Origin: Chlorokybus atmophyticus
Taxonomy: Eukaryota; Plantae; Mesostigma and Chlorokybus algae
Assembly: GCA_009103225.1 (NCBI GenBank)
Contig: RHPI01000385.1
Coordinates: forward strand, 643,479 to 707,478
DNA: 64,000 nt
Reading direction: 5' to 3'
This document shows positions 1 through 64,000 of the stretch, in pieces; within the stretch, counting starts at the first letter, position 1; each line of letters starts with the position of its first letter. The notes below the pieces were generated by a model. It made no database searches. It worked only from the letters and a program-made list of their open reading frames with translations, and was not told the DNA's origin. The position numbers were made by a program, and so were the translations under genes.

Positions 1-423
1 CAGAAGTACATCTCGCGTGCAAGGGAGCTTTGGCAAGACCTTGCAGCAGTGGGCCACGACGTGAAGGAAGAGGAGGTGATGTGGGCAGTCTTAGCTGGCT
101 TAGGAAAGAGCTTTGCTACGCTAGTGACTGTATTGGAGTCCTCAGATGTGGTTTTGAAGTTTGCTGATGTAGTGCCTAAACTGCTAGCTGTGGAAGGCAA
201 GTTGGATGTTCAGGAGATAGAGAATGGTGGAGAACCTATCGCACTATCTGCCTCATCTTCTCAACACACACGCAGCAGGAGCAAAGCAGGTGGTGGGAAG
301 CCATCACGTGACAAAGAGTGTCACTACTGCAAGATGAAGGGCCACTTCATTCGCGAGTGCCAAAAGAGGATCCACGATGAGGCAACCAAGGAGGAGCACG
401 CCACGATGGCGATTGCTTTCTAG
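1..423 (+). CDS. Copia gag, C-terminal part (UBN2/Retrotran_gag_2-like region plus CCHC zinc knuckle)
   Basis: Near-identical to the C-terminal half of the 261-aa ORF at 11225-12010 (PIALSAS vs PIAFSAS); CX2CX4HX4C motif. Confidence 0.9.
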   Translation, partial: QKYISRARELWQDLAAVGHDVKEEEVMWAVLAGLGKSFATLVTVLESSDVVLKFADVVPKLLAVEGKLDVQEIENGGEPIALSASSSQHTRSRSKAGGGKPSRDKECHYCKMKGHFIRECQKRIHDEATKEEHATMAIAF

Positions 424-1071
424 CATTGGTGAGGACCTCAAGGAGTTGCAGTGGATGGTGTTCGTCCGTCCTCTCCCACTGCAAGGGCGCGTGAAGGACA
501 TGCGCAGACGGAGGTCGTAGACACAAAGGTCTGTGAGAGTTACTGCTAGCCTATGAGTAGTTGCTGGTGTTGAGCTGCATACACTAGAGGTTGCATTGCT
601 GTGGAGTTGTTTTCTGGTAGCACACAGGTGTGCGGTACTGGATAGAACACTTCAATTGATTGGCATGCAAGGACTTAGTTGTATAGCTAGCTAACAGGAG
701 ATGGGATGGGTGCTTTCCTTGGTAGAAGGGTCTGATCAACCCTTGCACGGCCTACACTCTGGTACAGCATTGCTAAGGTAGAGAACTCAGTGTAGTTTAT
801 AGCATAGTTTGCCATTGAGGGAGTCCTCGAAACCACCTGAGCAAGGTCAGGCGTGGCGTGGTGGAACCTGATGCGACAACTATGAGGAGGAAACAAGGAG
901 TATTGGAACCTTGTAATCCTGCTGGCAGCACGAGGAGAAGGATGGTGTCGTGGAGACAAGCATCAAGTCCGTGGGAGCAACACATCCGTGGGAGTGTTCG
1001 ATGGAGTAAGTTAATGTGGGTAAGCTTGCGAGAAGATCTTGAAGTTCAAGGTCAAGCTGCTCGCGTGGGAG

Positions 1072-1469
1072 TGTTAGATGTTATAGCTTGTTGAAAGTAC
1101 ATGTATAGGCGGCGCCTACATGTAGTTGGTACGATCAGCTTAACCTTTATAGTTACGGGAGTTACGAGAGTTACGAGAGTTACGGGAGTTACGGGAGTTA
1201 CGGCAGTTATGGTCAACCATGGTCAACTTTGACTTTGACCGTTGACTTTGACCATTGACTAGTGTTGACTAGTGTTGACTTTGACTAGAGTTGACTAGAG
1301 TTGACTAGTGCTTAGTAGCATAGTATATAAGACACTGTATACTGCTTAATACAGTGGGTCGCACATTGTCTCTGTAGTTGGCGTGCTTGCTGCACTTGTC
1401 CTTAGTGTGTGCACACTTGTATGTAGGAGGCAAATACACACACACTAGGCGCATCACTAGTTCTCAACA
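1072..1469 (+). repeat. Copia family A 3' LTR (398 bp) with internal 9-mer (GTTACGRGA x6) and TTGACY arrays
   Basis: TG...CA ends, preceded by GGGAG. Matches 10184-10581 and 4671-5046 (reverse) and 12133-12275 (partial). Confidence 0.9.
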
Positions 1470-1479
1470 CAAAGTCCGT

Positions 1480-2380
1480 GATTTGTACGGCCATTTTAGG
1501 CCTTATTTGTGAGATATCATGTTTTTATGACTTGTGGCGGATATAGGCGAGTTGCAGCAACTTGGTTTGCTTTAGACCGATCGTAGATCTGGATACCTGC
1601 CGCAGATATCAACCGGCCCAGATCTAGTCTGAAAGACGCCAGAAAACGGAGGGCCAGTGGAGAAGGGCTCGACCCGATTTTTGGAAGGGCCTGGCGCCAA
1701 GTGGTATCACTTGACTATACGAGCAGAAAATGAGGAGATCTTATATGCGTCGAAAAGGTTAAGAGGTGTACTATAAGATTTTGCGAGAATATCTTAGCTT
1801 CTAATATCGTTTGGACAATAGCATGTGCAAAGTGGTAGGTATAAAAGTGACATTTTACAATTCGCAATACAACCTTTCGCTCCTTAGTTTTTTGTGTGCA
1901 AGCTTAATGGTGGTCAGCAGGGGTTGCTAGCGAGTGTCCATTGATGTGTGCTTGCTCGTGTGATGATCCAAGGCGCGACACGCGTCGAAGTGCAGCTTGA
2001 GCACATGCGCGAGCGTACGCAAGTGGCGGGGCGCGCGTGTGTGCTTGGTAGAGGGGGCAAGATTTTGGTGTGAATACTGTGTCTTGGTGAGAGGGTTGTT
2101 GATTGGACCAACTCACAGGTGACAAGGCACGAGCACCATCGCAAAAGATTTCCTGATTGTGTGCTCATATGGTCAAGTTATACTACTTGGCGCCAGGCCT
2201 TTCCAAAACTCTTGTCGAGCCCTTTTCAACTGGCCCTCCGCATTTTAACACCTTTTAAACTGATCCTGGGGCCCCAATCAAGATCCATGGTAGACTCAAA
2301 ACTCGCCAAGATGTGCCACAAGTCATTACAACGTGGTGCTCAATAAATGAGCCACAATGGGTCCTAGAATCATGAAACTT
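1480..2380. repeat. Diverged long inverted repeat: arms ~1480-1745 and ~2140-2380, spacer ~400 bp
   Basis: CGGAGGGCCAGTGGAGAAGGGCTCGAC...GGAAGGGCCTGGCGCCAAGTGGTATCACTTGACTATACGAGCA (from ~1647) matches the reverse complement of ~2161-2240; weaker matches extend outwards. Confidence 0.7.
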
Positions 2381-3124
2381 GGCCTCTCAACTGCTACAAT
2401 TAAGTTGCGTTAACCTGCATTTGCCGCGGTCGCTAACAACCCTATTGCCATGGTGACCGATGTGACCAAGAAGGGTGCCTAGGGCGCCTACGCTGGCCAT
2501 TTCAATGAACAAGTTGACGCCAGCAACAAGGGCAACGCCAAAGACAAGTGCAACACCCATGATAAGGTCATGAGACTAGTAAAGACAAGGCCAATGACGT
2601 TGCCAAGCACACCAACCAACATAAGAAGGAGAAAACCCCAACCAAGAATAAAAAGGACAGGCCTCTAGCCAAGCACACTCCCCTCCCGTTTCCAAAAACA
2701 AACGTGGTAAGTCCCTCTCAGCACTGGCTTAGACATGCGGTCTCTCTTGCACAATTACACATAGGGTTTGCGACAGTATTTGTTGTTACTATTGATTTCA
2801 ACATTTTTGCTAGTTTTTCCCCCAACACTTATCGTGTTTGAAATGCGTTGTCAGTGCCGCTGGCGCAGTGCATGCACTGCCTTCACCCCACGACTAGCCT
2901 TGCGCGAGTGGTTTCAAATTCCTTTTATGAGCAAATATGCTATAAGCTGCACCAAGTTTTCCACCTGAGCAATGCTATGCAAAAATGTAGGTCGTGCAAG
3001 GGTGATTAAACCCTTCCACCAAGGAAGGCACCCCTCCATCTCTTGTTAGCAAGCTATACAACACAATCCTTGCATGCCAATCTAATAAAGTGCTCTAGCC
3101 AGTACTACACACCTGTGTGGTACT

Positions 3125-3528
3125 GCATGTGTTGCAGCGGTTTGGGCGTTAATCTTCCACAGCTAAGGGCTATGTGCGCAAGGCCTTGCCTGAGTTGCAT
3201 ACACTCTCGAGGAGCCTCGGCTCGAGCGGTACGCGCTCTGCATTGTTGTCATCCATTGATCGACCCATAGTGACCCCTAAGCATGAGCTGTATGTCGCAT
3301 ATAACTTGTGTGGTAGTTATACGAGGTCATGAAGCGCATGAGATGCGCGCCCATGAACTCAAGAACTCGTTGCTGAGTTATGAGACTCTTGTGCCCCTAG
3401 TGCCCTAGGCACTTGGGGGGCACAAGCATTCATAAGGCGTAAGTTGTGAGTCACAAGCTTCGTATTTAGTCGCTTGGTATCCTAGCATGGCGGCGCCATC
3501 CTTGATGTATATAACTCGTGTGTGAGTT
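3125..3528 (+). mobile_element. 3' end fragment of the YR (DIRS-order) retrotransposon: YR C-terminus, B1 repeat, part of A, end of B2
   Basis: Homologous to the reverse complement of ~15941-16620 (GGGCTATGTGCGC..., GATCGACCCATAG..., ATGAAGCGCATGAGATGCGCGCCCATGAACTC, end TATAACTCGTGTGTGAGT). Confidence 0.85.
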
Positions 3529-4670
3529 ATAGTCGGCTGTTCCAGCTAACGACGCCTCCTCCCAATTGGTGTTGAGTGTAACCTATGGTAGACCTCCTTG
3601 TTTCAAGGTGTGCAGCATAGTCTGCATCACAGTGGCTTGTAATGTAATGTCCGTTTTCCTCCCAAAAGTGATACCCATGTCCTCTGTGCTTTCAGTAGCG
3701 AAGAACTCCTTTCGTTGCCTTTCAATGCTTCATTGTGGGTGCTGACATGTGTCTCGCTAACACGTCCACGGCTTGTGCAATGTCACGCCTCGTGGCAATG
3801 AAGAAGTAGATGAGGTTTTCAACGAGCTCACCATATGGGAAGATAGGTGTGTCAAGCACAGTAGTAGTGTCTCGTGCCTTGAGTAGCTGCATTCTCGCAC
3901 TTAGTGGTGTAGCCTTGCCCGTTGCATAATGTACCTTCAACTTGTTAAGGAAGTCAGGTACCATCTGCTTTTGATCTTGATTGTATTCGCATATCTGTCC
4001 CTGGTGATGTCGATGCCGAGGAACAAGTGTGCATCTCCAAAATTGCGAATTTCGAATGCAAACATCAATGTCACCTTGATCTGCTATAGTGCCGAAACAC
4101 TTGCAGATGCCAAAATGATGTCGCTCACAAACACCAACAACCCAACCTCTTTGTCTTCATAAATGAAGAGCCCTGGGTATGATGTAAAATGTTGTACGCC
4201 CATCTTCTCCAGCTTCTTGCTGAGCTCAATGTGCCAAACTCGCGGCGCTTGCATAAGCCCATATAAAGCTTTGTGCAGCAAGCATGCCTTACCCGAGTCT
4301 CCCTCCTCGTACCCTCGTGCCCACCCTTGAGGCTGCTGCACGAAAATATGCTCATCCAACTCTTTACGGAAAAAGGCAGTCTTTACGTCAAGGTGGTGCA
4401 GCTCCAAGTCCGCCACAGCAACCTTGAAGAGTAGTGCCATGAAGGTTGTGTATTTGCTAGCAGGTGCAAATACCTTCTTATAGCCAACTCCCTCCTGTTA
4501 AAAAAAGCCCTTTGCTACAAGTCGCGCCTTGTAGCGCTTAATGTTGCCCTTGCTGTTACGCTTGATCTTGTACACCCACTTGACAGGTATAGGCTTGTCG
4601 CCTTATGGAACCTGCTCGAGTACTCAACTCTTATTGGCGTGTAGCGCAGCAATCTTTTTATTCATGGCCT
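3529..4670 (-). pseudogene. Degenerate copia pol fragment (RT and start of RNase H)
   Basis: LELHHLDVKTAF, LHKALYGLMQAPRVW, VFVSDIILAS (degenerate YVDD region), ATRRDIAQAV; many stops and frameshifts; homologous to ~14110-15250. Confidence 0.9.
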
Positions 4671-5183
4671 TGTTGAGCACTAGTGATGCGCCTAGTGTGT
4701 GTGTATTTGCCTGCTACATACAAGTGTGCACACACTAAGAACAAGTGCAGCAAGCCAACTATAGAGACAATGTGCGACCCATTGTATTAAGCAGTATACA
4801 GTGTCTTATATACTATGCTACTAAGTACTAGTCAACTCTAGTCAACTCTAGTCAAAGTCAACACTAGTCAACACTAGTCAATGGTCAAAGTCAACGGTCA
4901 AAGTCAAAGTTGACTATGGTTGACCATAATTGCCGTAACTCCCGTAACTCTCGTAACTCCCATAACTATAAAGGTTAAGCTGATCGTATCGACTACATGT
5001 AGGCGCCGCCTATACATGTACTTTTAACAAGCTATAACATTTAACACTCCCACGCGAGTTGCTTGATCTTGAACTCCAAGTTCTTCTCGCAAGCTTACCC
5101 ACATTAACTTACTCCATTGAATACTCCCACGGATCTGTTGCTCCCACGGACTTGATGCTTGTCTTAATGACACCATCTTTCTC
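4671..5183 (-). mobile_element. Copia family A 3' LTR (4671-5046) plus ~140 bp of adjacent internal sequence, inserted in the copia RT fragment
   Basis: Matches 10184-10720 with more substitutions and one fewer 9-mer repeat. Junction at ATGGCCT/TGTTGAG, where the homologue at ~15250 continues TGCGCCAC. Confidence 0.88.
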
Positions 5184-7792
5184 TTTGAACTCCTTAAGCA
5201 AATTCTGCACCTCGGGGTCCTCCGAACTCTCCAAAATAATGCCAACCAGCTCCAAGTCCTACTTAGGAGGTGTCTTACGCACCAAGCACAGCCATGCATC
5301 CTTCACGTCGTTCCCGGACCAGATCTGCTCCATCTCAATCTTAGAAACTCGTGACACCAGCTCCGGAACCTCTCCCCTTGAGCTAGAAGCATGTTGTGGT
5401 GCATCTTGCTCACGCGCCTTTGTGTCGTGTGCGTCACGCGTATGCAGCACATTGCTAGCAGCCTAGACGCAGCTGACACGCTGTTGAACCACACACTCGC
5501 CTTGCATTAAAGCACACTAAAACCTCACCACCGGCTTCCGGGGCAGCAAGCACGCGCTTCCTCCAATCAATGGCGGGGTTATGTGTCCAAAGCCAAGGCA
5601 GCCTCAAAATGCCATCAAAGCCATTGTTCAGCTCGATGCAGCAAAAGCGTAAGCGATCCTTCATCATCCCCTTGGCATCTCAAGCTCTTTGCTTTGCTTA
5701 AAAGCTCCTCCTACTGGTGCATAGCCGTCCGCTAAAGCCACCAAGCCAGCATTTGCCCATGACAGCCACTTGTGCCGACGCGAAATCTCACGACTCATAA
5801 AGTTGCTGTTCGCGCCGCAACCCACTAGCATCTTACACTCCATCCAAGGCCCATTGCCCTCCCGGATTAGTGCCATAACTCCAAATAGCTGCCTCGCCTT
5901 GTCGGGCTCACGAACCATATCGCTTTGCATTGCCGTTGCGCACATGCCGCCAACCGCCAACAATGCTTCCACGCCAGCCGCTGGACCTTCAACATCATAG
6001 TGAGGCTGCATCACCACCCCAGCAAGAGCCTCTTTAGCTACTGAGGTGAGCCGTTTCCCGGCTGTAACATATCCTCCTCCACCATGTTCACGCGTCCACC
6101 GCCGCGAGCGTTGCGGGTATGTGCAGCAGAGTTTGCTTTGAAGATGGGCAGCTAAAGCGCACATGATCAGCGGAAGAGCATTCCCAACACTTTCGAACTG
6201 CCTTGGAATCTTCTCAACCCCTTGTCCTCTTCTTGGAGACATGGAGAGCACCCAACTCCATTGGAATTGGCCCCGAGCCAGCCCCATGAGCTGCTACAGC
6301 TTCCGACCCAGCCCCAACAGATGCGTACAAGCGATACAAACCTCCACCAGATTAATTGAAGTGTTCACTATCAGCGTATTTGGCAGTCCCCTTGAAGTAC
6401 AACACGTCCGTGCGCTCGGCGATGCGAATGGCCTCCGCGAGAGTCTTCGCGTCACGAAGCTCAACTTCTCTGCGATAAAGAGTCTTCAACCCGCGCGTGT
6501 AGCGGTCTAGCTGCTCCTCCTCAATCATGTTGAATACGGAGAGCACAAGACGCTGAAACGCAGAGGCATAGGCCATCACGAACTGCATTTGCACAAGCGT
6601 AGAGAGCTGGTCGCGTGCCGTCTTTACACTCTCCATCGGTACGAACTATTGCTTCACCTCAGCAGCCAGCTCAGCCACGGTAGTGAAAGGAACCTCAAGA
6701 CCAGCTTCCACACGAGCACAACGATGACGCCACCACACAAGTGCAGCTCCCTTAGAGAAAATAGCAGCCACATCGACACGGAGACGTATGGGTACCTCGG
6801 TGAGCTTCAACCATGTCAAAGCGGCATACACCCACTGCTCGACACAGTCACCGTTCCTTTGACCCTAAAATGACTTTGGTTTTAGTAGCTTCACATAACG
6901 AGAGGCTGATGGAGCAACCATATGAGCTGCAACGGACGCGGACGCGCTATGGCTTGTTGAAATTGTGCCGCTTTAGCTTGGGCAGATGCTTGGACACGTT
7001 GCAGCGCCTCATGAGCAGCCACCAGCACTTGCTGAAGCTCCACAACACGTGCATCATCCATGATAGCGTCCATAGACAAAAAAAATACCTCACACACCAA
7101 AGAGATAGTCAATATCCCCTTACAACAAGAAAGCCAACCACTTAAAGGGCTCCGATACCACTGTAATGATGCTCGTGCTCACATATACAGCACACAAGTC
7201 ATACAACACATGTGTGCACACTGAGCACAGTTTTCACACCGGAACCTTGCCTTCCCTCGCGCACACGCATGCGTTGACTACTTCTTCTCACACCACGCAA
7301 GAACGCAGCAGTGTGCCTTGGATCACGCCTCTCTCAAGCATACACCAGTATACTTACAGCAGAGAGCAGAAAGCAAAGTTGGTTGTATTACACAGGGTTT
7401 TCCTATTTATACCAGCACCAAAACTAAGCAAGTTAATAACCAAGCATTTTTTTTATATAATACCAAATCTAAAGGACTGTATAAGTGCAGGCTGCTGCCC
7501 CTCGTGTCGGGTACCTTTCACGCGGCAGCTGACTGTGGACTCCGCGTCGTAAGGTACTGTACAGCACGTAGCTGACTGCGAAGTCCGCGTCACCTGGCAC
7601 AGTCTAGTCAGGTGTGACATCACATGCCGCGGCAGTCACGTCGCTATTGGCTCGGTGGCAAGCACGTCGCAGGTTGGCAGCTGCTGGCAAAGGCGAAGTC
7701 GCGCGCTGCAGTAAAGCCGGCGCCAGAAGGGCCCAATAAAGCCTTACAAAACCCTTTATTAAGCCAAACAAGGGTAAAACACATATTATACA
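5184..7792 (-). mobile_element. Ty3/gypsy 5' half: 5' LTR (~7162-7792), tRNA-iMet PBS, degenerate gag and aspartic protease, truncated before RT
   Basis: PBS TGGTATCGGAGC at 7149-7160 (minus) next to an LTR end ...ATTACA. Gag GAALVWWR...AYASAFQRL...YTRGLK; protease MLVGCGANSNFM (catalytic D to G); FDGILRLPWLWTHNPAIDW. LTR outer boundary approximate. Confidence 0.85.
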
Positions 7793-9452
7793 TGCATTAA
7801 AATATGAAAAAGGGTCCAGGCTGTTACATCCTTCAGGACCACATTATGTGTGGTACCCGCCACCACAGTATGTAGGATGACGGTGCATACTCCCACAGCT
7901 GTCAAGTGTAGCTTGTTGCCAAAGCTCACTTTCACACTAGCAGCATCGCTCATGGCATGACAATCCTTGAACTTATGTCTGTGTGGGGTCGTATTTTGTG
8001 TGCACGCAAATGAACAACCAAGCGCTCTCAATAGCAGTTGTGCTGGCAGTAAGTGCTACAACCTGCCTATCAGAACCTTGTTTCTATTGCTGATCGTGCT
8101 TCAACTTGTTACAAACCTTTTTTACGTGTCCCTTATTGTCAGTAGTAGCAAGCACGCGTCTTCTTCCCCCCACCACCGTGGTTGCTTTTGGGGCATGGGT
8201 TGTATCGCGTTGCGAATGTTACAGCTTCATGCGCGTCTTGGTGTAAAGTGGATGCCCGTTGCTCGATTTATAACAGGCGTGGGGTGACCGCTTTAATGGT
8301 GAGCTCCTTACTGGATGACTTCATGATGGTGAGAGTACTCCTTGGGTAGGCCAGCGAGGAATGCCCAAACGACCTCCACCTCTTTCACTTCCTGACCAAT
8401 GGCGAGCAAGTCATCCCACAGATGCCTAGCTCGCGTATTGAACTTGAGGACATGTTCAGCAAAATCTTTCCTCAAAGCATTCAAGCTTCCTCAACTACAA
8501 CTTCTTAGAATTGTTCTTAGCCTTATACACATCTGTAAACGTCAACCACAACTCTATAGCAGTCTTGCCACATGCAACAAGCACTAAGTGATGCTATACA
8601 ATATTCCATCCACGCGAGTGCCTAGTTGGATTTGTTCTTTGGGTCCGCGTCCGCCATGTCGGGAGCGCTCTCCACGGGATCCACCATCGATCATAGGTCT
8701 TTATGCATGAGTAGCATCTGCAACTGGATGCTCCATGTCTTATAGGTGTCGAGGTCTAATGGCTCAATGTTAACCTTGTCATAGCTGGTCGTCATGCTTC
8801 TCTTACAAGTCCGCAATGAAGACGGCACCTCTCCAAGCTATAGCAACTCGTGTATGCTATGCTAGCGCTAGTGTGGGCCCATAACATGTTGAGATTGCAC
8901 AGTTGCAACAATGCACACGCACTAGTGTGGCGCTGATAAGTAGAGCAGAGTGGCGGTCTTACTATATTGCACGACGTATAGTGTCTTCTATAGTACACTA
9001 GTGAGTGCTAGTCAACACTAATAAGTGCTCATACACACTCACACACGAATTGTATGTGACATACAGCTTATGCTGGGGGGTCGCTATGCCACTCCACGCT
9101 CGCCACCCACGCCCAGGATGGCGCCGCCGTGCTAGGGTTTCAAGCAATTAAATGAGAAGCTTGTGACTCACTATTCACGCCTAATGAGTGCTTGTGCCCC
9201 CCAAGTGCCAACGGCTAGGGGCACAAGAGTCTCATAACTCATTAACGAGGTCTTAAGTTCATGGGCGCGCATTTCATGTGCTTCATGAACTCGTATCACC
9301 AATCAAAGTCGACAATTAAAGTCAAAGTCAGTGGTTAAAGTCAAAGGTCAAAGTTAATGTTGACCATTGTGGACTATAACTGCCATAACGGCAGTAGATC
9401 GTAACTGTCAAGTTAAAGATGATCGTAAAAACTTAGCTAAGGCGCCTTGCCA
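7793..9452 (-). mobile_element. Copia family B 5' part: interrupted 5' LTR (8887-~9452), PBS, degenerate gag, zinc knuckle and protease region
   Basis: PBS TGTTATGGGCCCA at 8874-8886. LTR similar to 13464-13754. CYY...KGHVKKVC-like knuckle near 8100-8160; VSFGNKLHLTAVGVCTV...VVLKDV peptide; many stops. Confidence 0.75.
9037..9300 (-). mobile_element. Short YR-retrotransposon terminal fragment (part of A plus B2) inside the copia B 5' LTR
   Basis: Homologous to 15941-15985 joined to ~16240-16420 (AGGATGGCGCCGCC.GCTAGGGTTTCA...GGGGCACAAGAGTCTCATAAC). Confidence 0.8.
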
Positions 9453-10183
9453 AGTACCTTTAACGAGAGGTCGTTGGTCATCCTCTCCTCCCTTAGTAAT
9501 AATTGCAACTTCCCCTACGAGCTGCTGCACCATTAATGCTGGTGAGACTTTCATCTATAAGTCCTTCATGGTTGTATATAAGATAGCCAAGCTTGACCAG
9601 CAACTTCATAGCAGAATTGTTACAAACATCCTTTAGATAGGGAGAACCTCTTTCCCACATGCGAGCAGCATAGCTTAGAATCGAAGAGCCAGTCACGCAC
9701 AGCACCAGCAAGATCCTTGCGCTTCGCATCATGTAAGCGGAGAAGAACTCCAAGCGTGGCATCGTTTTGTGCATGTTTGAGGCTACCATCCTGGCTAGTT
9801 GCTGCTAGTGTGCTCCTTTATGAAAGCAGCAGTCGTGATCATGGCATGCACATGATTTTACAGCTCTATCACTTGGGCCGCGAGTGGGAGTAGCCGTGAT
9901 CATTGGCATTCCATTAGTCATTAATACAGGATATTTACTCGTGCACAAGGTGTGTCGCAAGATCTGTAGTGATTTGCGTGCTTGACATTTGAAAAGAAAT
10001 CGCCTTACTTGAGTGACATTGCTGACCGCGCACTTCTCAAGTTGTACGAGGTGTCACAAGTGGGCTCTCACCAGTAGGCTCTGGTAGTAAAAAACGCTAC
10101 CACAAGTGAGGTCTGTTACAATGTCCCATATGATGACATTCCTCCCCATTTCAACCCACGGGTTCCTCGTTATCCAATGAAGC

Positions 10184-12275
10184 TGTTGAGAACTAGTGAT
10201 GCGCCTAGTGTGTGTGTATTTGCCTCCTACATAAAAGTGTGCACACACTAAGGACAAGTGCAGCAAGCACGCCAACTATAGAGACAATGTGCGACCCACT
10301 GTATTAAGCAGTATACAGTGTCTTATATACTATGCTACTAAGCACTAGTCAACTCTAGTCAACTCTGGTCAAAGTCAACACTAGTCAACACTAGTCAATG
10401 GTCAAAGTCAACGGTCAAAGTCAAAGTTGACCATGGTTGACCATAACTGCCGTAACTCCCGTAACTCCCGTAACTCTCGTAACTCTCGTAACTCCCGTAA
10501 CTATAAAGGTTAAGCTGATCGTACCAACTACATGTAGGCGCCGCCTATACATGTACTTTCAACAAGCTATAACATTTAACACTCCCACGCGAGCAGCTTG
10601 ACCTTGAACTCCAAGTTCTTCTCGCAAGCTTACCCACATTAACTTACTCCATTGAACACTCCCACGGATCTGTTGCTCCCACGGACTTGATGCTTATCTC
10701 CATGACACCATCTTTCTCCTCATGCTGCCACCAGGATTACAAGGTTTCAATACTCCTTGTTTCCTCCTCATAGTTGTCGCATTAGGTTCCACAACGCCAC
10801 GCCTGACCTTGCTCAGGTGGTTTCGAGGACTCCCTCAATGGCAAACTATGCTATAAACTACACTGAGTTTTCTACCTTAGCAATGCTGTACCAGAGTGTA
10901 GGCCGTGCAAGGGTTGATCAGACCCTTCTACCAAGGAAGCACCCCTCCCATCTCCTGTTAGCTATACAACTTAGTCCTTGCATGCTAATCAAGTGAAGTG
11001 TTCCAACTAGTACCGCACACCTGTGTGCTACCAAAAAACAACTCCACAGCAATGCAACCTCTAGTGTATGCAGCTCAACACCAGCAACTACTCATAGGCT
11101 AGCAGTAACTCTCACAGACCTTTGTGTCTGCGACCTCCGTCTGCGCATGTCCTTCACGCGCCCTTGCAGTGGGAGAGAACGGACGGACACCATCCACTGC
11201 AACTCCTTGAGGTCCTCACCAATGCTAGAAAGCAATCGCCATCGTGGCGTGCTCCTCCTTGGTTGCCTCATCGTGGATCCTCTTTTGGCACTCGCGAATG
11301 AAGTGGCCCTTCATCTTGCAATAGTGACACTCTTTGTCACGTGATGGCTTCCCACCACCTGCTTTGCTCCTGCTTCGTGTGTGTTGAGAAGATGAGGCAG
11401 AAAATGCAATAGGTTCTCCACCATTCTCTATCTCCTGAACATCCAATTTGCCTTCCACAGCTAGCAGCTTAGGCACTACATCAGCAAACTTTAAAACCAC
11501 ATCTGAGGACTCCAACACAGTCACTAGCGTAGCAAAGCTCTTTCCTAAGCCAGCTAAGACTGCCCACATCACCTCCTCTTCCTTCACATCGTGGCCCACT
11601 GCTGCAAGGTCTTGCCAAAGCTCCCTTGCACGCGAGATGTACTTCTGGATTGGCTCTTTGTGCTCCATCTTCAGAAGTGTCAGCTTGCGTCTCAGCTGCA
11701 ACTTGCGCGAGTTGCTGTTGGCCTTGAAGAGGGTGTCGAAGACCTCCCACGCCTCACGTCCAGTCTTGCAATCCGCAATAAGAGGGAGATGGAAGTCTTT
11801 GACGTGCAAGCCTATCAGCGCAAAAGCTGATTGTGAGTTCTCTGTCCAGGTACCAGTGTCACCTGTTCTTGGCCGCAATGATGTGGAGGAAGTGGGATCG
11901 ACAAAACTCCAGAGCTTCTTGCGGATCAGCACCAACTTCATCTTCAGCGACCATGAAGCGTAGTTGTGCAGATCAAGGGACTCGATGGGCATCCTGTCTG
12001 TGTCAGCCATTGCTTGCTACACAATAGTACAACTCACCCTCTCCCCAAGAACACTCTACTAGTAGGCGCCTATGCTCAACACTCTCTCTCACTAGCACAA
12101 GCGATCACACAAGCGAGTGTGGGCCCATAACCTGTTGAGAACTAGTGATGCGCCTAGTGTGTGTGTATTTGCCTCCTACATACAAGTGTGCACACACTAA
12201 GGACAAGTGCAGCAAGCACGCCAACTATAGAGACAATGTGCGACCCACTGTATTAAGCAGTATACAGTGTCTTAT
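10184..12275 (-). mobile_element. Copia family A copy 2: truncated 5' LTR (12133-12275), PBS, intact gag, non-coding spacer, 3' LTR (10184-10581)
   Basis: LTR end CTCAACA followed by PBS GGTTATGGGCCCA (12120-12132); 261-aa gag; ~640 bp between the gag stop and 3' LTR with no INT, RT or RNase H motifs. Confidence 0.92.
11225..12010 (-). CDS. Intact copia gag (261 aa; DUF4219-like NYASWS..MK, UBN2-like region, CCHC zinc knuckle)
   Basis: LDLHNYASWSLKMKLVLIRKKLW; EAWEVFDTLF; RKLTLLKM...PIQKYISR; CHYCKMKGHFIREC. Confidence 0.92.
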   Translation of the reverse strand: MADTDRMPIESLDLHNYASWSLKMKLVLIRKKLWSFVDPTSSTSLRPRTGDTGTWTENSQSAFALIGLHVKDFHLPLIADCKTGREAWEVFDTLFKANSNSRKLQLRRKLTLLKMEHKEPIQKYISRARELWQDLAAVGHDVKEEEVMWAVLAGLGKSFATLVTVLESSDVVLKFADVVPKLLAVEGKLDVQEIENGGEPIAFSASSSQHTRSRSKAGGGKPSRDKECHYCKMKGHFIRECQKRIHDEATKEEHATMAIAF

Positions 12276-13082
12276 ACGGCCATACATGCTGCGCATACCA
12301 TGGCAGGCCAGGCCTCTCCCATTGCGCATGCACTTGTTGCTGTTGTGCGTGAGGCCGCTGCCAGGCTGCTCCCATTGAACTTGCGGAAGAAGGACGCCTA
12401 CGTGCCTGAGCTCTTGCAAGCCATGGTCTCGCACTTTGCTCGCAACGGGTGGGACTTGGTGGCCAGGTTGCAAACGATGACGGTGCTGTTGAGGTTTGTA
12501 GGTATGATGCGGTATTCCGACCACGCGGAGGACATTGTCCTTCGCCCAGGCCGCATGGATCTCGTCATCCCGCGCAGCAAAACCGATCAACACGGTGTGG
12601 GCGCCACAGTGCACATAGCTGCTGTGGGCGGTGATTTGTGCCCTGTGATGCACACCAAAAAGTTGTTATTTACCTCGGGATATTGGCACGCGGGCCCGGG
12701 CAAGTTGCTGCGCTCCATAATACAAGCGGGGGGAACGTGCGTCATATGCAATACCGTGGTACCATATGGCACCATCCTTGGTTGGGAGAAGGCAGCCATT
12801 AAGGCGGTAGAGGAGGACCCCACGCGCTTTGGCACACACTCTGCTCATTCGGGAGCTGCGACCCAAGCCATGAAGGCTGGTGTGCCCCAACACCTGTGGC
12901 AGCCATTGGGCGTTGGAAGTTTGCCACTGCAGCTGAGGGCTATGTGCGCACAGCGTTGCCTGAGTTGCACACACTGACGAGGAGCCTCAGCTTGGGTGGT
13001 ACGTGCTCTCACTGTTTTTATCCATCTATCGACCCATAGCGGCCCCCCAGCATAAGCTGTGTGTCGCATATAACTCGTGTGA
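12276..13082 (+). pseudogene. Tyrosine recombinase fragment of the YR retrotransposon plus B1 repeat
   Basis: GMMRYSD...IPRSKTDQHGVG...FGTHSAHSGAATQA; homologous to 16433-17250 in reverse; truncates the copia A 5' LTR. Confidence 0.88.
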
Positions 13083-13463
13083 CCTTGAAGTGTTGCAGTG
13101 CGTGAAGTACTTGCAGGGCGTGCGGAGAGCGCATGGGAGATGCCTAGTCAACATCATGATATTCAAGTGTGATGCTTGAACATGGATAGGAGAGGAGTTG
13201 CTTAGCGCGAGAAGCGTGGAGGTTACACTTTGCGAGCATGGTATCGTGCTAAAATTATACTATACGCGAGCGAGCTGTTTGCGGAGATGATGACAAACAT
13301 TGGCAGCGAGCAGCTTCAAGTTGGTGCTAGCATCATGTGGTGGGGCAAGAAGTTCCAGGTTAACTTCAAGGCAATGAAGGCGTGGGAGCTTGCGCATGCT
13401 GATGTGTAGATGCGAGCAACAAGCTGCCTGCGCGGGAGTGTTGAAGGTTAAGCAAATGAGGTT

Positions 13464-15940
13464 AATGAGATTGCACAATAACAACAATGCACACGCACAA
13501 GTGCGGCGCTAGCAAGTAGAGCAAGGTGGATCTTACTGTATTGCACAACATACAGTGTCTTATATAATACACTTGTGAGTGCTAGTAAACACTAGTCAAC
13601 TCTAGTCAAAGTCAAAGTGACCGGTCAAAGTAAAAGTCAAAGTCCACGGTCAAAGTCAATGTTGACCTTAGTGACCTGCGATTGGCAGTTGAACTGTTAC
13701 GGCAAAGGTGAATGTAGAAGTTTAGCTAAGGCGCTCAACAAAGTATCTGTAACACTCCCATGCGAGCATCCTTAGCCTTCAACTTTGAGCTCCATGCAAC
13801 ATGTCTGAAACTTGGTAGGGGGTAGTGGCTTGGTCATGCAATCCGCGAGCATGTTCTTCGTGCTGCAATATTTGAATTTCAATTTACCTCGTGCAACTCT
13901 TTCCTTCACCAAGTGGTGCATGATGTCAATAAACATCGACTTGGCGAATGAGATGGGGTGCATGCTCTAACTCGAGCGCTCCTTGGTTGTCACATAATGC
14001 AGTGCGGACCCAAGGTCAGTGACGAAGCTATGAAGCCATAGTGCTTCCTTCACTGCAGATGAAGCCGCCATGTACTCGGCCTCTGTAGTGGATGCAGCAA
14101 TAGTAAGTTGTAGACGGCTTATTCAGCTAATGACGCCTCCTCCCATAAAAAAAGTGTGACCTGTGGTAGACCTCCTCGTGTCGAGGTTTTCGGCATACTC
14201 TGCGTCACAGTAGCCATGTAATGTGATGTCCTTCTTTCTCCTAAAGATGATACCCACGTTTTGTGTGCTTTCGACATAACGAGGAACTCCTTTCGCCGCC
14301 TTTCAATGCTGCACGGTGCATGCTGACATGTGTCTCGCTAAGACTCCCACGGCTTGTGCGACGTCAGGTCTCGTAGTAACGGATAAATAGATGAGGCCCA
14401 GCGAGCTCACCGTAAGGGTGGATAGCTGTATCCAGCACAAACGTAGTGTCCCGTGCCTTAATCAGCTGAACTCTCACACTCAGAGATGTCATCTAGCCCT
14501 TTGCATCCTGCATGTTGAACTTCTTGAGCAAGTCAAGTACCATTTGATTCTGAAGTAATGTTGACGATCTTTGCAACTCCGTCCCTGGTGATATCAATGC
14601 CGAGAAACAAGTGTGCATCTCCAAGAGCTTGAACGTTAAATGAAGACGTCAGTGTCACCCCGATTTGCTGTGCTGAAGCGCTTGTCGATGCCAAGATAAT
14701 GTCGTCCATGTACACCAGCAGCCAGACCTATCCATCTTCATGAATGAAGAGCCCCGAGTCTGATGTAGACTGTTGTACGCCCATCTTCTCCAGCTCTTTG
14801 TTGAGCCGAATGTGCCAAACTCGCGGGGCTTGCCTAAGCCCATGTAAAGCTTTGTGCAGCAAGCATGCCTTACCCGAGTCTCCCTCCTCGTACCCTCGTG
14901 CCCTCGTACCCTTGAGGCTGCTGCACGAAATATGCTCATCCGACTATCCACTGAGAAAGGCAGTCTTCACATCAAGGTGGTCGGCTCCAAGTCCTCCACA
15001 CCAACCTTGGAGAGTAGTGCCATGAAGGTTGTGCATTTGCTAGCAGGTGCAAAATCCTCGTTGCAATCTCCCTCCTGTTAAAAGAAGCCCTTTGCTACAA
15101 GTCGCGCCTTGCAGCGGTTAATGTTGCCCTTGCCGTCATGCTTGATATTATACACCCACTTGACAGGTATAGGCTTGACGCCTTGTGGAACCTGCTTGAG
15201 TACTCAAGTCTTGTTGGCGTGTAGCGAATCAATCTTCTCATCCATGGCCTTGCGCCACAACTCTATATCTGAAGCTGTGTGGGCCTCATGACAGGTGGTC
15301 GGTATTCTCAAGCGCTTAAAAATCGACGACGCTGCGTAAAGTGTAGTGGCAATATGTGTCTCACAGGGTAGCGCCTATCTGACTGTTCCGTGGGCGCTTC
15401 CTTCTCCTCAAGGTGTGGTGCAATACCAGGAACAACCTCTTCAGGAATGACCTCCTCATGAACAACCATGTTCATAAGTGCAATGCTAACCTCAGGCTCT
15501 GCAATGTCATTCTCCGCAGGTTTTGAAGGTGTTGTTGACATTGGAACTGTTTTCTCGTCAAAAATAATATGCCTTCGAACCACAATCTCGCCCTTGTATA
15601 AGATCATATATGCCTTGGAGTTGGGCTCGTATCCAATGAAGACACCTGTCTCCCTCACATTCTCGAGCTTTCTCCTTAGGCTTAGGAATGTGTGGATACG
15701 CCTTAGCTCCAAACACACGCATGTGCATTGTCAGGCTTCTAACCATAGAACAACTCCCACGGGGTCTTGGCTTTGTTGCTCGTAGGTAACCTGTTGCGAA
15801 TGTAACTGATCGTGACATACGCCTTAGCCCATAAGGCTTTGTCAAGCTCTGCATTAGTAAGCATGGCACGCACACGCTCCACAAGTGTGCGGTTGAGGCG
15901 CTCGGCAGCACTGTTTTGCTCAGGTGTGTAAGGTGCCGTG
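13464..15940 (-). mobile_element. Copia family B 3' part: degenerate integrase-RT-RNase H and 3' LTR (13464-13754)
   Basis: TAPYTPEQNSAAERLNRTLVERVRAML, GVFIGYEPNSKAY, YMDDIILAST, KYCSTKNMLADCMTKPL; GGGAG then TGTTACAG as LTR start. Confidence 0.9.
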
Positions 15941-16476
15941 AAACTCACACATGAGTTATATGCGACACACAGCTCATGCTGGGGGGTCGTCATGGGTCGA
16001 TAGCATGGTGGCTATGCCCAGCACCCAAGTGCATTACAATACAAATGTACAAGTGTACAGATACAGGCTGATCTATACACAAGTCTGCACTAGGGCACTA
16101 GGCTACAACAACGGGAATTACTTCTTCACACCAAGTACGAAAGTCGCGCGCTTTTTCAATCTTCGACTTGTTGATGGCGCCACTGCTGCCGACGCGGAGG
16201 TTGAAGCTTGGGAAGCATGTACACCTGCAAAGCATACCACCCTCGCCAAGGATGGCGCCGCCGCGCTAGGGTTTCATCGATTAAATAAGAAGCTTGTGAC
16301 TTACAACTCACATCTGGTGAGTGCTTGTGCCCCCAAGTGCCCAAGGCAATAGGGGCACAAGAGTCTCATAACCCATTAGCGAGTTCTTGAGTTCATGGGC
16401 GCGCGTTTCATGCGCTTCATAAACATATATAATTCACACACGTTATATGCGACACACAGCTTATGCGGGGGGGTCA

Positions 16477-17435
16477 CTATGGGTCGATAGATGGATAAAA
16501 ACAGTGAGAGCACGTACCACCCAAGCCGAGGCTCCTCGTCAGTGTGTGCAATTCAGGCAACGCTGCGCGCACATAGCCCTCAGCTGCAGTGGCAGACTTC
16601 CAACGCCCAAACTGCTGCCACAGATGTTGGGGCACACCAGCCTGCGCGGCTTGGGTCGCAGCTCCCGAATGAGCAGAGTGTGTGCAAAAATGCGTGGGGT
16701 CCTTCCCTGCCGCTTTAATGGCTGCCTTCTCCCAACGAAGGATAGTGCCGTATGGCACCACAGTGTTGCGTATGACGCACGTTGCCCCCGCTCGGATAAT
16801 GGAGCGCGGCAACTTGCATGAGCCCGCATGCCGATAACCCGAGGCAATTAAAACTTCTCGGTGTGCATCACCGGGCATAAGTCACCGCCCACAACAGCTA
16901 TGTGCACTGTGGCGCCCACACCGTGTTGATCGGTTTTGCTGCGCGGGATGACGAGATCCATACGGCCTGGGCAAAAACTAATGTCCTGCGCGTTGACCTT
17001 CGCCAGGTTAGAATACCGCATCATACCCGCAAATTTCAGCAACGCCGTCACCGTTTGCAACCTGGCCACCAAGTCCCACCCGTCGCGAGCAAAGTGCGAG
17101 ACCTTGGCTCGCAGGAGCTCAGGCGTGTAGGCGTCCTTTTTCCGTGTGTTTATTGGCAGCAGCCTGGCAGCGGCCTCACGAACCACCGCAACAAGTGCAT
17201 GCGCAGTGGGAGAGGCCTGGCCTGCCATGGCATGCGCAGCATATATGGCCGAAGAGGCATGTTTCGCAGGTGCCGGGGTGGTTGAATCCACCGACATCTT
17301 GTTCAAAATCAAGGCCACTGTGCCAGGGTTTGCTGGCAGGGCAGCCCAACCACGAGGCGTGCAAAACTCCACAAAGCGATGCCAGTAGCCCTCATGGCCC
17401 CGCAGGGTGCTAGTAGCACGTGACGCCGCTGCCAC
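16477..17435 (-). pseudogene. Tyrosine recombinase (one frameshift near 16850)
   Basis: R(YS)...K(TD)...H-S-x-H(R)...GRW...Y catalytic layout across ORFs 16848-17435 and 16477-16878. Confidence 0.9.
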
Positions 17436-17833
17436 TGCTGGGTATAAGGTGCGCAGGCGCTCAATCTCGTAGTCTCTGGGGACGTTGGGTACGAGCGACT
17501 GTAAGCTTCGCTCAATAGCAGCTGCACATAGCCCGTGTCAATGGCCAGGACGCAAGTCAATCCGCAATGCCCGCATACGACTGTTGGGCAAGCCCCCTTG
17601 AAGTTCCGTGACTTGCGGGCTGGGCCACAAGCAGGCTGGGCCTCCGAGCAGGCTCACAACGTCTGTGACAAATGGTGCCCACACGCCGCCAGGGCAGAGC
17701 ACGGGCCACCAAGTTTGGGTTGTCCACTCAGGCACAATGAGGCACATGCGAGCCTTGCATTCGCGGGCATGGCGCAGAACAGCGCAACACGGTGTGGTGG
17801 GGGATGGCACCAGTTGTTGCAACCACTCGAGTC

Positions 17834-19440
17834 TCAGTGAAAGGCATTGCCGGATGAGCCCGGACATGGCAACACCGAGTTGAAGGCCACACAGACGGTG
17901 TTGGCATCCGTGGCGAAGCGGTCCACATCCGAGGGGCCCCACTTGCGAGTGAGCAAGCAAACCCATGGGGTTTGCAAGGTCCAACCGTTCCAATTCGGTG
18001 CTTTGGAGAGCGCGTCCGCCTCCTCATTGAATTCACGTGGTAACCACTCCACATGCAAGCGGATGCAATGCCGGTGGCAATGTAAGAAAGTACGGCATGC
18101 CACTTGCTGCAAGTGTCCGACCTCACTGCCCCCTTTGCGCATAATGTAGTACACATTGCGGACATCGCTATAGCACAGCACCGTGCGTCCATGTAGCTCC
18201 TCCTCGACAGTGAGCAGGGCACGCTCAAGTCCCAATAACTCGCGATATGTTGATGAAGTCAAGCACTCATCAGGTGTACATGTGCCCTTCGCCACGGGGG
18301 TAGCTGTGCCATGGTGCACTAATCCCTAGCCAGTGCCGCTAGCATCCATAAATTGCACTATGTCCGGCTGCACAGTAGGCCAATTGGGTGCTACGTTAAG
18401 CTCCTTGAAGTGGTCTCTCAGCCACGATAACTGCGTGATCTCAGGTTGGCGTAGCACCATGTGAGAGCTCCATGAGCGGCGGGTCTCAACCAAGCGGCGT
18501 GTATGCCAAGTCATGAGTTTGACGGCAGGGCCCAACACCATGAACATAGATTGCAGCTTGCCACAGATGCAGGCCAGCAACTTCACTGGCACATGGCGCC
18601 TATCACCAAATGCGCGTTGCAAGTCTCTAAGCAAACCATCGCGCTCCTTGCCGGGGACATGAACAGTGCCAGCGTGTGTATCCCACACAAAATCAAGGAA
18701 GATGATAACTCTGCTCGGCACGATCTGCGCCTTGGTATTGATCACCAGCCGGCACCATGCTGCGTCTACTTGCACAATGGACAGGGTGGAGGCATGCTCC
18801 GCCTTGGAGCGAGCAGCAAATAGGAAGTCATCAATGTATGGCAATACGCGAATGCCCTGCACACGCCAACGGCGCACCAATTGCTTCATAATCTTTGTGA
18901 ACACGAAACAAGCCGTGCTCAACCCAAATGGCAACGAGCAAAAGTTGAACACTTTGCCCGTAATCAAGAACCCCAAGTAGCCCTAAAAGGCGGGGTGGAT
19001 GTCCACATGATGATAGCCGAACTTGAAGTCCGTAGAGAACAACCAGTCCTCAGGTTGTAGCAAGTCCGGGATGCTGCGTACATCCTCATACTTGCACGGC
19101 GTGTTCACCATATAGGAGTTGACATAGCGCAAGTCCATAATGAGGCGCAACTTGCGGTCATCGTCGACCACATTGAGTGGGCTCACCAGGAGGGGGGGTG
19201 TCAAACACTCTTATGCGGCCCCACTATGCACTATGTTGGTAATGGCAGCTGCAGTGAAGTCCGCAAACTCATGCACACCCTTATGATTAGTAAATGCCCA
19301 TTCGGGGGGTGGGTCAGCCGCCCATGGTAGCTTGTACCCGTACTCCACCCATGAGAGCACCATAGTAGACTCACAGCATTAATGCCATGCTGGCAGGGCA
19401 TTACGCAATTGATGACGCATGTAAGGCCCTTCAACGGTGA
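17834..19440 (-). pseudogene. DIRS-type RT and RNase H (frameshifts and stops)
   Basis: ORF pieces 19231-19467, 18983-19204, 18326-18976 and 17834-18319 carry the RT and RNase H motifs in sequence. Confidence 0.9.
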
Positions 19441-19599
19441 GGTTGGTAGGGACGCGAGCAAACTCATGGTGATTCATCCAGTCGTGAACAAGGTCCTCCT
19501 CTGTGCTAGTGTAGGCTATTGCACATGACCACAAAGTGTCCTCAACAACGGAGCTCAGCCAGAGCCTCAACGGCATGACGACCGTAAATGGCTACAACT

Positions 19600-22000
19600 T
19601 GTGCAAATAGTGTCCAAATTGGGTCCCGTTTTGCTCGGCACGACGCTATTAGCCTCATTGTAATGGTCATAACATGTCGTCATTATGGTACCTCTTCGTG
19701 ATGTCTGCAACTTGCTGTGTAACACATTCGATACCGCCTGGCACAAAGTCATTTAACGACATCAAGTGTACTAGAAAAGTTGGTGCGTTTTTGCGCACCG
19801 CACATGTTACTTGCAATGCAGTGAGTAGCGCAGGGTCAAGGTGCTTGTGCTGCAAGTTATGCGACCCCTTCACAGACAATGTTACACGCTTACAACCTCA
19901 TTTTACTGTGCACAAGCGTGCGCAAGTATATTATGTCATTTGAACATTTATTTGCCATTTCTGTCTTGATACCATATTAACACCCGATATGTCAATGGTT
20001 ATTGCTATGAGAATCACATTGGCATAATAGTCACCAATTTTTACATTTGTTTCATTTCCCCTTTCACTAACAACGCGCCCCCGCACCGGCAGGTGAAAAT
20101 GCTAAGGGTTTACACGCTATTTTGTAGTGCACAACCCATTGTTCCTCAACGAAATTGTGTGTTGCATTAGTATCAATCGAGAAGAAATTGGTTACACCCT
20201 GCATTGTGGCAATGAATATCCACAACGCAGGTACCCGTTTTTGATATGTAGCCAAGAGTCCGTGACTAATGCGAGGGTTGATCAATATTGCCGACAACCG
20301 CACTTTCCATGTTTCACACTTGCCAAATTGCTTTAACAGCCCCCCCACAAAGTATGCATTTACCATGGGCCATAGTACTTGAGCATCTTCACCACCATTC
20401 TCAAGGTTTTGTAGATATTTTGCAACTCGATCAATGCATGCAACACATTGGTAAGCATGTTGAATTCCACATGTACCAGCGCACACAAGCAATCCATTCC
20501 GCTTTTTCAACATCAAAGAGTGGCAACTTGTCATGTGCTTGCCATGCATGTGTCATTACATGCGCTTGGGACAGATTATTAAATCAGCTTGCTGCTTGCA
20601 TTTCAAGCAATTGGCTATCAATCGCAGCTACATCAGTCACGGCGTAACCTATTCAACCTTCTTGGCCTTGCCCTTTTTGGTGGGGCAGTTCTTCGCAATG
20701 CGGCCCGGCTAATGATAGCCGTAGCAAGTGCGAGCCACAGCAGGTATAGCACCATCAGCAGATGTGCCATTGGGATGAGGCGTGAATGTCGTCGCCTTCT
20801 TTGCCGTGTGCACACTCGGTTGAGGGTAACGCTCCTCCCACCCTCTGCGGCTTGGCCGCAGCTGCCACATGTGCCTTCTCCTGCACCGCTGTGTCATCAC
20901 TGTACAGACACACGCTCAACTTCTGCAAGTTGGCCAAGTCCTCAGGAACCCAAGGAAGTCCCGATGCCATGTTGTACTAATGCTTTGAGAATTTCGCCAC
21001 CAAGTTGGCAAAAACGTCAAACGCCATGCGCTTCCCTTCGTATAAAAGTGGCTTATCATATATAGTCATAAGAGCAGCCACTCTTGAACTACCTCGCGCG
21101 AGTGGCGGAATGTTGTTCAATAAATCATGCTGAAGCATGCGGATCACCATTACCTTGCTTGTGCGAGGGAGTGTGGCAAAGACTGTCTTATAGCCATCAC
21201 GAACTTTCTGCGCCCATGCATCCCACGGTTTTTGATGAAGCTGAGGGTGGGCAGCAAGCAAAGCCTTACGCTCTGAGAAATACTTCTGAATGGCCCCGTC
21301 AATGACAATCTGAGTGTCCACTGCTCCACCTTGAGAAGAGTGGTTGAGAGAAGCATTGCTCTTCTGCATGCCTTCTTCTTCCTTGTCACTGCCAGTAAGC
21401 TTATGGCTTTCACTTGAGTCCTTCACTTCCTCATCATTAGATGGCTTGTATGATGTTTACTTCTCAGCCATAGAAGGATACCCCACACCTTCCTCTCCTA
21501 GTAAGACATCTGCCCAAGGACACAAGCTGTTAATAATGGATGTGTGCAAGTGCACAAACACACAAGTTGTGCACTTTAAAAGTGTTAAAACTGATTTTGC
21601 CTCCTCAAGTTTCAAGTGCTTAATGTGGAGTATTCCGCTCAAACAAGAGCTCTCCACACCTCTCAACTGAACACTTGCTTTGAAACGAACCGCTCGCGAA
21701 TTAACGGTACGGGTAAAAAGCTATAGCAACTGGAAGTTTTCACTTTGTACACTCAGCTCAACTCACAATTGCATTCGACACATAAGGTGCCGAAATCTCG
21801 TTGGGTTAGCCCTACAGGCCGACATTGACAAGTTGTAAGTTGTGAGTTTAACACCGGCCGCGCAGATTGACTCTGACTTACTGGCGGTCGAAGCAGCCGA
21901 TGTTGCCGCCGGACTGCGCCCTTCAAGGTTGTAAGTGTAAAACAACTTCAAACCCGTTTCCGTTGGCCATGGCAGCTCTTGTGCTTGTTGTGACATTTGT
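19600..22000 (-). pseudogene. Degenerate retroelement gag-like plus aspartic-protease region (gypsy-like)
   Basis: Collinear broken ORFs 21763-21996, 21457-21666, 20977-21426, 20755-20970 and 20067-20549. FSIDTNATHNFV resembles the (L/I)DSGATHNF protease motif; Cys/His cluster near 20720-20800. Confidence 0.6.
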
Positions 22001-23937
22001 GGATGATGAGTTTATTTTTACCACGCAAGCTGTCACGGTTTACATCCAGATGCCTTTCAAATGCCTTTTTGATATGATTTTAAATCATTATTAATTGTAT
22101 ATGGTTCAGAGGAATCATCTTCTTTATATGAAAGTATGTGATGAGTTGCGATTTCGGAGTATGACATATTTGAAACAACTACTTGATAGCAGCGCATACA
22201 GAGTGGGAAAATGTTAAAGAAGCAAAGCTCCTACTGTACATGAGATTGAATATCCAAACAAAAATAACTTATTATCATCGTAACCGATTTCCTATAAACT
22301 TTGCAATGGCCATTGTGGGACCGCTTGGCGCCATCGCAATTTACGATACCGACAAACGGTGTTTGTAGTTGCGCAACGTCAAAATCGAATTGCAAGACAT
22401 GTTAATGACGAAAATTGCGTGATAGATGCGTGACACAAAAATGCGGCATTCACAGAAGGAGCATTGCAATTGTGATTACGTTGAATACGGCATATAGTAT
22501 TCATACACCATGTCTCGCAGGAGCAACTTATAAATGTCTCGTGATGAGTCGACACCGATTGCCTTGGAAGCCACTTGCGCACGACTTTAAATCATTTAGA
22601 AGTCTGCAAACGACGCACCATGGTTCGCTGCGAGCTTCCTCCGTTGCGCAATGTCGTAAAGCTCCGTCTCTCCGTCTCTCGCGGCCTCGCTTGTCGCATG
22701 CGTGTCCCCATGGCCCGCCACGTGCTCAACATGCAAGTCATGGCATGACAGTGGTAGGCCAGTCCCTTACGAAGAAGCGCTGTGCCGTAGGCCTGTCTGG
22801 CCTGTGGTGGCGCCAGCCGGTACCACTGCCCAACGCAGCGTGCGCCGCCGCCCTACTAGTGACCAACGTCACCCAAGTAGGGTCATCGCCGCAGAGCACA
22901 ACAGCAGCCTGTCCAGAAAGTGCGCCTGGGTCCAGCCGAACCCGGCTTTAACACGAGGTTGTCGTCAAACCTCGAACTCAACACAGCTTGAAAAAGCGCA
23001 CAACAGCGCAGACGCCCCGACCGAACCGCGCTTTTGCGCGTGACTCCGGCCCTCCCCTCGCTTGGAAGTCCCCATCGGATGGCTTTCATTGGTTCGCAGG
23101 CCCCCGCAGGCGTGGAGAGGACGGTTGCCGTACGGGGCATGCTGAGTGCGAGAGATCTTATCGGATCGTCCACCACCCTGGACATGGCGTTACCGACGAC
23201 GGCTCCGTTGGCGCACCGTCGCCTTGCGCCGGAGAGCGCTTCAGGCCTAACCTTACTGTTCCGTCGCCGGGTGTCACCCTTTCGGACGCTTGCGCGGCAG
23301 CAAGCACAGTTGCCCCCTGCATTGCATGCACCCATGCACGGAGGCATGCGTGGACGCGGCACGCACCCTTCGTCCTCTAGCATGCATCCAGCCCTGTAGT
23401 TCGCCGCCAGCACCACCGACACGTCATCAGCGACTTTTGCAGACGCCCAGCGTCAGGCCGGCAGCACTCAGTGGTGGCAGCGGCAGTGCATCCGTCTGAC
23501 AGCCGGGACGGGGCTCACGCGGGCAGCGCCTGATCCACACATGCTCGTACCGGCAGCAGCGCGACCGGGTTGTGATAGGCCTGTAGCACTGGCGAGTGCA
23601 GTCTACCGCCATTGACAGGTCGCCCTGGTCAGTGCGAACAGTGATCGGCAATAGAGACAGACGGTTGCTTGCCGACCCTTCTGCATCGGCTTGGGGGCAG
23701 CTTCTAGCGGTAAGGATGCTACTGAGCCCGCTTGCTTGCCCAACACACAGAGCCTGAGAGTTGCTTGTGCACCATGCAAGCATTGTGTTGGCATCACTGC
23801 ACATGCTTCATGCACGTATGGCATGTTGCAATTGTCTACCATTCGCATTTTCCTGGATCTTGAAACAACGTGGTTGTGCAGAGCAGCGGTGCATCATCCT
23901 ACCAATGCAGGCGAAGCACTGTGCCATCCAATCAGCA

Positions 23938-26874
23938 ATGCGGGCGCTGCATCTCTGCCTGCTGGGGTTGGTGCTGGCCGTCATCACGTCCTCGCAGCTC
24001 CAGCTGGCAGCCGCACAGCAGCCACCCAGCAGCGACTTTGCCCGTGCGCTGGACACACTGCGGCCCGGCCACCCGCGCTGTGCGGTCACAACAGACACGC
24101 TACCAGGTACGCAAGGCAGGAACGGTTGGCATCTGTGTGGCCCCGGCCAGTGCCACTTAATACTGTTAGTCGTGGTCATAGGTGCAGCTGAAACTGAGTA
24201 TGATGATTTGGTTGTTGCAGGGATCCAGGCGTACAACAACGCGAAGAACACGATGTGGCCCCTCGTCCTGAGCGCCATGCAAAAGGCCAACGCCACCATC
24301 AAACTGCCGCGCCCTTCCAGGTCAGTGGCAGCAGCAGCAACTTCACTGTCAATGGCAGTGGCTAGTCTCGTGTGCAGGCTCGCTGATATGCGCTTGTCTT
24401 GTGGTTGGCTGCAGCTGCACCGCGCGGTGTTTTGCGGACACCGTGGCGAGCGTGGCGGGAGGCTTCCTTGTGGACCGCGACCCCTTCAAGCTGGCTCGCG
24501 CGCGCAGCGACGTGTTGTACGTGGCCTCCCTGCCTGCGTGGAGCGCGACGTTCCTCAAGGGCGAGGCGTACCTGGACGTGAGCAACTACCTGCTGGCGGT
24601 GTCGTGGGGCTACGACTGGTTGTACGACAGCCTCAGCGCAGCCGACCGCGACGCCCTCTGGAACGCGGTGTCCACCAAGGCCTTCCTCCCCGCCCTCAAC
24701 GCGGCCATGATGCGCGCGGTGGCCGCCCAGGAAACCAACGTGGGGGTGAACGCGATGACGGGCTTCGTGGTGGCGGCGCTGGCGTTTGCGGAGCGCAACA
24801 CCACGCTGTGCGGGCAGATCCTGGCGCTGGCCCTCCCCGCCATTGGAAAGCAGGTCCAGGTGCTCAGTCCCAGCGGCGCCTTCTTCGAGGGACCCTTCTA
24901 CGGCAGCTACATTGGATACAACCTGCCCCTTGCACTCAGCGCCCTCAAGACTGCCCTCAACGGCAACGACTACGGGTGGAGCAACAACCCCGCGCTGATG
25001 GCGTCCGCGTACTTCCGCATCCAATCCCTCAGCCCCACTGTGCAGCCGTTCGCGTTCGCCGACGGGGACTGCCAGGCCCTCTCCATGCAGCTCAGCTTCT
25101 ACGCCGCCGCGCAGACCAGCGACATGTACGTGGTCTCCAACGAGTTCAACCTCAAGCTGACGGGCCTCTTCTTCCGCGTGTTCTGGACAAGACCTGCCTC
25201 TTTCATCAAAGTGCTCCCGCCCAACCCTCTCCCCCTGGACGTGCGCCACGCGGGGTATGAGGTGGAGACGGTGTTCTTGCGCACCGCATGGGACAACCCG
25301 CTCGCCGCGTACCTGGCCGTGAAGGGTGGGTCCAACCCTGGACCCCAGGAAAGCAATCACGCCCACCTCGACCTCGGGTCCTTTGAGTTCGAAAACGACG
25401 GCGCGAGGTGGTTCGTGGACCTGGGATACGACAGCTACACACTCAAAAACTACTTCACGCCAGGACTCAAGTACCGTTACAGGTGAGAGAGCGAGAGAGA
25501 GTGACTCACCCACCGCAACCTTGCAACTGCTGCTGGTGTATGTATGAATGTCCAGCTGATTATGTACTACTACTACGCAGCTACTACCGCACGCGCACGG
25601 AGTCGCACAACACGCTGGCTGTGCGCAGCAACGCGACGCAGTCCCCGATCTTGTGCGGCAACCAGGCGCTGGGCGCGACCGCCACGCTGTCGTCTCCGTT
25701 CTCCTCACTGCTGCGCTCGCACACTATCGTCGACCTCACGCAGGCGTACGCGCACGAGGGCGCGTTGAGCGTGTGTCGCGGCCTGGCGCTGCTCAAGGAC
25801 GTGGCGGCCCCGCAGGCGCGCCTCCTCGTGCAGGACGAGCTGTCTTTCATACGACCCACGGACATCGTGAGCATGTTCCACACGCGCGCCACGTCCGTGA
25901 CCATCTCCGTCACGTCGGATGGCCGCCCCATGGTCCTGCTCCAGCAGGGTCGCTCCCAGCTGCAGGGCGTCATCCTCAGCCCCGACGACGCCTACTTCGA
26001 CGTCTTCGCCACGGACCCGGCCGTCGCGGGCAGGGCGGGCGAGAACCCCAACACGGGCGTCACCAACCTGGTGGTGCGCCTGCCCACCCTGCGCACCGAC
26101 GCCACCATCGCCGTGCGCTGGTCCAACCCGCTCAACGATGCCCCGCCCCCGCCCCCGCCAGTGCCGAGCNNNNNNNNNNNNNNNNNNNNNNNNNNNNNNN
26201 NNNNNNNNNNNNNNNNNNNNNNNNNNNNNNNNNNNNNNNNNNNNNNNNNNNNNNNNNNNNNNNNNNNNNNNNNNNNNNNNNNNNNNNNNNNNNNNNNNNN
26301 NNNNNNNNNNNNNNNNNNNNNNNNNNNNNNNNNNNNNNNNNNNNNNNNNNNNNNNNNNNNNNNNNNNNNNNNNNNNNNNNNNNNNNNNNNNNNNNNNNNN
26401 NNNNNNNNNNNNNNNNNNNNNNNNNNNNNNNNNNNNNNNNNNNNNNNNNNNNNNNNNNNNNNNNNNNNNNNNNNNNNNNNNNNNNNNNNNNNNNNNNNNN
26501 NNNNNNNNNNNNNNNNNNNNNNNNNNNNNNNNNNNNNNNNNNNNCCGCCACCAGTGGCGGGCATGCCGCCGCCCTCGGATGCACCGCACCCTCCCCCTCC
26601 CCCTCCAACGCCAGTGCAGGAAGTGTCACCGCCCGCAGACGCACCACCCTCGGCTGCACCACTCGCTGCGCCGCCACCACTGGACGGCGTGCCACCGCTG
26701 CTGGCGGATGCACCGCCGCCTTTCTGTGTGTGTGTGCCGCCACTGCAGGGAGTGCTGCCCTCGCACTCGGATGCACCCCCGACCTCAGCCGCATTCGCCC
26801 AGAGCCAGGAGATGGCATGGATGGCACGGCTCATCTCTCCAACTGCACTACAGCCGCTTTCAGACTGGCAGTAG
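23938..26874 (+). CDS. Secreted heparinase II/III-family polysaccharide lyase-like protein with Pro-rich C-terminal insert; exons 23938-24106, 24221-24320, 24415-25482, 25581-26874
   Basis: Hydrophobic N-terminus MRALHLCLLGLVLAVITSSQLQLAAA; PGHPR; GAFFEGPFYGSY; KGGSN...NHAHLDLGSFEFENDGARWFVDLGYDSY; YYRTRTESHNTL. The three GT-AG introns join in frame (876 aa, counting 125 N-codons). Confidence 0.85.
26170..26544. other. Assembly gap (375 N) inside a poly-Pro coding stretch
   Basis: Run of N flanked by CCC/CCG-rich sequence. Confidence 1.
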
Positions 26875-27709
26875 AGAGAGAGTGAGTGGGCACAGGCCTT
26901 GTTCCATAGTGTAGAGACATTCTTTTGGCCTCTCGCGCAAGCGAAGAGGCCCATTCTTTCCCCTTGTCGGTGTTGCACTGCTCAGTTAGGCTAGCAGTAG
27001 TGGAGTGCACCACCCGACACAGAGAGTTTGTAGGCTTTGGCCTCCCAAGGCACAAAATCAATTTTTTTGTACGCGTAGGCGCGCTTTCGAGTTTACAGTT
27101 GGTAGCTTCCTGGCCAGGATTACCACCCAAAACCGTCGGTTGAAGCTGAGTGCTGTCGTTCGCTGTCTCTGACAACTCTTGAGTGGGCAATGGTTGTGGT
27201 ATTGTTGCTGCAGGGTGTCAATTGAACCTGTCAATGGTGACAAGCGTGTCATACATGAACAACAAGTTGCTGACGCCTCAACAATCATAGCATATCGCCA
27301 AATCCGCAGCCTCTGCCTACTTGCATGTGTTCGCCACTGGAGAGTGTGGCACAGCGGATTCTATGCTCTACGTCCCACCAGGCTCTGAGTGTAGTTCATA
27401 ACCAAGCAGTAAATGCGAAGCAGTAAATGTCAGCCGAGCAAAACACTGCACTCCAACACTGGCTACAACAGCAATGCCCCATGTGGCAACATGAAAAGGG
27501 CAGCTAGCCGATACCCGTTAATATCTCAACTGTTCTTAAGTCAAACTACACCACCATCGTAGCTAATCTAACCAAAACCATGATCTCCTCCCAGCAGCTT
27601 ATCAGCTGCTGTACAGTTAGGAAAGGAATGGGAACAAGGCACAGACGTTCCAGTAAGCCTTGACAGTATTCTAATTGTTGCAGACACTTATTCTGCTGTG
27701 TGTGTGCGG

Positions 27710-30700
27710 CTACTGATGCTTGTTATTGGATGCAGCGGGCGTGGGCGTGGGTGAGGTGGGCGGTTTCAAGCCTGGGTAGCGCGTGTAGGGCGACAGCGGG
27801 GTCGGGCTCGGGGGCAGGTTCGTCGAGTCTGAGGGGGTCCATTGCCGTTGTTGCTGCGGGGCGGCTGAGCTCTCCACCTTGCCGTTCCCACCCTGCGATG
27901 ACTTTGACGCGGGGGGTGTTCGGGCCGCTTCCACTACCTCGCGCGCCACGTCTTGCGCCTTCTCTGCCACTTTCGCAACCCTGACACACAGACACACAGA
28001 GCATGTTCAGCGCATCCAAACATTGGTCAGCTGCATCAACGGTGCGCCCACTTTGTACTACAACTACTCACTTGGGCTTGGCGGCCTCAACAACCTCCTC
28101 CACGTCCTCCACAACATCCTGCGCGGGCTTCCACTGCCACGGCCACTGCCACCTGCACGCCAGCACACAATATGCTTGTCACCCTGTATGTGACAACACC
28201 CCAGCACAAGCACACCATGCTAAGTTAGTGTAGAGTGGCATACCCGTCCGCCTGAGCAGCTGCCTTCTTGACGGTGCGTGTCGCCTGATCTACTGTATCC
28301 ATCACCGCGTCCTGCGCTTGCTTGACGTCCACCTTCTGCACGACCTCCTGCGCAGCCTCCTGAACCTTGCTTACCACCTGCTTGGCCTTCTTCTGTACGT
28401 CCTTGGGCGCGACTTCCTGTACCTTGCTCACCACCTGCTCACCCTTCTTCTGCATGTCCTTGGGCGAGACCTCCTGCACCTTGCTGACGACCTCCTCGGT
28501 CTTCTTCTGCACGTCCTTGGACGAGACCTCCTGCACCTTGCTAGCGACCTCCTCAGCCTTCTTCTGCATATCCTTGGGCGCAACCTCCTGCACCTTGCTT
28601 GCCACCTCCTCGGCCTTCTTCTGCACATCCTTTGGCACGACCTCCTGCACCTTGCTCACCACCTCCTCAGCCTTCTTCTGCAACTCCTTGGGCGCGGGGG
28701 GAGACGGCGGTGCTTGCTGCTGGCTGGTGACTGAGCTCGCGGGCGTGGGCGTCGGGGATGTGGGCGGCTTCAGGCCAGGGTACCGCGCGTATCTGTGCTT
28801 GCAAATAGAGAGCAAGAGGTAAGCGTGCGCAAATGCATTCTATCGACTTGTGTCATGCTTTGACAGGGGACGCAATAATGACACGCTGGGATGTATGCAC
28901 ATGTCTTACGGTGAGAGTGGTGTTGGGCTGGGGGGCAAGTCTGTTGATGACTTGCGTGTGGGTTGGGCAGTTGTTGTTGATGCGCTGTCCGTCGTGGATG
29001 CCACCGCGCTGGTGCGGCGCTGCCATGGCCACGAGAACCTGCATAGTTCATCCAAGCTATGAGCAACCGCACACAACCCTGCCGCACAAGTCACCATGGC
29101 AATCAGCTATGACGTATCTCACCCAATGCTCTCCTCCTCCTGCTGCTCGGCCTGCTCCGGTTTCTTGCTACTCTCCTGCTGCAGCGCAGCCTGTAACAAT
29201 AGGGTGAGTGCCACATTACACAACTGCGCACTTGCATATGCACGCCGATCCCGATGGGCTTCTTACCTGTACAACAGCTCGACGCTTGGCCTCAGCCTCT
29301 AATAAACGCAAAAGAAACGACACAGGTTGAGTAACTCATGTTACAGAGTGTACAATAGATAACAGCATCTGATCACCACAAGGGGATGTTCACCTTCAGC
29401 CTGCTTCTTGGCCTTGGCCTCAGCTTCCTGCTTCGCCTTGGCTTCAGCCTGCTGCCTTGCCTTGGCCTCAGATTCTTGCTTCGACTTGGCCTCGGCCTCC
29501 TGCTTAGCCTTGGCCTCAGCCGCTGCCTTGGCCTCAGTCTCCTTCCTGGCCTGCTCCTCGTCCTTAGCCTTCTTGGCCTGGGCCTCGGCGTCAATCTTGG
29601 CCTTGGCCTCAGTGTCCTTGCGGCGCTTCTCTTCCTCCTGAGCCTTCACCTGACCGTGAAGATGTTACAAACACGTGTCGTGTAGCTAGCTATTTAATTT
29701 GTAGGTGGCCAACACCTGCCCTTGACCAGCTCACACCAGAAAACCCAACAAACACACCAACACCACACAGGCTCACCTGGCGTGTCATATCAACAGCGGG
29801 TGTCTTCTTCGCCACCACCTGCGGCTTCTTCTCCTCCTCCTCTGGCTCCTCCTCCTCCTCTTCCGGCTCTGCAAGGGCAGCCTCGCGCTCCTGACGGGTC
29901 AACCTGCGGGGAGCAAGAAGCAACCAACGAGCCTCAGCACGCTCAAGGTGTCAGGTACTCAGAGAAACATTTGCACACAATGCTGCAGGACTTACATTCG
30001 GCCCTTGCGTCTGGCGGCGTCGGCGGCATTGGCGAGGCGAGCGGCGGCAGCCTCCTCGCGCTCAAGGCGGTCAGCGCGCTCCTGCGCAGCCTCCACGGCT
30101 TCGCGGGCAGCCGCCGCGGCAGCCTCGAGGCGGCTGGCCTGGTCCTCGGCACTGGCCAGGGCGGTGCGGTAGGCGGCCGCCAGGCGGGCACGCTCGGCAG
30201 CCAGCACGGCGGCCTCCTCCGCGGCCTCCTCGGCAGCCTTGCGCTCGCGCTCCGCCTGCTGTCGCGCCGCGGCGGCCTCGCGCTCAGCCTTGCGCGGGTC
30301 CACAGCGGGCTTCTGCACGGCCTTCGGGGCAGCTTCCTGTGCCTGAGCAAGGGCTTGCTGCGGCTGGGCAGCCTTGATGGACGGCCTGCAGATACCTCAT
30401 GTTGCAGTATGGGTCTCACTCAAGCATTGCACAAGTGCACACACACACACCACCACATGTGCTTACCTGGGCGTTGCCCGTGCAGCTGGAGCGGGAGGCG
30501 CCTCCTCCTCATCGACGTAGAATGTGGCCTCCTGCTTTGGTGCACCGCCACCGAGAAGCCCGCCCAGCAGCGACTTGACTGCAGGCTTTGCAGGCACCGC
30601 CTCTTCCTCATCCTCTTCTTCCTCATCCTCCTCTTCCTTGACCTGTTACACGTGACACTGCAATAGTAACACAACTATTTCCCCGCTAATGACCAAAGTC

Positions 30701-33673
30701 TCCACATTCAACAACTCCATGACACCTACCTTGCGGCCGCCTAGGAGACCGCCAAGGAGTCCTCGGGGGCGTGGAGGCGCGACCTCCTCCTCTTCTTCCT
30801 CCTCCTCTTCCTCCTCCACCCTGCGTCCTCCGCCAAACAGGCCGCCCAGGCCCAGCTTGGGGGCGGGCTTGGGTTGCTCCTGCACTGGAGCGGGTCGTCC
30901 CCCACGCTTGTTGCTGGCGGGCGTGGCAGGGGCAGCGGGCTGCTGGAGCGCACCAAAGATGCCGCCGCGACGCACAGGAGGCTCCTCCTCCTCCTCCTCT
31001 TCCTCCTCCTGTGACTTACATACATGAGCACGCGCTCAAATGGAAGCGGGTGATGACACCACTCAGTGCATGCACACCAACCTGTTTGCGGCCGAAAAGG
31101 CCAAAGAGTGGCCGCCGAGGGGCCTCCTCCTCTTCGTCATCCTCATAATCATCCTCATCCTGCACACGGCGCCCCAGCCCAAAGAACTTTGGCTTGGGCG
31201 CAGGCGGCGGGGGCGCCGCCCCCCTCGCAGGTGCTTTTCCCCGTCCCTTCACAGCGGCCGCAGCCTTGGCTGCCTTCGCCCTGGCTTCAGCCTCTGCCTT
31301 GGCATTAGCGTCGGCAACAGCCTTGGCCTTGGCGCGTGCCTCCGCCTCCGCCTTGGCCTTGGCTTCGGCAATGGCCCTTGCCTTGGCGCGCACCTCGGCC
31401 TCCGCCTTGGCCTTAGCCTCGGCCTCTGCACGGTTCTTAGCCTCGACCTCGGCACGGGCGCGGGCCTGCGCCTCCTCCTGCTCCGCCCTGGCCTCTGCCT
31501 CGGCGTCAGCCTCGGCGTCAGCCTCGGCCTGTCGGCGTGCGAGGAGCTCGCGCCGGGCCTGCGTGAGGCCGCGGTGGGGCTCAATGTCCAGGAGGAGGTC
31601 GGCGAGGGGGCGCAGGGGAGCAGCGGGGTCCGCCACCACCTCCAGGTACTTGTTCTCGGCCAGCTCAGGGGAGGAGAGGACGGTGGACACCACCTGCGCC
31701 ACCTGCACCGCCGCCACGTTGCCGCCGTTGGCCGCGTCCTTGCGCAGAAGACGCAGGTTGGATGACGACGCAAATGAGTCAGACACCTTCTCCGTCGCAC
31801 CGGGACGCACGATCTGAGTAAAGCAAGCAGTCAAGAGGGTGGGTGCGCATGCAGCACTGTGCACCAACGATAGCAATCCTCCATATGCACAATCGAACTC
31901 ACCGTGAACTCGATGCCACTGTCAACAAGCGCGTCCTCTACCTTTGCGTACGCGCTCTTGCCGCCCCCAAACAGGCTGCAGACGCACCGTATCAACAAAA
32001 TTACTACATGCCTGGAGTGGTAACAGTGAGCTGAGCATTTTGAGCAGTCTACTGTTGGTAACTGACTTGAGGAAGCCTCCCTTGGAAGCGCCCTGCATGG
32101 AGATGAGCACAAACTGCTCCACGCCCGCTTCGGCAGCGGCTTCGACGAGGGCGACGGCGTCGGCAGGGTTGGTGGCGCCGGTGCCGAGCACGCAAACCAC
32201 GCGCGAGGCGCCGCCCATGGCGGAGGCTATGGCGCGCTCGTCGGCATAGTCCACGGGCGCCAGCGACAGCGCGTTGAGGCGCGCAGATGGCAGAAGCTCC
32301 AGCTTGCGGATGAGCTCGAAGAACTCCTGCGCGCCTTCCACGTCCTCCACCGCCGCCTGCACACGGAAACCCTCGCCCAACAGCTCGCGCACGATGCGCG
32401 CGCCCACGCGGCTCGTCGCGCCCGTCACAACCACACTGCTGCCGCTAGGGACACCGCCTCCGCCGCCGCCCGCCCCGCCCCCAACCAGCGTGGCAATGGG
32501 ACCGCCACTCCCCTTTGGCGTGCCTGTTGTAACAACATGGCCGCACAAGCAGAATGAGTGAGCAACCCCAACGAACCACCAACAGCCAAGCATGCTTACT
32601 TTTTGAACCGTGCATGCAGGTCGGACTTGAGAGCCATTACAGACAATGCAGTGATAATGACTTCAGTGAGCGATCAACCTGTATTAATTGCTGCGTGAAC
32701 TACTTGCAGCACTACACATATGTGTTATTGACTGACAGCAAGCTGACCACATTAGTGAAATCAACATGCCGCAAGAAGCTTGGAATGACTCCGTTCTTTC
32801 TGTCCTGGGTGCATGTAGTACAGAAACCCAGTTGCCAGCCTCTTCACCAATTCTCTGTGAATCGCGCAAGTCCAAGCAAAAGTGTGTTGCACACACGTCC
32901 TTATATGTGCCGGCATCCCAACAAGCAATCGACTGACTTGCCAGTGGGCATGTGTTGTGCTCTCTAGTCATGCGTGTCTAGCACTCTGCACTGTCGTGAT
33001 CTGTTGTACGTAGGTGGCGAGCATATCATACTTGCAAAGGTCAGCGTGGCCATAATTAGTCTTTCCTCCACTAAACTGCATGGCTTGAGCCATGCATACA
33101 CCAATGTGCACCGCAAGAACCCATCGACCAAACTGTGCACCGCCATTATCATTCACCATGCATGTTCTTGCGGCGGATGAGTGTGTAACCCACTGTTTGT
33201 CTGGGTGGTAGCAGTTCTCCGTTGACCGCATACCAGTCCACGCCCTAAGCACGTGCATGCTTGGGACAACAGGTGTTCCACTCGCAACTCCGCGATGGGG
33301 CATCATGTGGTGCGACCCACTCCTTCAATGCGATGTGGATGGTACTCTATGTGTGTGCTACAATGCATGCGCTGTTTGCTTGGCGTTTCAGTATCCTATC
33401 CATGGTTGATGTTAGCGTGTGTGCAATGCTCTGCGCGGACGTGCATACACCTGTGAGGATGGCGCTGGTAGGACCCAGCGAGCGGCTACGCGTGGAGGAA
33501 GCTGTCAGCGAGCGTGATACGGGTAGAGGCTCTCCCAACAGCGACGGCGCCGCAACCCGCCTGCCCGACAGCTGCGGCCGGCGCCGCTGCCCATTGGCGT
33601 CACGCCCGCTCGCGCAGGGAGCGGACAGCGCCGACGCCGAAGCTACTCTAAGGGACGACGTGGCTGACGCCAT
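27710..33673 (-). CDS. PTAC16: PTAC16/TIC62-family plastid NAD(P)-binding Rossmann protein, 15 exons, 1280 aa by hand splicing, with coiled-coil and acidic repeats and two TIC62/TROL-type FNR-binding motifs
   Basis: Exons 33673-33451, 32523-32067, 31975-31903, 31813-31082, 31008-30730, 30642-30467, 30385-29996, 29903-29777, 29649-29394, 29298-29267, 29190-29123, 29038-28910, 28792-28244, 28152-28072, 27980-27710; all GT-AG, phases consistent. Ser/Ala/Arg transit peptide; VVVTGATSRVGARIVRELL; IVRPG; AENKYLEVVADPAAPLRP; GGLLGG..KQEATFYVDEEE; PLSPY(A/T)RYPGLKPPTSP x2. The symbol indicates closest family, not proven orthology. Confidence 0.85.
28350..28690 (-). repeat. Coding tandem repeat, 57 bp / 19 aa x6 (KDVQKKAEEVASKVQEVAP)
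   Basis: CCTTGGGCG recurs at 28401 and 28458 (period 57); six units visible in the translation. Confidence 0.95.
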
Positions 33674-35457
33674 CGTGACAAGTCACAACCAAGCGACGCT
33701 CACGACGACCACGTCCTCGCCGCCTCCACCGCCGCCGCCGGCGACACCTGGCCAGGCCGGCCTGCTGACGTCAGCAGGCTTCGCGGTTAGGTTTTGCGCA
33801 AGAGATGGTCACAGCTAACCGCGTGTTGCGTGGTGAGGCGCGGGCTTGGACTAACCGCGTCCTGGTTAGTAGTAAACCAGGGTTGGTGCTGTGCCGGGCT
33901 GGTTATGCACGGGCGTGGAGCGCGCGGTGCGGAGGTGCCAAAAAAGCAAGCGGGCGGGCATCGTCTTGGCTCTGTGCCGATCTGATCCATAAGCGAGCTG
34001 CTGATTGGCAGGCCAACGAGCTACCGATTTGTGCGGTGCATCGCGCATTCCTGGACAACTCAACCCAGGTGTGTGGCACCAACTTGGTGCCACCAATACA
34101 ACATGACTTACGAACCATGTGGGTAGATGACAAGTTATGGTTGATAACACCAACACAATAACTACTTCTGTTGTCCAACATGGCAATGTAAACGTGATGG
34201 AGCAAGAAAGGCTTGCTTGCAACTTTTACAGTCTCTGAAGCCGATTACAAGCAAGCAATGTTCAGAGCTTAGTAGCTTGTAATGTAATTAGCAATTTTTG
34301 CTTGACGTGTAAAGTTATGCGATATGCCTGGTGTCGTGCCCATTTAATACTAATTGTTTGCTATACAAGCTGTGCTTGCATGTGCCAAAGATGTGCTCGC
34401 ATGTGCCAAAGATGTGCTCGCAAACTTCTTTTTCGCCCCAATGTACGTATATGAATCCAGCACATGGATACTATCAAGTGAAAACGCTGCTCCAGCTTTG
34501 GTAGATTGCCTTATGTGTTCCATTCACAGTCATCATGATCACTGTGATTACTGATAAGTGAGTCTTGCAGCCACCTTGTTTCAAGCATGTGTATCGGATA
34601 GCTTATACGCCTTGAAGCATCTGAATGCATGCGATTTATCCTATTTAAGATAAACTATATATGATTATGTGAATTATGCGGACAAATTAAATGCTATGGC
34701 ACGCAGTATTACGCAATACACATAACATTTATAAGGGGCAAACACACTGACAGAGCGTTAAGATACTCTATCATATGTTTCACATATGCGAGTGTGCTTC
34801 GCGCTCTGCTGTAAGTTATTTCGCCCGCAGCGCAAAAGATAATGTTTAAAGTTGCACAATTCATGAATCACACACGCATTTACAAAAGATAACATTACTT
34901 GCAATACCTTTCAACCCCAAATCAACTTTAATCATTTATTGCAAGTAAGGAAGTTGAATTGATTGCACTTAAGTAAATTACGTTAATTACGCAAAATGAA
35001 TTATGCTTGTCATATGACTGCGTACGCGTACATAAACACATATATGTGTATATAATGGGTTTTAGCCCTATACAACGAGCTGTCATTAATAGCCCCTAAC
35101 AAGAGTACCGGCACATTTGGACAGCCCCCCCGACTGAATGTTATATTACCAAGTGAAACTGTTCAATGCGCTTGTAGCCGCCGAGTTGCGGCTGTCCATT
35201 TATTTTCGTATTTGCATGATGAATTGATACTGGTACAGCCTATGCATATTAATCGCGACAGTCGCCAAGCGGCCGTCGGCACGGTGCAATCATATTAGTT
35301 AAACTACCGTACTTTGTCGGGACCCCCCCCCCCCCGACAAAGTATTTATGCAGGGGGGGCTTTGTTTGTCATACGACCCCCCTACCCTAATATACCCCTC
35401 GGGGTGGGTGGATGGGTGTACTGATGGGTGGAGGCGTGCATAAATACACAGTAAATA

Positions 35458-35927
35458 CAGTCTACCCTTGCTAAGAGCATATTGTTTGTCCCCAGCAATC
35501 GTATGCTCTTGGCGAGGTTATGCTCTTGGCGTTTAAGAAAATAACATGCTCTTGGATGTCAAGAGCATAAACATGCTTTAAGCGCGGTTTCATCACGCCC
35601 ATCACGCCCATAGCGTCAAGCGTACAATGCCACGCCCGTCGCGCCATCACGCTCGTCACGTTAGTTGCGCGTCACACCTCAGCCATCACGCCATATTCAT
35701 CACGCGCGTTACGCGTTATGCCACACCCGTCACGCACTACTCCCCCGACCTTGGAATATCGCTCACTGAAACTTGCGAGAATTACATGACATAAAAATAT
35801 ACTTTTGGCGGTTAAGCATATTCTCTTAAGCACCAACATTTGCCTGTACAACGTTTGGTAATCTCATATTCTATGCTGTTAGCGGGGTTATTCCCTTGAA
35901 AGGAAATCTCTTAGCGGGGGTAGACTG
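35458..35927. mobile_element. 470-bp MITE-like element with 20-bp TIRs and TA target duplication (Tc1/mariner-pogo type)
   Basis: Left TA/CAGTCTACCCTTGCTAAGAG; right CTCTTAGCGGGGGTAGACTG/TA (18 of 20 match); subterminal GCTCTTGGCG-like repeats; no ORF. Confidence 0.8.
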
Positions 35928-36399
35928 TAAGTTGTCCAAGGCATCGATACAGCGACTATGACCGTGGCATTGCCACCGCCGCCCCGTCCGGAGCCTGTTT
36001 CCGTCGTATCTCGTGCCTACCGCCTTGCGGTAGGCGCGAAATACGACGCGCAGTTACGCGACGTCGCGTATCTGATGCCGCGCAGAATTACTACCCCCCC
36101 GTTTATTAAGCCCCCCCTAGTACACCCCCCCCCAGAATATGGGTGGGGCTTTGTTTTGGAGGGGGGGGGTGGGGGTGTATTCGCACAAATACGGTAATTC
36201 ACCGTCCATATCGGAGTCGGAACCATCAACACGGCGGCGGGGACGCGACCGGCGGGATTGTCCGGGGATCGAGCCGCACGGCCGTCGCGCCGCCGGCCTC
36301 GCGGTTAGCCGCGCGTCGGCGCAGGGCGAACCTCGCGCCGACGGGCGGACCTTGCGCCGCAAGTTTGCGCCGACCAACTGCTCGATATTGATGATGTAT

Positions 36400-37330
36400 G
36401 ATGTACATTTACATGTACATAATATACATGGATATGAGGTTACTCACACGTGTTACAAGGATAACCGTATGCATACGTGTACAATGTGACATTGTACATA
36501 TATGCATCTATACATACATACATATATATATATATATGTATGTACATGCCATGACACACACACACACACACACACATACATGTTTATGTACATATATATA
36601 TATATATATATATGGGGATACACATGTATAGAATATTGTACACATATATGTACACAAACTTACACCCTTATATATATGTACATAAGTTTATATGATTGTA
36701 TTGTATATGTTTCATTTTGTAAAATATGTAATGGTGCGGTTATAAATATTAATTCATTCATTCAACCTCGAAGTGTACCATACCACAGTAAGCACACATT
36801 GATCACTTACTTTACACATGCAGTGTATGTTGATATTTATGTTTGCCTTCATGTGATACAATATAGTATGATAATAAATGTATCAGATATACATTAACCA
36901 TATTGTTAAGACTAAATTACATTATCTACTATGTGGTAAGTGATAGACATATGCATAGACATATCTATGTTAATACAATAATAAATGATTATTATAACAA
37001 TACATACGATTTACTCACATGCTCATCATATGTGATATGAGCATGTGAGCGTATATGATCGCAAGATGGTGCACATAACACTGTATTATAATTACACATG
37101 CACTGCATGCGTATAATCATATGCTCATATATTGTGATTATACGCATGCAGTGCATATGAGTATATGCATATACAATTACATGTATATTATGCATGTGAC
37201 ACACCATATCTGAGAAAATGACAAATATAACTACAACTACACATACACAATTTTCTATGACATTTTGTGAGATGTATACATTTTTATATGCCACGCCTAA
37301 CTGGCAAGGCATATATGTACATGCATATGC
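36400..37330. repeat. AT-rich low-complexity tract with (TA)n, (CA)n and TACA/TATG repeats
   Basis: Direct inspection, e.g. (CA)n at ~36555-36575 and (TA)n at ~36521-36535 and ~36591-36612. Confidence 0.85.
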
Positions 37331-40300
37331 TTGACTGATGCGGTGTTACATAATCACTCTTGGCTGCTATTACAGCATGATCGCAGAGAGTTCAACTTGT
37401 TAAGTGTATACAATTTATAAGTGGTTCACTTATACAGTTATTTTTTGTGCTCACGAGCCTTGCATAAGATGAAGTGTATAGCTCTTTTGTAACATGTGGC
37501 GCTCACTTACCTGCTGGCAAGCGTCACCACTTGTGCACACACGCAAGAAGTTTCTTTGCAACACTTTAATGTTGCGACTTTAAGCTTACGGAAGTCATAG
37601 CACTAGCTGGTGCTGTGACTTCTGCAGGCCCTTGCAGGAGAGGATGACCGAGCAGCCTTCCAACAGCTCCCGCACACACACTTGTGCACACGCACATGAA
37701 AGTTTTTACACCACACCCTGATGTAGCAGCTTTGAGGAAGTCACAGCATTAAGCCCTAGCAGAAGAGAATTGAAAGCGCAGCCCCGAGCTGTCCAAGGCT
37801 TTAATAGCTGTAGCACACACATGTGCAGCCACCCATAAACACCACGCACGCACACACGCACGCACGCACATCACAAGGGATTGGAAGGAGAGCCCTTAAA
37901 CAGCCATCATTAGGCACCTTGCACAAGTGGCCCGCTAGCATAGTGGACGCACACACTGATGATCTTTAACGAATTGTGCGCCTTGCAATTGTTTCCACGG
38001 GTTGCTCTCTCAACCAAGCAAATAATATGCAAGGCCACCTGGGCCTTGTCACTATGCCACAGTAACAATATGTTAGCGCAATGTGCTGACCTATTAACGC
38101 CGGCTGACTGTGTTAATGACAAGTCTTATCTCATCACAGGATGGCAACCTCAGGATTGTCAAACACATCATAGCTGCTAAAGTATGCTTGATATGAATCA
38201 GGCTTTGTGCTTGTTGATTGAGGTCACGTGTATGGGGTGCTTTGCTTGATTGTACAAGGGCCTCAAGAAAGTCTTATCCTTCGTGTGTGAGGCTGGTGCT
38301 GTGGTGCTACTGAAACATGAAGCGATGTCTATTAAGGGGCGTTTATTTTACTTCTCGGCAACCTGGACCAGCTGCCCCTGAGCATTCGGCGATGTTCATT
38401 TACACACACAAGTGTGCGCTGCCTTGAATATGTATGTGCTCCATTGCATTGATAGGCCTTGACACACGGCATAAGACTCTTGATTGTGATATACGCCATG
38501 CCATATATAATGTGACAATGTGGCTGTGTGTGGTACAAATTGTGGTTATTCATGCACACACACGCGCTCAAACACATACACAACGATCAGGCAGGCCACA
38601 TGCACTACACTACACTACACTACACAGCTACCGTCGTGATGCATCAGTAGCTATGCACACATGTGTGTGCATGTATATGTTGCCACTCACAGACGTCATA
38701 CTACTAAGTGTTTTGGGTGAACTCGACACAGCTACTGTAGTGATGCATCAGGAGCTTTGCACACATGTGTGTGCATGTGTATGTTCCCGATGGTTGGCAA
38801 TAGCGTTGGTGCTGTAGAGCTTATGCATTTTCAATCATGGTGTGCATTGTCATCATCAGCTGCACTGTTAAAAGGGCAGTAAGAAGCTCATTACAGGATA
38901 AGGTTGTTATATTGTATGCCGAGGTACGAGTACACAGCCTGAGCGCAGCAGACATGTCATGCCGCATTTGATTATCTACTGCATTGTTGAAGGGGCATTG
39001 AGAGGCTAAGAACAAGGTTGACTCCATCAGACTACATTTATCTGTTCAAAGCTTGTGCGTCTGCGATACCATACATCAAGTTCCAATTGCATGCTAGACA
39101 CATGTACGCATGTGTGCATGCATTGTTGTGTGCACGATACATGTATCGTACTGCATGTATGCAGCTGCTCAAAGCAGCCTCAAAGCAATTACATTTAGTA
39201 GTGTAAGTCACCATGCAGTCAGTTTACGAAGCAAGCACACATACAACACGCACACACATGCGCAGCCGCGCTCACACACACCCACGGTGGAATTTAGAGA
39301 GCGTACAATCACTCACAACCGCTGTCAATCACATACATGCACGCAGGCTGACGCAAATACTTACACACGCACGCACAAGCACTTGTATGGGCAGTCACTC
39401 ACGCTCGTCGTTTCGTTGATAAATTTGTTAGTACATGTCTTTAGCGCCGGCGCACACGCACATGGGATGCGCGCGCATGGGAGGGTGCTGCAAGGTAGCA
39501 GATTGAGTGCAAGATGGGAGTTGCGCGCACACATACTTACGCACGCAGACACATACACATACACATTCAAACATATCTACTGAGCCGCCACCGCTGCACG
39601 TTTGTTACTGGCTGTGCGCATGGCTTAAAATTCATGCGTCAATGCAAGCTTCCTTGGGCCTAACCCTCCCGCAGCTCCGCTTCCGATGAGGCCAGGCCGT
39701 CCTGCAGCTGGTCCACCTCCAGCTCCGCCACCGCCTTCGACTCCATCTCCTCCTTCGCCGCCGCCGTTGCCGCCACCAACCACCTCACCGCCCCTGCAGC
39801 AGGAGACCACCAGTGTATTGACAACTTCGCTACCACTCACAAAAGCTTGATATCCACCATATCACCGATATTCCTAACTGTTCATAGTTAGCAAGGGACA
39901 TATAACGTCCCTGACTCGACTGGCCGGTAGACACCCAGAGGGTGTCCGATGCTTATATATAAAGGTGTCTAGACACGAAAGACACCTTTGCGACCTCACT
40001 ATACTAATACGGTCCAGTTGATGGCGGCCGGTCGCAGTGGTCAAACCAATCCTAAACCAATAATCGGCGCGCAATGCAACGCAGCGTTGAGCGCGGACGC
40101 AATCAAGGTCGTACCGTGCAATACGGCGCCGACCAAAAAGGGCACAAGCCAAGCGCGCAAGGACAATGATGAAGACATGAGTGCGCATTGATGGCCTAGA
40201 CGACTGTGCCGATTTAGACTCGTTACGCTTGTACAAGTTATCGCCGTTACGGCTGTTACGCAACCCAACCACCAGCATAACGTACCATGATGGCAAAACA

Positions 40301-41118
40301 CCTGTGATACCGGACACATCCATCCCGGTATCGCAGCGGTTGGGTCCAGGCAGGGGCTATCCAACCAACCGCGTACCGCGTAGTGAGAAGGCGACATACG
40401 ACGCACGTTCTCTCTCCTTCGGGGATTCCCATGCGCTCATGGAAGCAAGCTTGTGGCTTCGGGCATTGCGTAACTGGCGGTGGGCGACCTTTCACCTTTA
40501 AGGTGGCCCAAGCAGTAATCCACCTTTCTGGTTACCTCTGTTTCTTCCTACCCACTTTTTCAGCGCGCTTTTCCCGACCTTTTGCCCCTCGCCTCACGGA
40601 AATTGCTGAAAAGTTCTGCCCTTGGCGGTCGGTGCCGCCATAGCCACAAAGCTTTTGCTTTCCGCCGCCGCCACGCAGCCAAAAGCTGCGGCTGCTTGCT
40701 TCTCAGGGTATCGACGGGTGGTGCGGCGGTGACGGCGGCGGCGGCGGCGGCGGCGGCGAGGCAGACGGAGGCTGGGTGACAGACGCAGGGAGCGAGGGAC
40801 AGAGACAGGCGAGTACGGGAGGCAGAGCGAGGGGAGAGTAGGCGCAAAGTGAGAGAGAGCGTTGCAACCAAGTCAGTGAAGTGAGCTTGGGGTGGTACAT
40901 GGCAGTAGTGGCGCTGGCAACTACCGAAACGGAGGCCGTGGATGCTGCTGCCGCTTGTGGTGTAGTTGCGAGAACGGCAGGGTGAGGGATTGCCCGAGTG
41001 CACGCACAGCAGAAGTGGAAGGAGCCGTCGTAGCAGGAGAGTGCGGCCCGCTTGGACTTTAGCCGGAGCTGTTGGCTTCTTGCAAAGATAGACAGACGGG
41101 GGGAAGGAACAGGCAGAC

Positions 41119-42630
41119 ATGAGGCGGCGTAACCCCAGCAATGCCTGCGAGGCGTGCGAGCGTAACCCCGCCGCCGTCTACTGCAAGGTAAGGCATATGC
41201 CACACCCATATTTCCTTTCAACGGCAGCGGCAAGCCCGCTAGCGTTGTGCTAGTTCTTTGCGGCCTAGTCCTTCTGTTTGGGCAGCTCGCTATGCCACAA
41301 AAACATAACCAAATCCTGCTGGACGCATACACACGTATGCGCATACTGGATGTATGTGGAGGGCAGCCTGCCAGGAATTGCTCAAGTGCTAGTTAGCTGT
41401 CCATGTGGCAGGACTTCCACGTCCTGTCGATAGCCGTCCCTGTGCAGTTAGGTGGCTGGGACGGCCGTGTCTTGCTGCTGGGTTGATATTGCTAGGTACC
41501 CATGTCGACAGCTAGCAGCCCAGTAGACTCATGGCAGCAGCTCGGCTGGTGTGCCTCCCCAGCTTGCCGGTCATTTGAGCACGTTGCATGCCTGCACTAA
41601 CGGAATGACTACTTGCCTTTCTCACTGACGTTTCATGGCATGTTTCAGGCGGATTCTGCGTATCTGTGCCTGCTGTGCGACTCCTCCATCCATGCAGCGA
41701 ATAAGCTCGCTTCCCGGCATGAGCGTGTGCTGTGCAAGGTCAGTGTGCACAACATCTTGGCACACACAGCAGTCTCGTCATTATCTGCCATAGCAACTTA
41801 CCTTCGCTGCTCAGTCGGACTTCACTGCCGAGCTGCGCGACGCCATGCTGGAGTCAATGGAGGCCCAGTGGTTGCAGCAGACAGACACACCAGACATCAA
41901 GCCTTGCACCTCAAACGATCTCAACTTCTCAGTCGGGGAGCTGGAGTCGATGCTTGACATGAAACCCGAATCACCGGTTCCACTGGCTTACACCAATGCC
42001 AGCACAAGTGGGCGCAAAGGTGAGACTGGCTCTTTACGAGATGCTAATTGCTGTGTGTCCCGGTTGTAAACATCAGCTTGCTAATAGTTGAACACTGGAA
42101 ATCGCAGAGTGTTTGCACCAACTTCAAGAGGCCCCGGATGTGATGATGCAAAGGGGGATGTCATGGAAGGACGAGAACATCACCTCCTCAGCCGCGAAGC
42201 TGAGCAGTGGTTCACAGGCTGCAAACAACGAGTTTATTGCTACTCTGCAGGCGTCGGACCAATATCGTAGCCCACGCCCAGCCGTCACCACCAACCAATC
42301 TCTTCAGAACATGTAAGTGGGCAGTAAGTGTAGCAACACCCCCACACCTTCATGCTATGGCTGGATACTGGTACCTGTCGATCTTATCTGCTCACCGAGT
42401 GATTTCGCTTTTGCATCACCTACAGCTGACTCAGTTGCCACTGCAGGCAAGATGAGCTGTCACAAGTCCCCACGAATTTTATGGGCATGTACCAAGTCGT
42501 GCCAACACTCGGGGGTCAAAATGAGGCGTGCATGCAGCGGCCAGGCCAGTCATGCTTTGTGACGGACAGCTCAAGCTGCCAGCTGGGCTCTTTGTCGCCG
42601 CGAGGCAGCGTGTTGGCTGCAGGCGGCAGC

Positions 42631-42676
<46 letters not shown>

Positions 42677-43197
42677 GCAGCTTCTTCAACAGCAACAGCA
42701 ACAGCTACTTTGCCAGCAGCACGAGCGCGTTGCCCAACACTCCCTCGCTACAGCATCATCACCAGCAGCAGCAGCAACAGGCTGCACAGACACAGCTGCA
42801 GGCTCAGTCCGCCCAGCAGCAGCAGCCACAGGCACCACAGCAGCGGCTGGGCAGAAATCCCACAAGAATGGACCCGTTTGAGATGCCGCAGGCGTCTATG
42901 CGCTCCTTCAGCGCCGGAAACCTCAGCATACTGCCTCCTGACTTGGACTACATGTCTATGTTTAGCCAGAGCGCGGAGCAGCAGACGCCAACTGACAAGA
43001 GTCTGGAGTCTCCTCATGACGGCCTCACGCGCAATGATCGGTTGCTGCGTTTCCGCCAGAAGAAGGAGCGACTGAGCTACAAAAAGCTTGTGCGCTACGA
43101 GAGCCGCAAGGTTCTTGCCGATGCGCGCCCGCGTATAAAGGGCCGCTTTGTTAAGATGCACTCGCCGTCCGATGGGCACACACTCCCCGTCCTTTAA
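41119..43197 (+). CDS. CONSTANS-like protein (single B-box plus CCT); exons 41119-41187, 41649-41738, 41815-42019, 42108-42312, 42447-43197
   Basis: CEACERNPAAVYCK/ADSAYLCLLCDSSIHAANKLASRHERV; CCT RNDRLLRFRQKKERLSYKKLVRYESRKVLADARPRIKGRFVK; splice phases consistent. Confidence 0.92.
42631..42675 (+). repeat. (AAC)15 coding microsatellite encoding poly-Asn
   Basis: Direct count, in frame within the COL last exon. Confidence 0.95.
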
Positions 43198-44419
43198 TTG
43201 CTGCAGGCGTCCTAGGCCATAAGCCACGTGTACACAAGTCACCAAGCAACATCCCGGAGTCGCATACGGCTCCGCATTCTGTGCAGTTTTGTTATCCCTT
43301 AACTAGCAGAGATACCTTCACAACAGCCTGTCTGGCTACGTTCTCGACCGGTGAGCAGAACAAGGCTGTGGTGCAGTGTTTAGGTTATCGTTGCTGGGGT
43401 AGTTTGCTAGGGTGTATGTCGCCCCCATGTAGCCCCGCATCTGTACATTGTATAGCGGCAAACAGTTTTCTTGTTTTGTCGCATTGTGGAAATCTGTGTT
43501 CGGCCTTGTTTTCGGAGCACTTAGATGGCAGCGTCGCACAAGGGCTTGGTTGACTGTGCAGCCCTTGTTGTGAACTTATAGCACAATGTTCCGCAACTTG
43601 CTTTTGATAACTCGTGCAGTTGTGTTGTACTGTACAGGGTATGTGAAGCGCTGTGTATTGTATGACAAGGACGATGCATTGGAACGAGAGTGTACAACAT
43701 ACCATGCGATGCACGCTGTGCACCTGTGCGTGCACTCCAGACAATTGCAACCGAATGATAGCTTGTGGAGGCGGTGGTGAGAGCATTGGGACGGCAGGTA
43801 GGTACGGGGAGACCACGTTGTCCTGCTGTTGTTGCTGGCTGGAAGGCCGTTGACCATGGTGCATGCACAGGTAACCAAGCCTGTAGTGCATATATGCGTG
43901 ATCAACAGGAGGGTGGTGGCGGCGGGATGAGTACTAGACTAGAGCGTAGGTAGCGCACGATAGAGTTTGTTGGTTGTGTATGTAGTTTGAAGGAGAGGGT
44001 GTGGAAGAGAGGGTGGATGTTGCCTTCCACATATCCACATCTATGAGCCGGAGGCATCCATCGAGGTACGCTGAGCATCGGCAGCTGTTTGGGAGCTATA
44101 GCACGGCTATCGAGCTTGACACTCATCACGCTAGTGACAAGATCGTCCCCTTCAACATCTTCAGCAAACCAATGTACGGCAATGCACATGTTTGCATTCC
44201 GCGTTACACACGGTTGAGCAGACCGCACCTATAGGTGACTGGCGGCTCGCATTACGTGTGTGGGGCATTACTGCAGGCAGCGGGCACGCACTTGCTGCGC
44301 TAGCAAGGTAGGGCGTGCGCGCCTGCGCCGCTTATGACGCTGTGCGCGACGAGATGTTCAGCAGGGCCAAGACCGCCTTCTCTGCGAGACGCGAGCAGTC
44401 AGGCTGTATCCGTGTGGGG

Positions 44420-44780
44420 GAGTCACAGCGAGACGTATCGACTTGATAGCATCAGAGTATGGCCATGACATGATGCTCTGCTGATGTCACTGTGGCAGCG
44501 TGCAGAGATCAAGCCAGTGCGGTGGGGCGAGCCACTCAGCTGGCAACCGAGGCAACGAAGCGGCGCAAGTACAGCAATCACCCGCCGGGGGACACTTCTT
44601 ACCCGATGGCAATGGAGACGCACGGCTCGGAGAGAACTTTCACCACCGTGGTGCGCGGCACTGCCTACCTTGTGGCATGCGCTTGTGCGCGTGACCTGAT
44701 GGCGGTACGCCGGAGTAGCACCGAGGGGTTCAAGGACTGTTGTGAATATGCCGGCAGCGAGTGGCCTGTACATTGCAGCG
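44420..44780 (+). pseudogene. Relic 3' end of a non-LTR retrotransposon of the restriction-like endonuclease type
   Basis: DVTVA...ATEATKRRKYSNHPPGDTSYPMAMETHG resembles the A..K..KY......F.P.A.ET.G C-terminal motif of RLE LINEs. Confidence 0.55.
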
Positions 44781-45139
44781 AGCGCACATTCATGACACGT
44801 AATGGAGCGAGCCGCGGCAGTAGTGGTGGCGATGCCGGGCAGGGCAATAGGCCACCCATTTTGGAGTTGAATGCATCAATGGCGAAGATGGTTGCTGGCA
44901 TGATGCGTCGAGATCGTCGGCTTTGATGACTTGCGCTTTTTGGTGTGTTCGTTCGTGTGTGCGCACAAGAGAGTACTACTTAATGATGCAGGGACTCCGT
45001 TTTGTAGTCAGGCAATGCGATGTGATACTATAATACTACGAACTTTATGTTCAATCACCAAGTGTACGTTGAAACGCATACACATGCAAACATGAGGCTT
45101 GTGGACCAAGCCGTGAACAGCCGAAAATGCACCCCCCCC

Positions 45140-45388
45140 NNNNNNNNNNNNNNNNNNNNNNNNNNNNNNNNNNNNNNNNNNNNNNNNNNNNNNNNNNNNN
45201 NNNNNNNNNNNNNNNNNNNNNNNNNNNNNNNNNNNNNNNNNNNNNNNNNNNNNNNNNNNNNNNNNNNNNNNNNNNNNNNNNNNNNNNNNNNNNNNNNNNN
45301 NNNNNNNNNNNNNNNNNNNNNNNNNNNNNNNNNNNNNNNNNNNNNNNNNNNNNNNNNNNNNNNNNNNNNNNNNNNNNNNNNNNNNNNN
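45140..45388. other. Assembly gap (249 N)
   Basis: Run of N after poly-C. Confidence 1.
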
Positions 45389-46683
45389 ACTACTGCGACA
45401 TCGATGTTCCGATGCAACTGATGTTTTTAGACACGCCGAGAGGTACTCAGCAATATACCATGTGGTACATTGCCACATCATCTCGGTCAAGCAGGCCATG
45501 CTAAGGGCCCGTTACAAGTACTCTTAAGTGCACATGTACACCCTTGGTGTTGATGCGATTGACATTAGGGCATGCCTGACCACATATAAAAGAATACATA
45601 ATATGGTCACAATCGTGGTCACGAACTATTCTTATGTGCAAGTGCCGCATCCGCCTACGTAACTAGAGAACTGCAGCCCTCCATGATAGTGACATTCAAG
45701 CGTTATGCTGTCAGTGCAGTATCATGCATATTACACATGTTAATCAATTACACATACCACACACATCATATGCATACCGCACACGGGCACCACACTACGC
45801 GAGTGTTGTGTATGCCTCCGGCATCGCCGCCACCAGCGGCACTCCATGCTTTGGGATTGCCATCGCCTGTGCCCATCATGCAGCGCAAGCTATGAGCTTG
45901 CAGTAAAGGCGAATAAACCCCTCTAGGCATTGCTGCTCCGCCTCACGCCATCCCTATGTGGCGAATGAACGCAGCAGTGTGCGAGAAGTCTTTGGTAAAT
46001 ACTTGTAACAATTTTCCTAGCTTCTGTCAAGTAGTATTACGCTTCCTTCCAAGGCAGGTGAAGTGTTGAATGAACAAGTGATGGCTGCGGGTTTGTGTTG
46101 GTTAATGATATGAAGTTGCGGCAAGCCCTTGCCTACCATACTACCAACCCTGCCACTACGCATACCGCCCTATTCATCGAAACACCCATATACATGGTAG
46201 GTTGGTTGGTTTCGCCAGTGCTGCCAACTGCGTGCCCCACATATGCACATATTTGCCTCCATATTCCCTCTTGCATCTTGTGTACACACCAGACACGAAC
46301 AAGAGTAGAGTAGTGTTGTCTGACCGGGTGGTTACATGAAATGATGTTGGTAATGGTTGGCATATAATGTTACATTGCTGATTACACGTTGATTGCATGA
46401 GACTTTGTATTCCGCACACAACATGTACATCTCACACCTCACACACATCGCACCCAGCGTCACGCCGCTGCGCCATAACACACGCCCCTTGCAATGCCAC
46501 CCAGCGCTGAAGCATTTTTGGAGGCTACTACGGTACATGTGCGCTCGCGTTATCCGACACCACATAAAGCTCAACCACACGCGATCGTAATAACGTCTGG
46601 TCAAGTGGCACAACCGTAGACAGGGCTGACAGTGCATTCAGCAAGCAGACACAAGTACTGCAACAAGAAAGCAACATCATTTT

Positions 46684-48241
46684 CTACTGTAAAAGCGGCA
46701 CTGATGCAGTGCTGATCTTCTCTGCGAGGGCTAACTGCGTGCGCGTAAGGTTCGACAAGTATACTGTCAACAAGACGTCCTGTACAAAAGGGAACGCACA
46801 AGAACAGGAGTGAGTAAGCACAGGCACCAAGCAACAGCCACTCAAGCACCGCATATCAAAACCAAAGATTTCAAAGCGTGCTGTTGTACCTGTATGCTGT
46901 CGTTGAAGAGCTTCTCAAATGCTTCCGGTGTCATGTATGGGATGCTTGCAACAGTGTCGGCCAAATACCGGCCTATGGCGTTGTCCGGTGCAACACGCCT
47001 TGCCTGAATGCACGTTTACTGAGAAAGCCAGATGGGACGCTCGCATGTTGTCAATGCACAGCCTTGGCGTATGATGGTGTAAGCCTAGGCGTGTCACACT
47101 CACCAGCACATTGTCCACATAACCAACAGACATCTCTATGAGATGCTGCAACCTTTGCATCGAGCCCTCGAGCCCCTCAAGATCCGTCGGCAACCTGTCC
47201 GTCAGCGGGTTGCGCAGCAGCTCAACTGCAACAGAACACGCGCATGTCACAAGTTCAGCACACGATCGAGCATGTATCAAGCTGAATGTCATAGATAAGT
47301 CAGATAAACAGCCACGCCGAGCAAAGCAAGTCAAGTCGGCACATGGTGTGGGGTAGCATGCACTGCATCAAGTAGTGAGGCCGACACGCTCAAGTCTCTA
47401 ACATACACAAACGCAGCTAACATTGCGTGGACAACTTGTGGCCACTTCTCTCTACAGTCGACTGCTGCTTACCACCAATGCGCTCTGCTTCCATTGTGCG
47501 CACATCGACGGGGACCTCGCTGAAGTGGGCGGCGAGTTGCCTGTCGCCAATGGTGAGCGGTGAGGACACGAACGCGCGCACGGCCATGCGTCCATTGGTC
47601 AGCGCCGTGTCCACTGTCAAATGAATTGGACTCGGCAGCAGCGTTCCCGCCTCTTTGCTGTAAAAGTCCTGAAGCAAAGCATCGCTGCCCGTCACGCCGT
47701 TACCCGTTGAGTACCTGCGCATGCCACAAGCGATGACGCAATGCGTGCTGTGCACATTATGTGCGCATGCACACTTGCGTGATCACGCAAGCACGCACCA
47801 CCCAACAATGACCTCCTTTGGGCTAACTCGCTGGTGAAGCTCGTACATCGTCCTATGAAAGTCAATGTCCACAGCCACCTGGCGCATGAGCATGAGCATG
47901 AGCATGAGCATGCATTTCGTGCAGCACAACTCATAGCCAACAACATAGCATTGCAGAGAAACTAACATCCAGAAACAAGTTGTGTAGGAACGTTTAATTC
48001 TGAATCGCATGGCTACCTGGTCGGCGGCGTCGGAGTGGGGGACGGCATAGGCATTCTTGATGTCGACGGAGCCGTCCGGCGCGGGGGTGCCGAGCAGCGT
48101 GCCGATGACCCTGTCGCTGCCCTCCGTGCGCCGCAGGAAGCTGTCTGCAATGCTCACTAACACCACCGGGTGCACCTTCGCCGTCGCCACCGCCGCCGCC
48201 CCCCCGCTGCCCCCCATGGCCAGGTAGCCCCCCTCCCCCAT
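46684..48241 (-). CDS. EIF3F: Translation initiation factor 3 subunit F (MPN domain); exons 48241-48017, 47878-47799, 47714-47473, 47225-47104, 47003-46890, 46779-46684
   Basis: KVHPVVLVSIADSFLRR...RVIGTLLG...[78 protein letters not shown]. Start could be the second ATG (48217). Confidence 0.95.
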
Positions 48242-48415
48242 GACGACGACGACGACTGTGACTGTCTGTCAAGGCAAGCACACTTTCAGAAAGACGCACA
48301 ACTCCCCTCCCTGCTCGCTCCTCTCCTTCCTTGCCTCCACGCCCAGGACAACCACGCCGCCAACAACCACAGCGGCGGCGGCGGCGGCGGCGGCGGTGAG
48401 ATGTTTCGTGTCTGC

Positions 48416-48433
48416 GGTTTAGGGTTAGGGTTT
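48416..48433 (-). promoter_or_regulatory. Telo-box (AAACCCTA) within a short telomere-like repeat upstream of eIF3f
   Basis: The plus strand reads GGTTTAGGGTTAGGGTTT, ~175 bp upstream of the eIF3f ATG in the eIF3f/DPM2 divergent spacer. Confidence 0.6.
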
Positions 48434-48717
48434 GTGCTACATCACGTCACGCGCGTGACGCTTGCTGCCGTGACGAAATGTGCGACACGGCATCACGTTG
48501 CGTAACTCGAACAGGGAGCCAACGCCATGCAGCAGGCGGCGGCGGCATGCCACGTGTCGGAGACGAGTGAAGGTTACTTGATGGGCATGTGTGTGTGAAT
48601 AACCTATGGCTCTTGTGGTAAACGAGGGCTGGCTGATTGCGAGGTAGGTAGGCTTGGGTTGGTTTGATAGCAGTGAGATTGCTCCTAGCCTGGCCTAGCC
48701 TGGTCTGGTCTGTTGCG

Positions 48718-49370
48718 ATGGGGGACCGGGCGGCTGGTTTGGGTCTGATGGCTTTCAGCTGCGCGCTCTTCGTCTACTACACCTTCTGGGTCATCATCAC
48801 GGTGCGAAGTCTAGACAGAAAGCATACCATCCCCCCCATTTTATCAAGCCCTGCTTGCCATCTTGACGCCGCCTATTACTGCACTGTGACACAGTATTAA
48901 TGGATTGGATGCATGCAAGCTATGTGGCAATGTTTACAGTATGCAGAATGTTCTGTCTCGTGCAGCACAGTGCGCTTTGATGACGTCATGATCCGCATGG
49001 TTTTTATGTAATGCATCACATGTGTGTTCACAACGTATGTGTGCATGTATGCCAATGTCATATGCAGCCATTTGCTGAGAAGTCGCATTTCATCCACCGT
49101 TACTTTCCGCCGCGGTTTTACGCGATCGCCATTCCCACGCTGCTGCTCGTCCTCGCCGTCTCCACCGTTGCCGCATTTCTCGGCGCCGTCATGATCAAGG
49201 CAAGTTGAACACTCACATTCACACTCGCATTTGCGCTCATGCCCACGCTCACACTTATCGGTCACGCATGATGCACATGAGACAATGGTGGTGATACGTC
49301 GCTCATGTCTGCATGCCCGTGTATGCAGGCCGGGCGGGAGCGCCAAGCAGCCAAAGCCAAGTTAATTTGA
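48718..49370 (+). CDS. DPM2: Dolichol-phosphate mannosyltransferase regulatory subunit; exons 48718-48801, 49068-49199 and probably 49329-49370 (GC-AG intron)
   Basis: MGDRAAGLGLMAFSCALFVYYTFWVIIT/PFAEKSHFIHRYFPPRFYAIAIPTLLLVL...FLGAVMIK. If unspliced, it stops at 49208. Confidence 0.92.
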
Positions 49371-50165
49371 TGCAGCGCATTGCTTCATGTTCGAGCTATA
49401 CGAGCAGAGGCATCTTCAGCAAATACTCCGATGATTCTGCTGATGTCTCGGTTGCAAGGTGTGTACCGTCGCACATGTCACGCGTGGCGCATGCCCCAAA
49501 ACTCACACTGCTACTGGCCTGCGCACGCCGGCGTGGCTGCCTCCAGAGACAGCAATGGACTGCTTGGACTGTGTGACTGGACTGTTTAAATGACTGATTT
49601 GTATACTAGCGCACGCAATGCGCATCAGCGATATGTAGCCTACTGATACTGACATGTGCATAGACAACACTCATTGCCCATTCTTTGATCATGAGACACC
49701 GCTGCTTTCCAAAACTTGCATGTTCCTTCGGAGATACAAAGTTTGCACTCTCTATTCACAATCCAACAGCAGACCAGCTCTTGATTGGGACAAAACGTTT
49801 TGTTGCAAACAGAAAATCAATCTAGCCACACATCTGGGGGAAGACATGGTCTCAATTGTTACACATGAGAAGGTGGTGTCAGTGATGTTTGTGTTTGAAG
49901 GCATTGGTAACATGATGATGCCAATACGGATGATGCTCTCATCCTGAACACTTCAATACAAACCGACATGCTATTGTGCAGCTTTCCTTTCCGGTGCATA
50001 ATCATAGAAACCCCCATCAGTCTCAACAAACACCCATGCGCATGCACATATGTGATTGCGACTGAGCAGGCGAGTGCGCAGACCTTGCACGCTTGCACTG
50101 ACCACCTCATCCCGTATACACAGCACGCTTAACTGAGAGCAAAGACGCTACCAGCCACACAATCA

Positions 50166-53100
50166 TCAAGCTGTCTGCTTGGCCTTACTGGCTTTCTTGA
50201 CCTTCTTCTGCTTGGGTGTCTTTGCGCCGTTGTCTGCTGCTGCGCCGTTGGCTTCGCCTTCTACAGGTCTACCCCGCTTCAGCTTCTGGCGCTCCCTCAC
50301 CTCTTGTCGCAGCTTCTCTCTCTTGGCCTCCCTGTTTATGAAGACGTAACATTGTCAATCAGGCATCAACATTATCAACAAGCATGACGAGACTGAACTA
50401 ACTGTAGTGGTGGCATCCATCAACCCGAACTGTGTTGTTGTCATGTGCAACAAACCTGGCGGCAGCTGCCTCCTCCTGGGTAGGCAACAGCTTCCGGGCT
50501 TGCCTGCCTTTCAACTTCCTTGCTTTGGGTGGCTTCGCCATAGCCCCCGCGTCTGCTTCCATTTCCTCCTGATCCTCACCACGCCCGGACACTGTTGGCA
50601 CGTCATCCTCGCCAGCCAATTCAGTTGAAGAAGATGGCCTGGATGGCCAATCATGAAGTTGTCAATAACAACGAGAACACACAGCAGTGCACAACCACAG
50701 ATACCGCACCTTGCTCCCTCGGCATCAGACACATCATCAGTATCAGCGGCACCATTGTCAGCGGTTTCTGGCTGCTCCTCTTCAGCAGCATCACGCGCAA
50801 CTTTCTCAGTCTTAATCTTATTGCTGAGTTTCTTCAACTGCGCATCAGCAGGCATAACTGTCAGAACTCAGCCCTTTGAGTTGTTCAGGCTGATCAGGCA
50901 TGTTGATGACCACCTGGGACACAATCCAGCGCGAACAACAGTGAAGATGTGCGCATGTCGTTGTACCTTGGCAACAAAGAAGCCATCCATGTTGTGCACG
51001 TGCGGAAAGAAGCGGCGTGTGTTTGTTATGGAGGGGTGAAAGCGGTGCTCCCTGTAGCGTACAAACCTGGAAGCAAGCTGTATGAGAAAAGCTGTGCTAG
51101 CCTCGATTGGCTGGATCACAGTCGAGGAATTCGTGCAGTCACCATTAAGAACATGCATTGCATTACCCTGGCCTCCCGAAATCCAGGCCGCAAGGCACCA
51201 CTTTGACGTCACGCCTTTTCAGAGCGTAGTTCACTACAGCTTCATTCTGCGGGAAGCAACCAACCGATCACAGCACGAAAAGGGCAGATGTCATTGTGAA
51301 AACACGCATACACAAGCATATGCACGGGCAAGCTTGCACCAGCAAAGGGCCCACCTCATCAACAGTGACCGAGCAGGTAGAGTACACGACATAGCCACCA
51401 GTCTTGGAGCTCGCATCACAGCAGTCGATCGCTGCAAGTATCAACTCCTGGCACAAACATACACCGTCAGATGCTACATACTCTTCTGCAGCAGCCGGAT
51501 GAACCGTAACCATGCTACTACCTTTTGCAGGTGCGAACACTTGTGGATATCATCAGCGCTTTTACTTATCTTGACTGAGGGGTCTTTGGAGATGACCTGT
51601 CATTGAAGCCATGAGATGTGAGTGACAACTGGAGACTTCTGTAAATGCGGCAGGAGAGCAAAGCTCAAGCGTACCCCAGTGCCGCTGCATGGAGCATCTA
51701 GCAACACGCGGTCAACATGACCAACCACCTTTGCAAGCTGCCATTGCAATCAAGCTATCAATGAGAGTAGCGAAGCAAACAACCCCGCTAGGCACTGTCT
51801 TGGCAACTCGTGCTCACTGCATGCATCAACTAGGTTGATTTGCAATGGTCTAAGCCCAGACTTGTGACAGAGACGTTAACGGTTACCTGCCGGCCATCAT
51901 AGTTGCAGACCACAGTGTTTGTCGCGCCCATGCGTTGTATGTTGGCTGTGAGCGAGGTAAGCCTCGCCCCATTCAGCTCATTCGCAAACACGATGCCTGT
52001 GGCAGAACGCAAGAGATTAAAAATATGCTATTGATGGCCACACGTGAAGTTAATGAGCGATAACCGCCAACAAGACGTGCCTGTATTTCTTAGCAGCGCG
52101 CATATGTACGTTGTCTTACCACCTGGCGCTGCCCTGCAAAAAAGTGCCACTGCCATTACACACCACCGTGCATGCATGCAACATGCAACTAGCGCGAAAG
52201 CCACTTACGCCATGTCTAGAATGCGCTCATTCTCCTGCGGTGCAAGTGCCATCACAGGCAAGAAGGATGCCGCACTCTGCAACTGCACACACAACACATA
52301 GGCGTAAGCTAATGTGCTGAAATAACACAACATGACAAAGGCAAGCACCAGCGACAACAGCTAGACGACAAGCAAGGAAAAGCAGCACGACTATTACCAT
52401 GTAATGACCTGCCATGTACTCAGGGGTGGCGCCCACAGGCACCTGGGAGTCGTATACCACGAGGCCAACCTGCAAACAGCTCGTTAGCACAGGCATTGCA
52501 CGCAGCAAGGGTACTTGTGAAAGCATGTGTGCTTGATGCGAGTCTCAGAAGAAAATGTTGTCCTCAGATCAGCGAAGCTGATCGGATAGATAACGCAGTA
52601 ATTAACTTCATCACCGACTCGCTAAGGATCACACAAGCGGCGCAACTCGCGCAATTATCCATGAACATCCCTACGTTCGTGCACATGTACGTCGCATGTA
52701 CTGTGCTGTGAGAGGCTGCTCAACTAAATGCAAATGGGCATGCGACATGATACCTTTGACCATTTGCTGAGAGGATCAAGATTGACACCGCGGTTAATGA
52801 GAGCGGCTGCCAACTCTCGTCTTCTTGCCTAATGGCAAACATACTCGTTAGTCTCCGCAAACAGTACTTGCACCAAAACCAACCAATACATAGCAAGCTG
52901 TAGAAAGGGGCCATACCTTCAGCGTGTTGGTGCGCAAAGTCATGGGACGCTTAGACTCGTTGGCCTCCAGCAGCTCAATCGCCTCGGCAACGGAGAACAT
53001 GTTTAGGAACATCTCTATGAGGAACTCGTTGTACCCGTAGTATGCACACAGGTCCCGCGTGAGCTGCGCCATGTACTCTGCTCGCGCGCTGTCGGGCGCT

Positions 53101-54588
53101 TTCAGCTGCTGGAAACTGGACAACACTCTCACAACTGCACCGCAATCAGCTGTCAGTAAGACCAACTCAACGAATGGAACACACTTGCTGTGTCGCACTT
53201 ACCCTCTTTAATGCGCGCTTGCATGCGAACCAAGTCGGGTGGCGAGCTTGCCTCTTCTGCAAGTCCCTGTGCAATGCCTGGGTTCAACAAACATGCAAGC
53301 AACATGTCCCTTTCCTTTGAGACGAGATGGATTCTGTATGAAGAAAGCATCAAACCTCTGCTGTTGGCAGTTGGAAAGGTTCAACGTCGGCAATGTTAGT
53401 TTCAAGCTGCTCAGCTTTGGCATCCGCTTCCTCTTGCTTGCGTGCTGCATCTAAGCGCCTGGACTTGCGCTCTGCAGCAGTCTCTTCCTCTTCCTCGTCC
53501 TCATCCTCCTCACCATCATCGCGCTCGCTCGTGTCTTCGTCAATGGCCTCATTGTCCTCACCATCTGCGCCCGCAGCTTCCTCGTCACTTGCTGGAAGCT
53601 CGTCCCGATCTTCATGTCCGCCCTCCAATTCGTCATCGCTGCCATGAAGTACATGGTCAACGCATGCACGGATGCTTGCTGGTGCATCATAGGGTGTACA
53701 ACCGACTACCCATATAGGTAGTGCCGTTAGGAATTGGCTTCAAAATGACATGATTCGTGGGAGCAATATCTGAATACTTTTGTGGCCAACATGCTTCAAA
53801 GACGCAGGATGCGGTGTGGCAACACTGTGCATGGTAATGCACTGCTGTAATGAGAGCAAAGCGGGGAAAGCATACCGTGCACAAGAGCACGTCAAAAGGC
53901 AACCAAGATAGCACTCTTCCAACTTTGCACTCTTCCAACTTTGTGGCCAACATGCTTCAGAGACTTGCAGTGTGGCAACACTGTGCATGGTAATGCACTG
54001 CTGTAATGAGAGCTAAGCGGCGAAAGCATACCGTACACAAGAGCACGTCAAAAGGCAACCAAGATAGCACTCTTCCAACAAGGCATGCATTGCACTGAAT
54101 TGTCTGAGCTCAAAATGAAACCTGTCGTCAACATCGGCGAGCTCGTCATCCGGCTCCTCGTCGTCGTCCTCCTCCTCCTCTAGCGCCGGCTTGCTGGCCG
54201 GCTTAAGCCACTTCTTGTTGGAGTCTGTGAAGCCGGGCTTGTTGTTGGTAGAGGCCAGCTTATTGCTACTGTTTTTCTTCAGCGGCGGCTGCAATTGCAC
54301 CTCCTCCAGATCCTGCTCGTCCTCAAACAAATCCGCTTTGCGTTTGAGGATACCACCGCCCACATCGCGCCTATCAAACCTCCCCTGCACTACGCCTCCT
54401 CGTGCTCCCCTTCCTCGTCCTTGCACGCCTCGTCCTCCTCCTCGCCCTCGACCTCGACCTCCTCCGCCTCTTCCTCCTCCTCCTCCTCCTCCTCCTCCTC
54501 CTCCTCTTCCTCTTCCTCCTCCTCCTCCTCCTCCTCTTCCTCCTCCTCCTCGCCCCCTGCCGCCTGGCATTCCCCCGCCTCTCGCCAT
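50166..54588 (-). CDS. NOP2: NOP2/NOL1 25S rRNA m5C methyltransferase, multi-exon, with an N-terminal RGG/Gly-rich tract
   Basis: [12 protein letters not shown]; [11 protein letters not shown]; [23 protein letters not shown]; AAPGGKTTY; [10 protein letters not shown]; [13 protein letters not shown]; [11 protein letters not shown]; [17 protein letters not shown]; Lys-rich tail. Confidence 0.95.
53781..54079. repeat. Tandem duplication (~161-bp period) in NOP2 intron 1
   Basis: TGTGGCCAACATGCTTCA...TGTGGCAACACTGTGCATGGTAATGCACTGCTGTAATGAGAG...GCACTCTTCCAAC begins at 53781 and 53942. Confidence 0.9.
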
Positions 54589-57500
54589 GCTGCTACCTGA
54601 CAAGGCTGCCGCCCCTTCAACCCTTCTGCCTGGCATGCTAACACCTCACACAATGTGTACCCATCGTAAGCATGCACGACAGGGTCTCAGCATGTAGTGC
54701 CCGTCAACCCCCGCCGCCGCCACCCCCGCCAACAGCGCCGCCACTCCTGCCGTCGACCGACGACCGAGAGCACTCAAACCGGTGTGCCGCATATATCAAT
54801 GCTCCCAAGCGAGGTATGCGGTCACTTCTCATATGCCAGTGCAAACACATATGTGAGTGACATGCATGACTGACATGACTAACATATACGTGACTCATGT
54901 GACATGATCATCATAAGAAGTGATTTGCCCCATTAACCCTTGATGGTATAACAACCGAAGCTACGATTCATGGCCCATAATAAGCACACCAGGCACATTA
55001 TATACAATCATGTCCATCAACCATGTTACACCACAGCCACGCATGCTTTGTACGTCTGTGTGCAACTACTGAGGGACCCTCCATACTACAATATGCTTTG
55101 ATGTGAACATGCATGCCATTGTGAAAGGGTATGTTAACTGAATTAACACAATGATATTATTGGCTACAAACATGTACACATAACCCCCGTTCTACCGGGC
55201 ATGACAGTTGTAGTAGATACGCTGTGGGGTGAGGCTTTGAATCAATCCTTGCGGAGCTGGATGTTGAAAGACTCGAAGGGTTTCAACCGACTTAAAGAGC
55301 CCTTCAACAACTTGCGTAATCCTCATTAGCGTGAACATGTTTATTTTAAAACGTATGACTTCATTACTTTGTACGATAACATCGAGCTCGCACATAATTG
55401 CTTAACCGGATGCGAGGTTGGATGGATAACGTGTTTGACTGTGTGTTGCACCGCGATCGTAAGACCCACTTGCATGTCAACAAACTGGCCGGAGTCATTC
55501 TCTCACACTTGCATACAAGGTACCACAGCCACACATGGGTGTCACATGCGTTCTCACTGCGCACATGCTGCATGCCATGCTGGGCTTTCATCTCAATAAC
55601 TCGTTTGTTCAGACAGTACATGACAAGATGTATCAGCAAGTTATAGGGAGCCCCGTACGGAACAGTGCTGGGGTATACCTGGCAAGTTATGACTTGTGTA
55701 CTTATGAGCTGAACTTTGTGACCAGGCTAGTGGCCGCAGGATATATGCTCTTGGCGTTGAGGTTTCACAACAGGTCTTACATTATGTTGCTAATTTGCTT
55801 GTAGTAACACTGCCCGAGTTTGCTTATTGCATATAGTTCAACCTCGCAGTTGTCACGCCTATAAGGCTAGCGAAACTCATCATTTGTCCCTTACTGTTGG
55901 TAAGATGAGATTCAGTGAGGACTCATTCCTTATAAGCAAGTGTAGTGCTTATGGGGTATGCTCTCATGAAGGTTTGTTTTGCCGATGAGTGATGATAAAC
56001 TACACAAGGCATTGATAAGGGCTAGCACAGAGCTGGTCAATGCCTATAGCATGTGAGCCTGTGTTAATGTCTCATGAGTTGCCACTGGATGTGACAATTG
56101 CAAAACAGTGAGGTAAGTCGGCAAATCACAGGATCTGCACTGTGGTAGTGAGATTCGCCAGTGATGTGATAGTGGCAAGGCAAATGATGCGTGTGGACAA
56201 TCCGCAAGTAAGTGTGTATTAGGGAAGCTTAAGTTCGCAACTCCGAGCTAGGATTGTTATTCCTGCATGAAGCCGAGGTGGTTGATACTCCCGAGGTGGA
56301 GTTTGTTGGTTCCGATGTAGAAACAAGGTAAGCGCATAGTGACAAGGCCTAGGTGGCCTTGAACATGATGTGTGCTAGGTCGGGAGAGCAGCATGTGGTA
56401 CAAATGCTGAGTTGCATTCTTAAGTGTAACATCGGCGCCTTAACCACTGGGCTACGGCAGCAAAAGTCGCTGCCATAGGCAGGAGAATATAGCATTTATG
56501 CAGCCTTGCCACATATATGTTACACTTAGTGGGGATCGGATCAGTGATGATCAGAGTGTGTTCACCTTGCAAGAGGGCCACTTGTGTATGAGGTGCCTGG
56601 CTAGTAGTTGTTGAAGGGGCTCTCCCCCTCATCCCTTGTGGGGTGTTGTGGTGTTGTGTGTGCATGTGGGTGTGTTGGGCGTGTGTTGTGTGTGCCTGGG
56701 GCTGAGTGGACTCCACCGGCCTCTGAGGCCTCCTGCGTCACCGTGATGGGTGACCCTCTCCTCTTTTGGTGCTAAACTGCAACTTCCCCAGCGAGGTGGT
56801 GCACTGGTGACGCTGGTGGGACTTCCATCTGCAAGTCCATAGTGCTTGTGCATAAGTTTGCCAAGCCGACGAGCAGGAAAGTAGGTGGTGTGATCACATA
56901 AGTATTAAAAAGTAGAAACCTATCCACAGGTTATAATGACATTGTTATTATACCATTTTAAACATTTGCTGAACTTTTAAGATCCCAAAGAGGGTTTGTG
57001 TAAACAGATGTACAGCAAATTAAACGCTGCCCCTTTTAGGTGCCTGGAGCACGTGCCTCACACCGAGAGAGCAACATCTCGCAGTCAGCAAAGCTGGGAG
57101 TCATGGTGTCACAGTTTGTGAGAATTGAACGCATCTGCACGCTTACACTTCACTTCATTGCGCAGATCGTTCAGCTGTTGTGTGACATGCAAGCACAAAG
57201 ATATGTCATGCATGTTCTGTTCAACAAGTAGCGTGCAGAATGACAGGCACCAAGTATGGAGTGACATATCTACGGTTGTACATCCTCGTGGCTACCAGGT
57301 GTACTGCCACGCTATAAGGTAAGTGAGATAAAGTGGTTGTGTGCAAGTGTGGGAGTAGCGATTTGCCCGCACATGCTATGTTTGCATCACACGTGCATAG
57401 TTACATGCTTGCTTGTCACTGCGTTGCATTGTACTAATTGTCGTCATTACAGTTCAGCTGATTATAGGTGTCATATATAATGTGTCGTGTAGTGTCCAGG

Positions 57501-58202
57501 AAGTTGTGTCCGGTCAGTGCTATTGCTTGACCATGCCATTGAAAAATGCTTGCAGGCTTTGTTGTGTTAAGCAGATTGCGGTGGGTCCAACACTTTGGAC
57601 CACAACATATGGCGGCTGCATCATCATTTGCAAGCACCGCACAACACACCAAGCATTATCTCCGCCCTCGCCCTTGCTGCTATAAAGCGTATACCTCGTT
57701 GCTGCTGCTGCTGCTGCTGCTGCTGTTAAATTCTGTCCTGCTCTTCATCCTACCGGCCTAACACCTGGCGCTGCTTGAACACAGGCGCCAACTGCGTGCT
57801 ATTTGCTTGCCTTGTTGGTGTGCCTTTCCTAACCCTACACCCTCGCCTACGACATTGCACGCACCCAACCACAGCACTTAGCTAAGTTTGCCTCTGCTTT
57901 AATAATTCAGCTGCTTACCCGCTCTTTGCTTGCTTTGCTGGCTTGCTAATTGAAGTGTTGTGTGCGCTCATGCATCTGAATCATCAAATAGCCATTACCG
58001 ATGGTCGCCTCAATATCACAATCATTCAAGCAGCTTGTTACGGTGAGGGTCCGACCGTCCCCGCCATAATAAATTATGGCGGGAAACATGACTTTCTTCT
58101 CATGCAATTATTATTGAACCCTCTGGCTCCATTACATAACGTAGCTCCACAATGACCAATGGCTGACCAGCAACACATACAATGCACGTCATGCTGTGCA
58201 GG

Positions 58203-59131
58203 AAATGCGAGAGGAGTACGCCCATTCACACCACACCACGCATGCAACACTCTGCAGAACACACTCACCTCTACATACGCAACCACGGGGCTACCTACTC
58301 TACTCCTACACCTACATCTATGCCCCCTATTAGTCATGCATGCACAAGTTGCAATCGGTTACCTGCACCAGCGCTACGTGGTTAGCGGCCCATTTGCAGC
58401 AACACCAGCGGTCACAACAACAGCAGGACTTGGACTCCCTCCCTCCTGCCTTCCCTACACCCTCCCTCCTCCCGCCGTCTTAACGCTCTGCCGTCCGCTT
58501 GCCCGCGACTGCGTTGCTGCAGCCAGGGTTTGGGTTTGCGCCGATTGGCGCGCAGCATGCAGTCCCATGCACGGCATGCAGCACACTGCTGTCGCTGCGC
58601 TGCTGTGCACTTTGCGTTCCTTCACACGGGCATCGACGGACTGCTCCTCATGTACTTGCCGTTGCCGGCTTCCCTGTCATGCATGATCAACAGGGCGGGC
58701 GCTAACACTATTTATCTACTATACATGGTGCTCCCGGTCCAGCACCTGCTATTCGTCAGTCACACCATCCTATGTCAATCATACATACATACATCACACA
58801 TGCAGCGACACTGCTTCCACGTGCTCACACCACATCACACTCGACGCAATCATACTGAGCTTGAACGGTGAACATGCAACCTATGCCATAACATAGGGTA
58901 GCCAGGCGCACACCCGTACAGCACGTGCCAACCTGGCTTGCCATTGGCCACGTACTGTCTCATGTCGACTAACCAGGGCGTAGTGTGTATAGAAAATGCG
59001 AGAGGGGTATGCCCATTCAGACCACACTACGCATGCAACACTCTGCAGAACACATACATCACGTGCATATTCTGTGCACTCACCTCGTTACTTTATACGC
59101 GACCGCCGGGCTACTTACTCTACTCCTACAC
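58203..59131 (+). repeat. Diverged direct repeat pair (~58203-58311 and ~58994-59131)
   Basis: AAATGCGAGAGG.GTA.GCCCATTCA.ACCACAC.ACGCATGCAACACTCTGCAGAACAC...GGGCTAC.TACTCTACTCCTACAC occurs in both; the second copy has a ~25-bp insertion. Confidence 0.85.
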
Positions 59132-60266
59132 GATGTATGGTGTGCAGACAGTGTTTTACTTCATATGACAAACATCATTGCGTCATTGTGTTTGTCGCAG
59201 CTGTACTGGTAAACCATGTGCCATATGTTACTAATACATCATGCTCATCGAGAAGTGCTAAAATTATGTACTTTTAAGGGACTATAGATGCTTCCAGTAC
59301 CGTTCAAGAAAGTCCAAGCTTGCAATGATGCTATACTAACCCAACTATTGGACTCATTGATTGTGTAGCACTTGAAGGCCCTTGGGTGGCACTCATGTTT
59401 CGTGTGATATACAACGTTGCACAGCATGGTGCTTTACCATTGTGCGCGGCTACTGTCCATTGAAGCAGCACACCACTGTTGCATGCCTGCTTACAAGTCA
59501 TGCAGCTTTGGCCTCAAGGACGCCCCTGCCCTGAAAGTCTGATGACACATTCACGCGGGGTCAAACACTCAGCCGCCACCTTCCTCTATCTATCACAATG
59601 CAAGCGGGTTATGCGTACAGCCATTGGAATGGACGCCTGCATGTCTGAGATTTGCCACCCAAGTTCTAGAATGTTGCTTATGTACAGTTCAAGAACCTTC
59701 AGGCCAGCCTGTAGCTTCATGTGGAATACTGACCCAGGCATTTTCAGCATGCGCAAAACCGCGAGCAATGTGCAAACCATGTCCAAGCGACAAACGTCCA
59801 CAACAATGCCACTGATCATGACGAGCACTTGCCGCAGAGACGTATGGCCAGTGCTTGCATCATGCGCAATGCCTGAGACAGTAACTGAGGTCCTGTGGCT
59901 GCACAACCAACCAACCAACCAACCAGGAGACAGCAATACCGCACAGTTCTGCTGTAGCCTGGAGTTGGCTGCACCTTTATTGCAAAAGCAATCATCCAAT
60001 GTCCAGGTAACATCTGCAGCAACCACAGTGTGCGCGGGCCGCAGAGAGGGGAGGAGATACTCGCAGGCAGGTATGTGGCATCTCATCAAGTGTCGTAGTC
60101 GATGAATGCAGCGCAAGCGCTTCACTACATGCTGCGCCAACGGCATGCCAAGCAGCCTTCACTACATGTGCGCCCACCTGACCGTGTCCTCCAAGTAGCC
60201 CGTTGACAGCGGTGGCATTGGCAACAATAAACTCCATGTAGTTCAATCAGTTTCAGCGCGCCTTTG

Positions 60267-60957
60267 TCATGACAGAGGCAGTCCGTTCTTGACCATGGAG
60301 GCAATGAGGGCGGCAAGCTTGCCGTGGTATGGCTTCCCACGCGGCTTCTGGTAGTGAACGGACGCCACGTTGGCCGCTCTGGCCCGCTCCGCAACAGTCT
60401 GCCCGACCAGCTGCGCTGCGGAAGTGTCTGATTTGGAGCCTTCTGTCTTACGCACTGATTGCTCAAGTGTCGAGGCGGAGGCGACTATGTGCCCATCTCC
60501 TCTTCTCACCACCTGTTGGCATTGATTGAGGAAACACGCAAGCTCTAAAATGACAGAGACACAGTTGACTGTTGAACTGCGAGAATATGCAACAGGGTGT
60601 GGCTGACCTGCCTGAACAACTGTGTACACACATTGCACACATTAGCAGAATGCAACTGTTTTAACATGTGATGCTAGCAAAATTTGACGTGTACTTGACC
60701 TTTGAATTCTTCACAAAATTCAAACACACACATTGTCAAAGCAAAAAGCCATAAACCCAGCAGAGGAAGCCGTGCAGACTGCGGAGTGGACACTATGTCA
60801 TGACGTGTCATGGCGGAGGCAAGCCTCATAACGCGTATCTCATTGTCTGCAAGTGGTACACAACACGGATAACGCCTTCTCTCTCCCGTACTTGCGCATA
60901 GACGTAACGGTTGCTGAAGAACAGCTTCAGCTGGAATGGGTTCAGCCTCCCTGACAT
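60267..60957 (-). CDS. Organellar ribosomal protein uL18 (L18p)-family protein; exons 60957-60892 and 60512-60267
   Basis: MSGRLNPFQLKLFFSNRYVYAQ/VVRRGDGHIVASASTLE...DTSAAQLVGQTVAERARAANVASV...YHGKLAAL; phase-0 GT-AG intron. Confidence 0.88.
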
Positions 60958-61179
60958 GGTGGCGGGACGACCTCCAGGAGCTTACTAGCAGCAGAGCGGG
61001 TCACCTACCCTACACAGACTAACCTTCCAGCCTCCATCGCGCGTCCTGAGCATCCCTCGCACCTCGCCACCGCAACTACCTGTACCACCACACACTCCAC
61101 CACTGCCGCCGCCGCCGCTGCGGACGCTGCCGTCGACAAACTGTGCACCGACAACAAGGACACGAAAATACTGCCATCG

Positions 61180-63210
61180 ATGTCGATGGTCGGCGCGGGC
61201 GCCAAATGTGGGCACTCTCGGACATATGCATGCACTAAAGCTTACGCTAGGAGAAAGCTGCTGCATGCTCTCTGCGCTGTGCTGTGCTCTGCTTTGTGCT
61301 TGAGGCGCTTGCTTGTGATCGTGGGTGACGGCTTGTACTCGCGCTCAAACAGCTGCTGGCCTGGTGTTGTGTGGGCGTGCCTTCGCTCCGTCGCGCTCTA
61401 CCAGCCTGCTCGTCATCCATCATCCATCATTCCAGCTGAAGCTGCTCTGGCTACAAAACAGCTGCTGCTTGACAAAGGGTGGCATTATGGGCGCCTGCCG
61501 TGAGCTTCAGGGCACTGGACTATTGTCTTGCCAGTACGCAGGGCAGGTTTTTGCTCAGGCAATGTGTCATGCATGCGTTGTTTCCGTGCTGCGTTTGCAG
61601 CTGCTGACTTATGTAGTGGCTGCGTTGTGCTCTCGCCATTCGGCTGATGGTCACTCCTTGTTGCGGCATTGTGGTGACAGGTTGCATGCAATATAGTTTG
61701 CTGAAAGGCAGTGAGGTCGTCCGGTCTTGCCTGCATGACGGGTGCCGGTTTCTGGCACAACTAGCTGCGCACTACAGCACAACTGGCGCTGTGGTGCATG
61801 CATGCAATGGCATCAGCATGTCGTCGCTGCTTGGTCAGTGCCTGCCCTCGTTACTGGACCGCCGGACTGTGTTGTGCCGTTGAGAAACAGCTGTCAGCTT
61901 GCAGTACTGTGCTTTCCTAGTTGCAACTGGTCAGTTTAATGGCACCAACTGCTTGCCGTGACAGGGTTAAGAGGAAGAACCAATAGCTCGGCTGCCTAGC
62001 ATACTCTGCATGATCAGTGCAATTGTGAAAACCGTAGAGACACTGGTAAGTCTTGTAGCGTATGTTGCATGTTGGGAACGCACCTGTCCTACCGTTCTTC
62101 TGAGACTTTGCTGTGCAGCTGAAGGCACATTTTATTCTGCTCGTGTACGGGTCCATGTGCGCGAAGCTGAGCCAGAGAAAGCGTAAGGTTGGCGACACTG
62201 AAGGTGAGCAAATGTCACTGAGGCTACGGTGCTGTAGTCCTGTCAGTGCCAACATGCCTACAGCTACCTATGAAGTTGATACAACCAACGTGACTGCAAC
62301 ACAGGTTCAGGTGGGCTTCGCACTGACGAAACAGATTCAGAAGATCAACGCGCACAGGGCAGTTGTTCTACACCAACCATGCGAAACCAAAGGTGCTGTT
62401 CTGTGTTAGCTCTGTTGCAAGGGTGTCATACCGATCAGACGTTGACCGTTTGTGAAAGGGTTGCGCTGTTGGGGACTGCCAGCTGCTTTGGTGCATGCAC
62501 AAAGTAACGGACGTCATACGAGTCGTAATAGTACTCACACATGCTTGCGGCTGCGTTGCATGCTTGCACTGCGGACGCATGCACTTTGGTTTGCAGTAAC
62601 CAAACAGTGTCTGCACATGACAGGGATGCCAGAGATCAAGCTGGCGCCACTGGACAGATGGCTTGCAGGATAGAGAAGCCTTCTGAGGTTTGAGACGAAC
62701 ATGCTGCACTGAAAATGCAAGATAGGGATGCAGACCTGATATTGTGTGACACTTGTGGCAGACGTGCCCTTACTACACCGTGCACGTCCCTGCTTTGGGA
62801 TACGGTAGCGAACAAATAAGCATCATCGCTTACGGCAACGGTCGCATCTCGGTTAAAGCGGAAGGTGATGCCCACAGTTCTTTGCAGCCAGGCTTCACAT
62901 TGAATGCAGAGTTGCCTGGACCAATTGATGTTACAAGCGGCCTAGCAGGTATGTATGCAGTGGCTGCCTTAGTCTATGCAAAACTCCTATCTGGTGTTGT
63001 TACTTGCTGCAAAGGCAAGCACACTTCCGCTTCCACCTTGTACAACCCAGCGCTTCTTACACAGAGCTCTGGCGAGGTTACCTAGTCGTCAAGTTCATGC
63101 CAAGGGAATCAAAGAGCGAGTTGCCCAAGTTCAAAGACAGCTGGTGGCATTCCCACTTTCTGGTCAGAGCGGTGAGCAGCTGTCCAAGAATATTCGTGCT
63201 AAGAGCTTGA
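61180..63210 (+). CDS. Alpha-crystallin/HSP20-like domain protein; 5' exons poorly resolved
   Basis: Exon ~62760-62948 (YTVHVPALGYGSEQISIIAYGNGRISVKAEG...FTLNAELPGPIDVTSGLA) splices in frame to ~63065-63210 (ELWRGYLVVKFMPRE). Upstream GT-AG exon candidates at ~62120-62180 and ~62240-62310. Start is a guess. Confidence 0.55.
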
Positions 63211-64000
63211 AACAATGATCTGACTGGTTATACCATTGCGTCTGTCAACACAGGAGATTATACCTACTGTTAAGCAGAAAAGCACGAGCAACAGTTGATC
63301 GTTTGCACCACGTTTGCTGTTGGTGCGATTCACAGCACGTATCACGGCGCAGAGGGCGTGACTCGGTTATCCAATTTGACATTTCGTGTGCAAGTCAACT
63401 GCGCTCCTGGTGGCTGTAAGCAGACAATAAAGCAATAGCCGTAAGTAGATAACACGACTTCCAGCTTTGACGATCTTAGCAGCAAAGCGTTTGGTGGCTG
63501 TGAATACCTCTGCCAGCGGATGATGACTCCTCACGCGGTCGGGCGACATCCTGCAAGCACTGTTCTGCCTATGGAGTTTTGAGAGACAGCGTGGCTGCAT
63601 GGTCGCGCACTGGACACTTTGGGTCTTAATATATGCACTCAACGAGAACAACTGGCTGGTTGGGGTCACCACGCAATCCAGTGACCATGTGCCATCGTTG
63701 CATAGATTTTTTGGGTAAACAATCAGCGAGCCAAAGCGACAGATTGAGCAAGTCGTATGAAAGAAAATGCTTCCAAGCTAGTTACCCGGTTGACAGTAAA
63801 CCTCAAAACCTGGGTCTTGGCCAATGCAACTATGCCAGACGACGTGCGTGGTGCTCAGTACCTGCTTGTGGAGTTGGAACTGATGCAATTGCAAGCTTGA
63901 GATCATGCATCTGTACGACAGGTTGCAGTGTACACTGTGTTGCATGCAGCAGGTGCGGAGTGTACGTCAGTGCCGCCATAGAGCGAGTCATAGAGTGGCT

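What the first reader, a model, noticed from the sequence alone, without database searches (positions are those of the whole stretch)
27710..33673. One algal protein combines PTAC16 hallmarks with two TIC62/TROL-type FNR-recruiting motifs
Seen: 15 exons splice in phase to 1280 aa. After the Rossmann fold come AENKYLEVVADPAAPLRP, an Ala/Glu/Lys coil and GGLLGG..KQEATFYVDEEE. The ORF then runs ~600 aa further and contains STDLPPSPTPLSP/YARYPGLKPPTSPTP (split by intron 28909-28793) and STNLPPSPTPLSPYTRYPGLKPPTSPTP at the C-terminus. Established: Arabidopsis PTAC16 has AENKVVEV..DP.AP.RP and ends FGGLFKQETIYIDDD. TIC62 and TROL tether ferredoxin-NADP+ reductase through Ser/Pro motifs of the form PLSPY..Y.DLKPP.SP.P, which to my recollection were described as vascular-plant features. 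Inference: FNR membrane tethering may predate land plants, and this gene may resemble the ancestor that split into PTAC16 and TIC62.
Basis: partly seen in the sequence, partly recalled or inferred. Interest (0 to 1): 0.85.

Follow-up and report, generated by a model that had tools for sequence, protein, structure and literature searches.

The report
Algal TIC62-type ferredoxin-NADP reductase tether
An alga makes one 1280-residue chloroplast-type protein carrying two copies of the short Ser/Pro motif that flowering plants use to dock ferredoxin-NADP+ reductase, so this docking device, which the literature still calls plant-specific, appears to be far older than land plants.

Summary
On the minus strand, 15 GT-AG exons (33673..27710) splice in phase to 1280 aa. 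A single spliced 4083-nt contig from one run, and a 1904-nt contig from a second study, join the Rossmann exons to both motif exons.

Both C-terminal motifs (STDLPPSPTPLSPYARYPGLKPPTSPTPTPA and STNLPPSPTPLSPYTRYPGLKPPTSPTPTPA) match the TIC62 FNR-binding repeat:
- The only PDB hit of the last exon is the TIC62 peptide of 3MHP.
- A profile of 295 vascular-plant motif instances scores 24.4 bits on each copy, against 9.2 for the best of 20,000 shuffles.
- The two copies differ at 18 of 31 codons synonymously and at only 2 non-synonymously.

The PTAC16/TIC62 split predates this gene, because both clades hold chlorophytes and streptophytes. The "PTAC16 hallmarks" are ancestral to the whole family. 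Two intron positions and the WPWQ-plus-motif modules place the gene in the streptophyte TIC62 lineage, with a fast-evolving Rossmann domain.

The motif also occurs in TIC62 of Closterium, liverworts, Sphagnum, lycophytes and ferns. I found no paper saying so. FNR binding is untested, and the organism (probably Chlorokybus, from other agents' notes) is not proven here.

The parts
27710..33673 (-). Coding region of the gene: 15 exons, 1280 aa. Exons, high to low: 33673-33451, 32523-32067, 31975-31903, 31813-31082, 31008-30730, 30642-30467, 30385-29996, 29903-29777, 29649-29394, 29298-29267, 29190-29123, 29038-28910, 28792-28244, 28152-28072, 27980-27710.
   Evidence: All introns are GT-AG and the frame is open. 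A spliced 4083-nt contig in run X1 and a 1904-nt contig in run X2 cover it. CDS GC is 67% and GC3 77%, against 49% in introns.
33451..33673 (-). Exon 1: N-terminal presequence of about 75 aa that looks like a chloroplast transit peptide.
   Evidence: Composition is Ser 21%, Ala 16%, Arg 13%, with 10 basic and 2 acidic residues. An in-frame stop lies 12 nt upstream of the ATG. No targeting predictor was available.
31577..32449 (-). NAD(P)-binding Rossmann domain (aa ~100-330) with a variant glycine loop TGATSRVG. It lacks the TIC62 E-R-P-x-D signature.
   Evidence: Pfam NAD_binding_10 at 9.2e-14 and NmrA at 1.9e-12 on exon 2. Alignment to PTAC16 and TIC62 relatives.
31976..32066 (-). Intron 2, phase 2, inside the Asn codon of L-N-L-F.
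   Evidence: Same position and phase in TIC62 of Closterium, Calypogeia, Diphasiastrum and Buddleja. Absent from 2 PTAC16 genes and 4 chlorophyte homologues. RNA joint 31975|32067.
31814..31902 (-). Intron 3, phase 0, directly before I-V-R-P-G.
   Evidence: Same position and phase in the four streptophyte TIC62 genes and in none of the six other genes. RNA joint 31813|31903.
31610..31663 (-). LAENKYLEVVADPAAPLR string at the end of the Rossmann domain.
   Evidence: Compare AENKVVEVYTDPSAPLRP in Malus PTAC16. xNK-V-L/V-E-V..AE..AP also occurs in TIC62-side proteins.
31232..31576 (-). First Ala/Glu/Lys/Arg-rich stretch (aa 331-445), a presumed coiled-coil spacer.
   Evidence: Ala 41%, Glu 17%, Arg 12%, Lys 11%. 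DNA repeats of 24-54 nt. A 12-nt unit at 31497-31528 varies in copy number in run X1.
30502..31186 (-). GLFG-type short hydrophobic repeats, each followed by an acidic run (aa 461-635; I count six by eye). The last is LLGGLLGGGAPKQEATFYVDEEE (30502-30570).
   Evidence: A regex caught four of them. The others are visible in the translation. The same module ends angiosperm PTAC16 and lies internally in chlorophyte relatives of both clades.
29131..30468 (-). Second Ala/Glu/Lys/Gln-rich stretch (aa 647-935).
   Evidence: Ala 30%, Glu 20%, Lys 11%. No Pfam family on exons 7 and 9.
29020..29037 (-). FSWPWQ module 1.
   Evidence: F-x-W-P-W-Q/E precedes FNR motifs in TIC62 of Closterium, P0118, Calypogeia, Selaginella, Diphasiastrum and ferns. 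It also occurs without FNR motifs in chlorophyte relatives P0018 and P0054.
28738..28947 (-). FNR-binding-type motif 1, STDLPPSPTPLSP|YARYPGLKPPTSPTPTPA (aa 969-999), split by the phase-2 intron 28793-28909.
   Evidence: Vascular-plant motif HMM scores 24.4 bits. RNA joint 28792|28910 is unambiguous.
28330..28686 (-). 6.4 tandem copies of a 19-aa unit (KDVQKKAEEVVSKVQEVxP).
   Evidence: TRF period 57 nt, 6.4 copies, 84% matches. Translation.
28131..28245 (-). GWQWPWQW module 2, split by intron 28153-28243.
   Evidence: RNA joint 28150|28242 (cut +2), seen in three runs.
27734..27826 (-). FNR-binding-type motif 2, STNLPPSPTPLSPYTRYPGLKPPTSPTPTPA (aa 1243-1273), 7 residues before the stop.
   Evidence: The only PDB hit of exon 15 is the TIC62 peptide 3mhp_C, E 0.0013. 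HMM scores 24.4 bits. Against motif 1 it shows 18 synonymous and 2 non-synonymous codon differences.

Best explanation
The gene encodes a chloroplast-targeted scaffold of the PTAC16/TIC62 family, and belongs to the streptophyte TIC62 lineage.

Domain order:
- a transit-peptide-like presequence;
- a diverged NAD(P)-binding Rossmann domain;
- Ala/Glu/Lys spacers;
- a family-ancestral block of GLFG-plus-acidic repeats ending in FYVDEEE;
- two composite C-terminal modules, each a WPWQ element followed by a Ser/Pro motif of the TIC62/TROL type.

Proposed mechanism (inferred, not shown). Each Ser/Pro motif adopts a polyproline-II helix and docks ferredoxin-NADP+ reductase, as the pea TIC62 peptide does in PDB 3MHP. 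One molecule would then hold FNR at two sites. From my memory of 3MHP each site clamps an FNR dimer, but I did not check the stoichiometry here. The protein has no hydrophobic segment, so it would tether FNR through its other modules as a peripheral, not an integral, membrane protein. Binding would probably be stronger at low stromal pH, as reported for plants.

Shown here: the gene model, the single transcript, the motif match, purifying selection on both motif copies, and shared introns and modules with TIC62. Inferred: plastid location, FNR binding and its regulation.
For: - Gene model and transcript.
- Rossmann domain.
- Motif identity. The PDB search returns only the TIC62 peptide. The pattern of Balsera 2007 is met at all fixed positions except D/E to G. 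The same YPGLKPP variant occurs in liverwort TIC62. A profile of 295 vascular-plant instances gives 24.4 bits on each copy, against a maximum of 9.2 in 20,000 shuffles.
- Selection: the two copies are 29/31 identical in protein but differ at 20 of 93 bases, with 18 codons changed synonymously and 2 non-synonymously.
- Conservation: the extended string KSSTDLPPSPTPLSPY..YP.LKPPTSPTP is nearly identical in Closterium TIC62.
- Lineage. Two Rossmann introns are shared in position and phase with 4 of 4 streptophyte TIC62 genes and 0 of 6 other family genes. WPWQ-plus-motif modules occur only on the TIC62 side.
- No TM segment: the highest 19-residue hydropathy is 1.48, inside the Rossmann fold.
- PPII helix and low-pH binding in plants: introduction of the preprint read.
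Against: - No binding, localisation or FNR sequence of this organism was examined.
- The Rossmann tree puts the window next to the PTAC16-side clade (98/90), not inside TIC62. It lacks the TIC62 E-R-P-x-D signature and has Ser in place of the second Gly of the nucleotide loop.
- The acidic residue before LKPP, present in all 295 vascular-plant instances' consensus, is Gly here.
- Chlamydomonas uses a different tether, an Lhca4 helix, so algae need not use this motif.
- A Chlorokybus TIC62-side protein (P0007) already exists. If the window is Chlorokybus, this gene is a second paralogue of uncertain role.
Confidence: 0.68

Rival explanations
1. The gene is the PTAC16-lineage orthologue of this alga. 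It would be a nucleoid/thylakoid anchor that still carries FNR motifs and WPWQ modules inherited from the common ancestor of PTAC16 and TIC62. This is essentially the first reader's reading.
For: - The ML tree of the Rossmann domain groups the window with the PTAC16-side clade at 98/90.
- The window lacks ERPxD and the SE..GPYRIDG loop, as PTAC16-side proteins do, and has GGF-LNLFGGG like clade-A chlorophytes.
- It carries AENK..DP.AP.RP and the FYVDEEE module.
- No Chlorokybus protein sits in the PTAC16 clade among the 150 representatives.
- AU does not reject window plus streptophyte PTAC16 (p 0.126).
Against: - None of the four conserved PTAC16 introns is present, while two TIC62-specific introns are.
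- No PTAC16-side protein examined has a WPW module or an FNR motif: 0 of 120 angiosperm PTAC16, and none in Mesostigma, Chara, Coleochaete, Spirogloea or Closterium PTAC16.
- This reading needs several independent losses of the motif.
- The window branch is long (1.05). AU equally fails to reject placement with TIC62 (p 0.101) or as sister of Chlorokybus P0007 (p 0.15).
Confidence: 0.15
2. The Ser/Pro strings are conserved for a reason other than FNR docking in this alga. They could be proline-directed phosphorylation sites or a ligand for another partner. FNR binding would then have been recruited later, in land plants.
For: - The motif is rich in S/T-P sites.
- The acidic residue before LKPP is replaced by Gly.
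- A different FNR tether is described in green algae.
- Some bryophyte TIC62 proteins (Ceratodon, Riccia) keep WPWQ modules but have no motif, so the modules can work without it.
Against: - The core PLSPY..Y..LKPP.SP.P is the part of the pea peptide that aligns in 3MHP.
- It is conserved from this alga through Closterium and liverworts to angiosperms.
- Both copies are under purifying selection. The simplest reading is one conserved partner.
Confidence: 0.15
3. The long ORF is an artefact: two neighbouring genes (a Rossmann gene and a Pro-rich gene) joined by the reader's splicing, or by a chimeric contig.
For: The tool warns that a contig across two genes does not prove one transcript, and that the RNA nature of the runs is a guess.
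Against: - Contigs with all 14 introns precisely removed at GT-AG sites can only come from spliced RNA.
- One open frame runs through all 15 exons.
- Two independent studies give the same joints.
- Closterium, P0118, liverwort, lycophyte and fern proteins have the same Rossmann-to-motif architecture.
Confidence: 0.02

Closest known systems
TIC62 (Arabidopsis At3g18890; pea Tic62, peptide in PDB 3MHP)
   Same: - N-terminal NAD(P)-binding Rossmann domain of the same family.
- C-terminal repeats of the FNR-binding Ser/Pro motif.
- Two Rossmann intron positions.
- WPWQ modules, as in non-seed-plant and Closterium TIC62.
- No transmembrane segment.
   Different: - 1280 aa against roughly 520-650 aa in angiosperms.
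- The Rossmann domain is strongly diverged: no E-R-P-x-D signature, a shorter loop, and Ser in the glycine loop.
- It keeps the GLFG/acidic repeats ending in FYVDEEE, which land-plant TIC62 lacks.
- Gly replaces Asp/Glu before LKPP.
- The motif intron lies 3 codons upstream in copy 1 and is absent in copy 2.
PTAC16 (Arabidopsis At3g46780 and its angiosperm orthologues such as Malus P0070)
   Same: - Rossmann domain followed by AENK..E...DP.AP.RP.
- An Ala/Glu/Lys coil.
- A GGL(F/L)..QE..Y(I/V)D(D/E)(D/E) element.
- On the Rossmann tree the window sits nearest this side.
   Different: - PTAC16 ends at the YIDDD element, whereas here about 645 more residues follow.
- PTAC16 has no WPWQ and no FNR motif (0 of 120).
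- None of its four conserved introns is present in the window.
TROL (thylakoid rhodanese-like protein, Arabidopsis At4g01050)
   Same: It carries the same type of C-terminal FNR-binding motif, according to the literature read.
   Different: TROL is an integral membrane protein with a rhodanese domain. The window protein has no rhodanese match in Pfam and no hydrophobic segment.
Closterium sp. Naga37s-1 CAI5521849.1 (P0084) and EukProt transcript P0118
   Same: Closest in architecture: presequence, Rossmann domain, xNK string, AEAKAK coils, and repeated [F-x-WPWQ ... (K)SSTD(L/F)PPSPTPLSPY..Y..LKPPTSPTP] modules.
   Different: - They keep the canonical TIC62 Rossmann domain with ERPxD.
- They lack the FYVDEEE module and the 19-aa repeats.
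- Each Closterium motif is split by the TIC62-type intron after SPYT. P0118 is a transcript, so its gene structure was not examined.
- Both are unannotated proteins with no paper I could find.

Membership tests
TIC62 (Balsera group I) | C-terminal FNR-binding repeat S-P-Y-x2-Y-x-[DE]-L-K-P-P-[STA]-[ST]-P-[ST]-P | tested here: met
   Two copies match every fixed position except [DE] to G. The G variant also occurs in Calypogeia TIC62. PDB hit to the TIC62 peptide. HMM scores 24.4 bits on each copy.
TIC62 (Balsera group I) | Rossmann-domain signature E-R-P/A-T-D-x-Ar-K/G-E-T-H | tested here: not met
   The window reads GATEKVSDSFASSSN where TIC62 has GMERPTDSFKETHN. The signature is quoted.
TIC62 (Balsera group I) | Rossmann domain branches inside the TIC62 clade | tested here: inconclusive
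   ML places it next to the PTAC16-side clade (98/90). AU does not reject TIC62 placement (p 0.101) or sister position to Chlorokybus P0007 (p 0.15).
TIC62 (Balsera group I) | Lineage-specific intron positions (phase 2 in the Asn codon of LNLF; phase 0 before IVRPG) | tested here: met
   Shared with Closterium, Calypogeia, Diphasiastrum and Buddleja TIC62. Absent in 2 PTAC16 and 4 chlorophyte genes. This criterion is mine, not a published definition.
TIC62 (Balsera group I) | Binds FNR and sits at the thylakoid or inner envelope | not testable with these tools
   Needs biochemistry and localisation.
PTAC16 | AENK-V-V-E-V..(D/S/N)P.AP.(R/K)(P/S) after the Rossmann fold | tested here: met
   AENKYLEVVADPAAPLRP against AENKVVEVYTDPSAPLRP and similar strings. 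The string is not exclusive to PTAC16: xNK-V-L-E-V-V-A-E..AP occurs on the TIC62 side.
PTAC16 | Protein ends with GGLF.QET.Y.D(D/E)(D/E) | tested here: not met
   The element is present (LLGGGAPKQEATFYVDEEE) but internal at aa 617-635, with 645 residues after it. 114 of 120 angiosperm PTAC16 end with it.
PTAC16 | Conserved PTAC16 introns (after KYK; before VAKSQ; after AENK; phase 2 in LF^S) | tested here: not met
   All four are shared by Closterium and Malus PTAC16 and absent from the window.
PTAC16 | Association with the plastid nucleoid or transcriptionally active chromosome | not testable with these tools
   Known for Arabidopsis from the review read.
TROL | Rhodanese-like domain and transmembrane helices | tested here: not met
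   No rhodanese family in Pfam scans of the seven largest exons. Maximum 19-residue hydropathy is 1.48.

The most novel reading that the evidence does not exclude
The polyproline FNR-docking motif arose at or before the base of the streptophytes. It arose in a large scaffold that also carried the GLFG/YIDE module, which today marks the nucleoid-thylakoid protein PTAC16. If so, one ancestral protein coupled FNR docking to whatever the PTAC16-type module anchors. Land plants later divided these tasks between TIC62/TROL and PTAC16. This alga would then offer a living example in which both functions can be tested in one molecule, and FNR tethering by this route would be an ancestral streptophyte trait lost or replaced in chlorophytes.
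Probability: 0.3. Interest if true: 0.75.

Novelty: new variant of a known kind. Interest (0 to 1): 0.62.

Why it matters
How FNR is positioned at the membrane is held to steer electrons between linear and cyclic flow. The field's working picture has three parts:
- Cyanobacteria use a CpcD-like FNR domain.
- Plants use TIC62 and TROL.
- Green algae use something else, recently proposed to be an Lhca4 helix. A 2026 preprint still calls the plant route plant-specific, and the founding evolutionary paper calls the motif a recent vascular-plant acquisition.

This gene, together with the Closterium, liverwort and Sphagnum sequences found on the way, shows the motif under selection in algae and non-vascular plants. 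That moves its origin back by hundreds of millions of years. It also recasts the lack of the motif in Physcomitrella reported by Balsera 2007, like the motif-less Ceratodon and Riccia proteins found here, as probable secondary loss.

The question becomes directly testable with peptides and recombinant FNR. The result further shows that modules now split between PTAC16 and TIC62 coexisted in one protein.

Tried and rejected
- **Motif-directed word search.** I searched with Closterium residues 749-800. It gave only 3 hits and missed P0118 and the window protein. That tool's blank therefore says nothing about distribution.
- **Profile search A1**. Only the best 120 of 531 hits were listed, nearly all land-plant TIC62. 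Algal and chlorophyte long homologues below that cut were not seen.
- **Organism identity.** Exact look-ups of a CCT-motif ORF of the window and of Chlorokybus P0007 found nothing. I could not prove the organism. "Chlorokybus" rests on other agents' notes plus circumstantial fit. The fit is that the highest Rossmann identity is to Chlorokybus P0007, there is no Chlorokybus protein in the PTAC16 clade, and about 1398 windows in the scan implies roughly 90 Mb if they are 64 kb each, against a published 85 Mb.
- **ESM Atlas look-alike search** of the motif: no usable hit.
- **Rossmann phylogeny** as arbiter of PTAC16 versus TIC62 placement. ML and AU disagree in strength and three constraints were all unrejected. 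I therefore turned to intron positions.
- **A shared intron inside the FNR motif.** TIC62 genes split every motif in phase 2 after SPY[TSI]. The window's copy 1 is split in phase 2 three codons upstream and copy 2 is not split. This is suggestive of sliding but is not a shared character.
- **Literature searches** for "FNR-MRM/ITEP" and for TIC62 with bryophyte terms returned noise. The stricter searches found no paper describing the motif outside vascular plants.
- **Long antisense ORFs** (for example 29722-30666 +) are by-products of the biased GC-rich repeats, not genes.
Full report
**Observation.** The region was read on the minus strand. I derived 15 exons by hand and checked them by script. 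All 14 introns are GT..AG. The exons sum to 3843 nt and translate without a stop into 1280 aa. An in-frame TGA lies 12 nt upstream of the ATG at 33673. Coding GC is 67% (GC3 77%) against 49% in introns. Introns are 73-127 nt except the first, which is 927 nt.

**Transcript.** One search for sequencing runs gave three holders from two studies. Laying them showed one 4083-nt contig in X1 with pieces on all exons. Twelve joints are listed, all with CT..AC ends on the + strand, which is GT..AG for this gene.

The two joints not listed flank repeats that the tool skips. The contig has exactly 455 nt between exon 7 and exon 4, which equals exon 6 (176) plus exon 5 (279). The other gaps in the contig equal exons 3, 10 and 11.

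The contig runs about 18 nt beyond the ATG and about 230 nt beyond the stop. X2, from another study, has a 1904-nt contig from the 3' UTR to exon 7 with identical joints.

Intron-free contigs can only derive from spliced RNA. X1 differs from the window by two base changes and an in-frame 12-nt repeat unit.

**What the parts are.**
- Exon 2 matches Pfam NAD_binding_10 (9.2e-14) and NmrA. No other large exon matches any family.
- The first 75 residues are Ser/Ala/Arg-rich with 10 basic and 2 acidic residues, as in transit peptides.
- There is no hydrophobic segment.
- After the Rossmann fold come Ala/Glu/Lys-rich stretches. Next are short GLFG-type repeats, each followed by an acidic run, the last being LLGGLLGGGAPKQEATFYVDEEE.
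- A second coil follows.
- The C-terminus then runs: FSWPWQ, motif 1, 6.4 tandem 19-residue units (TRF), GWQWPWQW, motif 2, and the stop seven residues later.

**Are the motifs TIC62-type?** Five lines of evidence say yes.
- A phmmer search of exon 15 against all PDB chains returns one hit, the 26-residue TIC62 peptide of 3MHP (E 0.0013), aligned over PLSPYT.Y..LKPP.SP.PT.
- The published pattern S-P-Y-x2-Y-x-D/E-L-K-P2-S/T/A-S/T-P-S/T-P (Balsera 2007) is met by both copies except for Gly at the D/E position. The chance expectation is 1.7e-13.
- I built an HMM from 295 distinct motif instances of named vascular-plant TIC62 proteins. It scores 24.4 bits on each copy. The best of 20,000 shuffles of the Pro/Ser-rich tail scores 9.2.
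- The two copies are 29/31 identical as protein. Yet 18 codons differ only synonymously and 2 non-synonymously. This is an old duplication kept by selection, not a recent copy.
- The extended string is almost the same in Closterium TIC62: KSSTDLPPSPTPLSPYTMYPDLKPPTSPTPSPP.

**Relatives.** An exhaustive HMMER search with exon 2 found 188 proteins and none above 50% identity. The window protein itself is therefore not in that library. Names were obtained for 30 hits.

The family falls into two clades.
- **PTAC16 side.** It holds streptophyte PTAC16 (Mesostigma, Chara, Coleochaete, Spirogloea, Closterium, and angiosperms confirmed by name). It also holds a chlorophyte subclade (Symbiochloris, Apatococcus, Chromochloris, Chlorella, Trebouxia, Myrmecia, Volvox).
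- **TIC62 side.** It holds chlorophytes (Dunaliella, Haematococcus, Parachlorella, Sanguina, a Chlamydomonas) and streptophyte TIC62 (Chlorokybus P0007, Closterium P0084, P0118, land plants).

The duplication therefore predates the chlorophyte/streptophyte split, and this gene cannot be the unsplit ancestor.

The "PTAC16 hallmarks" are also not exclusive. The xNK-V-L-E-V..AP string and internal G..G..VYIDE modules occur in chlorophyte proteins of the TIC62 side, and GLFG/acidic repeats occur on both sides. None of 120 angiosperm PTAC16 has an FNR motif or a WPW module.

**Where the window gene belongs.** In the careful tree it has a long branch (1.05) and sits next to the PTAC16-side clade (98/90). 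Its sequence lacks the TIC62 ERPxD signature and loop.

AU tests reject none of three constraints:
- with streptophyte PTAC16, p 0.126;
- with streptophyte TIC62, p 0.101;
- sister to Chlorokybus P0007, p 0.15.

I therefore fetched ten genomic loci and mapped their introns. The window's two Rossmann introns are phase 2 inside the Asn codon of L-N-L-F and phase 0 before I-V-R-P-G. Both are shared in position and phase with all four streptophyte TIC62 genes: Closterium, Calypogeia, Diphasiastrum and Buddleja. Neither is shared with the two PTAC16 genes or the four chlorophyte genes. The four introns conserved between Closterium and Malus PTAC16 are all absent from the window.

Together with the WPWQ-plus-motif modules, found only on the TIC62 side, this places the gene in the streptophyte TIC62 lineage. 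Its Rossmann domain is fast-evolving, and the tree position is most simply long-branch attraction. I hold this at about 0.7.

**Distribution of the motif.** In my samples it is present in TIC62 of:
- Closterium and P0118, which groups with Closterium;
- the liverwort Calypogeia, including an exact PLSPYTRYPGLKPPTSPTP;
- Sphagnum;
- Selaginella and Diphasiastrum;
- ferns and seed plants.

It is absent in Ceratodon, Riccia and a moss-like short form. It is also absent in every chlorophyte homologue I hold.

The literature states otherwise:
- Balsera 2007 found it only in vascular plants and not in Physcomitrella.
- Mosebach 2017 notes that no orthologues of the tethers are known in Chlamydomonas.
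- A 2026 preprint calls the TIC62/TROL route plant-specific and proposes an Lhca4 helix for green algae.

Searches combining Tic62 with streptophyte or Marchantia found no paper describing the motif outside vascular plants. My library lacks most subscription journals, so "undocumented" is provisional.

**Organism.** I could not prove it. Notes of other agents on other windows of this genome name Chlorokybus. My data are consistent with that:
- the highest Rossmann identity (44%) is to Chlorokybus P0007;
- there is no Chlorokybus protein in the PTAC16 clade;
- one holder run belongs to a 2013-2016 multi-species study;
- the scale of the scan, about 1398 windows, fits the published 85 Mb if the windows are 64 kb each.

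It is in any case an alga, not a vascular plant. The nearest relatives are algal, and the gene has short introns and 77% GC3.

**Mechanism and limits.** From the plant literature and the 3MHP match, each motif should form a polyproline-II helix that docks FNR, with tighter binding at low pH. The protein would then hold FNR at two sites while its other modules provide peripheral attachment. None of this was tested. The Gly at the acidic position, the altered nucleotide loop (TGATSRVG) and the unknown role of the WPWQ and 19-residue repeats are open points.

**Verdict.** This is a real, expressed gene and a new variant of a known kind: a TIC62-family FNR tether. Its value is evolutionary. It also opens a direct experimental test in algae.

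Noticed in passing
window 31497-31528: A 12-nt unit (GCCTCGGCGTCA, 2.7 copies, encoding part of the AEADAEAD run) is one unit shorter in the transcript contig of run X1 than in the window. This is an in-frame copy-number polymorphism between strains or alleles. X1 also shows T>C at 28455 and 31190.
   Followed up: partly
window 29020-29037 and 28131-28245; P0018, P0054, P0084, P0118, P0153, P0277-P0291: A short F-x-W-P-W-Q/E element recurs across the family. In chlorophyte TIC62-side proteins it is followed by an (E/A)A..WI..W(K/R) element. In streptophyte TIC62 it sits 20-80 residues upstream of each FNR motif. It is older than the FNR motif and its function is unknown. I found no description of it.
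   Followed up: partly
L001, L006, L007, L010 (TIC62 genes of Closterium, Buddleja, Calypogeia, Diphasiastrum): Nearly every FNR motif in these genes is split by a phase-2 intron at the same place (SPY[TSI]^x-Y..LKPP); the fourth, degenerate Closterium copy (LRPP) is not. The repeats therefore multiplied as intron-containing DNA units, and the intron is conserved from a zygnematophyte to an angiosperm. The window's motif 1 has a phase-2 intron three codons upstream.
   Followed up: yes
P0284 (Ceratodon), P0289 (Riccia), P0119, versus P0291 (Sphagnum), P0278/P0279 (Calypogeia): Among bryophyte TIC62 proteins some keep FNR motifs and others have only the WPWQ modules. The published absence in Physcomitrella therefore looks like secondary loss rather than the primitive state.
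   Followed up: partly
P0081 (Mesostigma viride PTAC16-side protein): Its GLFG/acidic modules, including GLFGFGGASSVFIEDEEEEE, lie N-terminal of the Rossmann domain instead of C-terminal. This is a module rearrangement within the family. Closterium TIC62 also has one such unit (RFGGLFSPKKKDDEEEE) before the Rossmann fold.
   Followed up: no
window 23761-26874 (+): Long ORFs next to the gene. The ORF at 25408-26871 gives a weak Pfam match to Heparinase II/III C-terminal (E 3.9e-4, below the curated cut-off). This agrees with the separate first-stage note on this window.
   Followed up: no
window 11228-12010 (-) and 42481-43194 (+): A copia-type retrotransposon gag ORF (Retrotran_gag_2, 1.5e-31), and a 238-aa ORF with a C-terminal CCT motif (1.5e-15). 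An exact look-up of the CCT ORF found no identical annotated protein.
   Followed up: partly
window 28333-28696: 6.4 tandem copies of a 57-nt unit encode an amphipathic 19-residue repeat (KDVQKKAEEVVSKVQEVxP) between the two FNR motifs. No homologue examined has it.
   Followed up: no
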